Positions 1-64,000 of a DNA stretch of 64,000 bases are shown piece by piece. The notes beneath the pieces are model-generated. The model saw only the letters and a list, made by a program, of their open reading frames with translations, ran no database searches and was not told the origin of the DNA. The stretch lies in the IMG/VR virus record IMGVR_UViG_3300028833_000077. One strand, given 5' to 3'. The first letter of the stretch is position 1; each line of letters begins with the position of its first letter. Source of the stretch: a virus (taxonomy: Duplodnaviria; Caudoviricetes). The position numbers and the translations under genes are program-made.

Positions 1-3000
1 AATCCTTCAGGACTGGAGAGATACCAATCTGGAAAACCAAGACGAAGTGGAGGACAAGTTGAATCAGGTGACTTCCCAAATTGGGGAGATCCATGAGAAA
101 TTGTCTCAGAATCCAGACCCAGATACTATCTATACCCTTAATGAAGATCTTGCAAGGCTTAGAACAAAGCAGAATGGTCTGCTTAGGGAAAAGCAGCAGA
201 TTATGGATAGGAACCAAAAGGTAGAACAGACTAATCAGCAAAAACAAGCCATACAGAAGGAACTAGATGATGTAAACAAAAGGCTTCAAGATGACGAGTC
301 TGGTGCTAAAAAATATGAGGACAGACAGGAAGGCCCCTTTATTGACATAAATGGCCAGATGGATGTAACTAATCCAGACAAGATGCGGGAGGTGCTTAAC
401 CGTAATAGGGAGAATATGCTTAGGGGCATTGATGACTATTTGAAGATAAGGAATGATATAGACATAGAAACAGATGGTAAACTGACGGATGACCAGATAA
501 ACTTCCTCTCCAACCTAAGATTTAAAATACTGGATTGGGAACATAGGAGTGATGATATGGCGGAGGATCTAGTGAATACATTAGTTCCTGTGCAGCCTCT
601 TATGGATAAAATCAAGGCTGTTACTGAAGCGGAACTTAAAAAGGCAGAGGAGGCTTTGAAGAAGGCTGAGGAGTCTTTAAAGACTGCATCCGACAAACCT
701 GGGGCAGAAAAGAAAGTAGCTACTGCAAAGAAAAATCTCCAAGATGCAAAATTGGCATCAAAGATAAACAATAATCTGGTAAGCCTATTTGAATTGATTA
801 CTGGAGAGCAGGATGCTACTAGGAAAGAGCAAAAAGCCCTTGATAGGGGATATGGTCGGAATGCTGAGGGCAAGACTTACACGGACCAAAGGGAAGGTAA
901 AAGAGGTATTAACTCCGAAGAAGCCCAAGGTATCCTTGCAAATCCCTTGAATACTAAGACTCTAAAGGCTGCCATAAGGGCTCTTGGCTTGGAAAGTGCC
1001 ATTACAGATAGACTAGTAAGTAATGTAGACGGCTTGCACAGGATTGCAAGCCTAAAGAAGGAATATAACCAGACTGTTCGAGAGTATTTAGGTGACCCTA
1101 CCTTGATCAATAAAGCCTTTGCCCAATCTGAGGACAGGCTAAATCAAAAGGAGCTGGACAATAAAGCCAAGGATTTAGCGTTAAGAATACAAGGGGTAAA
1201 CAATATGACAGAATTGAATCAGGTATTGAAAGAAAGTAATGCCATCAGTCAGAGGGTGACACAAGCAGCCTTACAGAAAGCAAAGCAAGAAGGCAGTGAG
1301 GATATCAAAAACCTTATTAGTGACTTTGAAAAAGGCTCTCAATTCTTCCAAGAGTTTCAGGAACAAGCAAGCCAGCTTTCTCCAGACCTAAATGCTGCAG
1401 TATCAAGTTCTGCTGTCACCTCATGGGAGGAGGCTCTTATGGATAACCTGGATGTATATAACAGATTTGTAGAGCACATGAAGGAAAGTGCAGACTTATT
1501 GGAAAACAGTGGCAATAAAAAAGCAGCGGAGGCTTTAAGGAAAATACTTGAGGATCTTGGAAGTGCCCGGAAAGAGTCTGCTACCAATTCCCATGTTAAA
1601 AACCCTTCCAAGAATACAGAAGAACCTGAGGAGAAAAAGAGTAAGAAGTCTGGGAAGAAAGGCCCAGGAGGTTCCTTCATGAATGCCATGAATGAAGAGA
1701 AAGAGGAAGAGAAGAAAGAGAAACAACAGGTTTCTCCAGAGGCACAGCCTTATATTGACAGGATGAACCATAGCAATAATTCCGAGGAGCTTGACAACAT
1801 TTTCAGTGAAGGTCTAAAGGCAGGTGTTCCTGAGAAAGAGCTGTTTCCAATTTATTCAAAAAGGCAGGCAGAAATCCATAGTAAGAACATGCCAGCAGAT
1901 TTTGATTCTCTCAAGAGTTCCATTGTAAGGGAGCTTCAAGATAACGGTCTTAAGAAAACCACAATAGCCTCTCTTTCAAAGTCCTTACGAGACCGTATAG
2001 ATGCTTGGCACTCTGACCCTGCTCATGAGAAGGTTACTGATACACTCATTAGAGAATGGGTACAAAAAGTTCAAGATGATTTCTGGGAGGATCGTTTCTT
2101 TGAAAGGACTGTGGACGATGTGGAAGAAGATTATGAGGAGTGGAAGGAAAACCGTGGAGATGAAATGTCCCAAGAAACCCAAGGCAACTTCAAGAGTGGC
2201 TATCAATCCGAATTTTATTTCTATGATGGCAGTAACCATCCTCTTGACTACGCTGTGCCTTATCCTGGAGAGGATGATCAGCATAAAAGAGTCAGGAAGA
2301 TTTTGAAAGATTTTCTTGCCTATCAGTTTGTAGATACTAACTGGCTTGGATACGCCATGAAGGCCTACCCTGATGAGAACATCCCAGTACATTTTCTCAA
2401 GACTACTGAACGTGGTGTAAATGTTCCTAATAGGCCCATCACATTTATGGCAATAGAGCTTACCCCTGCAGTCAGAAGGTCAATTCAGAAATGGGCTTAC
2501 AATGAAACTAAAGGCAAGGCAAAAGCCGATATCAGTGAGGGAATCCATCCTGTGGAAATAGGAGGCAAGCAGTATCAGATAATAGGAGTCCTCTCCATTA
2601 ACTCTGATGATGCTGTATCTCCTGAGGTAGCAGATGCATTCGATAGTCTGCAGAAACAGTTGCATGACAGCCTACAGCCTAAGATTACTGAGGAGAGGGA
2701 AAAAGCCAAGAAAGAGGGTAGGGAACCTGAGCCTTTTGTGATGGATGAGTCTTTGAGTTCAGAGATAACCAAGGTCTTTACTGGAAGGCTTGAGAAGTAC
2801 AATGATGCAGATGATGCAGGTGATAAGGTCAGCCTATTTACCTTTATGACTTCCCAACAGGATGGCAGAGAAGACAGGAAGACATCCCTTGAATGGAGAA
2901 ATGGAATTCCCTTCAGGTTTGGTGTGATCGTCAATAAAGAGCTTAAGACTTCTCATATAGAGGCAGATGAGGTTGTAGAGGCTCCTAATGAAGCATGGTG

Positions 3001-4990
3001 TCATAAGAAAGGTAATAATGGAGCTATTCTTCTATTTGTTCCTAGGGCAGATGGGCATCTTTATCCTTTAAGATGTACCAGACGTTCAGTGGAAGCATGG
3101 TTGGATTCCGATGATATTGATGGTGTCCATACAGGAGAGAGTCTGATAAAGGATTTACTTGACCCAGATAGTCCTACAAAGAATGCCTACTTGGAAAGAA
3201 TCATTGAACTTATCAAGATTCTGACAGATGATAGTGATGCTTATAGTTTCAATGAAAGACTGGATGCAAAATACAGGCTTGCCAAGTTCTTCACCTTTGG
3301 TAGAAAGAATCCTATACAGATAGATGTGTCAACTATGGAGGTTATGCTGCAGTTGGAGGAGGAAGAGCCTATTGCCTTAAACAAAGATAACTTGATTGAC
3401 AATGTAATGTTGTTCTTCAATACTATACGCAATAAGGAAAGAATCAGGTTTACACTTCCTACACCTACTTCTGAGACTACAAGCGGCAGTAATCCAGACA
3501 GTAATTTAGATAGTAGAGACGTGATTATGTCTGGAGTCTTTGAGATAGGTCTAAGAGGCTTCTACAACTTCAATGCCAATGTAATAGTCAAGCCTATTAA
3601 TGGTAATGGTGTGGAAGTAAAGATTAAGACAGCTCCTGAAGAGGGTAGGGGGTTTACTCTAAACCAAGATAGGGGGGAAGATAGAAGTTATACAGTAAAC
3701 GGTGTCAAGAAGGATTTCCATATAAGTTATGAGGAAGGTGTGGCTAAAATAACCTATAAGGACGGCACCGAGCCTTCAAATGAGGAGCAGAATATGGTAC
3801 TGGCCTTGGAAAACCTTGGTGAAGAAAATAATAAGGAGACCATTATGAACTTTGTCAACAGTATTAAGAAAGAGTTGGGTGCTGGTTGGAACACTGCCCA
3901 GAAGCAGCTGTTGGCAGATCATTTGTCAGATGCCCTAAATGGTTATTACACTGTATACACTTCTGCTGGGCCCCTTATATATGATTCTAAAGGACAAGAG
4001 CTATTCATGCTAGATAGTGCAAAAGGCCAACAACTTAGAGGTGAACTTAAGGGTAGGGTAATGAATTATCTCCAAATGAACCTGAAGAGCATGATGGCAG
4101 CAGCCCAAAAGAAAGATGACGTTGTAGAAAAGTCCCCTGTGGCTGAATACATGGATAAGGTGGCAGAAGTACTAAAAGAGAAGAGGTTTGGCGGCAGTAA
4201 GACCCTGACCAATAAAGTTGTTGACACTATCGTAGAAGGCCTTGAAGCTATTGATCCTAGTCTTCCGACAAAGGATATTGATGCTGCTATTGATAAGGTA
4301 TTTACAGAAGCAGGTTTTGGTAAGCTCTGGAACAATTTCGACCTGTATAACAATTCGATTAATAGGGTTGGTTTAAGAACTGCCATATACCAAAACAGAA
4401 AGCCTGTTCAAAATGTTGCTGCAACTACTATATCTATCCCTGGTATGGAGGGCAACATAGAGGTCAATGCGGTTGAAGTGGAACGAGGCAACATAAAAGA
4501 AGGAGACCGCATTGCATTTACAGGTCCTGAGGGAGGCATTGTAGCTTCAGGCATTGTCTCTACAGTTGTAGGAAATGATATAGTCATAGATTCCAGCTAT
4601 GTTTTGCCTGATGGTGTACACTACTATAAAGTACTCGACAATGTTATGCCTGGGGTTACTCCTGATGGGGCTCCTCAACGTAAGCAGGCTACTAAATCTG
4701 ATGGTGACGAGGGTAAAGGAAGGTTCTTTAAAGATGTTTCCTTGGAGAGTCTTAAGGGAATGAAGGAGTCAGATTCCTTGCTTGGGGTTATTGCGAAAGG
4801 ATTGAATGATAGAATTTTAAAAGTTCGCACGATATCTATATTTAATGCTCTCAAACAAATAGATGAGAATTTTGGCATTCAAATGTCTGAGACAGACTTA
4901 AAGAAAAAAGTTAAGGGTCTTTTAGGCATGAAGAAAGGATGGAATGAAAAACTTAACGAGTTGGTTCAGGTACTTAGTAAATGTCCCTAA
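1..4990 (+). CDS. Giant virion-associated/ejection (cargo) protein, 5'-truncated (>1647 aa)
   Basis: Frame is open from position 2, so the true start is probably upstream of the window; coiled-coil-rich N-half; adjacent to the RNAP cluster as in crAss-like phages. Confidence 0.7.
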   Translation, partial: ILQDWRDTNLENQDEVEDKLNQVTSQIGEIHEKLSQNPDPDTIYTLNEDLARLRTKQNGLLREKQQIMDRNQKVEQTNQQKQAIQKELDDVNKRLQDDESGAKKYEDRQEGPFIDINGQMDVTNPDKMREVLNRNRENMLRGIDDYLKIRNDIDIETDGKLTDDQINFLSNLRFKILDWEHRSDDMAEDLVNTLVPVQPLMDKIKAVTEAELKKAEEALKKAEESLKTASDKPGAEKKVATAKKNLQDAKLASKINNNLVSLFELITGEQDATRKEQKALDRGYGRNAEGKTYTDQREGKRGINSEEAQGILANPLNTKTLKAAIRALGLESAITDRLVSNVDGLHRIASLKKEYNQTVREYLGDPTLINKAFAQSEDRLNQKELDNKAKDLALRIQGVNNMTELNQVLKESNAISQRVTQAALQKAKQEGSEDIKNLISDFEKGSQFFQEFQEQASQLSPDLNAAVSSSAVTSWEEALMDNLDVYNRFVEHMKESADLLENSGNKKAAEALRKILEDLGSARKESATNSHVKNPSKNTEEPEEKKSKKSGKKGPGGSFMNAMNEEKEEEKKEKQQVSPEAQPYIDRMNHSNNSEELDNIFSEGLKAGVPEKELFPIYSKRQAEIHSKNMPADFDSLKSSIVRELQDNGLKKTTIASLSKSLRDRIDAWHSDPAHEKVTDTLIREWVQKVQDDFWEDRFFERTVDDVEEDYEEWKENRGDEMSQETQGNFKSGYQSEFYFYDGSNHPLDYAVPYPGEDDQHKRVRKILKDFLAYQFVDTNWLGYAMKAYPDENIPVHFLKTTERGVNVPNRPITFMAIELTPAVRRSIQKWAYNETKGKAKADISEGIHPVEIGGKQYQIIGVLSINSDDAVSPEVADAFDSLQKQLHDSLQPKITEEREKAKKEGREPEPFVMDESLSSEITKVFTGRLEKYNDADDAGDKVSLFTFMTSQQDGREDRKTSLEWRNGIPFRFGVIVNKELKTSHIEADEVVEAPNEAWCHKKGNNGAILLFVPRADGHLYPLRCTRRSVEAWLDSDDIDGVHTGESLIKDLLDPDSPTKNAYLERIIELIKILTDDSDAYSFNERLDAKYRLAKFFTFGRKNPIQIDVSTMEVMLQLEEEEPIALNKDNLIDNVMLFFNTIRNKERIRFTLPTPTSETTSGSNPDSNLDSRDVIMSGVFEIGLRGFYNFNANVIVKPINGNGVEVKIKTAPEEGRGFTLNQDRGEDRSYTVNGVKKDFHISYEEGVAKITYKDGTEPSNEEQNMVLALENLGEENNKETIMNFVNSIKKELGAGWNTAQKQLLADHLSDALNGYYTVYTSAGPLIYDSKGQELFMLDSAKGQQLRGELKGRVMNYLQMNLKSMMAAAQKKDDVVEKSPVAEYMDKVAEVLKEKRFGGSKTLTNKVVDTIVEGLEAIDPSLPTKDIDAAIDKVFTEAGFGKLWNNFDLYNNSINRVGLRTAIYQNRKPVQNVAATTISIPGMEGNIEVNAVEVERGNIKEGDRIAFTGPEGGIVASGIVSTVVGNDIVIDSSYVLPDGVHYYKVLDNVMPGVTPDGAPQRKQATKSDGDEGKGRFFKDVSLESLKGMKESDSLLGVIAKGLNDRILKVRTISIFNALKQIDENFGIQMSETDLKKKVKGLLGMKKGWNEKLNELVQVLSKCP

Positions 4991-4993
4991 TGT

Positions 4994-5032
4994 AAAAATA
5001 AAGGGGAGGCCTAAATGACCTCCCTTATTTCT
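4994..5032. terminator. Bidirectional intrinsic terminator at the strand-convergence point
   Basis: AAAAATAAAGGGGAGG-cctaaatga-CCTCCCTTATTT hairpin with A/T tails on both sides, between convergent genes. Confidence 0.75.
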
Positions 5033-5871
5033 TTCTCTCTATGATAGGCATTGTTGAAGAGTTCCTTGAACTGGTCTTTGCTTTTCGATGCTGCCATCAA
5101 GGCTGTAACTCCTACAATCTGATTCTTCAAGTGCTGTCTTCCTACTTCTGGAGTAAGTGACTGGTGCAGTTTATGCTTCCAATTACCTCCTTCAGTCTTG
5201 CCTGTCTTCTCCTTAAGAGCTTCCAGAACACCTTCAGGCAGGGCCTTGTATACATATAGGTTGGTAAGCATTCCTACCAGCATGGGCTTGGTACTCTTTG
5301 TGGAGTCATAGTCCAGTCCCCATAGCCTGAACATTTCTTGATAGAAATCATTGCTGAAGGTCAACTGCCACTTGGCTACTTCATCAGAGACATAGGCTGC
5401 CAGTATCTTCTGAAGCTCAGTGCTCTCTCGCATTGCCTGATAGCCAGTAGCTTCGTCTACCAGAGCTGTTATGCCCACTCTGGCAAATGACCTCATCAGT
5501 ATTTCACATTGGTCAGCTACAATCATTTGTCTTTTAGTCAATTTGACTTCCCTTCTTGCTTCTAGGAGTAAGTCACATATATCTGCAAGTAAGTCTGCTT
5601 TATAGGCACTTATTCTTTTATCGCCATCATAACAGCTGATTGGAGAAAAATGGGCGCATCCTAAGTTGTTGGCAATGAATGGTTTAAGCCTGTCATTAGA
5701 TAGAAATCTATCAATTTTTGTGCCGGTCCTTTCATTTTCAGTAATTCGGAGTCCCATCTGCATTCCTCTACTAGACAATACTCTGGTACCGTCTTCAAGA
5801 ACATAACAAGGAATGGTTGTTCCTGCAAGGTTCAGTTCACCCTTGCATTTTACTTGATTTGATTTACACAT
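5011..5871 (-). CDS. P63C-domain protein (antirepressor-like DNA-binding protein)
   Basis: IPCYVLEDGTRVLSSRGM, ARVGITALVDEATGYQ, F..DFYQEMFRLWG, KHKLHQSLT match the P63C family pattern. Confidence 0.85.
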   Translation of the reverse strand: MCKSNQVKCKGELNLAGTTIPCYVLEDGTRVLSSRGMQMGLRITENERTGTKIDRFLSNDRLKPFIANNLGCAHFSPISCYDGDKRISAYKADLLADICDLLLEARREVKLTKRQMIVADQCEILMRSFARVGITALVDEATGYQAMRESTELQKILAAYVSDEVAKWQLTFSNDFYQEMFRLWGLDYDSTKSTKPMLVGMLTNLYVYKALPEGVLEALKEKTGKTEGGNWKHKLHQSLTPEVGRQHLKNQIVGVTALMAASKSKDQFKELFNNAYHREKEIREVI

Positions 5872-6360
5872 ATTATTAGAATTTATTTATTGATTGGTAT
5901 TTAATTATCAACAAGACATAGTACGTCCCTAAGAGAATCCTCTGGCTCATTATCCTGAAACTTCCACTGCCCGGTCAATATTCAGCTAACTCGTAGCTTT
6001 TCAGCGCTTGCCCCTAACCCCCGTTTACCCTGTACCTTTCATTTCAACATAGTTTGGTGGGGAACAGTTTTATATTCAGAAAGTTTGTGACCTATCGGGG
6101 CTTGAGCTTTCTATCTCAGGACTATGTGCTGTCCCTACAACCCGACTTCTGAGCCTCTATATATCCACTGGACCTTACTAGGCTGTTCATGGGACTATGT
6201 CTCCCAAGGGTCTAAAGTAACTGGTATAAAAACCAGTAAACGAAAAAATTGCAGTCCTAATGTGACGAACAGACTGCAATTATTCCCATTTACTGGTATA
6301 GTTGTCAGGATTTCTCCTGTCAATTTCGGTATGTCTTTGCAGTTATCGTCACTTAACTAC
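5872..6360 (-). ncRNA. Long structured 5' leader, copy 1 (attenuator-like)
   Basis: Nested hairpin 6232-6297 with U-tract; upstream segment 6337-6352 complementary to its stem and loop; homologous to 29323-29438. Confidence 0.6.
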
Positions 6361-6364
6361 GGTG

Positions 6365-6372
6365 CAAAGGTA
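6365..6372 (-). promoter_or_regulatory. Bacteroidetes sigma-A -7 box (TACCTTTG)
   Basis: Matches TAnnTTTG, in AT-rich intergenic DNA ahead of the leader and P63C gene. Confidence 0.7.
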
Positions 6373-6460
6373 CACATTTATATTGAATTGATAGTCATTT
6401 CGTTAGTTAATAATCATTAAAGTAATGTTCTAAGTCATATTAATATATAGTGGCTGGTAT

Positions 6461-6496
6461 AAAATAAAGAGGACACACTTAATAGTATGCCCTCCA
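6461..6496 (-). terminator. Intrinsic terminator after the 1497-aa gene
   Basis: Minus strand GGAGGGCATAC-tattaa-GTGTGTCCTCT followed by TTATTTT. Confidence 0.65.
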
Positions 6497-6529
6497 ATTC
6501 ACATTAACACAACTTAAAGCTGTATGGGT

Positions 6530-9500
6530 TTAGTCATCTTTTTCAAACATTGAGAACATGGAGTCATCAAAGTCGATGGCTTTATATATCTGAGGTAGAT
6601 ATGGAGTTGCTTGGAATGCATCTCTTGAGTACTCTGACCATCCTTGGTACCGCCCTGTCTGCACCTCATCGAATATATTATATATTTCTACCATTTTTCT
6701 CATCCTATCAAACGTGGATACCGCTGCAGCAGGCTGCTGCATAAGAGTGATCAGATTCTTGAAAAACATTGGGCCTGGTACTGATGCCCCTACCTCAAGG
6801 TACATTCTTCTTATTTGATAAAGAGCCATCTTATTGAGCCAGCTCCTGTCATAGTCCTTAACCTTTCCGCCAAGTCTTACAAGGGTAAGCAACATCATAA
6901 AGAGGGATACCTCTGCACATGCTCTTCTGATGTTTGCCAGTTCATGGGGTCCTAGCTTTCCTTCAATATAAGCCTTGTTGAATTCTGCCTGTCCCTTAAT
7001 AATGTCCTTAGAGAGCTGTTGCATGAACTTGTATACAGTTACATAATATCCTTCCCTCCACTGTTCAAGGTCAGCATCATAGTGGGCTCCTGCAAATCTT
7101 CTCATATAATGGGCAGGCATCCACTGACGGAACTGCATGATAAGTCTGCCCCAGGCTTTCTTATGTATTGCACCTTTGTCATTAACTCCAAAGGCACCAT
7201 TCAAAGAATCATTGACTTTACGGATAACTTTCTTCTTTTTGAATATGTATCTTTGGGTAGCATTGTCACTAAGATTCTTCAACGCTACTGTCTCCTTCTT
7301 AATCCTGCCATTTTCATCTCTTACAGGCTTGCCGTAGTTTGGGTTCTTGCTGAATACCCGCCCTTTATCGTCCTTGTAAGTACCTCCTGAAAGGTCTATC
7401 ACATCCTTTTCATAGGCAAGATTCTCCTCTAACTCCAATTTATATATGCCTCTATCATCTTTTACCACCTTAAGAGCATCGTAAAGACTGATTTTTTCTC
7501 CTGCCTTATGCCCATTGGTGTCTTTCGTATACACAAGTTTGGTTGCATTCAGGATGGCCAGCATGGTCTGGCAATGGAGGATATGCTCTCCTGCATTCAT
7601 TCCAATGAACCCTAGAGCATTGTTACCTAGTATTCTTGATAATATATGCTGACTGTGGTGGGTATCCCTCAGACTGTCATAGTAGTCTCCCATAGGATCG
7701 AACATTTGTATAAGCAGGCTGAGTTTGTTTTTCTTGACGGGTTCTGCTATTTCAGCCATACATCCTGGAAGCAAAGCACCGTATTGCCTTACAGCCTTTG
7801 CATAATCTTGAGCACCGAAGTACTCCCCGCCTGCCGCTTCTATCCACTGTTGTATCTTACCTACAGCTACATTGGATAGAGTAGAGAATAGGTTGAGGCC
7901 AAGCCCAAGAAGGCCTGTATAGTCTTTAATGGCATCAAGGGTCTTGGCATAGTCAATATTGACACCGAAGGCCTCCAGTCCTCCCATATCCTCCTTCCTT
8001 TCTTCATAGATGACTGAATCCACGTAGTCATCTAGTCTGTCTATGGTATTTGTTCCATTGCCTGCTCTTTCCACAAATCCCTTATATATTCTGTCAAATG
8101 CTTGGAATCTAGAATATAGTGGGCCATTTCCCTTATTTTCCCAGAAAGTTCTCTGATCCCTTACATAATCCCTTCCTACTTCAATAATGTCTACTACCTC
8201 ATTCATCTTCTCATAGTTGACAGCCATGGCACTATATGCAGTCATGCATCCTGAGAAGTCGGTTGACAGCATCTTCATATCCTTAAGTCTACGAGTGTAA
8301 TAGATGGGCAGTTTCTGTATCCTATGATGGGCGAAGTCTGTATCCACTAAATAGAAGTTCTCCGAAGAGATTCTGCTCAATATTTCTTTGGCACAGTCTG
8401 ATGCTACACTACTGAATTTCTCATTACTACTCTTGGCATTCCTCTTGAACAGCTTAATAACCCTTCTGATGTCTCTTGGGTTGATGACAGAATGTATATC
8501 TTCATCAGTGGCATCTGCCAATGTATTGATAATCTCAACTGCGGCCTTCTGCTCGTTTTCCTCCCTAAGTATAATCTCTTCTATAGTCTTTTGGAAGTCT
8601 TCATTTGTTCCGAATCCTATATCATCAGGCCTTCTACTGAATTTACGAACAAACTGTTCCTTGGTGGCCTTTGCTATGTTCCCAGTGGAATTATCCAATA
8701 TACCCTCCACAAAATCCTTGCTGATGTAGATGGCCCTGTATATAGCCTGCCCTCTATGGGGAATCTTACACATCATTTCCTTTTTCAGCTCTATCATGGC
8801 ATTATAGTAGTCCCTTTGTGCAGGAGCAAGCCTTTCTATACGATCAGCATATTTGGAGTATACTGCAGGGTTTGGAACCATTTCATATACAGCCTCTGGG
8901 TATTTCCTCATTGTCTTGCTTAAGTCATTCTTATGGGAGTTGTAATAATCCTCTACTTCCTTATTGATAAAGATTGGTATAAGTCTCTTGTTCCCTTCCT
9001 TATCTATTTTATTCTTCCACTTTTGCAGAGCGGCCCTGTACTTCTCTCCTGTTATTCCTGCATCTCTCAGTTCCTGCTGTTTTGCATACAGTTCTTGGTT
9101 ATATGTCTCCCAGTCATAGATACTGATGATTCTTCCTGTGGGAACTTCCTCACTGTCTTTTTCCAACATAAAGTCTGAAGAGAATCCTGCCCTTCTCAGC
9201 TTGTCGTCCTCCATAGAAATCCTTGCATTGATGTCAATCATCTCCATATCCCTGTGATACTGTTGGTTTTTGACAATGGCATCAAACAATGTCAATAGTG
9301 AGTCGTCTGCATCACTGAGAGCAGACAGCCATCTGTCAACAAGGTTGATATCCTTTTCAGCATGCTCTAGAATCTCTTTAAGAGACATGACTTCATTTCT
9401 CCTTGAGCCTATTCCACGAACAGTATCCTCTGCATAGACAGTCCTTGATACAGCATAAAGAATATTAAAAGCAGAATCATGGGCGAATTTATTTAGCTTG

Positions 9501-11023
9501 TTTGCCAAGTCTCTGCTTATTTTTGCTTCATCTGCAAGATCTTTTGCAAATTCAGGATCCATGCCAGCAGGCAGATTCTCAGGATCATCGAATGTTGCAA
9601 TCTCATCCAACAGTTCTGCATATCCTTCTGTTGCCTCAGTGATGCTTCTGCAGCATTTGGCAATTTCCCTAGCTGTTCTTATCTGGTCAAGACCATTCAC
9701 TTTATCCACCTCTTCTAACTCCTGGGTTCTAGTAGCCAGTTTAACGAACCTTACCTGACAATCCTTTATGAACATCATGATGCTGCTTGCTTGGTCAGCA
9801 ATGCTCTCACTCTCTGCAGCATTCCTAATGTCTATATGGCTTTTCGCAGAGTCTGTGGATACTCTGCCTGTCATGGAAGACTGCCTCTCTGACTTGATCA
9901 TTCCTGCATTGAGTGTCAAGGCAGCATTGGCCAGTTTTTCTACGGTGTTGAACTCCTCCTTTATCTTGTAAAGGGTCTTTGCATTGATAATGCTGTTCTT
10001 GTCTACAAGCCTGACTACCTCTCCTGATACTATCATATTATAGATTCCTGCAATGGAATCGTGGGCACGTTCTTGAGCATCCCTATACTTCTTGTTTGTA
10101 ATCTGAGAGAAGAATTCCTTAGCCCAATTCCACAGCCTCTGTAGTAGGGTCTGCCCTTTCTGCATAGTTTCAGGCTTTATGGTGCCCTTATTGGTAATAA
10201 ACTGTGCAAGCATTTGTCCTGCGGCTTCCTTCTTAAGCCTCATGGTGTCCCCATTATACTCATTGTAGTAATCTTCATACTTGCCCCCAAGTACTTCGTG
10301 CAGAACATCTTCATCAATAGTTCTAAGGAGTCTCTGTACTAATGGGTTTGTTATTAGCCCCTCTATAATGAGGTGACTGAACTCTTCAGGAAGGGCCTCT
10401 TCGCCAAGCTCTCCTTTTGCGATTTGTATAATCTGCAGCAGACCGTCTGAGAATGTTGCTTCTTCTGGGGCAAACATGCCAGCAAACTTAGGATCATTGA
10501 TGAAGCTTATGTCGAACCCCATAGACCTCAGTAGATTGAGCAGCTGATTATTTAGGGCATTATTAAATGATTGTTGCCTTGCAGCTTCAATGTTTGGGGC
10601 CGTCCTGTTCAACACTTTGATGGTATGCCCGTCTCCTGCCCTTTCCATGATTGCAACATAGTTTTCCTCTTTGGAGTTGAAATCATTGATTTTCTGGACA
10701 GCCTCTTGTTTAGAGAAAGTCTGTCCTTTGAAACCATAGTCTCTTGCTGCCTCTTCAGCACCCTTCTGGTGTTCATATGCATCCTCCAATCCAAGAGCCT
10801 TGATGAGAGAGGGGAAAGTCACTTCCCCTAACTCATCATACTCTACAGTACCTCCGTAGTCCCTCTTGAACTCGGAGGTCTTTGTATAGGCCCACATTCT
10901 CCAGGCACCGTCATTGTCCTGCACGGCAGCCTTTATGTCCTTGAATAACTTGCTTGGCACTTCCTCTATTTGAGTACCTTTCCTCCTGAACACCACAGGA
11001 GTCAGCTTACATGAATCACCCAT
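6530..11023 (-). CDS. Large virion cargo/ejection protein with degenerate zincin-like motif
   Basis: 1497 aa directly downstream of RNAP; LPEEFSHLIIE...KEAAGQ resembles HExxH...E; helical C-terminus with MQFRQW motif as in crAss large proteins. Confidence 0.7.
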   Translation of the reverse strand: MGDSCKLTPVVFRRKGTQIEEVPSKLFKDIKAAVQDNDGAWRMWAYTKTSEFKRDYGGTVEYDELGEVTFPSLIKALGLEDAYEHQKGAEEAARDYGFKGQTFSKQEAVQKINDFNSKEENYVAIMERAGDGHTIKVLNRTAPNIEAARQQSFNNALNNQLLNLLRSMGFDISFINDPKFAGMFAPEEATFSDGLLQIIQIAKGELGEEALPEEFSHLIIEGLITNPLVQRLLRTIDEDVLHEVLGGKYEDYYNEYNGDTMRLKKEAAGQMLAQFITNKGTIKPETMQKGQTLLQRLWNWAKEFFSQITNKKYRDAQERAHDSIAGIYNMIVSGEVVRLVDKNSIINAKTLYKIKEEFNTVEKLANAALTLNAGMIKSERQSSMTGRVSTDSAKSHIDIRNAAESESIADQASSIMMFIKDCQVRFVKLATRTQELEEVDKVNGLDQIRTAREIAKCCRSITEATEGYAELLDEIATFDDPENLPAGMDPEFAKDLADEAKISRDLANKLNKFAHDSAFNILYAVSRTVYAEDTVRGIGSRRNEVMSLKEILEHAEKDINLVDRWLSALSDADDSLLTLFDAIVKNQQYHRDMEMIDINARISMEDDKLRRAGFSSDFMLEKDSEEVPTGRIISIYDWETYNQELYAKQQELRDAGITGEKYRAALQKWKNKIDKEGNKRLIPIFINKEVEDYYNSHKNDLSKTMRKYPEAVYEMVPNPAVYSKYADRIERLAPAQRDYYNAMIELKKEMMCKIPHRGQAIYRAIYISKDFVEGILDNSTGNIAKATKEQFVRKFSRRPDDIGFGTNEDFQKTIEEIILREENEQKAAVEIINTLADATDEDIHSVINPRDIRRVIKLFKRNAKSSNEKFSSVASDCAKEILSRISSENFYLVDTDFAHHRIQKLPIYYTRRLKDMKMLSTDFSGCMTAYSAMAVNYEKMNEVVDIIEVGRDYVRDQRTFWENKGNGPLYSRFQAFDRIYKGFVERAGNGTNTIDRLDDYVDSVIYEERKEDMGGLEAFGVNIDYAKTLDAIKDYTGLLGLGLNLFSTLSNVAVGKIQQWIEAAGGEYFGAQDYAKAVRQYGALLPGCMAEIAEPVKKNKLSLLIQMFDPMGDYYDSLRDTHHSQHILSRILGNNALGFIGMNAGEHILHCQTMLAILNATKLVYTKDTNGHKAGEKISLYDALKVVKDDRGIYKLELEENLAYEKDVIDLSGGTYKDDKGRVFSKNPNYGKPVRDENGRIKKETVALKNLSDNATQRYIFKKKKVIRKVNDSLNGAFGVNDKGAIHKKAWGRLIMQFRQWMPAHYMRRFAGAHYDADLEQWREGYYVTVYKFMQQLSKDIIKGQAEFNKAYIEGKLGPHELANIRRACAEVSLFMMLLTLVRLGGKVKDYDRSWLNKMALYQIRRMYLEVGASVPGPMFFKNLITLMQQPAAAVSTFDRMRKMVEIYNIFDEVQTGRYQGWSEYSRDAFQATPYLPQIYKAIDFDDSMFSMFEKDD

Positions 11024-11026
11024 TGT

Positions 11027-14000
11027 CTATCCTTTCTTACATTTATTCTGTTCCTCAAAGATTCTTTCTATCTCTTGTTCAATTTTAGAAATGTCCATGT
11101 CCATGGCTTTTGCCAGCTGTTCCTTGAACTTTGCATTAACCTTTCTTGCAGCCATTGCCCTCTCAGAGCCTTCTTTGCTTGAAAGCAGGTCATTGAACAA
11201 TCCCAGCACTTCATTGTCCTTATTCCTCTTTGCCTCCTTATAGGACTCTTGTAGAAGCTTTCTATAGGCCTTCTCTTGAGGAGAGTTTCCAGACAAGAAG
11301 GGGAGGTCCAAATGCTTCAATTTGCTTCTCATGCTTTCCTGCTGTTCTTGCTGGGGCTCATAGACCTCATCTCCTGCCTGTCTTTGGGTATCATCCGATT
11401 CCTCTTGGGACTCATCCTCAATGCCTGATACGCCCCTTAAGGCTTCAAAGTAGGATTCCATGATAGTACCGTCAGTTCCAAGATTGGCATTATATTCAAT
11501 GAAGTTTTTTACAAGACCCAACTCACTTGTCTTTGTGTATTTGATGACAAGGCCTGTGCCTGTCTGCTGCACTTTTCCTCCTGTATCGTCAAGCCTGTAT
11601 AGGTCTGAGAACAATTTGGTGCCTATCTTGGTGATTACTGTAATATATTGTTGTGGCGTATCTTCGCTGACCATCACATCATGCAAAGCGGACTTCTTTC
11701 CTTTTTCAGGTATGCTGACAGTTACAGTATCACCCATCACAGAGATTCTTTTGTCATTGTACTGCAGGGTAGGAATGAGTGACCGATTGTTTGGATGGTT
11801 CCTGATAAACTGGTCGAGGAAGTTTCTAATGTGCTTCATGCCATCAATACTGCTTCCCATAAGGGCTTCATCAACAGCCTTGATGTTGCGTAATCCCTCA
11901 ATATACCCCAGATATTCCTTTGAGCCTGTTCTGGCGGAGTCATACTTGGCTCCCATCTTGACAATCATAGATGCCAGGTGCATAAGTGTTCTGGGGTTGA
12001 ATCCGAAACCATTCCTCATAAGAGTATAGAAGAACAGGTCTACCCCAAATCGCCGTATCTGGTCATTCTGCTCATCATAAAGATTGGGGTCACTGTAGGT
12101 GATCAAGTCAGACCATGCCCTTTTTATCTTCTCTTGCATATCGGTCCCCATTTGTCCACCTTCAAATACTAGAATATCAGTGCCTATGTAATCATCCTTC
12201 TTCCTGACCCTAAGGCAGCTGCCTGCCAACGTCTGGTCAAGAATAAGATTAGGTCTTCTTCCTCTAATGGAGGCTACTTGGTTGAAGCTGTCAATCAATT
12301 CCACGACCAGCCTGTCCTTCGACCTATTGTCTGTTGGTATCGTAGGAAGGAACTCCCTCTCGCCTACTTTGCCTTCAAAAGTCAACAGATAGTAGAGATA
12401 GTCATCTAACAGTTGGTTATACAGCTTGCTGCTTACTTTTCCCTTCTTGGTGAAATTCTCCTTAAAGTATTTCAACATATTGCCAAATCCCTTGAAATAA
12501 TGTGGGAAGAAATTCCTGAATATCCTCTGGGAGGCACCATCCTCATCAATGGTTGTCTTGTAGAACGCATGAAGGATGGGATCGTTGAGGATTACATCTG
12601 CAGGGTTTGTGAAGCCATTGGCATCTTTACCTACTATAACTTCTCCCGTATCCTCATCTACCTCACTGCTGACATTCTCAGGAACGTAGAATACACTCTT
12701 GGTGTTTGCTTGGAACCTTTCCACCCTTGACTGATCCTCTAAAGTATCTGCTATGGTTGGACCCACGGCATTTGTAACAGAATTGAACTTGGTGCAGAAA
12801 GTCAGCTCCTGAAGGTCTGTTGCTATTGAGAATAAGCTGTTGAATGCAACTAGAATCTGTTTTTGGAATTCAAGTTTGCTTTCATCAGCACCTTCTTCCA
12901 TAAAATCACTGTCTGCAAGATGCTTGAGAAGGTTCTCCCTAGTAAGGGTTCTCCTGTCTTGAATGCCTGCTTCATAGGGATTCCTCAGTATTCCCTCGCT
13001 GCTGGTGTCCATATTGAGTTGTTCAGCAAGGGCATTGATTGCTGTAGTACCACTGTAATAACCATCGGTCTTCTCCCTAAAGTACAAATCTGAGAGTTCC
13101 ATGATGATGGGCTGGGAAAGGAACAGTCCTATTACTTCAGTATCAAAGCCAAGCCTTGCAAGAGCCATGGCAATGCCTCCAGTGAAGGTGTTGACATTCA
13201 TATCGGCCAATGTCGGGTCTTTTGCAGTATCCACTGAAGCTGCCAAGAAAGATGCTATGGTCTTGCTGATAAGCTGGCCATTGAAACCTTTTTGCCTATC
13301 CAGAACAGCAATGATGCTTGGAGTGGAGGTATCACCTATCGCTATGCCATCGAATACAAAAGACTTGTCTTCGTCTTTCATAAGGTCTATGCCTACTTTT
13401 TGGAATGTCATGAAGGCATGTGACACATTGTTATTGGCAAAGATACCTACCATCTGGGTGCCTTGCATATTCTGCCTTTGAAAGTATATCTTGCTCATCG
13501 GCAAGGTTACACTATGGGGATCTGCACCTTCAAGCAGGGCATCTAAGGCTCCAATGGCTGCATCTACACCATCCCTGCTTACAGTACGTTCATAGAGCGA
13601 CTGTAATTCATTTCTGGTCCACATCTTCCCAGTGTCAGGATTGATGACCTTGCTTTTAATGATCTTGATGATTCTTCCGACCCTCTTCTGTTCATTGAAG
13701 TTACCTGGGTTCAGCATCTTGGATACCGTGTCCTCATGGGTAAGTACGGCCCACTGCAAGTCAAGGAGCCTATTATTTCTTGCCTCCCTTGCCTTTCTCG
13801 GACTGGTACTCTTCCTATCAGTATACTCGGTAAAGGAGGTACTAAGAATCCTGTCTCTATACCACTCGACAAAGTTACCAAAGCCATCGCTGGTCTTCAC
13901 ATTGTAGTCCAATGTGATGGACTTGTCCCCTTTGAGTATCTTCTCTGCGTTTGAGAGCAGCTGCCTTACTCTGTCTTGGAAATCCTCCATACTCTTATCA

Positions 14001-17000
14001 CCATGGTATTCACCCATCAACTTGTTTACAGTACCCTTGCCGGTATCCTTCAACTCTACTCCGAAAGACTTTAGCATAATATACATCTTGTCTATATCGA
14101 AGTCAGAACCTGTAAGATAGGTAATTTCCTGTGGCATCATGATTGCCTGACCTGCAGCCTTAGGAAGGAATCCCATTATCTTCAGAGGCAACATAGAATA
14201 TTTGTCCTCAGTTGGGATACGATAACCTATTACTTCTGTAAGGGACTTCCATACTTCGGGGTCAAGCTTCTCTTTTGCCTCCTCATAAGACATTATGGTA
14301 CCATCTGGCTTGACAAGGAGCCTTTCAAGCTCTGCATTTGGTATGGATAGATAGCATTCAAAGTAGGCTATTCCAGCCTGATTGTCTTTAAGGAATTTCT
14401 CATACTCTTCTATAGACTTGCCATACTCTGAGAAAGTTGGAAGGATTCTTCCATCCTTGCCCTTGAATTTAATGTGCAGATTCTTGTCATAGGCAGTGGT
14501 CTGTACTACAGGACCTCCCTTGATTTTTTGCTTATTGATGGTTTTCTTAATGACAGAGTTGATAAGCATTTGGATTCTCTTGGACTGTATCGGGTCCATG
14601 AGTGGGACATTGAAGTCAATAACAGTGTCCATATTGTACTCAAGACTACAGGAGCGCATCATATCAATGCCATATTTGGCATCTTTGGCCAGTTCTTTCT
14701 GGAGCATAAATGCTACCTTCTTGAATACACTGTCACGGTCAGCAGGTGACATCTTATCCATATCAGGCAAAGAAACCCTTACCTTCTTGCCGTCATCCAT
14801 CTTGACAATCTGATCAAGTCCAAGCTCTATCATTAAGTCATTGAAGGATGCTTCTATGTTTTCAGCATGAAGACTCTTGTATTCATCTATAAGCTCTTCT
14901 GCAGTCATCTTCTCCCCACGTACTTCAAAGATGGTCTCATGCCCCTTGGTGCTCGGAGTGATGTCAGATATACCTAGAATCCTGATTTGCGAACCATACA
15001 GCTGCTCATGATCAAGTAGGTGGGCAGGTACTTCCTGCTGTATAATGTAGTCATCTACAGGAATTGTATCGACATACTGCATGTTATAGACAGTCTCTCC
15101 TGCCGACAGCAGACCCTCGCTCTTAAGGCGGGCTTCCTCCAAAAGGTCTTGCCCTTTCATATGTGGCTTTGCAGAATCTCCCTTTCTAATATGTTTCATA
15201 AGGAATTCCTTCAACAGACTGTTGTAATCTGCTTCAGTCACTTTTCCTCCTTTTGTCCCAAACACATCCTTACAGTCCCCATCATAGGCAGACTGATCAT
15301 CAAGTGCTAGAATCTTGTTGAACTCCTCATCAAAATGATTGATGTCTATAACACCTGAAACACCTACCTTACCCACTGATTGGAAATGGACGGTATCAAT
15401 ACCTTGGCGGCCATCACCGAACTTATGAGTTGCCTCCATAAAGTCAGAGATGGCAGCTAGCTTATTTCTGTTGCCTGAGCTTCTTGAAAGGGCTTCTGCA
15501 AGAATAATGAGGTACTCTGAGTTTTTATCCTGTAATGGGGTCTTACGTAAGGTCATTGTAGGAGATCCAGAATACTTTGCCATCTCAGAGGCTACAAGTG
15601 GTTTGGTAGGTTGCATCAGTACTCCAAGATGATAGGCATTGAATTTACCACTCGCAACAGCGTTATAGGCCTCTTCACGCTCATCACTCCATTCTCCCAT
15701 AAGCTGAAGCTTCTTCTTCATGGAGGAAATACTGCTGAAGGATTGTCCGTCAGTTGCATTAATCTCCTTGAAGCCTTTGGTAATGAACTTGACCATCACC
15801 TCAAAGTCCTTTCTTTCTTGTGGGTTGGTGAGGGTGGCAAGCTGTCTACCGAGAGCAACCTCTGCATTGGTCATTATCTCAGACATGATATTATGGTCTG
15901 AGATGTGTACACTACGCAGGTATCCGTCATCTATCTCCTCATCATGCATCATATGAAGACCTGGAGAGTGAATCATGGCAATACGCTTCTGGTAATTGAC
16001 AGAGTTACCATAGTATGCCAAGTCTCCACCAGTAATCTGTATGATGTTGATATTAGCGGCTATATCTTGCCAGATAAACTCACGGAGGTCCTTCTCCATG
16101 GACTTACGTGTCATCTCCTTGCCTATCTTGCCATCAAACTCTTCCCAGTATCTTAGGATTGTCCTGGTATCGTCACCCTTACCTGTTTTGATTTCTTTTG
16201 TTGCAAAGAGACCGATTCTTTCCATCTCCCTGATTTCAGCGTCCTCTATCCTCTGCATGTTCTCACGTATGAGTTGTTCTACAGTATTGTTGAGGTTGAT
16301 TTGGTCAGACAGATTGGTTAGTTGTCTTCTTCTTTCTTCATGCTTACTGTCATTAGGTGTCAGAAGAATGTTGACCCTAGTGGCAATCGAGTCAGCCATA
16401 CTTTTGTCCGATTCCAAACTTTGGGCAATCTCATTGTTAAGATACCATAGGAAATGGAACTTGGCTCCTGATGTCACTTTCCCAAGTCTTACCAAATCTT
16501 CCGCTGTAATGGCAGAATTTCTAATTCTTTCCTTCAAGGACGCAATCTCTTCAGGGCTATAGCCAGCTTTCTTAAGCTTTTTGATTGTCAAGTCCATCTG
16601 GTCTGTAGCGACGGTGTCTGTCACAAAATGATAGAGTACATCTGCTATTCTATTCATCTCCTGCTTGAACGTAGGAAGAAGAACTCTCTTGACAATCTCA
16701 TCCTTATATGACATACTGTCTCCATATTTCAGCATCCTGACAAATTCATTGACAGGTTTATTTGACATGGTAGGCATTGCAAACCATCTTGTATTTGATG
16801 GATCATCTTTAGTGCCAAAATAGTTGTGTAGGATAGAGAGCATGAATCCAAGTGACCCTAGATCCCTATATTGGTTTCCCAGATAAGTAAGTTCCACTTT
16901 GTGATCGAGTGCCTGTCGTGCTGCAGGATTATCACTGTCTAATTGGGCAAGCAGGTCATTCATCCAATTCTCTCCCTCAATATCCTTAAACCAACCACGG

Positions 17001-20000
17001 TATCTTCCAAAGCTCCTTTCAAGATATCTACCGAATTTTGTCTCAGTATTCTCATAATCAAGAGGGCTATATGTATCCATTGCATCCTTTAGGTTACGAA
17101 TGATATGCCCAAGCCTGGATGGGTTGGTATAGGAATAATAGGTCTTTCCATCTTGATAGACAGATGCTTCTACTACAGACTGTACACTGCCAGATAGTTT
17201 GTTGATAAGGTCTTTGTAAGGGCCAAAGGCATCCAAACCTTTGAGTCCCATAGGAATGCTGCCGTTCTTGCTAAGTCCTTCATTTTGAGCCGACAGTCTT
17301 GAGAGTATGTCATACCCATTGTTATCGTTCCTCTTTATGAATTGAAGGAGGATATTAAGGTTGCTCTTGGTATAGCTTCTTGAAGGTTTTGACAGAAGGC
17401 AGTTCAAGACAACATCCTCGGAGACCATAATACCTACTCCGTGGAGTATGGCAGTTAGGTCCTTTACCATACTATGTCCCTTGATATCCTCTGCAATTAG
17501 CTGTCCGGCAATATAGTCTTGGAACTCATCTGACTTCTTGTCACCATTGAATCCAGGATGCTTCTTATACAAGTCCTTGCCTTTTTCCCTTAAAGCACTG
17601 ACAGCCTTTTCTATCCTTCCGGCCACAGAACCTCCCTTACTGCTTTTGGTAAGGATATTCTTACCGTCTTTATTGGAGATAAGGGATTCCCCCTCCCATG
17701 TACCGACACTACCTGCAGTAAAGTCAGCTCTTAGTGAGTCAAGCATGGTCTGAGTGGCAGACTTCATGTTAATGACTTCAGTAACCACTACTTTCTGACC
17801 AGTCTTCTTGTCTAACACTACCTTTGATATACTATAGGTAAGGGCGTCTTTTCTGAAATTGCGGAAGAATTTCCTTCTAAGATTGTCATTACTCTCAAGT
17901 CTCTGGATAAGCTCATTTATCCATCTGTTCTTTGGGTTATTGGCCAAACTCCTCATAGCCTCAAGCATCTCCTCAAAGTCCTCACAGTCCTTACATGCCT
18001 CCAAGATGGTTTGAGTGGCAGTAGTTCCATCCATGAACATTGGTAATTCCCAACCATACGGGTCATAGACAATCTCACCATTCTCATCTAGTAGGACAAT
18101 ATCCTCAAACAGTCTTTTGATTTCCTTTGCCAAGGAAGACCTTGGGGAATGGTGCCTCTGGTCAAACATCCATGCTTCCGTATCTGTTAGTCCTTCTGCA
18201 AACTTGTCTAAGAAGTCGTCTACAGCCTCATTATCACCTTCGTCTTCTTTAGCATACTCGCTATCTATCTGAATCTCTGCAGCAGAGGCGGCATTTAGCA
18301 GTTGGGAATCTTTTTCTTTCATGACAGGCATCAGAAAGTCCTCCAATGCCAGTAACCTTGCACTTCCCAAACGGATGAATTGACTCCTATGGTCTATAAG
18401 CCACTTTGCTTTTTTGTTTTGAAGCTGAGCATCCTTAAAGTCTTGTTCATAAAACTCGACTCCTGCTTCTTCACATTCTTCCCTAAACCACTCTTCACTG
18501 AAGTCAGGGTCATACCTATCAGCTATCCTGTCATTGAATACAAAATCAATAACCTTCATAATGCCCTCACCTGGCTTCCCATTTCCCAATATCCTGCAGA
18601 TTTCCAAGTGGCTTTTTCCATGCAAAGGGGAAGACTTCCCCTCTTCAGCTATACTGAGAGGTATCTCCTCAAATTCGGAACCAGCAGACAGATAGTCCAG
18701 AGTCTTGGAAACCATATGCATCATCCAGTCCGCCACTTCTTGTATCTCCTGCTCTCCCATGAGTTCTGGATTGCTTCCTATGTCACTGTCTGCAAGTCTT
18801 ACAGTACCTTGTGCAGTATGCATTGCCTTTATTTTACCTGCAAACCATTCCATAGCATTACGATCTTCCTTTGATGCAAGTACCAGCTGCTTCTCGTATG
18901 TGACTGCTTCCATATCCTTAAGTACACCTTGTTTTGGTCCTCTAAGTGCAGCAAGCTCTTCAGACATGACGAAGTGCTCGTTATCATTGGTTGCCTTAAC
19001 ATGCAATCTGGGCTCAATGTATAATAGCTCTTTGTCAGAAAAGGCTTCTGAAACGGCTGGATTATTCTGCTCTTCGGCATACTCACCTAAAGTCTGTTCT
19101 GTTCCTGCAATATACAAACCATGGGTTTCTATTGTATCTTTGTCTTTATAGTCCAGCTCGACAATGTCATATATTTTATCTTCAGGATTTTCATTTTTGT
19201 CTCCCTTGTCCGTTGAATCATACCAAGTATCTACAAGCACTACATAAGGAGTATCATCTACTTGGAGACCATATGATTGCAGCATCCTGTTGTACCTAGT
19301 AATCTGCTTACCATACTCTACACCACTTTTGAACTGGTCATTCAGTACAGTAAAGTAGCCTTCTGCATTGGTCATCTTGGCAGTCTTCAAGTCAAGTGTG
19401 TGCACTATTCCTTCACTGTCTACTACTAGGAAGTCAGGTTTTCCTACAACCCACTCACCTTCATTCTTGCCAAACAGCCTTATGTCTCCTGCAAATACTT
19501 TGCATCCCGGCCACTCCTCTTCAAGCTGTTCTTGCAAAGCCTTGAAATCTTGTATAAGATTTTTGAGACCTTGAACAGAGAACATCTTTTCCAGATAGCT
19601 GTTGATTATTTCTTGAAGAAATTCATCTTCTTTTAAATTTCCGTCCTTGTCCCAAATGGTCACATTCTTACCATAGATCTTTATGCCTTCCTTACTAAAG
19701 AAAAGCCTTCCAACCCTATCTACCTGAGTACCTATTGGAGCCGCCATTACAGGAAAAGCAACGTCAGACTGGTCTCCATGTACATCGTAGCTGACAGTAG
19801 TAGCCAGAATTTCCTTACCGTTGTAGCTGTATTTATGTCTCCCTGTAGGTTTCCATTTTTCATTAGGCCTCTCTCCTTTATGTACATATTTCAAGTCACC
19901 ATATTGATCTGTATATTCGGTGGCTATCCAGGTACTCTCAAGGTTTTGGATATTCTCTATAGCCTTTAGTGTTCTGTCTTGCCTAGAAGGTTTTTCTGTT

Positions 20001-20455
20001 TTAATGGGCTTCTTAATTGCAATCTTAAAGTATTGTCCTTTAGGGTCTCTGTCATAGAAAATAAGAGAACTTGCCTGTGCATCAGCTTCCATATCATCTA
20101 TTTCTTTCTTTGTCATTTTGGAAGTGTCAAACATCCTTAATGAAGATTTGGCCATCTCCATCCAAAAGTTGTACTCTTCCATTACGGAATCATACTCGTC
20201 CTCAGAAACCTCTACTTGCATAAAGTGCTCTAAGAATTTCCCGAACCCTTCAGGGTCTTCAAGCATGTTGTCCCTTTTGTTAGGCTCTGCTGCTTGAAGG
20301 CTGGCTCCTATAATTGAGTATATCACAGAGACAGCATGTTCTTCTGTGCCCTCAGAAATACCAAGGGATTGCTTCTGTTCTTTACTTAGCCTATTGATAG
20401 TCTTATTGGCAAGACGTTCTTTGGCTGATGGTATGATGCAAGAATCTTGTGCCAT
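11027..20455 (-). CDS. crAss-type virion RNA polymerase (two-barrel, single polypeptide) with N-terminal PD-(D/E)XK-like domain
   Basis: 3142 aa; catalytic GSDFDIDK, YRIPTEDKYS and ATDGQSF motifs; N-terminal GKPDFLVV...DLKT. Confidence 0.92.
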   Translation of the reverse strand: MAQDSCIIPSAKERLANKTINRLSKEQKQSLGISEGTEEHAVSVIYSIIGASLQAAEPNKRDNMLEDPEGFGKFLEHFMQVEVSEDEYDSVMEEYNFWMEMAKSSLRMFDTSKMTKKEIDDMEADAQASSLIFYDRDPKGQYFKIAIKKPIKTEKPSRQDRTLKAIENIQNLESTWIATEYTDQYGDLKYVHKGERPNEKWKPTGRHKYSYNGKEILATTVSYDVHGDQSDVAFPVMAAPIGTQVDRVGRLFFSKEGIKIYGKNVTIWDKDGNLKEDEFLQEIINSYLEKMFSVQGLKNLIQDFKALQEQLEEEWPGCKVFAGDIRLFGKNEGEWVVGKPDFLVVDSEGIVHTLDLKTAKMTNAEGYFTVLNDQFKSGVEYGKQITRYNRMLQSYGLQVDDTPYVVLVDTWYDSTDKGDKNENPEDKIYDIVELDYKDKDTIETHGLYIAGTEQTLGEYAEEQNNPAVSEAFSDKELLYIEPRLHVKATNDNEHFVMSEELAALRGPKQGVLKDMEAVTYEKQLVLASKEDRNAMEWFAGKIKAMHTAQGTVRLADSDIGSNPELMGEQEIQEVADWMMHMVSKTLDYLSAGSEFEEIPLSIAEEGKSSPLHGKSHLEICRILGNGKPGEGIMKVIDFVFNDRIADRYDPDFSEEWFREECEEAGVEFYEQDFKDAQLQNKKAKWLIDHRSQFIRLGSARLLALEDFLMPVMKEKDSQLLNAASAAEIQIDSEYAKEDEGDNEAVDDFLDKFAEGLTDTEAWMFDQRHHSPRSSLAKEIKRLFEDIVLLDENGEIVYDPYGWELPMFMDGTTATQTILEACKDCEDFEEMLEAMRSLANNPKNRWINELIQRLESNDNLRRKFFRNFRKDALTYSISKVVLDKKTGQKVVVTEVINMKSATQTMLDSLRADFTAGSVGTWEGESLISNKDGKNILTKSSKGGSVAGRIEKAVSALREKGKDLYKKHPGFNGDKKSDEFQDYIAGQLIAEDIKGHSMVKDLTAILHGVGIMVSEDVVLNCLLSKPSRSYTKSNLNILLQFIKRNDNNGYDILSRLSAQNEGLSKNGSIPMGLKGLDAFGPYKDLINKLSGSVQSVVEASVYQDGKTYYSYTNPSRLGHIIRNLKDAMDTYSPLDYENTETKFGRYLERSFGRYRGWFKDIEGENWMNDLLAQLDSDNPAARQALDHKVELTYLGNQYRDLGSLGFMLSILHNYFGTKDDPSNTRWFAMPTMSNKPVNEFVRMLKYGDSMSYKDEIVKRVLLPTFKQEMNRIADVLYHFVTDTVATDQMDLTIKKLKKAGYSPEEIASLKERIRNSAITAEDLVRLGKVTSGAKFHFLWYLNNEIAQSLESDKSMADSIATRVNILLTPNDSKHEERRRQLTNLSDQINLNNTVEQLIRENMQRIEDAEIREMERIGLFATKEIKTGKGDDTRTILRYWEEFDGKIGKEMTRKSMEKDLREFIWQDIAANINIIQITGGDLAYYGNSVNYQKRIAMIHSPGLHMMHDEEIDDGYLRSVHISDHNIMSEIMTNAEVALGRQLATLTNPQERKDFEVMVKFITKGFKEINATDGQSFSSISSMKKKLQLMGEWSDEREEAYNAVASGKFNAYHLGVLMQPTKPLVASEMAKYSGSPTMTLRKTPLQDKNSEYLIILAEALSRSSGNRNKLAAISDFMEATHKFGDGRQGIDTVHFQSVGKVGVSGVIDINHFDEEFNKILALDDQSAYDGDCKDVFGTKGGKVTEADYNSLLKEFLMKHIRKGDSAKPHMKGQDLLEEARLKSEGLLSAGETVYNMQYVDTIPVDDYIIQQEVPAHLLDHEQLYGSQIRILGISDITPSTKGHETIFEVRGEKMTAEELIDEYKSLHAENIEASFNDLMIELGLDQIVKMDDGKKVRVSLPDMDKMSPADRDSVFKKVAFMLQKELAKDAKYGIDMMRSCSLEYNMDTVIDFNVPLMDPIQSKRIQMLINSVIKKTINKQKIKGGPVVQTTAYDKNLHIKFKGKDGRILPTFSEYGKSIEEYEKFLKDNQAGIAYFECYLSIPNAELERLLVKPDGTIMSYEEAKEKLDPEVWKSLTEVIGYRIPTEDKYSMLPLKIMGFLPKAAGQAIMMPQEITYLTGSDFDIDKMYIMLKSFGVELKDTGKGTVNKLMGEYHGDKSMEDFQDRVRQLLSNAEKILKGDKSITLDYNVKTSDGFGNFVEWYRDRILSTSFTEYTDRKSTSPRKAREARNNRLLDLQWAVLTHEDTVSKMLNPGNFNEQKRVGRIIKIIKSKVINPDTGKMWTRNELQSLYERTVSRDGVDAAIGALDALLEGADPHSVTLPMSKIYFQRQNMQGTQMVGIFANNNVSHAFMTFQKVGIDLMKDEDKSFVFDGIAIGDTSTPSIIAVLDRQKGFNGQLISKTIASFLAASVDTAKDPTLADMNVNTFTGGIAMALARLGFDTEVIGLFLSQPIIMELSDLYFREKTDGYYSGTTAINALAEQLNMDTSSEGILRNPYEAGIQDRRTLTRENLLKHLADSDFMEEGADESKLEFQKQILVAFNSLFSIATDLQELTFCTKFNSVTNAVGPTIADTLEDQSRVERFQANTKSVFYVPENVSSEVDEDTGEVIVGKDANGFTNPADVILNDPILHAFYKTTIDEDGASQRIFRNFFPHYFKGFGNMLKYFKENFTKKGKVSSKLYNQLLDDYLYYLLTFEGKVGEREFLPTIPTDNRSKDRLVVELIDSFNQVASIRGRRPNLILDQTLAGSCLRVRKKDDYIGTDILVFEGGQMGTDMQEKIKRAWSDLITYSDPNLYDEQNDQIRRFGVDLFFYTLMRNGFGFNPRTLMHLASMIVKMGAKYDSARTGSKEYLGYIEGLRNIKAVDEALMGSSIDGMKHIRNFLDQFIRNHPNNRSLIPTLQYNDKRISVMGDTVTVSIPEKGKKSALHDVMVSEDTPQQYITVITKIGTKLFSDLYRLDDTGGKVQQTGTGLVIKYTKTSELGLVKNFIEYNANLGTDGTIMESYFEALRGVSGIEDESQEESDDTQRQAGDEVYEPQQEQQESMRSKLKHLDLPFLSGNSPQEKAYRKLLQESYKEAKRNKDNEVLGLFNDLLSSKEGSERAMAARKVNAKFKEQLAKAMDMDISKIEQEIERIFEEQNKCKKG

Positions 20456-20474
20456 TATTATAATGTTTATTAGG

Positions 20475-20482
20475 CAAAGGTA
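20475..20482 (-). promoter_or_regulatory. Bacteroidetes -7 box upstream of RNAP gene
   Basis: TACCTTTG about 20 nt before the ATG at 20455. Confidence 0.7.
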
Positions 20483-20552
20483 ATGCTTTTAGGCCATATA
20501 TATGGAGCTTTAGGCAAAATCTTAACCTTATTTAAAGGGTTTGTTAGAATAT

Positions 20553-20588
20553 ATAAGGGGAACGGCTATAGGCCATTCCCCTCTTAGC
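20553..20588 (-). terminator. Intrinsic terminator ending the accessory-gene run
   Basis: AGGGGAA-cggctataggcca-TTCCCCT inverted repeat just past the stop at 20613. Confidence 0.55.
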
Positions 20589-20612
20589 CAGAGATGGTCA
20601 TGTAAGACCTTG

Positions 20613-21179
20613 TCATTCCATCACAGTGAACTCATGAATGATGATGAAGTTCTCATCCTCGGTAGCAGAGTCTTCATAATCAGCATTCCAAGCCTCTACC
20701 TCTTCCTCAGATTTGACTCCATACTTCTCATAGAGCCACTTATACATAGCTTCTTCTGTCTTAAAGTATTCAGACTGATAGATGTCATCCTGTGCAGTGT
20801 CCACCCAATACCTCTCAGGGAAGTATTTTCCTTCCTTATCATTAGTGCAATACACCTCACAGCCTGACTCCTCTACTACCCAATAGGCCTTGATGTCAGG
20901 GAACTTCTGTCTAAGCAGCTCTTCAAAGTCCTGCAAGCCCCACCTTTCCTCAGCGTGGAACCTTAGAACTCCATTTTCAAGAGTAGGTTCATCAGAGATT
21001 TCTCCTCCAAGCCTTTTATCTTCTAGCCCTTCTTCTGTAAAGCCTAGGTTTATACAAGTCTGATACTCTTCCCAATGCTGACTGTCACTGTGAATAGCTA
21101 AACAAACAGCTCCAAGAATCTCTGTAAGACTCTTTTCACTTCCTTCAATGGCATAAGCCACACTTGCCATGTTTGCCAT
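20613..21179 (-). CDS. Acidic hypothetical protein, possibly YubB ferredoxin-like
   Basis: 188-aa ORF; ERWG...QKFPDIKAYWVVEESG resembles that family. Confidence 0.5.
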   Translation of the reverse strand: MANMASVAYAIEGSEKSLTEILGAVCLAIHSDSQHWEEYQTCINLGFTEEGLEDKRLGGEISDEPTLENGVLRFHAEERWGLQDFEELLRQKFPDIKAYWVVEESGCEVYCTNDKEGKYFPERYWVDTAQDDIYQSEYFKTEEAMYKWLYEKYGVKSEEEVEAWNADYEDSATEDENFIIIHEFTVME

Positions 21180-21180
21180 A

Positions 21181-21375
21181 TTATATCTTTTTTACATCTT
21201 GATACCCTATAGACCAGAACAGCCAACTTAAAGACACTTCAAACCTGTCTTTGTCAAAATCTATACAGATAGCTGGAAATACAAAACTTACCCAGTCCTC
21301 TTTACTCTTCCAATAATTATAGAAGCGCAAGGTTTTCAGCCTTTCTCTTTCTTCTTTTTTCCAAAGTACTTTCAT
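21181..21375 (-). CDS. Hypothetical protein
   Basis: 64 aa, abuts the next gene. Confidence 0.55.
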   Translation of the reverse strand: MKVLWKKEERERLKTLRFYNYWKSKEDWVSFVFPAICIDFDKDRFEVSLSWLFWSIGYQDVKKI

Positions 21376-21660
21376 AGTTCTCCTTTTTTAATTTTTTGAG
21401 TATTAATTCTCAGCATTTCTTCCAAGAATTGAGAAAGAGTAATCTTCCCTTCTGTCAGTTGCCTATATATTACTTCCTCCTCTATACCTAACATGGTTAT
21501 TCTTTATTTAAAGATTCCAACCATTCCTTGTCCACAAGATAGGTACTGCTACCTATACCCATGTTATCGTTAGGTTCTATTAAGGCAGTATTCTCATGAA
21601 AGCCTTCCAGTTCCATGAATGCCTGAATGTCAGGCCATCCTATAACCTCATAGTCCTTCA

Positions 21661-21885
21661 TTATCCATCAATATTAACTATATTATACTTATCTCCATAG
21701 TACTCCTCTAAGTAGGATGCGATCATTGCACCTACTGAATCATCAGTGAAGGTCATGCCTACCATAATTGTACGGAAGGCTTGGCACATATCACCTATTG
21801 AGACATCTGGGTAAGGGAACTCAATAGTTATCTTCTTCTGGCCACTTGTCTCGGCAGTAATCCTTGTAAATTCTATTGTCTCCAT
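21661..21885 (-). CDS. Hypothetical protein
   Basis: 74 aa, tight minus-strand packing. Confidence 0.6.
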   Translation of the reverse strand: METIEFTRITAETSGQKKITIEFPYPDVSIGDMCQAFRTIMVGMTFTDDSVGAMIASYLEEYYGDKYNIVNIDG

Positions 21886-21887
21886 AG

Positions 21888-22316
21888 TTATAACTTAAAA
21901 TCTTTAGTAATATGACACATTCGGAGAACATGTTGGAACTCATGCACATGCTTGAACCTTATCCAACAATGATCTGAAATCCAATATACATTATCTTCCG
22001 TATCATGCTCTATATAGAATCCCTGTCCACGGGGAAAGTCAAAGAATTCTGTATAGTGTACATATACATCTTGGATACTTCCTTCCGTCTCTTCCTTGTT
22101 GAAAGGAAAACCATTCTGTTCCAGTATGCCTCTAGTGAGAAGTATAGGAGACACTTCTGATGCCCTAAGCCAATCCTCTCCACATTGAAGGGTCTTTATA
22201 CCTATTTCATTCCACTGTGGTATATAATCAATACTACATACTTGGTCTGCAATAAAGGTATTCGTGTCAGTCTCTACTAAGACATAATCACCTAACATCA
22301 ATTCCGATAATTCCAT
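21888..22316 (-). CDS. Hypothetical phage protein (likely start MELSELM)
   Basis: ELMLGDYV...PILLT..ILEQNGF...VHEFQH pattern common in Bacteroidetes phages. Confidence 0.65.
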   Translation of the reverse strand: MELSELMLGDYVLVETDTNTFIADQVCSIDYIPQWNEIGIKTLQCGEDWLRASEVSPILLTRGILEQNGFPFNKEETEGSIQDVYVHYTEFFDFPRGQGFYIEHDTEDNVYWISDHCWIRFKHVHEFQHVLRMCHITKDFKL

Positions 22317-22332
22317 TATTTCTTTCTTTTTA

Positions 22333-22785
22333 TTACCAGTGACTATCTGCAAAATGGAATAAAGTATCATCAGGAAGCTTTTTCAAGATTTCAATAGTTC
22401 TTGCTTTATTCCTTTTTTCCTTCTCTTCCCAGTCTTTATACAAGTCTTGTTTACCTAAATTATTATTAGTTCCATCATAGTGCTCAAAGTCAAGACAGTT
22501 CAGACAATCGAAGCTGCCATAGTGATTTGGATCTCTGACATCATAACAGTCATACCAGTAGCCTTTAATGACTTCCTGGTATAACTCAGGGTTGCTTTTC
22601 TTAGTAAAGTCATCTGTAGTCCAACCCATTTTCTTTTTCTTTTCACTTGTCCAGTCATAGTCATCTACCCAATCAGCACCGATAGTCATCTCTGCTGCTG
22701 ATTCTGAGGAACTGCCAGGAGCATCATCAAATATTTTTTGAAGGTTAGCCCTTCCTCCTACAAACAATAGTCTACAATGTGACAT
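22333..22785 (-). CDS. Hypothetical protein
   Basis: 150 aa ending in a D-x-H-x motif (ADSHW). Confidence 0.6.
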   Translation of the reverse strand: MSHCRLLFVGGRANLQKIFDDAPGSSSESAAEMTIGADWVDDYDWTSEKKKKMGWTTDDFTKKSNPELYQEVIKGYWYDCYDVRDPNHYGSFDCLNCLDFEHYDGTNNNLGKQDLYKDWEEKEKRNKARTIEILKKLPDDTLFHFADSHW

Positions 22786-22796
22786 ATTACTTTCTT

Positions 22797-23213
22797 TTAG
22801 GTATTGCCATTCTCCAAATTATTGATAACAAGTAATTCCTTTGAAAACACCTCCGCCTCACTACCATATTGACTTGTTATGAGGATAATGGTGTCATCTT
22901 CTTTTAAGTCACCCTTTATCTCATTGACAGTCCAAACAATATCAAGGTCACGGGCTTCTTCTTCAGGATCATACCATACTACTGTGTCTCTAACATGAAT
23001 AGGCTTTCCTTCCCTGTCTATCATCCCCCTTTTGGGAATGCCCATATACTCTGCTATGATATCCAGACTGGTCCAGAAGAGCTGTTCACAGTAGTCATTT
23101 CCTAGCTTACTTGCCAGTCTCTCCATAGTGTCATCAGACACCTCTGAGGTGTCATATCCAATTTCCTCCAAGTCCTCTCTAGAGACCTGAGTAACTATAA
23201 ACGATTCTTTCAT
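22797..23213 (-). CDS. Hypothetical protein (likely start MKESF)
   Basis: ORF track; operon packing. Confidence 0.6.
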   Translation of the reverse strand: MKESFIVTQVSREDLEEIGYDTSEVSDDTMERLASKLGNDYCEQLFWTSLDIIAEYMGIPKRGMIDREGKPIHVRDTVVWYDPEEEARDLDIVWTVNEIKGDLKEDDTIILITSQYGSEAEVFSKELLVINNLENGNT

Positions 23214-23217
23214 ATTT

Positions 23218-23436
23218 CTAGTCGTCAACACCCCACTCAAAACTGCTTATTCCTGCACGAAGGTAGTCTATATTTATACCATCTTCATAGCATTTATTAG
23301 CTATATCATCATCCAATGTGATGAGAAACACATCAGTACATTCTCCTTGAAGGGGCAAATTCTCTATCTTAGCTTCAGGTATACTGCTAAATACCGAGGG
23401 ATAGCCTGCTTTTAAATGTAGTTCCTTTATTTTCAT
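23218..23436 (-). CDS. Hypothetical protein
   Basis: 72 aa, operon packing. Confidence 0.55.
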   Translation of the reverse strand: MKIKELHLKAGYPSVFSSIPEAKIENLPLQGECTDVFLITLDDDIANKCYEDGINIDYLRAGISSFEWGVDD

Positions 23437-23443
23437 ATACTTC

Positions 23444-24220
23444 TTATTTTATCAGTTCCTTTACAAGTTTCTTTGTCTTCTGTACATAACCTTTGGTCAT
23501 CTCAATCATGTTGACCTCCTTGTTCTTGGAGAGAGAGCAGATAAGCAGTGGATTGTGCACCACTGCTATAATCTGCGTCTGCTCCTTGTGGAAGGACAAC
23601 ACTTCCTTGATGCTGCCAATATTGTCAAGGGAGAGGTTCCTGTCAGGCTCATCCATCAGGATGGTCCATTCATCAGTACCCTCTTGATGATGCTTCTGGA
23701 TATATTCCCAATAGAGAGGGTCACTCTCCTTGAATTGACTGTAGTCAAAGAAGGGGTTGGCCCTTCTTCTGCCATACATATGGTTCCAAAGGGAATTCAA
23801 GGCAACCACCACTCCCTCTCCTGTAGAGGCATTCTTCTGCTCAAACATGGCACCGAAGTCCTCAAAGGTATTAATGGCCTTATGCTGCTCCTTCTCTCCT
23901 GCATGGGACAGACGGAAGGTATTCCTCTGATAGTCTGCATAGACATCCACACCATCAAGAAAACCCTCCTGCTCTAAAGTCCTTTTATACAAACTGTTGA
24001 TGTTGCCTCTGTACATTCCAACATCACAGCTCATATAGTCCACCATGAGGTACTTCTTAATGAGGTTGAGCAGGGTGGTCTTGCCACAACCATTCTCTCC
24101 CACAATAATATTCACTCCAGGCTTGAACTCATATTCAGTACCATTCTTGAAGTTCTTGAGTTCAGGAAGGTACCTCAATGGGGAGTTGGTGTTGTCCTTG
24201 ATTACTACTTTGTATACCAT
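23444..24220 (-). CDS. Stand-alone ABC-type (AAA_21-like) ATPase
   Basis: Walker A GENGCGKT, degenerate signature ASTGE, Walker B/D-loop ILMDEPDRNL, H-loop VVHNP. Confidence 0.85.
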   Translation of the reverse strand: MVYKVVIKDNTNSPLRYLPELKNFKNGTEYEFKPGVNIIVGENGCGKTTLLNLIKKYLMVDYMSCDVGMYRGNINSLYKRTLEQEGFLDGVDVYADYQRNTFRLSHAGEKEQHKAINTFEDFGAMFEQKNASTGEGVVVALNSLWNHMYGRRRANPFFDYSQFKESDPLYWEYIQKHHQEGTDEWTILMDEPDRNLSLDNIGSIKEVLSFHKEQTQIIAVVHNPLLICSLSKNKEVNMIEMTKGYVQKTKKLVKELIK

Positions 24221-24507
24221 TACCTAAGTTTGGCCTTCTCCAATTTATACACATAGTACTCCTCCATCATCTCACCAGAGTTCTCATGCTGCCACTTGAC
24301 TCCAGTGTAGATGTAGCAGTAGGAGGGTTTGTCTCCTTTGTGCCAATCCATGTACACTTTTCCGTGCTTTCTGGCAAGGCAGCCTTCAATATAGTCCTTG
24401 GCAGCCTTTCTTGTCTTGAACCACTCCTGAGCAATCAGCTCAATCTTATCTTCCAAATCACCTCTGACTATATCCTTGTCATGGTGATGTACTGTCACTT
24501 GATACAT
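24220..24507 (-). CDS. Hypothetical protein
   Basis: 95 aa, stop overlaps the ATPase start. Confidence 0.6.
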   Translation of the reverse strand: MYQVTVHHHDKDIVRGDLEDKIELIAQEWFKTRKAAKDYIEGCLARKHGKVYMDWHKGDKPSYCYIYTGVKWQHENSGEMMEEYYVYKLEKAKLR

Positions 24508-24552
24508 AATCTTTTCTTTTAAATTAATGATTTAACAACCTCCCATACAGGT

Positions 24553-24816
24553 TTACTTGGGTTTGTTTTTCCTGTGTCTGAAGACCTTGACGTGCTCACC
24601 AGTGAAGCCTCCAGACCTGGTGTTGTACTGCTCAAGGTCTATCTGATGCAAGAACTCTTGAGCTTCATAGATAGAGTCAGCAGCCTTTTTAATAAGAGAG
24701 TCAACTTCTGGAGTTCTAGCCTCTGCTTTGATATTATCTAGGGTAATAGTGGCCAGCTCTAAGTAATTCAAGGCATCACTGATTCTCTGAGGTACTTTTG
24801 CTTCCTGACAGTTCAT
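24553..24816 (-). CDS. Hypothetical protein
   Basis: 87-aa helical ORF. Confidence 0.6.
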   Translation of the reverse strand: MNCQEAKVPQRISDALNYLELATITLDNIKAEARTPEVDSLIKKAADSIYEAQEFLHQIDLEQYNTRSGGFTGEHVKVFRHRKNKPK

Positions 24817-24818
24817 AA

Positions 24819-24947
24819 TTAACTATTATAGTTTTCTTCTGAGCAGATTGGTGCATCATAGGGATCCACCTCACAATCCAGGTCATTACAATAGTAACTC
24901 CCGTCCTTCATTTTCTGGCAATAGCCACAACTTGAACATCTGTGCAT
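24819..24947 (-). CDS. Small Cys-rich protein (42 aa; not in ORF track)
   Basis: MHRCSSCGYCQKMKDGSYYCNDLDCEVDPYDAPICSEENYNS; CxxCxxC motif; fills the gap between genes. Confidence 0.55.
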   Translation of the reverse strand: MHRCSSCGYCQKMKDGSYYCNDLDCEVDPYDAPICSEENYNS

Positions 24948-24969
24948 ACGCTAAAATACTTTTAATTGT

Positions 24970-25173
24970 CTACCATGCTTCATAGTCTGTAATGTCGAGT
25001 TCCTCACCACATATGGCACACTTGACTGTTATGCTATCTCCTACTGCTGTTGGGGTGAACAGGAAGCTTATATGCCCTCCTATGGTACCCTTATAGACAT
25101 CAGGATGCCTATGCTTGTCCATGAACTCCCTTGCCTGGGTTTCCTCCTTCTCACTCAGACTGAACTGTATCAT
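24970..25173 (-). CDS. Hypothetical protein with CxxC
   Basis: GTIGG...FTPTAVG...KCAICGEELDITDY. Confidence 0.65.
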   Translation of the reverse strand: MIQFSLSEKEETQAREFMDKHRHPDVYKGTIGGHISFLFTPTAVGDSITVKCAICGEELDITDYEAW

Positions 25174-25618
25174 CCTTTTCCTCTCCTATGTTGTTCAGCC
25201 TCTCAAGGACAGTCTCTCTGGCATCAATGATGTATATGTTGTCCTCACAGTCTGTACCTACAAAGAGAATACCATCAGTCTTGTATGCCTTCAGTATCTT
25301 AGCATATGACTTGTCCCTGAAGTCACTATTGTCATCCTGAAGTAACCATGTATTGTCAAGCAGGTATAACTGCATAACAGTATCCACATCCTCTGTACTT
25401 GCTATCTTGACAGCAAAGACCCTAGAGTCCTCACATCCTACTCCGAAGATGGTATACTCATTACCCTTCTCTACAATCAGCTTCTCGAATCTTGTATAGA
25501 CAGTGCATCTTGCAGTCTTCTCATAGAGTTCACACTGTTCCTTGTCAGGGAATTGGGTCCCATCAACTGCCTCATATACAATGTCATAGACAGTTCTCTC
25601 ATTCTTGATTTCCTTCAT
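25151..25618 (-). CDS. Hypothetical protein
   Basis: YEAVDGTQF..K.QC..YE N-terminal motif frequent in phages. Confidence 0.65.
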   Translation of the reverse strand: MKEIKNERTVYDIVYEAVDGTQFPDKEQCELYEKTARCTVYTRFEKLIVEKGNEYTIFGVGCEDSRVFAVKIASTEDVDTVMQLYLLDNTWLLQDDNSDFRDKSYAKILKAYKTDGILFVGTDCEDNIYIIDARETVLERLNNIGEEKDDTVQSE

Positions 25619-26039
25619 AATCTGGTTTTTCTTCTCTTGGTTCTACAAATAAACTACACATGGACTGATAGAAATGCTCAGCCCACTTCTCTACATTTTC
25701 AATAGTGTCTCCATCATGCCATGCCAAGACAAAGTCAAGTCTCTCACCAATGGTTCTTGACATGTCCACATGAATCTCAATGCCCACATGGTTCTGCATA
25801 CTCTTTGGGAGCCTGTCCCAAAGTTCATGCATCTCTGAGTAATCATAGACAGACAGGCCTATCTGATAAGCATACCTCTCATCATCCCACTTGTTGTCTT
25901 CCTTATGGAATCCCTTGCCTATGACATAGTTCTCATGATGCCAATGCTGGCCATACTTCTTATAGCCTTTAGAGTACAGTTCCTCAGCAAGATTTTCAAA
26001 CTTTATCTTGTCCATCCTTGAAGTTCTTTTCAACCTCAT
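25599..26039 (-). CDS. Hypothetical protein
   Basis: 146 aa, overlapping packing. Confidence 0.6.
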   Translation of the reverse strand: MRLKRTSRMDKIKFENLAEELYSKGYKKYGQHWHHENYVIGKGFHKEDNKWDDERYAYQIGLSVYDYSEMHELWDRLPKSMQNHVGIEIHVDMSRTIGERLDFVLAWHDGDTIENVEKWAEHFYQSMCSLFVEPREEKPDYEGNQE

Positions 26040-26289
26040 CCATGTGCTCTACTACCTTCCTCAATTTGTCTACATCGGAGGGCCTGAGTATCATCTCATC
26101 AAAGTCTCCATACCTGCTAGTGTAACCAAAGATATACTTGATACCATGTATGAGTCTTTTCCAAAAGGGTAGTCTACAGAGGTGGAAGGTGACAAACACC
26201 TCACCATCCTCAGTGACAGTCCTGAACATCATCTGATGCTCCATGTTCTCGCACTGGCACAAAACCAGTTCTTCTAACTGCTTCTTCAT
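25996..26289 (-). CDS. Hypothetical protein (likely start MKKQLEE)
   Basis: CQCENMEH...FWKRL..GIKYIFGY.SRYG. Confidence 0.6.
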   Translation of the reverse strand: MKKQLEELVLCQCENMEHQMMFRTVTEDGEVFVTFHLCRLPFWKRLIHGIKYIFGYTSRYGDFDEMILRPSDVDKLRKVVEHMDEVEKNFKDGQDKV

Positions 26290-26424
26290 ATTGCTTTGCC
26301 TTTTTAATCTCATAGTTCCTGGGAGCAGTGACCTTTCTCCATTTCTGGACTTTGTCCCTTCCTCCCTTATTCCAATACCAGTACTTCCAGTAACCTGGTT
26401 TGGCATAACTCTTCTTGCTTACAC

Positions 26425-26613
26425 TCATTCAGGTTCTTTCAACACCTCTTTATGAAAAGTTATATTGCCTGAGCTGAACATCCACTGACAGTCATTGGCA
26501 TTATGGCCTAGAGAGTCCAGCAAATCATCCATATCAGGCTCCTGAATGTACTCTGTGGGATAGATGTCCACATCTCCTGAGTTGAAATCAAGTATTACCA
26601 AGTGTTCCATCAT
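26425..26613 (-). CDS. Hypothetical acidic protein
   Basis: 62 aa. Confidence 0.55.
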   Translation of the reverse strand: MMEHLVILDFNSGDVDIYPTEYIQEPDMDDLLDSLGHNANDCQWMFSSGNITFHKEVLKEPE

Positions 26614-26914
26614 CCTGTTCCTCCTTTTCCTTTACTGGTATAATCAAATAAGACATGAATCTTGAGCCTCCAAAGGCTGTGACTTTTTGAATTCTCATGT
26701 CAAGCAGTTTCTTTGGTATAGAGTCTTTCAGCTTCCCATTCTCATACTCATACTTAGGACAGTCCATGTCCTGACCTATCCTGAAATATCCGAAGTCATA
26801 AGGGCTGCCTTCCAACACTTCATCGATGAACCCCCTTGCAAGAAGGGCATTGTATCCTGATACATCAAAGACAAATCCGTCTTTGAATCCTCCTTTGACA
26901 ATGGCCAGTTTCAT
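26588..26914 (-). CDS. Hypothetical protein
   Basis: 108 aa. Confidence 0.6.
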   Translation of the reverse strand: MKLAIVKGGFKDGFVFDVSGYNALLARGFIDEVLEGSPYDFGYFRIGQDMDCPKYEYENGKLKDSIPKKLLDMRIQKVTAFGGSRFMSYLIIPVKEKEEQDDGTLGNT

Positions 26915-27132
26915 ACTCCATAGGTTTTAGGCAGTTTATTCCTGACAGATTTGATGGTGTCCTTCTCATCAATCTCAATCTTATATCTTCCAGAGTAGGG
27001 GACAAACCATCTCAACTCTACAATGATGGAGATGTCCTCCTTTTCAGCCTGATGCACTATGTCAAGTGCCTCCACAATATCCCTATCCTGTGGGATACCG
27101 TCACATTTGTAAATCTTTACTTCTCTTAGCAT
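26911..27132 (-). CDS. Hypothetical protein
   Basis: 73 aa, ATGA overlap with the next gene. Confidence 0.6.
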   Translation of the reverse strand: MLREVKIYKCDGIPQDRDIVEALDIVHQAEKEDISIIVELRWFVPYSGRYKIEIDEKDTIKSVRNKLPKTYGV

Positions 27133-27133
27133 A

Positions 27134-27547
27134 TCATTTCTTGTTTTTCATTAACTCACACGCTGTAGATACCATTATCCTTGCTACTGAACCCAATAGG
27201 TAGCAGAAAGGCTCCTGGTTGTCAAAGTGCACTTTGGAGTCTGTAAAGAAGAATATCTCCAGTGCCACATGTCCTGCCTCATGTGCCATGGTCTCAGTGC
27301 AGACGTTCTCTTCATCAGGAAACCATACAAGCAGGCACCTCTCATCAGTCTTCTTGTCCTTGACTACATAGGTTGAAGCTCCTGTACTACATGGTTCTCC
27401 AATGATGTCGAACTCATCATCAGCAGGCTTGAAGGAATCATTTATCTCCTTCTTCTTGTCACCAATGGCAACAATGAGATTGACCGGCCATGTGACCAAG
27501 TCATACCTCTTTAGTATGCTCTTGCTCTTCTGTTCCTTCTTTTTCAT
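27134..27547 (-). CDS. Small zincin-like (HExxH) protein
   Basis: TMAHEAGHVA with downstream E (NQEPFCYL). Confidence 0.65.
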   Translation of the reverse strand: MKKKEQKSKSILKRYDLVTWPVNLIVAIGDKKKEINDSFKPADDEFDIIGEPCSTGASTYVVKDKKTDERCLLVWFPDEENVCTETMAHEAGHVALEIFFFTDSKVHFDNQEPFCYLLGSVARIMVSTACELMKNKK

Positions 27548-27770
27548 TCTTCTTCACTTCTGTCTCCTGAATCTCATAGCCCTTGATGTACCTCTTGAGG
27601 AACACCAATGCATCGTCCTTGTACTTTTTGATGAGGGCATCCACTTCAGAGAGGATAGATGATGCACCATCCACATAGCCATTCTTCCATTCCTTCTCCT
27701 CAAATGAAGTTCCCCTTCTCCTGTCATTGGCACGCACAGTCAGTGCCTCTGTAAATCTGTCTATCTCCAT
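27501..27770 (-). CDS. Hypothetical protein
   Basis: 89 aa. Confidence 0.55.
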   Translation of the reverse strand: MEIDRFTEALTVRANDRRRGTSFEEKEWKNGYVDGASSILSEVDALIKKYKDDALVFLKRYIKGYEIQETEVKKNEKEGTEEQEHTKEV

Positions 27771-27898
27771 GTCACTTCTGTTTATGCTTCAACATCTCAC
27801 TGATCAGACCATCATTGTTGTCATCTACAGTTGCATCATCAGGAATGAACAATCTGTCGAATGCTTCCTGAATCTCTTCGAAAATCTGAGGTATTGAC

Positions 27899-28102
27899 TT
27901 ATTCATCTGTTTCAATTGTTAGTTTGATTTTAATAGGACTGTGGTCCTTGGCCAGCTCAACCAGCCTTGAATCACTGTTTATCATCTCTCTCAAGGAAGC
28001 CAACTGCATAATCCAGTCAGGGTTGTGCAATTCAGGCTCCTCCTTCCAGACATCAAGTGAATGATGCCCATAGTCATAGGTCACATAAACTGTGTGTTCC
28101 AT
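27899..28102 (-). CDS. Hypothetical protein
   Basis: 67 aa. Confidence 0.5.
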   Translation of the reverse strand: MEHTVYVTYDYGHHSLDVWKEEPELHNPDWIMQLASLREMINSDSRLVELAKDHSPIKIKLTIETDE

Positions 28103-28103
28103 A

Positions 28104-28919
28104 TCAAGTCTTCTTGGTCTTCCTTCTAGTCTTCCTCTTAGGTGGAGCTGTTTCTTCCTGAGAAGCCTCTTCTACAGGAGGGGCAATCATCTTGGCATAC
28201 TCAGTCCTTGCCATCCTGTCACACTCTTCATTGTACCTATCTCCTGCATGGCCTCTTACCCATTTCAGTGTAGCTTTGATACCTTTGGCTCTGCATATTG
28301 ACCTATATCTGTCAACTATGTCAAGGTTCTCAGATGCTTCCCATTTCCCACTGAGCACATTGATGCTGTACTGTGAGTCTGAATGAATAACCACTTCAGC
28401 CCCATTGGGAAGGGAGTTCACTACACTGACGATGGCAAGCAGTTCCATCCTGTTTGTTGTGGTGTGGAGGAATCCCTTTGATGTCCTCTTGTACTCATTG
28501 CCATCCTCACCTATTATTATATAGGCAGAACCCCCAGGCTTGTCAGGATGGAACCAGTTGCCACTGCCATCAGTCCATGCAATGAACTTCTTCTGAGTGC
28601 TCTTGTTGGATGCAATCAGATTGTTCTGCATCACCTTGAAGGCATTTATATCCAGCTTGTCCAAGTACCCTGAAGTGCTTGCATTCTTGTGTGGCTCATA
28701 CCACCATCTTACCATGACGGTGTAGTAATCCACAAAGACCTCCATCTTAGAAGGCACACCTTTCGCCTTGCCCCAAACCTTAGTGAAGATGTCTCTATTG
28801 TAATCATCATCCCTGTAATACTTGAAGCCTTCTGAAGTCAGATAGTCTCTAAGTTCTCCATTTGTCATGTTTGTTATTGCTGTTTTCAATATTGTCAGTT
28901 TACTACTGCTCTCTTCCAT
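28104..28919 (-). CDS. rnhA: Ribonuclease HI with extra N-terminal domain (start may be ATG at 28868)
   Basis: WTDGS, TTNRMELLA, IHSDSQY, WVRGHAG, NEECDRMA. Confidence 0.9.
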   Translation of the reverse strand: MEESSSKLTILKTAITNMTNGELRDYLTSEGFKYYRDDDYNRDIFTKVWGKAKGVPSKMEVFVDYYTVMVRWWYEPHKNASTSGYLDKLDINAFKVMQNNLIASNKSTQKKFIAWTDGSGNWFHPDKPGGSAYIIIGEDGNEYKRTSKGFLHTTTNRMELLAIVSVVNSLPNGAEVVIHSDSQYSINVLSGKWEASENLDIVDRYRSICRAKGIKATLKWVRGHAGDRYNEECDRMARTEYAKMIAPPVEEASQEETAPPKRKTRRKTKKT

Positions 28920-29446
28920 CAGCCGTGCAGACCAGGTAATCAGGCTTCTTAGCTGATATCAGAGAGCTTCTTCCTGGTGTGTAAAGAAATTTCACTCACC
29001 AGTTTAACAGAACCTCTCTGTCTCTCTCAGATTGATGGATTTCCAACCAGTATAAACGAGTATCCCCCCTTCAACCAGACTGACTATCTAACAGGTTAAG
29101 CCAGCTTCAGATGTGTGTAGAGTTGCCTGTCTCTGGTGCTGTAGTCATCTTCCAAGCCCCACTATCTCGGTGTGCACCTCCTTGCTGCGAGTGTTCAGCT
29201 CCAACAGCCTAGTACCGATTTATCCCATGCTCCCTAGCGAACCCAGCAGGAACTTCCTCTCTTAACTGGTAATGCGAAGCATGTTTAGTAATCGAGGGTG
29301 GTTATCTGAATAAAGGAAAAATCCAGTAAACAGAAAAATTGCAACCCTATAGTAGCTCACAGGTTGCAATTCTCTCCATTTACTGGTATATGAGAAAAAA
29401 TCCTTCTACCCAATTATGTCGAAGCAATCAGAGCTACTTGATTACG
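28920..29446 (-). ncRNA. Long structured 5' leader, copy 2 (attenuator-like)
   Basis: Nested hairpin 29323-29386; upstream 29424-29438 complementary to its loop and stem; homologous to copy 1. Confidence 0.6.
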
Positions 29447-29450
29447 TGGA

Positions 29451-29458
29451 CAAAGGTA
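29451..29458 (-). promoter_or_regulatory. Bacteroidetes -7 box (TACCTTTG)
   Basis: AATGTGTACCTTTG identical to the promoter at 6365-6378. Confidence 0.7.
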
Positions 29459-29526
29459 CACATTATAGGTTATATAGTCAAGGACCTAAGAACGATACTA
29501 AGGTCAGAGTAGGATTACCCTTAGAT

Positions 29527-29901
29527 TCAGCTACCACAGTGCTCCCCAAACATGGGTTGGAACATGGACTGCTCCATATAGCATATCGGGGAACTGATGT
29601 TCTTGAACATCCTCTCCTTAGCATCCTTGGAGATACCCACCAACCTTCCTGTGCGGTAGGGGTTATTTCCTGACTCCCCATCCTTGACCTCAATGATGAG
29701 CAGGCCCTTCTGGTCTACCACATTCTGACAGTCGTCACACAGTCCCATGTAGACATCCTTTGGGGCCTCTTGGTCTCCCTTGAGCTTTCCCATCAAAGCT
29801 ACTCCTATCTCCTTGCCACAACACTCACAATGGGTAATGCTTGGATTGAGCCCATGCTTTGGTGACAGCTGTATTGAACCTTTCTTTCTTGCCATAATCA
29901 A
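29527..29901 (-). CDS. Zn-finger hypothetical protein
   Basis: LSPKHGLNP, CECCG, CDDC motifs. Confidence 0.7.
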   Translation of the reverse strand: MIMARKKGSIQLSPKHGLNPSITHCECCGKEIGVALMGKLKGDQEAPKDVYMGLCDDCQNVVDQKGLLIIEVKDGESGNNPYRTGRLVGISKDAKERMFKNISSPICYMEQSMFQPMFGEHCGS

Positions 29902-30188
29902 TTCTGATGTTGTTCCCTAATCATTTCCATGGGAGTAACCTTCTCCCAAGCCCCGCAGTGAGGGCAGTGGAAGTTGTACTCCTCCACATGCCCCTTCTGG
30001 TCATAGTTGTCCCTCATGTGCTTCATCCTCTTGCCACAGTAGGGACATTTTCTGTTGTAGAATGCCAAGGCTATGCCGATGAATATGTTGAGGAACACCA
30101 GCATCACCATGCACAGCAGTACAAGAATTATCGTACCTAACATATCAATCCTGTTCAAAGTCAGTTTCATCCTCAGTCCAGCACTCAC
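29898..30188 (-). CDS. Membrane-anchored zinc-ribbon protein
   Basis: Hydrophobic N-terminal segment, CPYCG...CPHCG. Confidence 0.65.
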   Translation of the reverse strand: MSAGLRMKLTLNRIDMLGTIILVLLCMVMLVFLNIFIGIALAFYNRKCPYCGKRMKHMRDNYDQKGHVEEYNFHCPHCGAWEKVTPMEMIREQHQN

Positions 30189-30591
30189 ACTCTTCGATGA
30201 GTCCCTTGAGCCTTCTTACCTTAGTAGCCTTGAAGCTTCTGTCACCAGGAAGCATGTCCTTCTGGATTTCCCTGAGGTCCTTCTCAAGGTATTCCTGCAG
30301 CATTTGTATAAGCTGCAAAGGAGTCTTGTAGCCATTGCTTTCATACTCCTTAGACCAATCAGTATCAGAGGTATCATCAGGATCCTGCCAGCCAGATGCA
30401 CAGCAGCTCTCACCATCATAGTCATAGTCAACACCTGATGCACCAGGGATATAGTCGTTTGTCCATACAGAGGCAGTTCTGCTCAGTGACTGGCTGCATG
30501 TTACTTCAAACTCCTTCTCAGGGATATCACAATCGGCCCATGGAGCCCCCGGAGTTGAGTCACTCAAACCGTCTGGATAATTTGATAACAT
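30145..30591 (-). CDS. Acidic hypothetical protein
   Basis: SNYPDG...GAPW N-terminus; 148 aa. Confidence 0.65.
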   Translation of the reverse strand: MLSNYPDGLSDSTPGAPWADCDIPEKEFEVTCSQSLSRTASVWTNDYIPGASGVDYDYDGESCCASGWQDPDDTSDTDWSKEYESNGYKTPLQLIQMLQEYLEKDLREIQKDMLPGDRSFKATKVRRLKGLIEECECWTEDETDFEQD

Positions 30592-30597
30592 ATTCGT

Positions 30598-30909
30598 CTA
30601 TTCCTTCTTTAAAATGTTGATTCTGTCTTGGATATAGAACATGGCCTTCTCCAAGTCCTCTATCTCCTTCTCCTTGCTTGACATGCCTTCCTCAGACTTC
30701 AGTCCTGCCCTCCATAGATACTTGACGGCATTGCCTTTCCATGTAGGCATGTCCCTTATCACATCAATGCACTCTAGGTTCACATCGAAGTCTGCATCAC
30801 ATACTGCACAACGCAGTTTCAGTACAGGGCCGCCATGTGTGTAGTGGTAGGGATGGTTTACTCTGTCATACTCTTCTTCCTTCCCTACATTTCCTATTAT
30901 CTGTTCCAT
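30598..30909 (-). CDS. DUF3310 (SaV-like) protein
   Basis: DRVNHPYHY...ECIDVI...GNAVKYLWRAGLK...EDLEKA..Y. Confidence 0.85.
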   Translation of the reverse strand: MEQIIGNVGKEEEYDRVNHPYHYTHGGPVLKLRCAVCDADFDVNLECIDVIRDMPTWKGNAVKYLWRAGLKSEEGMSSKEKEIEDLEKAMFYIQDRINILKKE

Positions 30910-31043
30910 GATAAATTCTTTAAATCGGTTCATACTCATCTGGCGTGCAGGGAGTCCTGCCCAGTTCATATATGAATAGGGCAATGACTCCTACCAAATA
31001 TATACCCATGATAATGGCTATAGTCTTCATAGATGTCTGGTCT

Positions 31044-31472
31044 TTAGGGTTGTACTACATCATCGAGGTACTCATAGTCCACTTGGATGATTCCCTCAAT
31101 GGTCATGTCATAGCCCTGACGGGCAAGCTTCTGAGTGTTTATATGGGCCTCTGAGAGGTCATTGGCCCAGATGAGCACCTTGTACTTTAGTGACTTCTCA
31201 GTACCGTCATCAGCCAGCCATACATCCTTTAAGGTGGCAATGAAGGTACTGTCACCAGTGAACTGGTTGGCGACCTCCTTCAATGGAGACATCCTCAGTG
31301 ACTGTATGGAGAAGTCCTCCACAGAGCCATCCGTCTGTTCCTGTGCCAGCTTGGCCATTACATCATACTCTGCCTCTGCAAACAGTTCCCTGTTCAGCAG
31401 GAGCGTCTCAGTTCTCTTCCTTGTCTTGCCATCAATGACTCTGGCAACCTTCACTTTCACTTCAATCAGCAT
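31044..31472 (-). CDS. DUF4494-like Bacteroidetes protein
   Basis: EVKVK...GKTRKRTE..L...FAEAE duplicated-domain pattern. Confidence 0.65.
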   Translation of the reverse strand: MLIEVKVKVARVIDGKTRKRTETLLLNRELFAEAEYDVMAKLAQEQTDGSVEDFSIQSLRMSPLKEVANQFTGDSTFIATLKDVWLADDGTEKSLKYKVLIWANDLSEAHINTQKLARQGYDMTIEGIIQVDYEYLDDVVQP

Positions 31473-31490
31473 ATTCTTTCTTTTTATACA

Positions 31491-31760
31491 TTAAATTGCA
31501 TTTCCCCTCGGATAAATCTCATTCACATAGCACCATCCATCCACTTTCGGACTGAAGAGGCTTATGGGCCCTGAATGGTTCTCAGCCCAGCACTCATTGG
31601 TATCCTTGTCATAGCTGTAAGCTGTGTATATGCTGCCTTCCATAGCTATGAGGATACCTCCCATCTCATGGAAGTCCAGTATGGGCTTCACATGATACGA
31701 ATACCAGTTGACTCTCATAAGGCTGATACATCTAGACCATTCTCCTCCATCCTTGCACAT
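31491..31760 (-). CDS. Hypothetical protein
   Basis: 89 aa, start uncertain. Confidence 0.45.
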   Translation of the reverse strand: MCKDGGEWSRCISLMRVNWYSYHVKPILDFHEMGGILIAMEGSIYTAYSYDKDTNECWAENHSGPISLFSPKVDGWCYVNEIYPRGNAI

Positions 31761-31981
31761 ATATAGTCATTCCTGACCCTTGCCAGTTCGTTGACTATCT
31801 CCTTGGGAGACCACTCGTCCTTTACAGGAACAAGTGGGATTCCTTGATGAGCAAAGTATACAGTGCCCTTGAAGTCAGTCAGAGTGATGACATCCTCTGC
31901 CATCCTCTCAATGTCTCTCTTACGGGAGGACTGGTGTCTCTCCCTCAGTGTGCTGAAGAATCCCATGTTCAATTCCCCCAA
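31715..31981 (-). CDS. Hypothetical protein
   Basis: 88 aa. Confidence 0.55.
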   Translation of the reverse strand: MGELNMGFFSTLRERHQSSRKRDIERMAEDVITLTDFKGTVYFAHQGIPLVPVKDEWSPKEIVNELARVRNDYICARMEENGLDVSAL

Positions 31982-32697
31982 TTTAGACCTATTGCCTTGA
32001 AGAGGCTCTTCAGGAATAGTACCTTCCTCTTCCCTATACCCCTCTCCTTGCGTATCAACTCCTCTGGATCGGACACATAGACCTTTCCAAGAGTACCATA
32101 CTTGTTGATGGTGTTCTTGATGCCTCCATCCAATTGGATGTTGATGTCCTCCAACTCAGTGCCACTGAGCTCAAGCACATCTTTGACTGATGCTCCTAAG
32201 GAATCAAACACCTTCTTGTTGCTCTCATAGGGAGGAATATCTTCCTTCTTCTCCTTCTTCACTTCCTTCCTCTCCTGCTTCTTTGAGGAGTCTATTGTCA
32301 TGGCAACAGTTCCTGAAGGCTGGCTAATCCTATAGGTTGCATAATCCCCACTATTGGCCATGTTGTCCGATATGTCCAGCTCAGTATCCTTCTTCAGATT
32401 GAAGTGGTTCTGGATGAAGTCAATCAAGAGCTTTCCCCTGAGAGAGAATGTCTGGTCTGCCGTAGGAGCAGTGATGCCGAATCCTTTTGACTTGTTGAAG
32501 ATAAAGTAGAGGCTCTTGGAGTCATCACCCACACCTACATTGCAATAGGTAGGACGAAGCTTGGCAAGCTCCTTGGTGATGCTCTTGTTGAAGACAATCC
32601 TCTTGTCCTTGTTTTCAATCCTGACACGCACAGTATTCTTGCCTATACCCATTCGGCATGTAGCAGAATTCAAGTCAATAAATGTAATGTGTTCCAT
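31969..32697 (-). CDS. Protein with C-terminal RNAP alpha-CTD-like helix-hairpin-helix domain
   Basis: TLGKVYVSDPEELIRKERGIGKRKVLFLKSLFKAIGL resembles the alpha-CTD pattern GDL...EELL...NLGKKS..EIK..L...GL. Confidence 0.55.
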   Translation of the reverse strand: MEHITFIDLNSATCRMGIGKNTVRVRIENKDKRIVFNKSITKELAKLRPTYCNVGVGDDSKSLYFIFNKSKGFGITAPTADQTFSLRGKLLIDFIQNHFNLKKDTELDISDNMANSGDYATYRISQPSGTVAMTIDSSKKQERKEVKKEKKEDIPPYESNKKVFDSLGASVKDVLELSGTELEDINIQLDGGIKNTINKYGTLGKVYVSDPEELIRKERGIGKRKVLFLKSLFKAIGLNWGN

Positions 32698-32708
32698 TCT
32701 TAGTCGTT

Positions 32709-32834
32709 TTAATATTCATGATACATTTCATATAAATCGAGAAGCTCCTCAACAGGAGTGTGGTCCACCACCTCACTTGTCCATCCTTGAACATTGGTGA
32801 AGTAATCTCTCAGTTCTTTTTCAGTTATTGGCAT
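32709..32834 (-). CDS. Small acidic protein (41 aa; not in ORF track)
   Basis: MPITEKELRDYFTNVQGWTSEVVDHTPVEELLDLYEMYHEY, fills the gap after polA. Confidence 0.5.
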   Translation of the reverse strand: MPITEKELRDYFTNVQGWTSEVVDHTPVEELLDLYEMYHEY

Positions 32835-32844
32835 AGCGTTAGTG

Positions 32845-35800
32845 TTAATGAATCCAATGTGTCCCGATTTCTGCTTCTGCGGGGATGGGTAGCTTTGTGC
32901 ATACTAGAGCAGCAGCAGATTCCATGCATTCCTTTAGTTTAACAGGCACAATGTTATGTAGTGCTTCAGGGTAAATGATGTCACTTTCATCATGGACCAG
33001 TGCAGCAAACTCCACTTTTCCAAAATACCCACTGTCTACAACCCAATTGAAGAAGTTTGTCATAGCTATCTTCAGGATGACACAGCCAGAGCCTTGTGTT
33101 GGAGCATTAAGTGCCATACGGTCCCACTTTGATGCTGCCCTGAAGTGCATGGACACCTCTTGTGCTATAGCATCACCAGTTCCTTTATGTCTTAGTCTAT
33201 ACTCTTCCCAAAATTCTTGAGTGAAGGACTTCTGCCTTTCAAGCCATTCCTTGTGATCCCACCAGTACATCTTATGACCACTGTACTTGCACATCAGGAT
33301 ATATCCATTCTGTCTGACAAATTCAGAGCCTTTCTTCTTGAAGTCTGCAATTCCCTTAAATCTGTTATAATAGGCATCCACATAATGTTGGGCTTCTTCC
33401 TCGGATATTGCAAGCTGTGTTGCAAGTCCAAAGGCAGATCCACCGAACTGAATCAAAAACTCAGGACTCTTGGAACGCTTCCTCAGCTCAGGATACTTCT
33501 TCTTGATTTCCTTGGTAGTAATACCCGGCTCCATCTGATCTGCAAAGAATGTCTGTGCCATCAAAGAATGAATGTCCCCACTGCCATGCAGGAACTCTTC
33601 TATCATATGGGGCTCATTGTAAATGTCAGCTCCTAGGCGACTTTCTAGCACCCCGATTCAGGGGTGGACTATCCCTTTACCATGCACACATAGGTGTGTT
33701 TAGGTAGCGCATTATAGTCTCTGCACCTTCCATAATATACTGACCGTTCTTTTTGTTTATAAGATGACCAGCACTATTATAGCTTGGCTCAGGGTTAGGG
33801 GAAGCAACCCCTTCCTTGAATTTCGCGCATTTTTCTCTAAGCATTTCTGCAAAGAGGTGCCCTCTTTCATATTTACGCATCAAGTAAATATGAGCTTCAT
33901 TGTACATTAAATTGGCAACTCTAACAACATCTACTGTTTTTTGTACTTCTAAATAGTACAAGTAGTTATTGTTTGGTTTCTTTCTTTTACTAAGAGTGCT
34001 TTCTATGCCTAAGGAATGCAGGTAATCCTTTATCTTTTGTAAAAAGATCAAGGACTTTCCACATATTCCCCACTGCATGGTATTACCCTTATTAGTAGAG
34101 TGCCAATACCCATCTCCATCGAATATCCCTCGCAGGATGTGCGGTGTTAATGGGGTATAAATATCACATTCATAAGATTTATTATGGAAATTCCCATGTT
34201 CTTCAAGCCAGGCAGCAATTAAATCACTCCTGACAGAAGTACTGAACATGTAAGTGTTACACTTCTTTTGAAGCACTTTTGAAACCTTATTTCTAGGACA
34301 AGCGAAGTCCCTGAATTTCTCTACCATCTCCTTATCCTTTAACGACAGTGAGATTGCCACAGAATTAGTTTCTTTTCTGTGACATACACAACCATCAGTC
34401 AAAAGGAGCCCAAGAAAGTATTCAGACTTCTCATCTCCAATTTTAAAAGGGTTCTCTTTAACTCTTGTATTAACTTCTTTAGGAGTTCTTGGAGCTATCC
34501 CATAACGTAACAACACTCTTCTGATGCTAGTGTTGTAAGTGTTCCATTTCTTAGCAATCTCTACAGTGTTTAATCCTGCTTGATAATCACTAATAATACT
34601 TTGTTCCTTTTCAATACTAAATCTCATATTATCCTGATTTTTGTATTGCAAATTTAAGCAGAGTAATCGGAACATACTATCTTATAAATATTACACTTAT
34701 ACTAATTAATCATTTTACTTAAGCACTGAAGTCGCAGCTGCACCATTCATAGCCTTTAGGAGCTGTAAAGCATCCTCTGGTCTGCTCATCTGCAGGAAGC
34801 TGCTGACAATTCGGATAGGTACAGTCCTTAGGCTTTACCTTATTTACCTTGGCAAGGTCCTCATTAGGCTGCTGTGAGCCACAGGACATGCGGCCACTCG
34901 CTGCACCCAGCTGCTTGTATACAGTATGTATCCTATCTGTCTTTGGATTGATGGCATTCAGATGGCCTTGTCCAAAGGATGAGCACACCTTAAAGTGTTC
35001 TTGATAGTCAAAGTACAGTTTGAGGAACTCATCACATATTCCCTTCTGTGCCTTCAGTAGCTTCTCAAGTACAGAATCCTTGTCCTCACCAGTCTTCTTG
35101 TCCTTTGTGGCAGTATTGAATCCTAGTATCTTCGCTATCTTAACTACTTGCATGGAACTAGACCAGTTTACCTTCACCTTTGGAGTCAAGTCAAACCCAC
35201 TGAACAAATCTCCCTGAGTGTCTATGTAGACAAATTGCTTCAGGTCATTACGTGTGACCACAAAGTCATTGAGAAGCTTTTCTGCTTGAGCAAGCTTTTC
35301 CTGATCAGACTTCATCTTATCCATCCACTTGGCTCTGTCCAGATGGATACCGCACCATTCAAGGTAGGATATAGCAGGGATGAAGTCACACTCTATCTTG
35401 GCTGCCTTCATAAGGTCCTGTTTCTTGAGGTCTTCTACTTGAGACCACATGATTCTTTCAAGATAGGTGACATCTCCAGCTGCATACATGATGACTTGGG
35501 TGTCAAGTCCTCTCCACTGAATTTCCCCTCGGACAGTCTTGTCAATGTTGATATGTAATCTTCTGTCAGCAATGGCATTCAATGCATAAGAGATTTGCCC
35601 TGCAGGCCACCCAAGATGGAGCAGCTGCTCCACAATCATAGTATCATATACTCTTCTGATGATGATACCATAGTTGAAGAAGAACTGCAAGTCAAACTTT
35701 GCATTCTGTAGTACACATAGTGCATTCTCTAGTATGTGCTTGTACTTCTTGATGTCTACAGTAGTACAGTCCACTACTATCCTGGCATCTGCCTTGTCAT

Positions 35801-35972
35801 TTCCAAATTGTACACAGAGAAAGTCACATAAATGTGCATCACGGCCTGTAGTCTCACTGTCCAGCTGGATAATCTTCCAATTCTCCATTATCTTGAGGGA
35901 CTCCTCAACAGAGATAATTTTGTAATCATCCCTGTCAAAGAGTTCCTGTTGATGTGTTACCAGATAGACCAT
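32845..35972 (-). CDS. polA: Family A DNA polymerase, intron-split: exon 1 35972-34722, exon 2 33648-32845 (684 aa spliced)
   Basis: ExoI LDSETTG, NAKFD, YAAGDV; GRMSC..PN.QQLP; splicing restores motif A CDFSA|LESR; motif B RKRSKSPEF; motif C VHDE. Confidence 0.92.
33677..34627 (-). CDS. Intron-encoded double-motif LAGLIDADG homing endonuclease with N-terminal HTH
   Basis: YFLGLLLTDGC and ILRGIFDGDG; likely ATG at 34627. Confidence 0.88.
   Translation of the reverse strand: MRFSIEKEQSIISDYQAGLNTVEIAKKWNTYNTSIRRVLLRYGIAPRTPKEVNTRVKENPFKIGDEKSEYFLGLLLTDGCVCHRKETNSVAISLSLKDKEMVEKFRDFACPRNKVSKVLQKKCNTYMFSTSVRSDLIAAWLEEHGNFHNKSYECDIYTPLTPHILRGIFDGDGYWHSTNKGNTMQWGICGKSLIFLQKIKDYLHSLGIESTLSKRKKPNNNYLYYLEVQKTVDVVRVANLMYNEAHIYLMRKYERGHLFAEMLREKCAKFKEGVASPNPEPSYNSAGHLINKKNGQYIMEGAETIMRYLNTPMCAW
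34649..34656 (-). promoter_or_regulatory. Intron-internal -7 promoter for the homing endonuclease
   Basis: TAAATTTG about 21 nt upstream of ATG 34627. Confidence 0.6.
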
Positions 35973-36415
35973 TACATCTTGGTATATGCGATCAGTGCGT
36001 CAAAATCCAATACATATTTGAACTTGTTGAAGAACCTTGACCCTATGACTCCATGGAGATTCACCCCATAGTCGTTCTTCATCAGGTCAAAAGGTGCTCT
36101 CATGTCCTTGATGAGATAGTCAAATGGATACACCTCATTCTTGTATGAGAATGTGATGTTGCATTTATCCACTTTATGAACCTTGCCATCCAAACCTGAC
36201 AGTGTGCCTTCATAGTCCACTTTCTCATAGTCCACCTCATCAAGCACACTAGCATCTATGATGTTGTCATTGCTGCCTGTATCGAAGAGGAAGTTATACT
36301 TTCGGTCTCCCTGATAGAATGTAACCATAGGAAGACCAGTCAGGTCCATTGATTCCCTGAAGCTGATTGCCTTGGGATGGATGTCAAATATCTTATTAAA
36401 TAGTTTCTTTAGCAT
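35972..36415 (-). CDS. Retropepsin-like aspartyl protease
   Basis: FLFDTGS catalytic motif and GVIGSRFF C-terminal motif. Confidence 0.85.
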   Translation of the reverse strand: MLKKLFNKIFDIHPKAISFRESMDLTGLPMVTFYQGDRKYNFLFDTGSNDNIIDASVLDEVDYEKVDYEGTLSGLDGKVHKVDKCNITFSYKNEVYPFDYLIKDMRAPFDLMKNDYGVNLHGVIGSRFFNKFKYVLDFDALIAYTKM

Positions 36416-36558
36416 AATATTGTTTTGTTATTGTTAGTCTGCCCCTCACTAGAGGCTGACATGAGTTTTAGCATGCTTGTGGGCCACCATGACGATTGTC
36501 CCACCATAACCACAGTACCACCAGTACCATGGTTACTATGAATGATTCCATCAGCATA

Positions 36559-37068
36559 CTAGACACCTGTTGAGCCGAACCCACCCCTCTCAGGATTGTC
36601 CAATGAATCCACTTGCTCTATCTCTATTCCTGAGGAGAACAGCCATTTCAGCTTCTGCCACATGGTTGCCTTCTGGTTTGGCTGTATTCTGAACTGGCAC
36701 AGCCGTGTGCCTTTTGGGATGGTGATGTCCTGGGTGGCCACTACAGGCATCTTCCACTCATCCTTGTCTGACTTGTATGACTGGTCTATGATGCCCAATG
36801 AGTTGCTCTCCATCAGGCCGTACTTCCTGAATGTGGAACTCCTTGGAGCCACAATGGACTCAAAGCCCTCAGGAACCTCTATACACACCCCAAGAGGGAT
36901 AATATCAGAGTCGAATGTCACATTCCTGTAGCCATCAGACTTCTTGTTGAGGTCCACCTTAGGAGCAACCAGATTGACGGTTTCTGCTGTATGGAGGTCT
37001 ATCCAGTCACCTTTGTCAGAGACTTCAGGAAGGCATCCTTCAGTCTTTACCAATACTTTTATCTTCAT
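36559..37068 (-). CDS. dut: dUTPase (trimeric)
   Basis: DWIDL, PRSS, GIIDQSY, RLCQ, RGGFGSTG. Confidence 0.93.
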   Translation of the reverse strand: MKIKVLVKTEGCLPEVSDKGDWIDLHTAETVNLVAPKVDLNKKSDGYRNVTFDSDIIPLGVCIEVPEGFESIVAPRSSTFRKYGLMESNSLGIIDQSYKSDKDEWKMPVVATQDITIPKGTRLCQFRIQPNQKATMWQKLKWLFSSGIEIEQVDSLDNPERGGFGSTGV

Positions 37069-37191
37069 TTTTCCAATTCCTTTATTTGTGTTTTGAAACT
37101 GTTGATGGCAGTACCTATGGATGTACTGCTGCCAGGGAACTCCTTGTCAATGTCCTCAAGACACTGAACCCATCCCTTAAGTGTTTCAAGT

Positions 37192-37476
37192 CTATTCATT
37201 ATGTTCAGCTATTACATTCAACAATGTCCTCCTTGCCACCTTGTCTATGAGTGCATCAATGGCATCAGGATTCTTCTGCTTGTCCTCAAACAGCACAATC
37301 ATCTTGCATGTCAGGGCATGGGGAAACACCCTCACAGAAGTCTTGAGAGGCTTCTTGGGGATGTATCCCTTGAGGATGTCCTCAAACACCCTCCTCATAT
37401 GCTCTGACTGATGGTATAGGATCTTCCAGGGTACCTTCAGCTTTGTGGAGAACTGTCTTAAGTCTGGAGTGTACAC
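37192..37476 (-). CDS. Hypothetical protein
   Basis: 94 aa, GTG start overlapping the upstream stop. Confidence 0.55.
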   Translation of the reverse strand: MYTPDLRQFSTKLKVPWKILYHQSEHMRRVFEDILKGYIPKKPLKTSVRVFPHALTCKMIVLFEDKQKNPDAIDALIDKVARRTLLNVIAEHNE

Positions 37477-38519
37477 TACTGCTTGACCTTTAGACGTGTG
37501 ATTATGTTGACTCCATCCTTCTCAATGCCATTGGGGACAAGTGGCCTATTGTCAAGATAGCCCTTGAGCTCTTTTCCAAGGTCATAGGGGTCACGAATCT
37601 CATTGCCCTTGTCATCCACCAGTGTTCCCATGGTCTTGGTCAATGGGAACTCCCATACTAGAGGTGTGAGGGTCTTTGGGTTGATGATGACAAATTTGTA
37701 GTCAGCCAGCTCAAAGTCCTTGAAGTAGTCATCCCTGTCCATGTTATCCCTGATGTTGCGCCAGTAGAGTCTTGCCTGCTGGTAGTAGTGGTACCTCATG
37801 AAGTTGTCAGGAAAATCCCATTCAGTGCATCCCAGTGAAGTCTTGAGGTCTATCGGATAGACAATCTTGCTTTCATAATCGGATATTAAGATGTCGGCCA
37901 TACTTCTGTAATCCACACCATCATGACTGAACTTGAACTTCAACTGATAGTACCTCTTTATGGGGGAGAATGGGTCATCCTGTGCGAAGAACCCACTTGT
38001 TGCAGGGGACTCCCTGAGAGCCCTTACACAGTTGAGGACATTGGTGTAGGTCTCATTGCTGATGACTGTCTTATCCGAGCAGTTGCGTAGGGCATGGTAG
38101 TATTCTGCCACAGTACCTGTCTTGAGTACCTCATCATACCTTCTCTTGTCCCACTTGGGATCTTTCCAGAATCCAACAGACTTAGCAATATCTGACACTG
38201 TCTGAGGAGGGATGTCTGCAAAGGAGTCATAGGGCAGGTTCCTGTTTGCCAGTTCCTTGACGATGGTATAGCCATTGTCTGTCAGTTCAATGTTGGCTAC
38301 ATAGAACTGGCTGTTGAACTCAGCCTCACCTCCAGTGAGAAGGGCATCACAGCATGAGCCAAACACCAATGAGGGGGACTCCTTCTTATCGAACAAATGG
38401 TCAAGCCCATTGAATCCTACTGACTCAAATGTGGATATGGTTGAATAGCTCAGTGCCTCATCTGCCCTATACACACTTTCAGGTACCTGCCAACTGATGT
38501 CTTTTAGTTCCTTTTCCAT
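37476..38519 (-). CDS. PD-(D/E)XK exonuclease (RecB/Cas4-like family)
   Basis: ALSYS, FGSCCD, MADIL...PIDLKT, YYQQARLY. Confidence 0.8.
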   Translation of the reverse strand: MEKELKDISWQVPESVYRADEALSYSTISTFESVGFNGLDHLFDKKESPSLVFGSCCDALLTGGEAEFNSQFYVANIELTDNGYTIVKELANRNLPYDSFADIPPQTVSDIAKSVGFWKDPKWDKRRYDEVLKTGTVAEYYHALRNCSDKTVISNETYTNVLNCVRALRESPATSGFFAQDDPFSPIKRYYQLKFKFSHDGVDYRSMADILISDYESKIVYPIDLKTSLGCTEWDFPDNFMRYHYYQQARLYWRNIRDNMDRDDYFKDFELADYKFVIINPKTLTPLVWEFPLTKTMGTLVDDKGNEIRDPYDLGKELKGYLDNRPLVPNGIEKDGVNIITRLKVKQ

Positions 38520-38540
38520 TGGTACTTCTTGCTATCGTCA

Positions 38541-38810
38541 TTACACCTTCTTCTTCTCTACATACCACTCATAGAGAGGACCTGCAGCCTTATAGATATC
38601 GGACAGTGCCTGCATTTTGATGGGAAATATCTCGTTGGTGAACTTCTCACTGAGTTTCTCCAAGTCATCGAATTCCTGTGTCAGAACGGGGAGGAAGTCA
38701 TGCAGGTATTTTGCAAAACTCTCCACCTTCTCTGTGTTGCTACTGAATTTTACATAGCTGGTAGGATTGACTGTCTTGCCAGCGTTTGAATAGTTTCCAA
38801 TGTTGCTCAT
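38541..38810 (-). CDS. Hypothetical protein
   Basis: 89 aa. Confidence 0.6.
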   Translation of the reverse strand: MSNIGNYSNAGKTVNPTSYVKFSSNTEKVESFAKYLHDFLPVLTQEFDDLEKLSEKFTNEIFPIKMQALSDIYKAAGPLYEWYVEKKKV

Positions 38811-38815
38811 GTCTT

Positions 38816-39385
38816 TTACAATTGAATTTTAATTAATTTAAAGTTATAACCGTTTGTATATTCCTTCTCTCCAGTGAGCACCCTGAGGATGCTTCCCATA
38901 GGTGCATGGATGTTGAGGTCATCTACAGCCTCTGCCACTGAGTCATATAGCTTGGGCTCAAAGGACTTCTTCTTGGTAGGCTTCTTGGTCACCTGTATGG
39001 CATACCCAAGATACACAAGATGCCTGTCCAGCATCTCAAGCAGGGACTTCCTCGCATCATGTATCTGATGGAATATGGTGTCAGGCTCATTCTCTTGAAG
39101 CCACTTGAAGACAAGCTTCTTCTTTATCTTCCACTCAGGAGTCTCAAAGCCCTTGCACTCAAGCATGATGGGGCCTATGGTGAAGTCAGGGGTGTAGGTG
39201 ACCGAGCGTACCTTATCCTTTTGGAAGGGAGACCTGAACCCTTCTATGAGCTCTATCTTCCTGTCTTCGTACCGATAGGGTATGCCCAGTGCATCCAAGA
39301 CCTTTGCAGTCTCAGCTTCCAAGGTGCTTCTGAAGTGCCTGCCTCCATAGTCAGCCTCGTGGACGTTGACTATCCTTTCCTTCAT
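38816..39385 (-). CDS. T7 endonuclease I-like PD-(D/E)XK nuclease with C-terminal NUMOD1-like domain
   Basis: FRSTLE...YE...YTPDF...LECKG; C-terminal YDSVAEA. Confidence 0.75.
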   Translation of the reverse strand: MKERIVNVHEADYGGRHFRSTLEAETAKVLDALGIPYRYEDRKIELIEGFRSPFQKDKVRSVTYTPDFTIGPIMLECKGFETPEWKIKKKLVFKWLQENEPDTIFHQIHDARKSLLEMLDRHLVYLGYAIQVTKKPTKKKSFEPKLYDSVAEAVDDLNIHAPMGSILRVLTGEKEYTNGYNFKLIKIQL

Positions 39386-39725
39386 TTTTCTTGAGAGTCT
39401 TGTATAATTTCTCCAGTGCCTCCACTTCAGCCAGGATTTTCTTGTTCTGCTTCTGGAGTTCCTCAATGACACAGTCTGTCTTCTCCAGTTTATCCCAGAT
39501 TTCCTCAAGGTCATCACTGAAGTCAATCAGTTCATCGTCCTCTTCATCAGACTCCCTTTCCTCAATGACTTCCTGTTCAAGCAGTTCGTCCACCAGTTCA
39601 GGCAGGAACTCCACCTCAAGGTGTGTGTGTTTGACTTTGCCTTTCTCCTTGCCTACCATGTCCAATTCGATGACCTCACCAAATTGGAGCTCATCGTCAG
39701 TTCCCTTCATAAAATACTTCTTCAT
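39351..39725 (-). CDS. Highly acidic hypothetical protein
   Basis: 124 aa, D/E-rich centre and coiled-coil tail. Confidence 0.65.
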   Translation of the reverse strand: MKKYFMKGTDDELQFGEVIELDMVGKEKGKVKHTHLEVEFLPELVDELLEQEVIEERESDEEDDELIDFSDDLEEIWDKLEKTDCVIEELQKQNKKILAEVEALEKLYKTLKKNEGKDSQRPRG

Positions 39726-39751
39726 ATAAATCCTTTCCTAATTTTAATTGG

Positions 39752-40435
39752 TTAAACTTCTTCGTACCACTCTATACCATAGCCGTTCTGGCCTATGAGT
39801 ATCCTGTTGACCTCCTGCCATACATCCGATGGCATTCTGGTCTTCTGCCTTGCATACCATGAGGGATGCCTGATCCTAATGATGTGGTTTGACCTCTGGT
39901 CTATGTAGGGCTCAAACGACTGGGCTTGTGAGCCCATCAGGACATACACAATGCCTGTGGTATGCTTGGACATGTTGGAAAGCAGAGACTTCATGAATGG
40001 TCTCCATAACAAGGAATGGATGTTTACTCTTCCAACCTCACAGGAGAGTGCTGAATTGAGCATCAGCACCCCCTGTGTCTCCCACTTCTCCAAACTCGGG
40101 TCAAATTTAATGATTCTATGGGGAACTGTATAGTCTATTACACTCTCCTTTAGAACATCTAAGGACGGAGAGTAGTCTTTCTCAAGTGTGTCTGTTGTGT
40201 TGGCGAGGGCTATTCCAGTGGCAACTGGCTTCCCATTCCTTACAGTAGGGTAGGGATCCTGGGCAACCACTACCACCCTTAGGTTGCTCATAGGACACAT
40301 CCTAAATGCCTTGAATACATCATTTATGTCAGGACATATTCTTGCCTTAGAGGATATAAGCCTTCTCATTACTTTATCAGCTTCAGGAAGGTCTATCACC
40401 TTTGACCAATCTCCAAAGAAATCCTCTATGGTCAT
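39752..40435 (-). CDS. ung: Uracil-DNA glycosylase family 1
   Basis: VVAQDPY, WETQGVLMLNSAL, HPS. Confidence 0.9.
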   Translation of the reverse strand: MTIEDFFGDWSKVIDLPEADKVMRRLISSKARICPDINDVFKAFRMCPMSNLRVVVVAQDPYPTVRNGKPVATGIALANTTDTLEKDYSPSLDVLKESVIDYTVPHRIIKFDPSLEKWETQGVLMLNSALSCEVGRVNIHSLLWRPFMKSLLSNMSKHTTGIVYVLMGSQAQSFEPYIDQRSNHIIRIRHPSWYARQKTRMPSDVWQEVNRILIGQNGYGIEWYEEV

Positions 40436-42573
40436 GTCCTCTTCTTCATATACTGCCTTGCAATGTCAAGTATCTTGTCCGACACTGACCTATAGTTACC
40501 ACTCATGTTTCTTTCCTCTACAGTAGGTATGGTATAGGTAGGACTGGTCTCAGGATTCATGGCTCCATCATAGAGGATGGTGGTCACATAGGGCTCCTCA
40601 AATCCTGAGTCTGTCCTGAATGGGATAACATGGCCAGTATCATCATACTCTGCAATGCCAATGGGTAGATAGGCACAGCACCTGAGCTTACCGTACTCTG
40701 CAGATTTCCAAGGCACTGCGCAAATATCTACTGGATTGACCAAGCAGACAAGGCCTATGTCCCCATAGTAGTGTTGACTCAACCAACTTGTGCCGCCGAT
40801 GTGTACAATTTTTGTTATCCATGAGGCTTTTTATCCTCATGTTCTGCAGGTACTTTAACTCTCCCTGCAGTTCAGCATATATTTTGCTCCTATTGATAGG
40901 AGACGGATACTCTTGGGTGGATTATATTTATTCACCACCTATGCGTTACACTACTCAGCAGCCTTACGCAATCTGCTGAGTTAGCTCGGTATTACTACTA
41001 TCATAGAATCTCATCACCTGTTTTACTTTATTCATTTTTCTAGTTAAGAAGAAGGTTGCATCCTTATACAACATTTCCATTATGACATAAGCTTGAAATT
41101 GGCTATAGTATCCCAAGACAAAATGCCCTCCATTATCATAGAGGTGACTTGTAAATTTTGGAAGCCATGTCCTTATGTCTTTAAGGATTTGAGCAGTCCC
41201 ATTTGCCCAGCATATGGAAATCTTCCTATAAGTGCCATTGTCTAGTCTGTAAGCCTGTATACTTCCATCTCCGTCAGTATACCCTCTTAAAAAGTGGGCT
41301 TTCATGTTTTCAGGAATTAATTGGAAAATGTTTGACTCTGCATGCGTCTTGTCAATACAGAACCCAAGTTCCTGAAGCCTTTTATACATGATCGGGGATT
41401 TCCACCTAATCGAATGCTGTGGTTTTCTTTTGAAATTCTGGTTGTTGGAAGATTCAATGGGGTTATTTGGGCAGATGTATTTCTGTACCATCTCCAAAAT
41501 CTCCACATCATCTTCTTGCAGCCTCATTCCAATTCTACCATCAGAGGCCAGATAGCCATCTGCATACAGGTAGCCTAGCAAATATGCCTTTATCTCAGAA
41601 TCTATGGAATCAAAAAAGTGATCATTGGGTCTGTGCTTTCTCAAGTCAGCCCTATTGCCCATCTTTTTCCTAATCCAATAGTCCCAAGTACCTCTTGGAA
41701 TGTCGTACTTCTTTTTAACTTCGGAATACCTCATTTTGTTTTCAAGGCACTCTTTTTCATAAATCTCTTTCAACTGTTCGCTTGTGTATTTCATCTTGCA
41801 ACAAATTAACTTGTTGCGAAGGTATGAATTCTACTCCAAGTGAACAGCTTAGTAATAAAGGTGTTAAGGGTTTCTAAATAGGTTGTTAAATAGCTTCACC
41901 GATTTTACCCGTTATTTTCCAAGGGGATTACTCCCCAAGTGGGCTACACTGCTAACCCCCTTGAGCACTCCACAGAACTGTCAAAGTCAATTTTGCTCCT
42001 ACTAAGAGATACTGTATGGCCTATCATGATTCTGGTAGTACCTGAATGGTGGTCTGTATAGATGGTTGTCTCTGGGGTGTCACCTTTCTGATAAATGTCT
42101 GCATTCCTGTATCCAACTACCAGTCCTGACTTGGTGATGACCATGCCCCACTTCTCAAGGAACTTGAATAGGTTCTCCCTGACTACAGCATCAGGATTGA
42201 GGGACAGCAGTGTCCAGAAGTTCTTATAAGCACTCAGCTCATCCTCCTTCCCTTTCTTCTCTGCATCAAGTATCTTCTCTGCAAAGCTCATAGGAAGAGA
42301 TAGTGGGGATACATCCTTCCAATAGACACTCTTGTCCTCAAAGACAAGGATGTCGGACTTCTCCATCTTCTCCCTGAAGATGATGACCCTTGCAGGATCA
42401 ACTCCATCCTCAGTCTCTTCAGGCACAAGGAAGTTGATGAGCTCAAACTCATTGTCTTCTGCCTGATACTCCTTGACTTTCTCAAACATCTCGTCAGTGC
42501 AGTTGTTGGTCTGGATGATTCTTCCTCCAGAGAGCACTGCCGTAAGGCTGTTGTTACATCTTATTATCTTCAT
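40432..42573 (-). CDS. rIIB: rIIB-like protein, intron-split: exon 1 42573-41955, exon 2 40805-40432
   Basis: Splicing restores CSRG-L-HIGGTSWL; LVNPVDICAVP and GKLRCC motifs; follows rIIA. Confidence 0.88.
40806..41954 (-). mobile_element. Group I intron in rIIB
   Basis: P1 GGGT|TA..TAGCCC with U.G pair; P10 GTGTA pairs with 3' exon TACAC; core AAAATCGGTGAAG, AATACCGAGCTAA; terminal G at 40806. Confidence 0.9.
40964..41794 (-). CDS. Intron-encoded double-motif LAGLIDADG homing endonuclease
   Basis: AYLLGYLYADGY and FLRGYTDGDGSI. Confidence 0.9.
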   Translation of the reverse strand: MKYTSEQLKEIYEKECLENKMRYSEVKKKYDIPRGTWDYWIRKKMGNRADLRKHRPNDHFFDSIDSEIKAYLLGYLYADGYLASDGRIGMRLQEDDVEILEMVQKYICPNNPIESSNNQNFKRKPQHSIRWKSPIMYKRLQELGFCIDKTHAESNIFQLIPENMKAHFLRGYTDGDGSIQAYRLDNGTYRKISICWANGTAQILKDIRTWLPKFTSHLYDNGGHFVLGYYSQFQAYVIMEMLYKDATFFLTRKMNKVKQVMRFYDSSNTELTQQIA

Positions 42574-44794
42574 CTAATACTCTGTTAATATAGTTTCTTA
42601 ATTCCGAATAGGCTGCCTGGTCCAATCTCAGCTTCTTGTTCTTCATAAGGACGTAGAGGTCAAACCGAGGCAATGAGGGATGATCATGATTGAACTTGAG
42701 TGCATCCTTCAATTCATTCCATAATGCCATTATCTCCAAGTCCAAGTTCTTCTCATCCACAAGGCTCACAAAGCTCATGCCATTTCCATAATCAGATATA
42801 TAAGGAAGCTCGTCCAGTATGTTCTTAAGCTTCCATGATTTTTCTCTGAGAGGATCTGGGAAATATGGGGGAAGGATACATACTAGAGACGTGTTGACAT
42901 ACCTCTTGACTGTGGCAATCCTTCTCAAGTGCCTCTCCTTACCTGAGTATAGTGTCTCAATAGGCTTTATCCAGTCAGGGAATAATCCGTTTTGTGCTGC
43001 CTTGTAGTTGGCCTTGGACAGTCCTAGTATGAGAAGGTTGGGGAAAAGCAAGTCCTTGACAGCAGAAATGAATGGACTGTCCAGCTCTGCATATACCATG
43101 CGAGGACTTCTACCATCCTTTTTATAGTCCCTCTTCAAGTCCTTAATGATGTTATTCACAGTATCCGTATAGGTTGTGTCAAAGTCTCTCCATGAGAACA
43201 CATGGACTGACAGCTTCGTGGAGTCCCTTGTTGTATAGGTCTTCTTGACCTTATGTGCTTCCTTATAGGCTTTGTATTCAGGAGAGGCCACGAAGTCCTC
43301 ATAGATGACATGGGCATCCATCTCCTTGAGCAGTTCCTTCAATGTCTTGATGATGATGTGTACCTCCTCACTGTTGGTCAGTGTGGATATGCCATACTTG
43401 TTTATGATGAACTGCTTGACATTGTTCTTGCTGATGACAGGCTTCCTGAGGAACATTACCGTACAGCCAGGATGCTTCTCTTGTATGTATCCCTTGAAAT
43501 ACTGTCCACTCATTCCTATAGCACTGTCCACTGCATAGCACACATAGCTATTACTGTGCAGACAGGATAGGATATACTTGAAATCATAGCGGTAGGACTT
43601 GAATTTTTTGGTCATTACATTGTCATTCAGCTCTGCTATCATGAACTGTTCTCCAGTGTACTTCAAGGTTCTCATGATACTGGCTACCTTGGCTTGGTCC
43701 AAGTCCTCAAACCCATGGAACTTGATTCTACGTGGGAGCTTGTCACTGACAGGGATGGATATGTCTTCTATTTCGATATAGTTACTCCTTCCTGATGTAA
43801 CTGCATCAAGGTACTCTGAGAAGTTGGATTTCTCCTCCTCACACTGGTCTGTGAATATTCTGCTCAATTCAGCTGCTGCATCCAGATATGCCTTCTCCAA
43901 CACCCTCTTGGTCCTGTCTGAATACAACAGTCCTTCTCTGTTTGGAGTCACATCCACTTCCCCAATCTTCACTTGAGGATAGACGTATGTAAAGGTGGAT
44001 TTCCAGTCATATCGGAAAGTGCTGTCCATGAAGGATGACATGTCAACCTCATAGGGGATGTCACCTACCAACACAAACTGTTTGCTGGAAGAGAATGGGT
44101 ATCCGATGCTGAGATACTTGAAGGTGTTATAGGCAAGCACCTTCCTCTTGTTGAAGGCTTCTGCCAAATCCCTGTCACTCCTATATCCAATACCTGAGAC
44201 ACTTCTGTCATCCTGAATGTATACGTTGTTGATGAAGCCAAGGCATCTCCAGTCCTCAGCTTTAAGTTCCTCACTCTTGTCATAAGGTATCTTAACCTCT
44301 ACTCCATTGGGCTCATCAGTGTCCTTCTCAAACATCAAGTCTATGTGGAGTTGGTCAATGTCTTTATTCATAACATAGTAGTAAGCCCTGCCGTTATAGA
44401 ATGATGTAATATTAGCTAACTTGCTGATACTCAGGCAACTAAAGCGACCTATGCCGAAGGAACCTATGTAACTATTGGACTCTCTTTTGGTAGAACTTCC
44501 TATATTGGTATAGATTTCCTGAAACCTCTCAGGAGATATGCCTGTACCATAGTCACGGATGGATATGTCTTGGTCTGTAATGGTGATGATGATGGGTTCT
44601 TCCACTCCAGCCTCAATGTGTGAGTCTACAGCATTGGAGACAGTCTCCCTTAGGAATGACTGCATTGGATGACTGTAGAGGTTGGATGATAGGATGGTCA
44701 CGATGTGGTTGATGTTCCTCTCATCAATACTCACCTTGAATTTTTGTACGTCACCAAGTACTGTAATCTCACTCTCGTCTCTGTTTATAATCAT
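42554..44794 (-). CDS. rIIA: rIIA-like protein (GHKL ATPase N-terminus)
   Basis: LRETVSNAVDSH, IRDYGTGIS, GSSTKRESN..IGSFGIG, NGVEV. Confidence 0.9.
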   Translation of the reverse strand: MIINRDESEITVLGDVQKFKVSIDERNINHIVTILSSNLYSHPMQSFLRETVSNAVDSHIEAGVEEPIIITITDQDISIRDYGTGISPERFQEIYTNIGSSTKRESNSYIGSFGIGRFSCLSISKLANITSFYNGRAYYYVMNKDIDQLHIDLMFEKDTDEPNGVEVKIPYDKSEELKAEDWRCLGFINNVYIQDDRSVSGIGYRSDRDLAEAFNKRKVLAYNTFKYLSIGYPFSSSKQFVLVGDIPYEVDMSSFMDSTFRYDWKSTFTYVYPQVKIGEVDVTPNREGLLYSDRTKRVLEKAYLDAAAELSRIFTDQCEEEKSNFSEYLDAVTSGRSNYIEIEDISIPVSDKLPRRIKFHGFEDLDQAKVASIMRTLKYTGEQFMIAELNDNVMTKKFKSYRYDFKYILSCLHSNSYVCYAVDSAIGMSGQYFKGYIQEKHPGCTVMFLRKPVISKNNVKQFIINKYGISTLTNSEEVHIIIKTLKELLKEMDAHVIYEDFVASPEYKAYKEAHKVKKTYTTRDSTKLSVHVFSWRDFDTTYTDTVNNIIKDLKRDYKKDGRSPRMVYAELDSPFISAVKDLLFPNLLILGLSKANYKAAQNGLFPDWIKPIETLYSGKERHLRRIATVKRYVNTSLVCILPPYFPDPLREKSWKLKNILDELPYISDYGNGMSFVSLVDEKNLDLEIMALWNELKDALKFNHDHPSLPRFDLYVLMKNKKLRLDQAAYSELRNYINRVLDEDNKM

Positions 44795-44814
44795 CTTATC
44801 TTATTTTAGGTAAG

Positions 44815-44853
44815 AAATAAGGGAAGGAGAGGCTGCTATCCTCCCACTTCCCA
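44815..44853 (-). terminator. Intrinsic terminator
   Basis: Minus strand GGGAAG..GGAG/CTCCTTCCC hairpin followed by TTATTT. Confidence 0.5.
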
Positions 44854-44870
44854 ATGCAAAACAAAATGAA

Positions 44871-45170
44871 CTAAAGTTTTTCCAACAGGCTGTCAAGCTT
44901 GCCCGACTCCTTCAGCACTGCCAGGAATGTAAGGCATGCAGCCTCAAATGCATCCTGAGTGACTGTAGGTTCATGTGCAGGCTTAGGAGCCTCATGTACC
45001 TCAACCTCCTTCTCAGAGGGGTCATGGTCTGCCAATGTGGCATCATAGTCCCAGATGACCTGCTCCAGGTCTGCTGTCTTTACTCTGGTGTAGTTCTCAC
45101 CAAAACGATTCATTACCTCACTTGCCAAATCATACTTCTTGATAAGGCTGTATGCTTCTTTTCTATCCAT
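44871..45170 (-). CDS. Hypothetical protein
   Basis: 99 aa; R.EAY..IK...L......FG.NYT motif. Confidence 0.65.
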   Translation of the reverse strand: MDRKEAYSLIKKYDLASEVMNRFGENYTRVKTADLEQVIWDYDATLADHDPSEKEVEVHEAPKPAHEPTVTQDAFEAACLTFLAVLKESGKLDSLLEKL

Positions 45171-45191
45171 AAATTAATTAGGTTTAATTGT

Positions 45192-45623
45192 TTATACTGC
45201 TTCCTCTAACTCTTGGGATGCATCCTCCCAGTTGGTCTGTTCCTGAGTGTCCTCAGTCTCTGCAGGGGCCTCTTCCTCCCACATGTTCTCGCCGAGTACC
45301 TCCTTCTTGTAGGACTCCCACTGCTCGGGATTCTCAAGGAACTTGATGACCTGCTCTGTGGTGAGTGCAATGCCACAGGTCTTCTTGGTAATCTCCAGTG
45401 CAAAGGTGTCGAGCATCTTTATCTGCTCCTCATAGGCATTGGCTTCCTGTCTGAGGGCTGACACTGCACTCTCAAGCTTCTGCTTGAACTTCTCTGTGGT
45501 CTCCTGGATCTTCTCCAGTGCCTTGTCACGCTTGTTGATTGATGGTTTCATCGAGGCATAGTTGCCCTTGATGATTGTAAGCTGGAACTTGTCAAGTCCC
45601 AGATGGTTCTTGTCATCTGTCAT
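45192..45623 (-). CDS. Coiled-coil protein with acidic tail
   Basis: 143 aa. Confidence 0.65.
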   Translation of the reverse strand: MTDDKNHLGLDKFQLTIIKGNYASMKPSINKRDKALEKIQETTEKFKQKLESAVSALRQEANAYEEQIKMLDTFALEITKKTCGIALTTEQVIKFLENPEQWESYKKEVLGENMWEEEAPAETEDTQEQTNWEDASQELEEAV

Positions 45624-45637
45624 GATTCTTAAATGTT

Positions 45638-46681
45638 TTAATGGATTAATTGTTCGTCTAATATTCCATGCATAATCTCCAAATACTTCTCTTTCCCATA
45701 CTTCTTGAAGAGATCTGATGGGTCTTTGGCACCAAATGCCTCAGGAATCTCCACCCTCTTGAGGCCATAGGTTTCAGCCAGTCTGATGCTGTCTGTCCTG
45801 CCTGGATTCTCATCCTTGGTATAGTCATTGTCGTAGAATACTATGATGTTCTTGTACCTCCTCTTCAGTTCCTCCATGATTTGGGGTTTCGGCTGGTATC
45901 CCTCGCCTTGCATGCAGATGGCAGGGATGTGCAGTTGGCAGGAGATGTTGAGGCAGTCCTTCGTTGATGAGCCTATGATGAGGTTGTCACCCTTCTCAGG
46001 AATCTTCGTCCATAGGCTCCACACTGATGCATCCATGCGTGAGCACCATTTGTATCCCTTGGTATTGAAAGGCTGGTATATCTTGAGGGACAGCCTCCCA
46101 TCCTTGTACTCGCAAAAACAATAGGCATACCTATCTGCTGGGAAGATGTACTTCTTTGCCTTGCCTGTCGTAGGGTCCTTCTTGGTGATTATCTTATGTG
46201 AGATTGGATGTATGTCTACATACCTCAGCCACTGCCTCTCAATGCCATAGGATGCCCAGTACTCATAGTCATAGTCCTTCCATGGCCTGACTGCCACTTG
46301 GATTTGGGTAAGCTCATCCGCCTCCTTCCTTGTGAGTGTCCTCACTTGTCTGAACTTCATCTCCACATCGGAACCTTCCTGCTTCTGCATGACCTTCAAG
46401 ATCTTGTCAAACACCTGACGGAAGGAACAGCTCCAGTACTTGCACAGCAGGTCAAGCAGTCCTCCCCTGCAGTCAGAGGAGCCGAAGTCCTTGAACTTCA
46501 CATGCTTGTTGTCATCCATGTAGATGTAGAACGAGGGATTGCTGTCCTTCCTCAATGGGGAACAGATTGTACACGGAATGGCTGTTATCTCAGGAAACAC
46601 GGCTGATAGTATCTCTGTTTCCTTATACTTCTCAAACAGCTCTGAGATGGAGATGCTGGTGCTTGTCTTGCCTACTACCAT
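45638..46681 (-). CDS. dnaG: DNA primase (crAss-type DnaG/TOPRIM)
   Basis: CSPLRKDSNPSF...DFG N-domain; TOPRIM STKD, QGEG, FYDND, KDPSD. Confidence 0.85.
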   Translation of the reverse strand: MVVGKTSTSISISELFEKYKETEILSAVFPEITAIPCTICSPLRKDSNPSFYIYMDDNKHVKFKDFGSSDCRGGLLDLLCKYWSCSFRQVFDKILKVMQKQEGSDVEMKFRQVRTLTRKEADELTQIQVAVRPWKDYDYEYWASYGIERQWLRYVDIHPISHKIITKKDPTTGKAKKYIFPADRYAYCFCEYKDGRLSLKIYQPFNTKGYKWCSRMDASVWSLWTKIPEKGDNLIIGSSTKDCLNISCQLHIPAICMQGEGYQPKPQIMEELKRRYKNIIVFYDNDYTKDENPGRTDSIRLAETYGLKRVEIPEAFGAKDPSDLFKKYGKEKYLEIMHGILDEQLIH

Positions 46682-46749
46682 AGGGATTGTGTTTGAAGGG
46701 TTTAAGAAGAAGGACGGCATGGTCTTATTCCACACCGTCCTGTATTGTC

Positions 46750-47655
46750 CTACCAGGGCATGTCACTGTTGGAGGATGTATCTGCAGATGCTGCAGGCTG
46801 GTCAAGATTGGTAGGCTCCACTGTATATTCAGCAAGCTCCTGAATCTTGAACTCAGTATCCTGATACTGATTCCTGTTCTTGGCATCAATGAGACTCTTC
46901 TCCAGCCTTGCAATGGCACTTGCATTGGCATTGTTCCTCAGGAAGAAGTCTGCACGCTCTGCAATAGCCTGATACTGCTTGCCATCCTTGGTGCGGACAC
47001 CATAGAGAAGCTTGATCTTGTTGTTGGGCTGATAGTTGAGGGCTTCCTGGATTTCCGTGAAATCCCCCTTGAAGAGGTTCTCAATATGTTCAAAGCCAAA
47101 CTGACCCTTTTGGGCATCCTTCTTGAGTGTCCATGTCCCATTCTGATAGTCCAGTGATGCTGGAATGTTCAGGAAGGTCTTCAGGAAAGTCACCAAGTCC
47201 ACCTCACCACGGATTGCCATCCTATAGTGAGTCTGGTCAATCTTCATGTTGGGACCGAGTGCCTTGCCTGTCTTTGCATCTTCCAGTGGCACACGGGCAT
47301 TGTTACCATAACGGTCAATGACTTGCACAGTACTGCCTTCTTGGGAGATGGCAGGCTCATTGCGCAGATGGAAATTCACAGTGTTGGTAATTTCAATGCC
47401 ATTGTTGGTGTCAGGGTCTGTACGTACTACAAAGGAGACAGTGACCTCCTTGCCATTTTCACCATCCCTGATATACTCAGGCTCATTGGCAGACTCAAAG
47501 CCACGCCACTCATCAAGCTGTGCTTTCTTGGGGTTGAATCCTAGTATGCGTGAGCTGCCAATGCCAATATAACGCTTGAATCCTCCCTCAGAGGTCTCAG
47601 TAGATTCCTGTGTCTGTCCTACCAATAGGAACGAATAATTGTTGTTCTTCTTCAT
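46750..47655 (-). CDS. Putative single-stranded DNA-binding protein
   Basis: Between primase and AAA ATPase as in crAss replication modules; acidic tail ending DMPW. Confidence 0.65.
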   Translation of the reverse strand: MKKNNNYSFLLVGQTQESTETSEGGFKRYIGIGSSRILGFNPKKAQLDEWRGFESANEPEYIRDGENGKEVTVSFVVRTDPDTNNGIEITNTVNFHLRNEPAISQEGSTVQVIDRYGNNARVPLEDAKTGKALGPNMKIDQTHYRMAIRGEVDLVTFLKTFLNIPASLDYQNGTWTLKKDAQKGQFGFEHIENLFKGDFTEIQEALNYQPNNKIKLLYGVRTKDGKQYQAIAERADFFLRNNANASAIARLEKSLIDAKNRNQYQDTEFKIQELAEYTVEPTNLDQPAASADTSSNSDMPW

Positions 47656-47682
47656 AATCTAATGTCTTATTAGTTCTAAAAA

Positions 47683-48144
47683 TTAAAATGATACATTCTC
47701 AGTTTGGGGAGCGAAAGGCATGTTGCCCTTGTCTATGTCATAGTCACTGCCGGTCATTCCCTCAGTAGTGGGAGGCACGATGGTGATTACATACTCCTTG
47801 GTAGCCTCATCGAGCTTGACAATACTTGACGGAACATACTCTGCGGCAACAGCTGCCTTACCTGCAGGAGTGGTCTTACCAGTAGGCACCATCACCTTCT
47901 TCACAAGGTCTGTAGCATGGAATCCAATGATCTTGACAATACCTGCCTCATAGCCATCAATGTTGCGCTGGGCATGCTCAATGGCCTTGTTGTTCTTCTC
48001 AATCTTCTCATTAAGTGTCTTGAGGTTCTCATCAAGCTTGGCTTTGACTGCCTCTGCCTCTTGAAGCTGTTTGACATAGGGGTCAATAAGCTTTGCCACA
48101 CTTACCACATTCTGAAACTCAAAGAATGAAATTCTCTTTTCCAT
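47683..48144 (-). CDS. Coiled-coil hypothetical protein
   Basis: 153 aa; N-terminal pattern similar to 45192-45623. Confidence 0.65.
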   Translation of the reverse strand: MEKRISFFEFQNVVSVAKLIDPYVKQLQEAEAVKAKLDENLKTLNEKIEKNNKAIEHAQRNIDGYEAGIVKIIGFHATDLVKKVMVPTGKTTPAGKAAVAAEYVPSSIVKLDEATKEYVITIVPPTTEGMTGSDYDIDKGNMPFAPQTENVSF

Positions 48145-48175
48145 TTTGTTTTTGTTGTTTTAATTAATAATGTTA

Positions 48176-49006
48176 TCAGGCTGCTGCCTGGTTGTTCTTC
48201 TTATCAAGGAAAATCTGGCTCATGTCAACCTTCAGGTTGCCCTCCTCATCGGACTCTGCCACACAGAAAATCTTCTCTCTCAAGTGGAGAGGACGAGAGC
48301 CCCTAATAGTATTGTCACCACCCTTGAAGGTAATCAAGGTCTTGTTATCCTGACGAGAAACATATCCAATGGCATCTGCCTCACCACAGATGATGTCACC
48401 AGTCTTACCTGCAAGGTCCACTGCCATCTCTGTTGTCTCTTCATCATTCTTACGAATCTGCTTATCTTTGACATGGCAGATGAGAATAAGAGTCTCACAA
48501 AGAGGCTTGAACATGTTGATCATTTCCTTAAGGGCCTGTCTAAGATAGAGATATCCGCTTCCATTCGGGAGTTGTCTTACATCTGCATCAGGGTCAATGA
48601 TTTTCTTGCCATTCTCAATGAGGATATTACCAATCTTATCCTTCTTATACCCATAGCTGACTCCCATTGGGGTCTGGCGGTAAAGATGGGCTGCATAGAT
48701 TAAGGATAGTTCTTCCAATCGTGTTGCATTGTCAATGGTGATGAATCTATAGAAGGGCTTTCCTCCATTCTCTGCATTCTTCTTGACAATAGCATCCTTG
48801 ATGTTGAAGATGTCTCTAGCTGACCTTGCTTGGACGCACATGACATCCAGTGCTCTATAGCCGTCTTCCAAATCAATGATAAGGTTATTTTCCAATGAAG
48901 CCATCAAAGTGGATTTTCCAACCTTGGCTTTTCCAAATAAAACCATCAACCTTGGGTTGTAGTCAGTTGCTTTCCTACGTTCTGTAGGCAATACAATGTC
49001 ATTCAT
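48176..49006 (-). CDS. AAA_24/Sak4-like ATPase
   Basis: GKAKVGKST, IIDLEDG, ITIDNAT, ICHVKD, ADAIGY. Confidence 0.85.
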   Translation of the reverse strand: MNDIVLPTERRKATDYNPRLMVLFGKAKVGKSTLMASLENNLIIDLEDGYRALDVMCVQARSARDIFNIKDAIVKKNAENGGKPFYRFITIDNATRLEELSLIYAAHLYRQTPMGVSYGYKKDKIGNILIENGKKIIDPDADVRQLPNGSGYLYLRQALKEMINMFKPLCETLILICHVKDKQIRKNDEETTEMAVDLAGKTGDIICGEADAIGYVSRQDNKTLITFKGGDNTIRGSRPLHLREKIFCVAESDEEGNLKVDMSQIFLDKKNNQAAA

Positions 49007-49040
49007 TTACTCTACTCTTTTTAAAATTATAATGTGTTTG

Positions 49041-49048
49041 CAAAAATA
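49041..49048 (-). promoter_or_regulatory. Bacteroidetes -7 box (TATTTTTG)
   Basis: TAnnTTTG in the intergenic gap upstream of the ATPase. Confidence 0.55.
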
Positions 49049-49109
49049 CCCCTTCCAGATGAAAGGGGCATAGTCCTAAAAGTTATTCTTTACGGTTTGA
49101 AATGATTTA

Positions 49110-50207
49110 CTAAGTTGTAATCGTCCTGTACTTTTTAACTAATTGATACACTCTGTTAAGCTCATCAGTGTTGGTATAATTCGGTAAGGATGCATACCAT
49201 CCAGTAGCACCATCAAAGAACATTCCTAAGGTAGCATCACTCTCACCATCTCTACCTTGGACAACCTTAAGCCATCTTCCATATCCTCTGAGCTTAGTTA
49301 TATCATAGCCATTGTTGTCCCCAAAGAATTTGAATTCAAAGCTATACGGATTGACTATGCCAAGGAATACATCACAATCCCTTGCAGTATCCTGACAATC
49401 AAGGAGTCCTCTTTGTGTCGGATAGACCTTGTTCTGCTTATAGGCATCCAAGCTCAATGTTTCAGAGTTTTGCTGTTGGACTACTACAGGACTGTATCCA
49501 TACTTATTACGGACTATCTTAAGATATTCTGATAGCTTCTTAATACTTTCCCTAAGGTCAAGATTTCTCTCTGGAGCTATAAGGCCTATATGGTCTATGA
49601 TACAGAGTACATATTCATCAGGGTCATTGGGCTCATAGTAGTCAAAGACATCCTTTTGGAGAGACTCACTCCACTTTGTATGGATGGTACCATGTGATTT
49701 GGCATACCTGTCCAAGGAATTGTATATACCAGTCGGATTCCTGTCAGGTATCCATTCGATATGGTCAATGAAGAACCTCCAAATACATCTCATCTCTTCT
49801 GATTTCAAGACTTCAACTACGTCAGACCTTACACTTCTTCCTGCCTCCACACACTTCAGTTCCTTAATGTCTACCCTCATCTTATATTTTACATATAGGA
49901 CATAGCACATGAACTTCATCATGATGTTCATCTGAGTCTCTTCCAACAAGGCATAGAATACCTTCAGCCTGACCAGATCTGGATGATTGTAGATATACAG
50001 GATGGTGTTGAAAAGGAATATGAAGTTAGTGAATTTACTCTTGGATGCCTTCGCTCCTCCACTGATGAGATAATAGGTAGCCTGTTCAGTCCCAGGGAAA
50101 TCATACTTGAACTTCTCTAATGGAGTAGGAATACAATTTATCTTACCACTCTCTATTCTTTCCTTCCTCTCCTCAATGGTGTGGATTGTGCGCTCTACTA
50201 AGTCCAT
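49110..50207 (-). CDS. dnaB: DnaB-like replicative helicase (C-terminal domain)
   Basis: GGAKASKS Walker A variant, FYALLEE, IIDHIGL, VVQQQN, RDCDV, GRDG. Confidence 0.8.
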   Translation of the reverse strand: MDLVERTIHTIEERKERIESGKINCIPTPLEKFKYDFPGTEQATYYLISGGAKASKSKFTNFIFLFNTILYIYNHPDLVRLKVFYALLEETQMNIMMKFMCYVLYVKYKMRVDIKELKCVEAGRSVRSDVVEVLKSEEMRCIWRFFIDHIEWIPDRNPTGIYNSLDRYAKSHGTIHTKWSESLQKDVFDYYEPNDPDEYVLCIIDHIGLIAPERNLDLRESIKKLSEYLKIVRNKYGYSPVVVQQQNSETLSLDAYKQNKVYPTQRGLLDCQDTARDCDVFLGIVNPYSFEFKFFGDNNGYDITKLRGYGRWLKVVQGRDGESDATLGMFFDGATGWYASLPNYTNTDELNRVYQLVKKYRTITT

Positions 50208-50740
50208 TATGCTTCAGCTATCAACTGACCTAAATGATGTGACTCCTTGATTTGAAGACTAACATACTTATTGCAGTCCTCTACAAGACCACCATACAGT
50301 TTAGGACGGACAGTTGTATGTAAATACTCTTTTTTCTGAGGAACACCATAGATAATCCCGAAATAGTAGTACACCAGCCTCTTTGCTAGATTGTACACAA
50401 ATCTATAGAGCTTCAGTTTGGCTCTTGCCTCTGCAATCCTCTCACCAATGATGGGGTTCCACTTGTCCCCATCAGAGCAAGTGGCCTTTCCAGTGGTCTT
50501 GATGATGGCTTCCCAAGCTGCCAAATCAACATCATACACTGCACCTGGATACTCCCAAAGCCAATCATCAATCGTTGTAGGAATCAGATGGAACCAATCT
50601 GGCAGCTTCATCCTTCCTGTGAGAGTGACTATGGTCACCTTGTCATTGAAGGTCTGAACCCTCTTTGACTCTTTGTTAAAACTTACCTTGAACATAGATA
50701 TTATTGAATTTGATTTCAGTTTCTGGAAGTTGTCAGCCAA
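50207..50740 (-). CDS. Hypothetical phage protein
   Basis: GKATCSDGDKWNPIIGERIAEARA motif. Confidence 0.65.
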   Translation of the reverse strand: MADNFQKLKSNSIISMFKVSFNKESKRVQTFNDKVTIVTLTGRMKLPDWFHLIPTTIDDWLWEYPGAVYDVDLAAWEAIIKTTGKATCSDGDKWNPIIGERIAEARAKLKLYRFVYNLAKRLVYYYFGIIYGVPQKKEYLHTTVRPKLYGGLVEDCNKYVSLQIKESHHLGQLIAEA

Positions 50741-51342
50741 TCATCAGACATGTCGGCATAATTATCATCACTTTCCTTATTCTCAAGGAAGTCAAGAAGA
50801 GGAGAAACCGCTTCCACATAATTGCCATCAGGGCCTTGCTTGGTATCATCCTTAAAGATGAAATACTTGATAAGCCTGAATCCTTTCTGCTGATAGTTGC
50901 CCCTGAAGGAGGCTACATACCTACGGGTAGCATCCAATATCTCCTCATCAGGGAAATTCCCATACCTAGCAAAGAATGTCTTCAGCTTCTTAACTACTTC
51001 TGAGATATTACATCTGAAATAATAGGAGGTATACTGTCCTGTCTTCTTGTCTATCATCCTTCCTTGAGGATAGAGCTCCCTCATTTTCTCAGCAAGAGCC
51101 CTAATCTCCTCATCAGTCTTCTTGATGCGATTGGAAGAAACTGCCAGTATCTCATCAACTACCTCAGACCAATGCTGTGTCACTAGATACTGACCTTCTT
51201 TATTGACCAGTATCTCTCGGTTAACCATATTGTCAAGATCTCCTTTCTTCATTGTCCTGATGGCATAGGCCAGTAGGAATTCTGAGAAAGTCATACCATA
51301 TTTAATACATATTCCTTCATCAATCATAACCCTTTCGTTCAT
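50716..51342 (-). CDS. Replication-module protein, paralog A
   Basis: LAEKMRELYPQG...KKLKTF...ILDATRRYVASF...LIKYFI. Confidence 0.7.
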   Translation of the reverse strand: MNERVMIDEGICIKYGMTFSEFLLAYAIRTMKKGDLDNMVNREILVNKEGQYLVTQHWSEVVDEILAVSSNRIKKTDEEIRALAEKMRELYPQGRMIDKKTGQYTSYYFRCNISEVVKKLKTFFARYGNFPDEEILDATRRYVASFRGNYQQKGFRLIKYFIFKDDTKQGPDGNYVEAVSPLLDFLENKESDDNYADMSDDWLTTSRN

Positions 51343-51892
51343 CTCTGTTGTTTTCTATTATACTCATGAAATCACTCTCTATTTCCTGATGGCCTGGGCC
51401 CTTGGAATGGGTAGTGAGAATAAAATTCCTCAACAGCTTCATACGCTTTGTATCCTTGAAGGATGCTACATACTCATCTGCTGCATTGAGAGCTTCCTCT
51501 TCAGTGAATTGGAAGTCATACTGTACCACCAGAACCCTAAGTTTCTGGGCAATGTCACTGGTCACCCCTTTCCATTTGTAGGAAGTGCCTGGTTTGCATC
51601 CGTCAGGGAATATTGCCTGCATCATCTCTGCCAATGCCTCAAAGTCCTCTATGCCACAGTCAGCTAGCCTGCCGTCAGACTCAGTGACTATCTTGGCAAT
51701 GAGGTTCTTGGTATTGTCAGACAAGATGGGAGGGGACTCACTGAAGAGGTTCCTCTCCACTAGATGCTTTTTGATAAGGGACTCATACTCCTTAGAGTAG
51801 TCCACATTGAACTGCCCCATCAGGAGGATGATAAACTCCTCCCAAGTGAGGTTGTACTTCTTGAGTACATCTGAATTGATACTTATACGCAT
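51320..51892 (-). CDS. Replication-module protein, paralog B
   Basis: LAEMMQAIFPDG...QKLRVL...ALNAADEYVASF...LLRNFI. Confidence 0.7.
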   Translation of the reverse strand: MRISINSDVLKKYNLTWEEFIILLMGQFNVDYSKEYESLIKKHLVERNLFSESPPILSDNTKNLIAKIVTESDGRLADCGIEDFEALAEMMQAIFPDGCKPGTSYKWKGVTSDIAQKLRVLVVQYDFQFTEEEALNAADEYVASFKDTKRMKLLRNFILTTHSKGPGHQEIESDFMSIIENNRDERKGYD

Positions 51893-51893
51893 A

Positions 51894-52049
51894 TTACTTG
51901 GTTGTTAACATTTGTCCCACCTTTAACACTAATACTGATGCATACAGGCCTGCCAATGGGGGCCACATCCAGTAAAGGGATGCTCCTATACCAACCAAAC
52001 CTGCTATCATCAGTGATGTAGATAGGACTGTTTCACTTGTATTACTCAT
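51894..52049 (-). CDS. Small membrane protein (51 aa; not in ORF track)
   Basis: MSNTSETVLSTSLMIAGLVGIGASLYWMWPPLAGLYASVLVLKVGQMLTTK fills the intergenic gap. Confidence 0.55.
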   Translation of the reverse strand: MSNTSETVLSTSLMIAGLVGIGASLYWMWPPLAGLYASVLVLKVGQMLTTK

Positions 52050-52389
52050 CTTCTGTCTCATTTGTCTTTGGTTCCACTTCAGGCTCTGTCAGTTCTCCTG
52101 ATATGATTTGCATCATCTCAGCCACTTGCTCAGCAGCCTTCCCTGCATGCAGTATAACTGACTTAACCTGGTCTGTTATCAGATGGGTTTTCTCCTTGAG
52201 AGCCTTCAGTTGGATGTCAGTGGGGGTCTTACCAAGCCTTGTCTTCAGCTTGGTTATCTCCATGTCCTTCTTCCTAAGAGCCTCAGTGGCCTCCTTGATG
52301 CCATCCACCATCTTGGAGTAGTTGTCGAACATCCTCCTATAGTCCTTGACTATATAGTGGATCTTCTGGTCTTGTAGAATGTCACTCAT
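52042..52389 (-). CDS. Coiled-coil hypothetical protein
   Basis: 115 aa. Confidence 0.6.
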   Translation of the reverse strand: MSDILQDQKIHYIVKDYRRMFDNYSKMVDGIKEATEALRKKDMEITKLKTRLGKTPTDIQLKALKEKTHLITDQVKSVILHAGKAAEQVAEMMQIISGELTEPEVEPKTNETEDE

Positions 52390-53588
52390 ATTATCTCATC
52401 AATTGAATGTATTACCTTGATGCAATTCTTGTTGTAGTCCTCAAATGCCTTCTGGACAAGCTCTTCCTCTCTGGTGCCTTCATAATACGGGATAATCATG
52501 ACAGGTTCCTTATGCCTCAGAAGACGACCTTGCCTCTGCTTCATGCATATCTCTGATGCAGAGAGGTTTCCAAAGATGCCATACTTGCAGTCTACAAGAT
52601 TGGCTCCTTCATTGAGCATGTTTACTGCTGTGATATGCTTGATTTTCTTGGTATTGAAATCGTTGTAGTACTCCATCACCATCTTGCCATTCTTTGAGTG
52701 TATGCAGTTTTTACCAAGCTGCTCACAGTGCTCAATGGTCTTGCAAAAGGTGATGGTACGGAAGTTCTTGAGCTTCATGAGAATCTCCTTCACCACAGGA
52801 ATCTTACTGGTAGCATAGAACTCAAGTCTCAATCCACACTTCTGAAGCCAGATGTTCTTGACACCCTCATTCCTTGTTGCCATATAGCGGTTCTTCAGTG
52901 ACAGCACCTCCTGATTCAGCTCATTGGACTTCTGCTTCTGGGTGCATCTGAGGACTGCATGCTTCCTCTGCTTGATATACTGCCATTTGTTGCGGTACTC
53001 ATCCTCATAGACCATCCCAGGAGCCTTTGGGTTGACTTCCCACGTCTCAGTATACTGTGTATTGTCAAGCTTCAATGGCAGCAACAGTATCTGAGGCTCA
53101 GGAAGGACCTCATCCTCAATGGCCTCCACTATGTCACACTTGATGACTTGGGCCCTATAGTTCCACTTGAAGAACTGCTTGACCTCATAGGGAATGGTTG
53201 CAGAGAGTCCTATGCAATAGGTGAACCTGACCTTCTTGAGCAACTCCATACGGGTCTCACTAGCTATATGATGGCACTCATCCATCACACATATGTCGAA
53301 GGTCTCACCTGTATGCTTCCTCAAGGATTCATAGCATTCAGCTACAACCTCATCAGCTTTGATGCCTCCCCACTTGTCAAACTCCCTCTGCCATTCTCCC
53401 TTGTGTACTATCTTAGCCACAAGGAGAAGCATCCTCACTTTCCTACCTTTATAAACAGTATCGCAAAGATGGTTTACCAAGTCAATGGCTAACTTGGTTT
53501 TTCCGTAGCCTGTGCTGGCTTCAAGGAGAAGGCATCTGTGTCTGCCTATGGTCTTGAGGCATTCAGCATAATATTCTTCTCTTGTCAT
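52386..53588 (-). CDS. Superfamily 2 (DExH) helicase
   Basis: STGYGKT, DECHH, GLSAT, LNEGAN, QRQGRLLR. Confidence 0.9.
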   Translation of the reverse strand: MTREEYYAECLKTIGRHRCLLLEASTGYGKTKLAIDLVNHLCDTVYKGRKVRMLLLVAKIVHKGEWQREFDKWGGIKADEVVAECYESLRKHTGETFDICVMDECHHIASETRMELLKKVRFTYCIGLSATIPYEVKQFFKWNYRAQVIKCDIVEAIEDEVLPEPQILLLPLKLDNTQYTETWEVNPKAPGMVYEDEYRNKWQYIKQRKHAVLRCTQKQKSNELNQEVLSLKNRYMATRNEGVKNIWLQKCGLRLEFYATSKIPVVKEILMKLKNFRTITFCKTIEHCEQLGKNCIHSKNGKMVMEYYNDFNTKKIKHITAVNMLNEGANLVDCKYGIFGNLSASEICMKQRQGRLLRHKEPVMIIPYYEGTREEELVQKAFEDYNKNCIKVIHSIDEII

Positions 53589-53606
53589 TCTTTATTGTCT
53601 TTTAAT

Positions 53607-53810
53607 TCATTCTCTCTTTCTTTTATAATAGGTTTCCTGTACTACCCACTGGACAATGCCGTAGATGCCTGCCAGGGATTTCTCATTCTGCTCATCAGCA
53701 AATGCCTGAGCCTCTTCTTCAGTGTTGAACATCTTGGTTGCCATAGGATGACCCTTGACATATTTTCTGGCTTTCCAAGGTTTCATAATCTCTTCTGTTT
53801 TAAAAGCCAT
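53607..53810 (-). CDS. Hypothetical protein
   Basis: 67 aa. Confidence 0.55.
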   Translation of the reverse strand: MAFKTEEIMKPWKARKYVKGHPMATKMFNTEEEAQAFADEQNEKSLAGIYGIVQWVVQETYYKRKRE

Positions 53811-53933
53811 GAGAGGCTATTAGTGGCCTCCTCCTCACTCCCCCTCCCTTGATGGGAGAGGGCTCCTGAAACTGGTCAGCTATACCAGATCTCACTAGTG
53901 GTCTCAGGAGAGACTCCCTCCTGATAGTTCTCA

Positions 53934-54131
53934 TCATGCTGCCTCATGGGCTTCTTCCATTATATGCTCATAGGCAGCAATCTCATTCTCGACAGTGTCT
54001 GATACTAGCTGATTAAGCTCAAACAGACAGTCATTCAATCCATCCTTATAGGACTGGGGCAGGGTAGGGTTACCCAGCCTCTCAGTCCATGAGGAAAGAA
54101 GTCTTTCAATGTCAGTCAGGTACATCATCAT
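53934..54131 (-). CDS. Hypothetical protein
   Basis: 65 aa. Confidence 0.55.
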   Translation of the reverse strand: MMMYLTDIERLLSSWTERLGNPTLPQSYKDGLNDCLFELNQLVSDTVENEIAAYEHIMEEAHEAA

Positions 54132-54451
54132 ACAATGCCTTTAATGGCAGCCAAGAGCTTACGCCAGATACTATTGTCCGTTGCAATACCTTCACCATTC
54201 TTCCTGTTGGCAGACACATGCTGAGGTGATGCCGTGAAGAAGGCTACTGCATGAGGGGTCTTGGATACATGAGTATACCATCTGTTCCCCACAGCACCAG
54301 GAGTACGACCAATCTGCTCCGATACCAGCAGGAAGCATCTCTTCAGGTTCTGTGGTCTTGCTTTCACATACCTGAAAATGGCCTCATCTTCAGATTCTGC
54401 CCATCTTCTACGCTGCTGTTTGTCACTAACTGTCACTTTCTTCTGTTTCAT
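54128..54451 (-). CDS. Myb/SANT-like HTH protein
   Basis: RRWAESEDEAI...IGRTPGAVGNRWY. Confidence 0.65.
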   Translation of the reverse strand: MKQKKVTVSDKQQRRRWAESEDEAIFRYVKARPQNLKRCFLLVSEQIGRTPGAVGNRWYTHVSKTPHAVAFFTASPQHVSANRKNGEGIATDNSIWRKLLAAIKGIV

Positions 54452-54651
54452 GTTCTTAAGAATTAATATTAATAATGTGTCCCCTTGATGGAGACGTTGA
54501 CTGTTTCCAAGAAAAGCTTCCCCCATTATCACAATGAGGGAAGGTCAAGCAAATTTAACGCAAAAATTATTATAACACTATGAAAAAAGATTTCAAAAAC
54601 AGCCCGGCCTGTCACAGGAGAGACTGATGGAATTAATGCATTACTTTTAAA

Positions 54652-54963
54652 TCAAGAGAGTTGAATATCTGTATCTTCTTCCTTGTGTTGGGAGCCATAC
54701 TTGTTCTCCCCATAGTTGTTGATGGCCTTGGGTATGCCTATGGATGCTATGAGGGTGGATACTGCCGTTATGATTGCAGCATAGCCCTCTAGTGATGATG
54801 ATATGGTGTGGGTAGTGATAATCTCCACCATCATGCATACACAGATGACCACAAGAGTGACAACAGACGCAATGCCTACTGCCACTGCAATCAGTGAGAG
54901 GGAGCTTATCCCTGTGTTACTCCTGACTGCCCTTCCAAGGTACTCTATCACTTTCTTGAACAT
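54652..54963 (-). CDS. Two-TM membrane protein (holin-like)
   Basis: Two hydrophobic helices and a charged C-terminal tail. Confidence 0.55.
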   Translation of the reverse strand: MFKKVIEYLGRAVRSNTGISSLSLIAVAVGIASVVTLVVICVCMMVEIITTHTISSSLEGYAAIITAVSTLIASIGIPKAINNYGENKYGSQHKEEDTDIQLS

Positions 54964-55123
54964 CTGGTACTCCTACCTGAAATCGAATCAGGGCCTTACC
55001 CTTAGGAGGGGTACGTCTTTTCCACTCGACTATAGGAGCTTCTTCATAAAACCCTTCCCATCTATCACAGACAGGAAGGCAAAAAATCATCAAACTATGT
55101 CAAAACTATTTATAAACTCAATG

Positions 55124-55131
55124 CAAAGGTA
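55124..55131 (-). promoter_or_regulatory. Bacteroidetes -7 box (TACCTTTG)
   Basis: TAnnTTTG in intergenic DNA upstream of the 2-TM gene. Confidence 0.6.
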
Positions 55132-55263
55132 TCACATCTTCTTCTGATATCCTATACCTTAACCTTGTGCCTAATCATTCCTAAGGATTATCATAACTGA
55201 GATACCTTAATACTTCTACAAGCAGGTCACGCTTACCCATATAGTACCATCCTGTCCCACACA

Positions 55264-55641
55264 TTATTGTCCTTCTTTATTAGGCCAATCACAATCCAAC
55301 CACCATTTAACATCAGGCTGATTCCAACCACCTTTATCATAGGTCTTATTCTCAAATGTCTCAATGTTGCCCGTGGTAAGGCTCTTACCAATGTACTTTC
55401 TCTTGTATGGTCTATGGGCAAATGTCACGGCATACTCTGAACCTTCCAATGGATACCTCTGTGTAAGCACTATGACTTCCCTGTCTATCTCAGGCAGGTC
55501 ATCACCATCAGCAAGTTTCCAAATGTCGTCAGGTTCTTTCTCCACTTTATCAATGTACTCAAGAACCTGCCTTAATATCTCAGACTGCGAGTGCAATTGT
55601 ATCCGTTCAACCTCTTTCCTGATTTCCTGAATCTTACCCAT
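55264..55641 (-). CDS. Hypothetical protein (DUF551-like W..LP motif)
   Basis: WKLADGDDLPEIDREVIV...VKWWL. Confidence 0.55.
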   Translation of the reverse strand: MGKIQEIRKEVERIQLHSQSEILRQVLEYIDKVEKEPDDIWKLADGDDLPEIDREVIVLTQRYPLEGSEYAVTFAHRPYKRKYIGKSLTTGNIETFENKTYDKGGWNQPDVKWWLDCDWPNKEGQ

Positions 55642-55757
55642 TTTCTTTCTTTTCCTTAAATCGTTTCAAAACTTCTTGATAATAGCCAATTGTTTCTGCT
55701 TGAATGTCTGTAGCCTTACAAAGTTCTTGAAGATTTCCCTATATTCTTCTTTGTAGT

Positions 55758-56885
55758 TCATACTTTACTTCCCCTTAATTCTAATAATTGTTCTTTCAAT
55801 GCTTTTAACGTAAGATAAATCCTATTATTTGTCAGAGGAGACCAGTCTTTTTCTGCCTTTTCTATAGCATAACCAAGGCATTCTAACTGTCCTTCACTCG
55901 GCTTCCACCTGTTCTGAGGTCTGAGGGATTTGAGCCAAGATACAAGTTTATCAGTTTTCGTAAAGATAAGTTCACCTCCTTTTTCTACGTACCAGATAGT
56001 CTTCTCTAAATTTTTCTTATCCTCTTCACTCCACTCTTGTTTTGGTTGTACTCTGTATTTGAGGGATTTGAGCCAGTCAATTGTCTCTGTAATGTCAATA
56101 CCATCACTGCTGAATGTTGTGTGCCCATATATGTCTCTTTTTGCACTTAACCCTCTTATAAGACCATGAACAAATTTTTCATCCTCTTCATTCCACTTCT
56201 GCATCTCTGCAATGGCATCAGCCCTTCCTTTTTCATATTCAGTTTGGAGTAAGGTTTTCATTCCCTCGTCAGTAGGCTTCTGCTCTACAAGTTCATATTT
56301 ATCTTGATCTTCTATAAAGATATAAGACCCATAAAATCTATAATGCTTGTCATCTATCCCTATTATTTCTTTAACAGTGTTAGCAATGGGTGTGTCATCA
56401 TCTGGCATTCTATATTCTGGTTTTAGGTATATCTTATCCCCAATCTTAAACTTTGGTTTCTTATCAGAAGGCTTCTGTTCGTCACCATAGATGCACTCAT
56501 CTACGATTTTGTTATAGGTCTCAGAGTCTATTCCAAGACTTTTCTCTGGAGTTATCATCTTCTTCTCCAAGTCAAGCATTTTCTTTAATACTTCAGCCTC
56601 TTCTTTCTTCCCAACACCAGTACAACGAACTTGGCCTTGTTTTTCAAGCCAATCAATCATTTGTTCTTGATTTTTCTTTTCGAGAATCTCTGATGATTGT
56701 TTTACAAGTTCTATTAATCCTTTCCTCACCTTCTCATCATCTGGTTCTTTATTCTCTTTGAGTTCGGGAAATAGTCTGAATATTTGCCTTGCACAATCAC
56801 AGTCAAATGTGCCACAAGCCCTTAATTCATTATTTGCTACCTTCAAAGCCTCATCGTAAGCTTTTGCCTTTTGTTCTGTTGTCAT
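55758..56885 (-). CDS. Mosaic repeat protein (W[SN]EED..WLKSL modules)
   Basis: KAKAYDEAL, FPELKE..DE, WLEKQG, PKFKIGD, two WxEED...WLKSL repeats, WKPSE. Confidence 0.75.
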   Translation of the reverse strand: MTTEQKAKAYDEALKVANNELRACGTFDCDCARQIFRLFPELKENKEPDDEKVRKGLIELVKQSSEILEKKNQEQMIDWLEKQGQVRCTGVGKKEEAEVLKKMLDLEKKMITPEKSLGIDSETYNKIVDECIYGDEQKPSDKKPKFKIGDKIYLKPEYRMPDDDTPIANTVKEIIGIDDKHYRFYGSYIFIEDQDKYELVEQKPTDEGMKTLLQTEYEKGRADAIAEMQKWNEEDEKFVHGLIRGLSAKRDIYGHTTFSSDGIDITETIDWLKSLKYRVQPKQEWSEEDKKNLEKTIWYVEKGGELIFTKTDKLVSWLKSLRPQNRWKPSEGQLECLGYAIEKAEKDWSPLTNNRIYLTLKALKEQLLELRGSKV

Positions 56886-56903
56886 AATAATATATTTTAC
56901 CGA

Positions 56904-57206
56904 TTATACAATATCACTGACCTTAAATTTTGGTTCAACATTATCAGTAGGATTTTGCTCTTGCTTTTCAAGCCAAGCAATATATTTTTCCTTTTCTTTT
57001 TCCCCCAAGATAATGACACCTCTCTTATAAGCACACTTTACTATATCAATAAGTTCTTTCCTTATCCTCTCATCATCACTCTCTTTGAGTTCAGGGAAGA
57101 TATCATCAAGAATACCCTGCTTATCTTTAGGCATACTACTTTTATCTTTCCATATTCTTGCTTTTTTTAAAGCCTGCTCATATTTATTTTTATAGTCCAT
57201 AATCAT
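56904..57206 (-). CDS. Short paralog of the upstream mosaic protein (possibly truncated)
   Basis: IFPELKESDDERIRKELI...WLEKQ...EPKFKV, stops within the module. Confidence 0.6.
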   Translation of the reverse strand: MIMDYKNKYEQALKKARIWKDKSSMPKDKQGILDDIFPELKESDDERIRKELIDIVKCAYKRGVIILGEKEKEKYIAWLEKQEQNPTDNVEPKFKVSDIV

Positions 57207-57366
57207 TAGTCTAAAATTTGAAACGGAACACCTAATTTACCCTCAACAACTTCTGCACCATCAAAAGAAATAATGATTATCATATTAGGATGACCATTTT
57301 TTTGCAACCACTCATTTAGTGGCTTTGCAAGTTTTTCAAATTCTTCTTTGTTCATAAATCTTTAAA

Positions 57367-57615
57367 TTAATTGTTTCTATCTACGATTTCTTCTATACTA
57401 ACAACGCTACATTTTGGTACTACATTGATTCCGCACCATTGCAATGGATTGCATCCTTTGCTTAGTGCGACAATATATGCCTCATCAGTTTCTTTAACAA
57501 GGAAGCCACATGAGCTGATGCTACAGCAAGTATCATCAATATCTTCATCAAGCACCCATCCGTGAATTTGTCGGCTGTCAATCCATTTGATGATTACTTT
57601 CTTATCTTTATTCAT
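57367..57615 (-). CDS. Hypothetical protein
   Basis: IKWIDS...GW...SCGFL motif. Confidence 0.6.
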   Translation of the reverse strand: MNKDKKVIIKWIDSRQIHGWVLDEDIDDTCCSISSCGFLVKETDEAYIVALSKGCNPLQWCGINVVPKCSVVSIEEIVDRNN

Positions 57616-57617
57616 AA

Positions 57618-58010
57618 TTATAACAGATTTAATTCATGCAAATTCTTAATCATAGCCACACAAGCATCAATTGGATTATCATACATAGAAGAATCATAAA
57701 CCTCTTTTGTAAGGGTTGCATAAACTATATAATATTCACCATCAGGTGTTTTAGCGATAAAAGGGTTTGCAGTATCTTCACCTTTTCCTATCATTGGTAA
57801 AACATCAAGTAATGCTGCAAGACTCCAACACATAGTGGTTTCTCTTATATCAGAGAATGGAGTTCTAATAACATTGAGAGTTTCTTTTGGCATTACTACG
57901 GTTTTTGTGCCTTCTCTACTACCAAACGAAACTATTACATTATCCGCACTTTCAATCGGCAGGAACTTTGCCAACTTCTTTGACTGGTTAATATCTGTAT
58001 AAGCTTTCAT
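57618..58010 (-). CDS. Hypothetical protein, tandem paralog A
   Basis: YTDINQSK.L...ESAD...CWSLAALL...DNPIDACV. Confidence 0.7.
   Translation of the reverse strand: MKAYTDINQSKKLAKFLPIESADNVIVSFGSREGTKTVVMPKETLNVIRTPFSDIRETTMCWSLAALLDVLPMIGKGEDTANPFIAKTPDGEYYIVYATLTKEVYDSSMYDNPIDACVAMIKNLHELNLL

Positions 58011-64000: not shown

What the first reader, a model, noticed from the sequence alone, without database searches (positions are those of the whole stretch)
6232..6378. Paralogous covarying attenuator-like leader, copy 1 (upstream of P63C)
Seen (minus strand): promoter AATGTGTACCTTTG, then about 12 nt later GTGACGA-TA-ACTGCAA. About 40 nt further on is a nested hairpin ACCAGTAAA..AATTGCAGTC-[TGTTCGTCACATTAG]-GACTGCAATT-TTTT..TTTACTGGT-TTTT. 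The early segment is complementary to the 5' stem strand plus the loop (TTGCAGT..TCGTCAC), so terminator and anti-terminator folds are mutually exclusive. A second copy 23 kb away keeps the scaffold but changes loop and early segment together. Inference: a family of RNA switches with locus-specific 'address' sequences, conceptually like the P1 C4 and P4 CI antisense immunity RNAs. I do not recognise it as described for crAss-like phages.
Basis: partly seen in the sequence, partly recalled or inferred. Interest (0 to 1): 0.8.

Follow-up and report, generated by a model that had tools for sequence, protein, structure and literature searches.

The report
Kissing-loop terminator leader RNA in phage
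A rumen crAss-like phage carries two copies of a roughly 135-base RNA leader in which the tip of the first hairpin base-pairs with the tip of a transcription-stop hairpin; related phages keep this pairing through matched mutations, so it is a real, uncatalogued RNA element that probably sets how much transcription reaches the long non-coding RNA and the gene behind it.

Summary
On the minus strand a Bacteroidota-type promoter (6378-6365) is followed by a weak hairpin P1 (6360-6339), a small hairpin P2, and a 25-26 bp hairpin P3 (6297-6232) with a U5 tract.

Seven bases of the P1 loop pair with the P3 loop. In five distinct homologs (both window copies and three metagenomic phage contigs) this pairing is 100% kept, and 5 of 7 pairs changed on both sides. 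P1 and P3 covary too. G-U pairs fix the minus strand as the RNA.

There is no match in Rfam (including C4-type families) or in GenBank phages, and none in 17 more distant crAss-like genomes.

In nascent RNA the alternative fold is the minimum-energy structure in all five homologs. However, the loop-loop pairing is also compatible with both hairpins, the extension is weak in copy 2, and the lower 14 bp of the terminator stay free.

The closest known mechanism is the zipper-type attenuator of plasmid pLS20.

The leader is modular: it precedes three unrelated non-coding stretches of 330-400 nt.

This scan had already noted copy 2 in this genome and similar designs in other phages.

Function remains inferred.

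The parts
6468..6495 (-). Terminator-like hairpin plus T tract that closes the upstream 1497-aa gene. It makes the leader a separate transcription unit.
   Evidence: 12-bp stem, TTATTTTATA tail; ORF 6530-11023
6365..6378 (-). Promoter. AATGTGTACCTTTG contains the Bacteroidota -7 box TAnnTTTG (TACCTTTG, 6372-6365).
   Evidence: Identical 14-mer at copy 2. The box is kept in all five homologs (TACCTTTG, TACTTTTG, TATCTTTG). The same motif lies just upstream of other minus-strand genes at 20473, 41815, 49039 and 55122. The consensus itself is own knowledge.
6339..6360 (-). P1, a weak 5'-terminal hairpin: GUAGUUA / UAACUGC with the 8-nt loop L1 (6353-6346). GUGACGA (6352-6346) is the 'address'.
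   Evidence: MFE fold. 7 pairs, 100% paired, 3 with double changes. -4.5 to -5.0 kcal/mol.
6302..6323 (-). P2, a small variable hairpin (CAGGA-GAAA-UCCUG core) in a poorly conserved linker.
   Evidence: 8 pairs, 87% paired, 6 with double changes; the alignment is uncertain here
6232..6297 (-). P3, a 25-26 bp hairpin: lower stem 14 bp, one bulge, upper stem 11 bp. Loop L3 is at 6270-6258 and contains UCGUCAC (6268-6262), which pairs with L1.
   Evidence: 25 pairs, 99% paired, 3 double changes and several G-U/G-C switches. About -30 kcal/mol.
6228..6232 (-). U5 tract directly after P3. Together with P3 it has the form of an intrinsic terminator.
   Evidence: Sequence. A run of 5 U is kept in all five homologs.
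6220..6225 (-). ACCAGU just after the U tract. It is complementary to the last 6 nt of the P3 3' strand, giving a small 'post-terminator' hairpin with the U tract in its loop.
   Evidence: -7.8, -9.7, -7.3, -4.6, -3.3 kcal/mol in the five homologs. Matched changes in L121 (ACUGGC/GCCAGU) and L139 (UCUGGU/ACCAGA).
5895..6222 (-). Conserved non-coding RNA of about 330 nt behind the leader: a 5' domain of about 90 nt plus a domain of about 250 nt closed by a long-range helix. It has no promoter box of its own.
   Evidence: Conserved in L121 and L139 with indels of 13 and 22 nt. 79 predicted pairs, 11 with double changes against 0-3 in slid controls. No ORF under table 11, TAG=Q or TGA=W. RNA-library contigs at 100% identity.
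5011..5871 (-). P63C-domain gene, the first ORF behind leader copy 1. A terminator-like site follows at 5024-5004.
   Evidence: Pfam PF10546, E 3e-27
29314..29471 (-). Paralogous leader copy 2 (address GUAGCUC / GAGCUAC). It is followed by an unrelated non-coding stretch of about 400 nt and an RNase H gene (28919-28104).
   Evidence: 159 bits; PF00075

Best explanation
This is a self-contained leader RNA module of about 135 nt, transcribed from a host-type (Bacteroidota -7 box) promoter. It works as a transcription attenuator in front of a long non-coding RNA and the next gene.

Shown:
- The RNA has a weak 5'-terminal hairpin P1, a small hairpin P2, and a very stable hairpin P3 followed by U5, which has the form of an intrinsic terminator.
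- Seven bases (8 in the copy-2 type) of the P1 loop pair with the P3 loop, and this pairing is kept by matched mutations.

Inferred:
- As the RNA is made, P1 forms first.
- When the P3 loop emerges it kisses the P1 loop.
- In copy 1 this contact can spread into a 7+7 bp duplex (P1 3' strand with the upper 5' strand of P3). That duplex melts P1 and delays closure of the upper terminator stem.
- When the 3' strand of P3 is out, it displaces this duplex. The final fold is then P1 + P3 with the loop-loop kiss.
- The race between the two folds while the polymerase sits on the U tract sets the share of transcripts that stop (a small RNA of about 135 nt) or run on into the ~330-nt structured RNA and the P63C gene.
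- What shifts the balance is unknown. It could be a protein or RNA that stabilises P1, a phage antiterminator, or nothing (a fixed ratio).
- The fast-changing loop pair makes each copy pair only with itself.
For: Anatomy and fold.

Covariation in five distinct homologs. P1 is 7/7 paired with 3 double changes. L1-L3 is 7/7 paired with 5 double changes. P3 is 99% paired. Slid controls give only 35-47% paired, and 0 of 500 shuffles reach the observed value. The pseudoknot was not in the model that made the alignment.

Strand: G-U pairs in P1 and P3 would be A-C mismatches on the other strand.

Nascent-RNA folds. The alternative duplex (-16 to -24 kcal/mol, against -5 for P1) is the MFE in all five homologs until the 3' end is within 2-14 columns of the end of P3.

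Extension pairing: better than shuffles in copy 1 and L121 (p 0.002 and 0.0005).

Transcription unit. There is a terminator before the promoter. No TAnnTTTG box lies between the U tract and the downstream RNA, so the conserved downstream RNA needs read-through.

RNA libraries. A contig of a relative from an RNA library spans 6296-6135, across P3 and the U tract. Exact-identity contigs from two studies cover the downstream RNA.

Against: - The loop-loop pairing fits the terminator fold as well as the alternative fold, so covariation cannot tell them apart.
- The extension is weak in copy 2 (4 bp, p 0.17), and only one of its pairs covaries. That pair is confounded with P1 and P3.
- The lower 14 bp of P3, the part next to the U tract, are never sequestered.
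- RNAfold ignores the kiss, which would favour the terminator fold earlier.
- No 3' ends can be read from contigs. RNA-library contigs may be DNA carry-over.
- Only five sequences from about four phage lineages are available, and no trigger is identified.
Confidence: 0.5

Rival explanations
1. It is a stand-alone small RNA gene. The ~135-nt terminated transcript is the product, and the intramolecular loop-loop kiss is simply its architecture (compaction, nuclease resistance, or a protein-binding shape). The RNA acts on an unknown partner, and the downstream RNA is made by leak-through or from an unrecognised promoter.
For: It has its own promoter, a 5'-terminal hairpin, a strong terminator and no ORF. 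The module is portable and sits before three unrelated downstream sequences. The final MFE fold keeps P1 and P3.
Against: In all five cases it is followed by 330-400 nt without a gene and without a consensus promoter. The P1 3' strand mimics the P3 3' strand in copy 1 (ACUGCAA in both), which a purely architectural kiss does not need. No leader-only RNA contig was seen, though small RNAs are usually lost in such libraries.
Confidence: 0.2
2. It is a self-addressed, trans-acting regulatory or immunity-like RNA, working like P4 CI or the counter-transcripts of pT181-type plasmids. The terminated leader, or a processed P3 hairpin, accumulates. Its L3 binds L1 of nascent transcripts of the same locus, blocks the antiterminator duplex and enforces termination. 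The addresses diverge to avoid cross-talk between the two copies and between co-infecting relatives.
For: The two copies in one genome are orthogonal (-2.0 and -1.6 against -10.8 and -11.7 kcal/mol). The kissing helix changes faster than the stems: 5 of 7 pairs with double changes against 3 of 25 in P3 and 3 of 7 in P1. That is the pattern expected of a specificity determinant. Same-strand complementary segments in a terminated leader are how P4 immunity works (own knowledge).
Against: In the full-length leader L1 and L3 sit on one molecule, so an intramolecular kiss should mask both. No third complementary site lies in the transcript or near a start codon. There is no match to the C4-type Rfam families. 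No processing site is known. Neutral compensatory drift could also give different addresses.
Confidence: 0.12
3. It is a constitutive promoter-proximal terminator that is overridden by a phage-encoded processive antiterminator, like the lambda PR'-6S RNA-tR' unit with Q. The folded leader, or the conserved promoter, would be the loading site.
For: There are two copies with an identical 17-nt promoter core in one genome. A short terminated transcript lies before downstream cargo. P3 is very strong (about -30 kcal/mol), so default termination is likely.
Against: No antiterminator gene was identified here (not searched exhaustively). This reading does not explain why the loops must pair, nor why the addresses differ between copies served by one factor.
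Confidence: 0.1
4. It is the 5' domain of a long RNA that primes or controls DNA replication, as with ColE1 RNA II and RNase H. The leader fold would decide whether the downstream RNA matures.
For: An RNase H gene follows the leader plus long non-coding RNA in two independent contexts: window copy 2 and L121. Kissing loops control primer maturation in ColE1 (own knowledge). Copy 1 lies next to the GC-skew turning point at about 5-6 kb.
Against: The skew switch coincides with the change of gene strand. Copy 1 in the window and in L139 is not followed by RNase H. No origin features were tested, and there is no antisense partner.
Confidence: 0.05
5. It is a DNA-level element: inverted repeats that serve as protein operators or recombination sites rather than as RNA.
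For: The repeats are inverted at the DNA level. A 19-nt direct repeat flanks the module (D1).
Against: Complementarity is kept while the sequence changes, and two different 'sites' occur in one genome. G-U pairs work on one strand only. The promoter and U tract are oriented with the genes.
Confidence: 0.02

Closest known systems
Zipper-type transcription attenuator cATTpLS20 of Bacillus conjugative plasmid pLS20 (PMC13401043)
   Same: It lies in a long leader after the promoter. [quoted passage not shown] The terminator and antiterminator folds have similar energy. Stabilising the weak hairpin is expected to favour termination.
   Different: Here no long central hairpin 'zips' into the antiterminator, because P2 is only 4-5 bp and the lower 5' strand of P3 lies in between. 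Only the upper stem and loop of the terminator are covered. The covarying core is a loop-loop contact that also fits the terminator fold. The host and element differ (a Bacteroidota phage against Gram-positive plasmids), there is no conAn system, and there is no sequence relation.
P4 CI RNA and P1/P7 C4 antisense immunity RNAs (Rfam C4 RF01695, c4-2, c4-a1b1)
   Same: These are phage leaders in which same-strand complementary segments covary between relatives, give locus- or phage-specific pairing, and are linked to premature termination or blocked expression of downstream genes.
   Different: There is no Rfam match at E<=10. Both partners sit in hairpin loops of one ~135-nt RNA. There is no extra target site downstream or at a ribosome-binding site. 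No processing is known. The comparison rests on own knowledge of those systems.
Lambda late unit PR' - 6S RNA - tR' with antiterminator Q
   Same: A promoter is followed within about 130-190 nt by a strong terminator, so a short RNA is made unless the terminator is read through into the cargo.
   Different: Lambda needs no loop-loop pairing. No Q-like factor was found here. Here there are two copies with different loop addresses.
Kissing loop L5-L13 of cobalamin riboswitches
   Same: An intramolecular loop-loop contact links an upstream folded domain to the expression platform.
   Different: No aptamer is present, there is no Rfam riboswitch match, and the kissing sequence here is hypervariable.
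ColE1 RNA I / RNA II and R1 CopA/CopT kissing complexes
   Same: A 7-bp loop-loop nucleation can spread into a longer duplex. Loop bases act as specificity determinants. There is a link to RNase H (ColE1).
   Different: Those partners are antisense transcripts of one DNA segment. Here both loops are on the same strand and the same RNA.
phi29 pRNA
   Same: It is a phage RNA of about 120 nt with two mutually complementary loops whose sequences covary among relatives.
   Different: pRNA loops pair between molecules to build a ring on the packaging motor. There is no Rfam pRNA match here, and the element here ends in a terminator and leads a transcription unit.

Membership tests
C4 antisense RNA / c4-2 / c4-a1b1 (Rfam) and P4 CI-type immunity RNAs | Match to the family covariance models | tested here: not met
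   cmscan of the whole window at gathering scores and of both copies at E<=10 gave only chance miRNA-level hits and no C4-type family.
C4 antisense RNA / c4-2 / c4-a1b1 (Rfam) and P4 CI-type immunity RNAs | Same-strand complementary segments that covary between relatives | tested here: met
   L1-L3: 7 pairs, 100% paired in 5 sequences, 5 with double changes.
C4 antisense RNA / c4-2 / c4-a1b1 (Rfam) and P4 CI-type immunity RNAs | A further target copy downstream (a2/b2 at the ribosome-binding site in P1; seqC in P4) | tested here: not met
   No further 7-mer match to L1 or L3 in the downstream transcript in any of the four loci; window-wide matches are at chance level.
C4 antisense RNA / c4-2 / c4-a1b1 (Rfam) and P4 CI-type immunity RNAs | Processing of the leader into a small stable RNA that acts in trans | not testable with these tools
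   Only contigs of RNA libraries were available; they show no ends.
Intrinsic (factor-independent) terminator | Stable stem directly followed by a U tract | tested here: met
   P3 is about -30 kcal/mol with CUGG then U5, kept in 5 of 5 homologs.
Intrinsic (factor-independent) terminator | RNA 3' ends at the U tract | not testable with these tools
   All runs were kept as contigs. One RNA-library contig of a relative crosses the site.
Zipper-type attenuator (cATTpLS20, PMC13401043) | [quoted passage not shown] | tested here: met
   Copy 1: L1 plus the P1 3' strand pairs 7+7 bp with L3 plus the upper 5' strand (-20.2 kcal/mol; P1 is -4.8). The extension gives p 0.002. It is weaker in copy 2 (p 0.17).
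Zipper-type attenuator (cATTpLS20, PMC13401043) | Long central stem-loop that is extended base pair by base pair into the antiterminator | tested here: not met
   P2 is a 4-5 bp hairpin. About 20 unpaired nt and the lower 5' strand of P3 separate it from the alternative duplex.
Zipper-type attenuator (cATTpLS20, PMC13401043) | Antiterminator excludes the whole terminator hairpin | tested here: not met
   The lower 14 bp of P3 are not part of the alternative duplex.
Leader-peptide (trp-type) attenuator | Conserved short ORF whose translation decides the fold | tested here: not met
   A 10-codon AUG...UAG frame lies inside P3 in 4 of 5 homologs, but in L129 the stop is lost. The codon changes follow base pairing, not amino acids.
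Riboswitch with kissing-loop expression platform (cobalamin class) | Ligand-binding aptamer recognisable by a covariance model | tested here: not met
   No riboswitch family at E<=10.
phi29-type pRNA | Match to the pRNA model; intermolecular loop-loop ring on the packaging motor | tested here: inconclusive
   No Rfam match. Complementary loops are present. Inter- versus intramolecular pairing cannot be told from sequence.

The most novel reading that the evidence does not exclude
The leader is a self-addressed regulatory RNA. The terminated leader, or a processed P3 hairpin, acts in trans only on nascent transcripts that carry the matching P1-loop address. Each locus, and each phage lineage, would then have a private negative-feedback or exclusion circuit: a sense-strand analogue of plasmid counter-transcript control and of P4 CI immunity, here in crAss-like phages. 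The portable leader would install such a circuit in front of any cargo RNA.
Probability: 0.12. Interest if true: 0.8.

Novelty: new variant of a known kind. Interest (0 to 1): 0.6.

Why it matters
crAss-like phages are among the most abundant gut viruses, yet almost nothing is known about how they control their genes after transcription starts. This element is a compact RNA device, well supported by covariation, with three useful properties:
- Its specificity-like loop pair can be reprogrammed (different in two copies of one genome).
- It is portable (the same leader before three unrelated long non-coding RNAs).
- It makes a clear, testable prediction: L1/L3 mutants and compensatory mutants should change termination at P3.

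It also points to a set of long, conserved phage non-coding RNAs, one of them seen in rumen metatranscriptome assemblies, whose roles are unknown. If the design recurs in other Bacteroidota phages, as unchecked notes of this scan suggest, it may be a general way for these phages to gate transcription. Its parts would also be useful for synthetic control in Bacteroides.

Tried and rejected
- **Recoded stop codons.** Reading the gap under TAG=Q or TGA=W gave no credible ORF in the leader or the downstream gap.
- **Rfam.** Gathering scores on the whole window and E<=10 on both loci gave nothing.
- **GenBank phages (INPHARED).** blastn found no match for either leader or the downstream RNA. tblastn with RNase H found only distant phages.
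- **First IMG/VR scan.** A 14-mer pattern was too unspecific and gave 120 chance loci.
- **Later pattern scans.** They found the homologs L121/L131, L129 and L136/L137 only. Two scans of GTDB genome contigs found nothing.
- **Wider crAss-like genomes.** The covariance model found no copy in 15 crAss-like genomes reached through the 1497-aa neighbour (28-41% identity), nor in G002 or G005. The family looks confined to a narrow clade.
- About 60 closer relatives of the neighbouring protein seen therefore could not be fetched. This is the main limit on the number of homologs.
One note of this scan speaks of twelve sequences; I could reach only five.
- **Own genome.** No whole genome is held for the window.
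- **Downstream regions.** Those of copy 1, copy 2 and L129 share no sequence. None folds better than shuffles (z +0.39, -0.68, +0.24). Thermodynamics alone therefore gives no support for structure there; the support for the copy-1 type comes from covariation.
- **Third target site.** None was found for the loop sequences.
- **Rejected readings.** Leader peptide and DNA-operator readings were considered and rejected (see the membership test and rivals).
- **Uncovered parts in the RNA runs.** These are not evidence of absence.

Full report
**What is there.**
On the minus strand, the 1497-aa gene (11023-6530) ends with a terminator-like hairpin at 6495-6468. The next ORF is a P63C-domain gene (5871-5011; Pfam E 3e-27). 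It starts 658 nt further on. No ORF fills this gap under table 11, TAG=Q or TGA=W.

The finding lies at the start of the gap. AATGTGTACCTTTG (6378-6365) carries TACCTTTG. That fits the Bacteroidota -7 box TAnnTTTG (own knowledge). Similar boxes stand just before other minus-strand genes of the window.

- **P1** (6360-6339): GUAGUUA / UAACUGC around the 8-nt loop AGUGACGA.
- **P2** (6323-6302): a small hairpin.
- **P3** (6297-6232): a 25-26 bp hairpin with a 13-nt loop containing UCGUCAC, followed by five U.

The fold energy is far below shuffles (z -6.5).

**The second copy and other homologs.**
The same module lies at 29471-29314. The two copies are alike only from the promoter to the U tract; the flanks are unrelated.

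A covariance model built from three copies finds only these two in the window. Pattern scans of IMG/VR and JGI metagenomes gave three further distinct homologs:
- L121 (the same contig as L131): syntenic with copy 1.
- L129: a 2-kb contig.
- L136/L137/L139: contigs of 108 kb and 24 kb.

There is no match in Rfam or in GenBank phages. There is none in 17 other crAss-like genomes reached through neighbouring proteins, nor in GTDB genome contigs. The family therefore looks confined to a small clade of ruminant-gut crAss-like phages. The run search lists sheep and bovine gut samples.

About 60 closer relatives of the neighbouring protein therefore could not be examined.

**Covariation.**
The five sequences were aligned to the model, which did not contain the pseudoknot.

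| Homolog | P1 loop (L1) | P3 loop (L3) |
|---|---|---|
| Copy 1 | GUGACGA | UCGUCAC |
| L121 | GUGACGC | GCGUCAC |
| Copy 2 | GUAGCUC | GAGCUAC |
| L139 | GUGACUC | GAGUCAC |
| L129 | AUAGCCC | GGGCUAU |

All 35 cells of this helix are Watson-Crick pairs, and 5 of 7 pairs changed on both sides. P1 is 100% paired with 3 double changes. P3 is 99% paired with 3 double changes plus G-U/G-C switches. Sliding the partners by 1-3 columns drops pairing to 35-47%, and no shuffle reaches the observed values.

G-U pairs in P1 and P3 would be A-C mismatches on the plus strand, so the minus-strand RNA is the folded molecule.

The kissing helix has changed at a higher share of its pairs (5 of 7) than P1 (3 of 7) or P3 (3 of 25). 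Within this genome the two copies do not cross-pair: -2.0 and -1.6 kcal/mol against -10.8 and -11.7 for the cognate pairs.

**Switch or kiss?**

Two points support this:
- If the RNA is cut before the 3' strand of P3, the minimum-energy fold in all five homologs melts P1 (-4.5 to -5.0 kcal/mol). It pairs L1 plus the P1 3' strand with the upper 5' strand of P3 plus L3 (-15.8 to -23.6 kcal/mol). This fold stays optimal until the 3' end reaches column 143-155 of the 157-column hairpin. The two states are thus balanced near the decision point.
- In copy 1 and L121 the P1 3' strand (ACUGCAA) is identical to the core of the P3 3' strand. This complementarity beats shuffles (p 0.002 and 0.0005).

Four points weaken it:
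- The covarying part is a loop-loop contact that is equally possible with both hairpins closed.
- The extension is only 4-6 bp in the copy-2 type (p 0.17 to 0.04). It has one covarying pair, which is tied to changes in P1 and P3.
- The lower 14 bp of P3, next to the U tract, are never sequestered.
- RNAfold cannot credit the kiss to the terminator state.

My reading is a kinetic attenuator. The kiss nucleates a transient competing duplex, and the final state is P1 + P3 + kiss. Confidence is about 0.5. The trigger is unknown.

**What the leader leads to.**
Behind copy 1 lies a non-coding stretch of about 330 nt that is conserved in L121 and L139. Its indels of 13 and 22 nt fall in predicted loops. 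It has 79 predicted pairs, 11 with double changes, against 0-3 in slid controls. Its MFE is no better than shuffles.

No TAnnTTTG box lies between the U tract and this RNA in any of the three phages. It therefore seems to depend on read-through.

In RNA libraries from two studies, exact-identity contigs cover 5934-6185 and 5970-6221. A contig of a relative runs from P2/P3 across the U tract to 6135. This is weak evidence, because contigs show no ends and DNA carry-over is possible.

The leader is modular:
- L139 joins a copy-2-type leader to the copy-1-type downstream RNA.
- Copy 2 and L129 are followed by two other, unrelated non-coding stretches of 400 and 333 nt.

The first gene behind differs:

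| Locus | First gene behind the leader |
|---|---|
| Window copy 1 | P63C-domain gene |
| L121 | RNase H |
| Window copy 2 | RNase H |
| L129 and L139 | Small ORFs |

**Comparison with known systems.**
The nearest experimentally shown mechanism is the zipper-type attenuator of pLS20. [quoted passage not shown] The element here lacks the long central stem and covers only the upper terminator.

P4 CI and P1 C4 (own knowledge) share the idea of same-strand, covarying complementary segments in a terminated leader. The family models do not match, however, and no third target site exists.

Lambda PR'-tR' with Q, the cobalamin riboswitch kissing loop, ColE1 RNA I/II and phi29 pRNA each share one feature. 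No paper in the held library describes such an element in crAss-like phages.

**Earlier notes of this scan.**
These were treated as unchecked leads. They had flagged copy 2 of this genome as a kissing-loop leader, the downstream closed RNA domain, and similar kissing-loop terminator leaders in other phages. One of them pointed me to the pLS20 paper, which I then read.

I reached the P1/kissing model independently, before opening those notes.

**Verdict.**
- It is a new, uncatalogued RNA family and a new variant of the terminator/antiterminator leader theme.
- Its distribution is narrow and its function is untested.

Noticed in passing
window 5895-6222 (-); L121:6345-6700 (+); L139:1150-1500 (-): A conserved, apparently structured non-coding RNA of about 330 nt lies behind leader copy 1: a 5' domain of about 90 nt plus a domain of about 250 nt closed by a 15-17 bp long-range helix. 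It has 11 of 79 predicted pairs with compensatory changes, no Rfam match, and an MFE no better than shuffles.
   Followed up: partly
window 6129-6197: This ~70-nt piece of the downstream RNA has much higher summed contig depth than its flanks in bovine and other gut metagenomes, and it appears in several RNA-library contigs. Different sequences follow it beyond 6129-6136. It looks like a module shared by several different elements.
   Followed up: partly
window 6220-6241 (-) and the same place in the four other homologs: The last 5-6 nt of the P3 3' strand can pair with a segment just after the U tract (ACUGGU/ACCAGU), with matched changes in L121 and L139. This gives a small hairpin with the U tract in its loop, mutually exclusive with the base of P3. 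Its role is unknown.
   Followed up: partly
window 6446-6464 and 6213-6231: A 19-nt direct repeat (TTTTATACCAGYYACTWTA on the minus strand, 84% identical) follows both the upstream gene's terminator and the leader's own terminator, so it brackets the leader module. It may be a trace of how the cassette was inserted or is shuffled.
   Followed up: no
window 6288-6256 (-); 29379-29347 (-): A 10-codon AUG...UAG frame lies inside the P3 5' strand and loop in 4 of 5 homologs (MGIIAVCSSH, MERIATCELL and similar). The stop is lost in L129, and the codon changes track base pairing, so it is probably not a leader peptide.
   Followed up: partly
L139:1500-1700 (-) compared with window copies 1 and 2: Module shuffling: L139 has copy-2-type P1/P3 stems but the copy-1-type downstream RNA. 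Leader type 2 occurs before three different downstream sequences.
   Followed up: partly
window 28104-28919 (-); L121:6758-7258 (+): An RNase H gene (PF00075) is the first ORF behind 'leader + long non-coding RNA' in two different contexts. This raises the untested idea of a link with RNA-primed replication.
   Followed up: no
window 59706-59810 (-): Rfam reports a 105-nt tRNA match (45.5 bits) that ARAGORN does not call. It may be a tRNA with an insertion.
   Followed up: no
window about 5000-6000: GC skew changes sign here, at the point where the plus-strand 1647-aa gene and the minus-strand block converge. Copy 1 of the leader lies next to this turning point.
   Followed up: no

What the first reader, a model, noticed from the sequence alone, without database searches (positions are those of the whole stretch)
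29323..29466. Paralogous covarying attenuator-like leader, copy 2 (upstream of RNase H)
Seen: the same AATGTGTACCTTTG promoter and the same scaffold (ATACCAGTAAATGG..AATTGCA..TGCAATTTTT..TTTACTGG). The loop is now TGTGAGCTACTATAG and the early segment has become AGTAGCTC-TG-ATTGC. Thus GTGACGA/TCGTCAC in copy 1 is replaced by GTAGCTC/GAGCTAC, and the stem GTC/GAC by ACC/GGT. These compensatory changes are direct evidence of selected RNA pairing. The different addresses would let the two loci be regulated orthogonally, for example by their own short terminated transcripts acting in trans (inference).
Basis: partly seen in the sequence, partly recalled or inferred. Interest (0 to 1): 0.78.

Follow-up and report, generated by a model that had tools for sequence, protein, structure and literature searches.

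The report
Kissing-loop terminator leader RNA in phage
Just after a promoter and ahead of the RNase H gene block, this rumen crAss-like phage encodes a roughly 135-base RNA whose first hairpin tip base-pairs with the tip of a transcription-stop hairpin; matched mutations keep that pairing in related phages, so it is a real, uncatalogued RNA element whose exact job (probably gating transcription into the next gene cassette) is still untested.

Summary
On the minus strand (29458 to 29317) there is a Bacteroidota-type promoter (TACCTTTG). It is followed by a 7-bp hairpin A with loop AGUAGCUC, a linker, and a 25-bp hairpin B with a 13-nt loop and a U5 run. Loop B holds GAGCUAC(U), the complement of loop A.

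A paralogue lies at 6372 to 6228 with loops GUGACGA/UCGUCAC. I found six more members in related rumen phage contigs. Two of them have unrelated sequence but the same design. Together they show six different loop pairs, all complementary. On the six alignable members, 99% of cells pair. Five of the 7 kissing pairs change on both sides (0 of 500 shuffles reach this).

It matches no Rfam family. It is not a classical attenuator: the early segment pairs with the terminator's loop, not its stem, and there is no conserved leader peptide or antisense promoter.

My best reading (about 50%) is a cis-acting, promoter-proximal gated terminator. It closes the upstream operon and doses or times entry into a portable downstream cassette. 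Here that cassette is a strongly conserved 360-nt untranslated leader plus RNase H. Homology with relatives breaks exactly at the element's U-run, so the module also marks cassette-shuffling junctions.

Earlier notes of this scan report the same design in at least 15 other Bacteroidota phage genomes.

The parts
29479..29481 (-). -33-like TTG of the promoter, 20 nt upstream of the -7 box
   Evidence: Read. The spacing is 20-23 nt in the four members inspected, c1, c2, G1 and L024. Bacteroides promoter consensus (-33 TTTG, -7 TAnnTTTG) is from my own knowledge.
29451..29458 (-). -7 box TACCTTTG (TAnnTTTG), part of the 14-mer shared with copy 1
   Evidence: TAnnTTTG is enriched in non-coding DNA of the coding strand: 12 of 22 hits lie in the 16% non-coding fraction.
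29424..29445 (-). Hairpin A at the predicted 5' end of the transcript: stem GUAAUCA/UGAUUGC (7 bp, one U-G), loop AGUAGCUC (29438..29431)
   Evidence: In helix 1, 3 of 7 pairs change on both sides and 97.6% of cells pair.
29387..29423 (-). Linker; contains GACAUA (29420..29415). The exact hexamer is kept in c1, c2, L044 and even the sequence-unrelated L046; near-variants occur in G1, L045 and L024
   Evidence: Function unknown.
29323..29386 (-). Hairpin B: about 25 bp with several G-U pairs and one bulge, 13-nt loop GUGAGCUACUAUA (29360..29348); terminator-like
   Evidence: -32.7 kcal/mol, z -8.3. In helix 3, 7 of 25 pairs change on both sides and 99.3% of cells pair.
29351..29358 (-). Kissing segment GAGCUAC(U) in loop B, complementary to (A)GUAGCUC of loop A
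   Evidence: In helix 2, 5 of 7 pairs change on both sides and 100% of cells pair. Six different loop-pair states occur across eight members.
29317..29322 (-). A + U5 run directly after hairpin B
   Evidence: A run of at least 4 U within 0-1 nt of the stem is present in all eight members. Homology with L044 ends exactly here.
28930..29286 (-). S2: ORF-free conserved leader between the element and RNase H
   Evidence: no ORF under code 11, TAG=Q or code 4.. (82-89% identity against 62-71% for the RNase H coding sequence).
28104..28919 (-). RNase H gene (271 aa; RNase HI domain at residues 110-239, N-terminal about 100 aa unassigned), first gene of the downstream block
6228..6372 (-). Paralogous copy 1: TACCTTTG 6372..6365; hairpin A 6360..6339 (loop AGUGACGA); hairpin B 6296..6233 (loop holds UCGUCAC 6268..6262); U5 6232..6228

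Best explanation
Copy 2 is a promoter-proximal structured RNA of about 135 nt. A host-type (Bacteroidota sigma-A) promoter starts transcription within a few bases of hairpin A. Hairpin B plus its U-run has the form of an intrinsic terminator. Seven to eight bases of loop A pair with the middle of loop B, so the two hairpins dock tip-to-tip within one molecule.

The structure, its strand, and its position are shown. The position is after an operon with no other terminator and before a long untranslated leader with no promoter of its own.

The function is inferred. The unit ends the upstream replication operon. It also throttles or times how many polymerases from its own promoter, or from upstream, run on into the downstream cassette (S2 leader, RNase H, small genes). 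The kissing complex is the selected feature. It either locks the terminator fold or serves as a sequence-independent handle for a factor that lets polymerase through. I cannot tell which from sequence. Terminated transcripts would be compact RNAs with both ends in helices.

The same unit is the conserved left edge of cassettes that have moved between genome positions in related phages.
For: Structure:
- Covariation in all three helices.
- Six loop-pair states, including two members with unrelated sequence, L046 and G2.
- An architecture scan finds promoter-linked hits only at these sites. Its reversed-loop control gives 0-1 hits per genome.

Strand and RNA:
- G-U pairs occur in stems at seven pair positions.
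- The model scores sense 142-157 bits against antisense 28-37 bits, though it was trained on the sense strand.
- The element lies on the coding strand, just downstream of TAnnTTTG.

Terminator form:
- A U-run follows the stem in all eight members.
- In 20-34 kb the only other clear minus-strand terminator found is at 20583..20555. That tool only accepts loops of 3-8 nt.

Leader role:
- No TAnnTTTG lies between hairpin B and the RNase H start.
- No ORF exists in the 400-nt gap under three genetic codes.
- The gap is the most conserved part of the locus, so it is presumably expressed, which needs read-through.
- In L044 the U-run abuts the ATG of the next gene.

Cassette edge:
- 90% homology between L044 and the window stops at 29317.
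- In L045 and L046 the S2 leader and RNase H sit at two other genome positions, each behind a kissing-loop unit.
- G1 lacks the whole block at the syntenic site.
Against: - No termination or read-through measurement exists. The direction of any effect of the kiss is unknown.
- A 25-bp stem folds well before the polymerase reaches the U-run, so a kinetic role of the loop contact in termination is not obvious.
- No candidate antiterminator was identified.
- Three cultured crAss-like genomes lack the design, so no published transcriptome could be used. They were crAss001 (first 100 kb of 102.7 kb), phi14:2 (1-50 kb) and Kolpuevirus (50-99.5 kb).
- Four of the eight members were found through RNase H, so the link to that gene is partly a sampling effect.
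Confidence: 0.5

Rival explanations
1. It is a stand-alone small RNA gene. The roughly 135-nt terminated transcript is the product and acts in trans, as a protein decoy or as a regulator. This includes the first reader's idea of locus-specific repression by kissing a nascent copy. Hairpin B merely doubles as the operon terminator.
For: - It has a complete promoter-to-terminator unit, with both RNA ends in helices.
- The two loop pairs in one genome are non-cross-complementary.
- The GACAUA linker motif is kept even in L046.
Against: - Both loops are occupied by each other, which leaves no obvious free seed.
- No extended partner site exists elsewhere in the window.
- The unit is always placed at the 5' edge of a cassette, with no other promoter for the conserved leader and genes behind it.
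Confidence: 0.2
2. It is a 5' stabiliser or processing module. Read-through is the norm, and the kissed hairpin pair shields the 5' end of the downstream mRNA from 5'-end-dependent decay. Alternatively the 25-bp stem is an RNase III-type processing site that separates upstream and downstream RNAs.
For: - Hairpin A begins 4-5 nt after the -7 box in seven of eight members, that is at the predicted 5' end.
- Hairpin B is a long, nearly perfect duplex.
Against: - A conserved U-run directly after the stem in all eight members is the signature of a terminator, not of a stabiliser.
- G2 has only an 11-bp hairpin B, too short for RNase III.
Confidence: 0.12
3. It is primer-RNA or origin control of the ColE1 type. 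The transcript runs into the conserved S2 region, forms a persistent RNA-DNA hybrid, and is cut by the RNase H encoded next door. The kissing-loop terminator sets how often this happens.
For: - A conserved non-coding stretch with an invariant G6 run lies next to RNase H and the DNA polymerase genes.
- Kissing loops are the control device of ColE1 (own knowledge).
Against: - Copy 1, G1, L024 and L044 carry the same unit before unrelated leaders or genes without RNase H.
- No AT-rich unwinding element or iterons were seen.
- Copy 1 lies near the convergence point of GC skew rather than at a minimum.
- The RNase H link is partly a sampling effect.
Confidence: 0.06
4. It is a purely DNA-level feature: a recombination linker, cruciform or operator, with no RNA function.
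For: - Homology breakpoints coincide with the element.
- Hairpin A is a 7-N8-7 inverted repeat just downstream of a promoter.
Against: - Loop-loop complementarity has no meaning in duplex DNA.
- The half-sites covary instead of being conserved.
- G-U pairs make the fold strand-specific, and the antisense strand scores about 115 bits lower.
Confidence: 0.04

Closest known systems
Lambdoid late unit PR' - 6S RNA - tR' with antiterminator Q (own knowledge)
   Same: A constitutive promoter is followed within about 100-200 nt by an intrinsic terminator. A short RNA is made unless the polymerase is modified, and the genes behind depend on read-through.
   Different: Q works through a DNA site at the promoter, and the 6S RNA has no selected loop-loop contact. 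No Q homologue was identified here. The host is Bacteroidota, with different promoter rules.
Kissing-loop expression platforms of riboswitches: guanidine-IV (mepA motif) and cobalamin L5-L13 (own knowledge; lead for guanidine-IV from note e1-3439917)
   Same: The loop of an upstream hairpin pairs with the loop of the regulatory hairpin, and this contact decides the transcription or translation outcome.
   Different: Riboswitches have an invariant ligand pocket, and in guanidine-IV the second hairpin competes with the terminator. Here the kissed hairpin is the terminator itself. Loop sequences drift freely. Only a short GACAUA motif is shared, and there is no Rfam match.
ColE1 RNA I/RNA II (with Rop) and countertranscript attenuation of pT181/pIP501 (own knowledge)
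   Same: Fully paired 7-nt loop-loop helices act as the specificity device. Different replicons carry different 'addresses'. In pT181/pIP501 the kiss decides whether a terminator forms.
   Different: Those kisses are intermolecular, between sense and antisense transcripts. Here both loops are on one transcript and no antisense promoter exists.
PeSL mobile regulatory cassettes of T4-type phages (PMC2839356, PMC4122927)
   Same: Conserved composite promoter/stem-loop motifs flank accessory genes and coincide with insertion, deletion and replacement junctions.
   Different: In PeSLs the stem-loop lies upstream of the promoter (terminator, then promoter), and no loop-loop pairing is described. Here the order is promoter, hairpin A, terminator.
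put RNA of phage HK022 (own knowledge)
   Same: A promoter-proximal pair of hairpins in the nascent RNA acts in cis on the transcribing polymerase.
   Different: put suppresses downstream terminators and is not itself one. There is no kissing contact and no sequence similarity.

Membership tests
Intrinsic (factor-independent) terminator | Stable hairpin with a G+C-containing base, followed at once by a U-run | tested here: met
   Stem base CCAG/CUGG, then A + U5. dG is -32.7 kcal/mol. A U-run follows the stem in all eight members.
Intrinsic (factor-independent) terminator | RNA 3' ends form in the U-run | not testable with these tools
   Only assembled contigs of RNA runs were on hand.
Classical transcription attenuator (terminator/anti-terminator switch) | A conserved alternative helix that excludes the terminator stem | tested here: not met
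   The early segment pairs with the loop, not the stem. The only candidate, linker AAUUG against the 3' arm, is 5-6 bp and absent in L024.
Classical transcription attenuator (terminator/anti-terminator switch) | Conserved leader peptide or other sensor | tested here: not met
   The mini-ORF is 10 aa in four members and 28 or 49 aa in two. It is absent at that place in L046 and G2.
Riboswitch with kissing-loop platform (cobalamin, guanidine-IV) | Match to the family covariance model | tested here: not met
   No Rfam hit at gathering score or at E up to 5.
Riboswitch with kissing-loop platform (cobalamin, guanidine-IV) | Invariant ligand-binding core across members | tested here: inconclusive
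   Only GACAUA after hairpin A is shared beyond close relatives. G2 lacks it.
Lambda-type Q antitermination unit | Promoter-proximal terminator giving a short RNA before the regulated genes | tested here: met
   This holds for architecture only.
Lambda-type Q antitermination unit | Q-family protein and its DNA site at the promoter | not tested
   No systematic search was made. Neighbouring small proteins gave only weak zinc-ribbon hits.
Antisense (countertranscript) kissing control, ColE1/pT181 type | Convergent promoter giving an antisense RNA across the loops | tested here: not met
   No TAnnTTTG on the plus strand within 200 nt of either copy.
PeSL-type mobile regulatory cassette | Conserved promoter/stem-loop motif at indel and replacement junctions | tested here: met
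   The homology break lies at 29317, and cassettes sit at three positions.
PeSL-type mobile regulatory cassette | Stem-loop upstream of the promoter | tested here: not met
   The order here is promoter, then hairpins (PeSL layout).

The most novel reading that the evidence does not exclude
The unit belongs to a widespread, undescribed class of cis-acting RNA gates in Bacteroidota phages. In this class a terminator is 'addressed' to its own transcript start by an intramolecular kissing complex. A phage or host factor reads the complex by shape, not sequence, to switch termination off at the right time. This makes promoter-leader-gene cassettes portable and mutually insulated.
Probability: 0.22. 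Interest if true: 0.8.

Novelty: new variant of a known kind. Interest (0 to 1): 0.66.

Why it matters
crAss-like phages are among the most abundant gut and rumen viruses, yet almost nothing is known about how their transcription is timed after the virion polymerase has acted.

A promoter-proximal terminator whose loop is docked to the transcript's 5' hairpin would be a new way to build a regulated or insulated transcription unit. It combines the logic of lambda's late leader with the kissing-loop specificity known from plasmid copy control and some riboswitches.

The loop 'addresses' drift while the design is kept, and the unit sits exactly at cassette junctions. It may therefore also explain how accessory gene blocks are exchanged between these phages. 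It is small enough to test directly with reporters and in vitro transcription.

Tried and rejected
- **Rfam:** gathering scan of the window, and E up to 5 on both loci and on L024, L046 and L041. Only tRNAs and chance miRNA-hairpin hits appeared.
- **More copies by pattern:** Viral contigs gave only G1. Metagenome contigs gave one new member, L024, among 19 stretches. Genome contigs gave three chance hits and no prophage copy. An invariant S2 21-mer gave nothing in viral contigs.
- **Megablast of 28-31 kb against phage records:** nothing.
- **P63C protein in viral contigs:** nothing.
- **Cultured crAss-like genomes scanned for the architecture:** none beyond the reversed-loop control in crAss001 (100 kb), phi14:2 (1-50 kb) and Kolpuevirus 'frurule' (50-99.5 kb).
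- **More distant RNase H loci (L048, L049, L052):** the gene sits inside operons with no leader. For L043 this was read directly; L042 was not inspected separately.
- **Coding readings:** alternative genetic codes (TAG=Q, code 4) open no ORF in the 400-nt gap. A leader peptide is rejected.
- **Other pairings:** no antisense promoter. Trans targets of either loop in the window are only chance-level near-matches.
- **Spacers:** there is no common motif or homology among the four long spacers. Their single-sequence folding energy is not better than shuffles.
- **RNA runs (contigs only):** the element itself has thin, fragmented cover in runs X3 and X4, so nothing can be said about abundance of the short RNA or about read-through. 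One X3 contig ends exactly at the foot of hairpin B, whereas DNA runs bridge it. This is a single run and I do not use it as evidence.

Full report
**What is there**

All genes around the finding run on the minus strand. Read on that strand, 29481..29317 contains, in order:
- a TTG, then 20 nt later TACCTTTG. This is the TAnnTTTG -7 box of Bacteroidota sigma-A promoters (consensus from my own knowledge);
- five bases later, hairpin A (GUAAUCA-AGUAGCUC-UGAUUGC);
- a 37-nt linker;
- hairpin B, about 25 bp with one bulge and several G-U pairs, with a 13-nt loop GUGAGCUACUAUA;
- A + UUUUU.

Loop B contains GAGCUAC(U), the Watson-Crick complement of (A)GUAGCUC in loop A.

Both units fold much better than shuffled sequence.

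**The phage**

- The window has giant ORFs of 3142, 1497 and over 1647 aa.
- It has a split family-A DNA polymerase. Its best relatives are Crassvirales at 40-44% amino-acid identity.
- It comes from sheep gut samples.
- TAnnTTTG is strongly enriched in non-coding DNA of the coding strand.
- A Bacteroidota host is an inference from these points.
- No whole genome is held. Notes of this scan say the genome extends at least 70 kb beyond the window.

**Relatives and covariation**

Pattern and protein-neighbour searches gave six further members.

| Member | Source | Loop A / loop B |
|---|---|---|
| G1 | 65.6-kb IMG/VR contig, about 70% nucleotide identity, syntenic; orthologue of copy 1 | GUGACGC / GCGUCAC |
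| L024 | 2-kb rumen contig | AUAGCCC / GGGCUAU |
| L044 | Logan contig | same loops as copy 2 |
| L045 | Logan contig; outer stem changed in a compensatory way to CCAGAGA/UCUCUGG | GUGACGC / GCGUCAC |
| L046 | Logan contig; no sequence similarity but the same design, with a 33-bp terminator hairpin | AGGCAGA / UCUGCCU |
| G2 | Distant 74-kb phage; again unrelated in sequence | AGUUCGAGU / ACUCGAACU |

Including the window's two copies, eight members show six different loop pairs, all complementary.

On the six alignable members:
- 99.1% of cells pair;
- 15 of 39 pairs change on both sides;
- the kissing helix has 5 of 7 such pairs and no broken cell;
- no shuffle of 500 reaches these values, and slid registers fall to 33-45%.

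An architecture scanner that I wrote recovers every member. It looks for a terminator-like hairpin whose apical loop is complementary to the loop of an upstream hairpin. It gives 0-1 hits per genome with reversed loops.

A covariance model finds no further copies in the window, G1 or G2. It scores the antisense strand about 115 bits lower. G-U pairs in the stems also make the fold strand-specific.

This is therefore a selected RNA structure, not a DNA palindrome.

**What it is not**

- **Not a known family.** No Rfam family matches.
- **Not an alternative-pairing attenuator.** The early segment meets the loop of the terminator hairpin, so both hairpins coexist. The only candidate competitor helix is 5-6 bp and not conserved.
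- **No leader peptide.** The 10-codon ORF inside hairpin B is not conserved.
- **No antisense RNA.** No antisense promoter exists.
- **No trans partner found.** Neither loop has an extended partner elsewhere in the window.

**Context**

No terminator or promoter lies between the upstream gene (stop at 29527) and the unit.

On the minus strand, the non-coding TAnnTTTG boxes relevant to these operons are at 49048, 29458, 20482 and 6372. A weak box at 31002 is set aside.

The only other clear terminator in 20-34 kb is at 20583..20555. That tool cannot see 13-nt loops.

Hairpin B therefore stands at the end of the roughly 20-kb replication operon. Copy 1 stands at the end of the giant-gene operon.

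Behind hairpin B come about 400 nt without any ORF under three genetic codes and without a promoter box. The RNase H gene follows.

This spacer (S2, 29286..28930) is the most conserved part of the locus. It is 82-89% identical among the window, L045 and L046. The RNase H coding sequence is 62-71% identical and the kissing-loop unit 62-77%. Its consensus fold has a 12-bp closing helix and some compensatory pairs.

Copy 1 is likewise followed by a 320-nt leader (S1). S1 is 83% identical to G1, while the flanking genes are about 68% identical and the downstream gene differs.

The four long leaders (S1, S2, L024, G2) are unrelated to each other.

**Cassette shuffling**

- The 90% homology between L044 and the window stops at 29317, the last U of the run. 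L044 continues straight into a 254-aa ORF instead of S2. Homology resumes inside RNase H at the domain border.
- In L045 the S2 leader and RNase H sit behind the giant-gene homologue, which is the position of copy 1 in the window.
- In L046 they sit behind the homologue of the window's 23444..24220 gene.
- G1 lacks the block 23.2-29.5 kb at the syntenic site.

The unit is thus the constant left edge of mobile cassettes. This is reminiscent of the PeSL promoter/stem-loop cassettes of T4-type phages, but with the parts in reverse order.

**Mechanism**

Shown:
- the fold;
- its strand;
- the terminator form;
- the promoter-proximal position;
- the lack of another promoter for a conserved leader and genes.

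Inferred: a cis-acting gate that ends upstream transcription and doses or times entry into the cassette. The kissing complex would be either a lock on the terminator fold or a shape-specific handle for an antiterminating factor. I put this at about 0.5.

The rivals are:
- a trans-acting small RNA (0.2);
- a 5' stabiliser or processing site (0.12);
- ColE1-like primer control linked to the adjacent RNase H (0.06);
- a DNA-only element (0.04).

The two loop pairs of the window cannot cross-pair, with at most 3 contiguous pairs. Nothing here separates the two.

**Expression**

Only assembled contigs of two metatranscriptome runs from one sheep sample were available. They cover S2 and RNase H, but they allow no statement on ends or levels.

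**Prior notes of this scan**

Other agents reported the same design in at least 15 other Bacteroidota phage genomes. The design is a promoter, a 5' hairpin, and a terminator whose loop pairs with the hairpin's loop. I treated these notes as leads only. The two sequence-unrelated members found here (L046, G2) are my own check that the design, not the sequence, is what is conserved.

Full-text searches found no description of it.

Noticed in passing
window 28930-29286 (minus strand); L045:1582-1957; L046:1591-1964: S2 is an ORF-free leader of about 360 nt between the element and RNase H. It is 82-89% identical among three phages whose RNase H coding sequence is only 62-71% identical. Its consensus fold has a 12-bp closing helix (GGUACUAGGCU/AGCCUGAUUACC) and an invariant G6 run. 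It has no Rfam match and is probably an undescribed large structured RNA.
   Followed up: partly
window 5904-6226 (minus strand); L014:1086-1452: S1 is the leader behind copy 1. It is 83% identical to G1, while the flanking genes are about 68% identical and the downstream gene differs. Variable blocks are compensatory stems (AGCCU/AGGCU to ACCCA/UGGGU; GGGAC/GUCCU to AGAGAU/AUCUCU). It is unrelated in sequence to S2.
   Followed up: partly
L044:1202-1966 versus window 28592-29316: In a 90%-identical relative, S2 plus the N-terminal 100 aa of RNase H are replaced by a 254-aa ORF of no known family plus a different RNase H N-terminus. One junction is the U-run of the element. The other is the RNase H domain border.
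   Followed up: partly
window 28583-29322: A 740-nt contig of metatranscriptome run X3 ends exactly at the base after hairpin B, while contigs of DNA runs X5 and X6 bridge the hairpin. It could be a reverse-transcriptase stop or an RNA 5' end. This is one run only.
   Followed up: no
window 32845-35972 (minus strand): The family-A DNA polymerase is split into two ORFs of 417 and 268 aa, with a 332-aa endonuclease-like ORF (weak LAGLIDADG hit) between them.
   Followed up: no
window 59706-59810 (minus strand): Rfam reports a tRNA match 105 nt long (45.5 bits) that ARAGORN does not call. It may be an intron-containing or otherwise unusual tRNA.
   Followed up: no
L003:1500-1560 and 1845-1870 (phage G2): There are repeated GGTAACAC(C)TTTG motifs upstream of G2's kissing-loop unit. 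They may be tandem promoter boxes or operator repeats.
   Followed up: no
contig of P0001 (no DNA served), 330 nt downstream of its RNase H: A 93%-identical relative of the window's RNase H is followed by two small genes and an RtcB RNA ligase gene. The window lacks this gene at that place.
   Followed up: no
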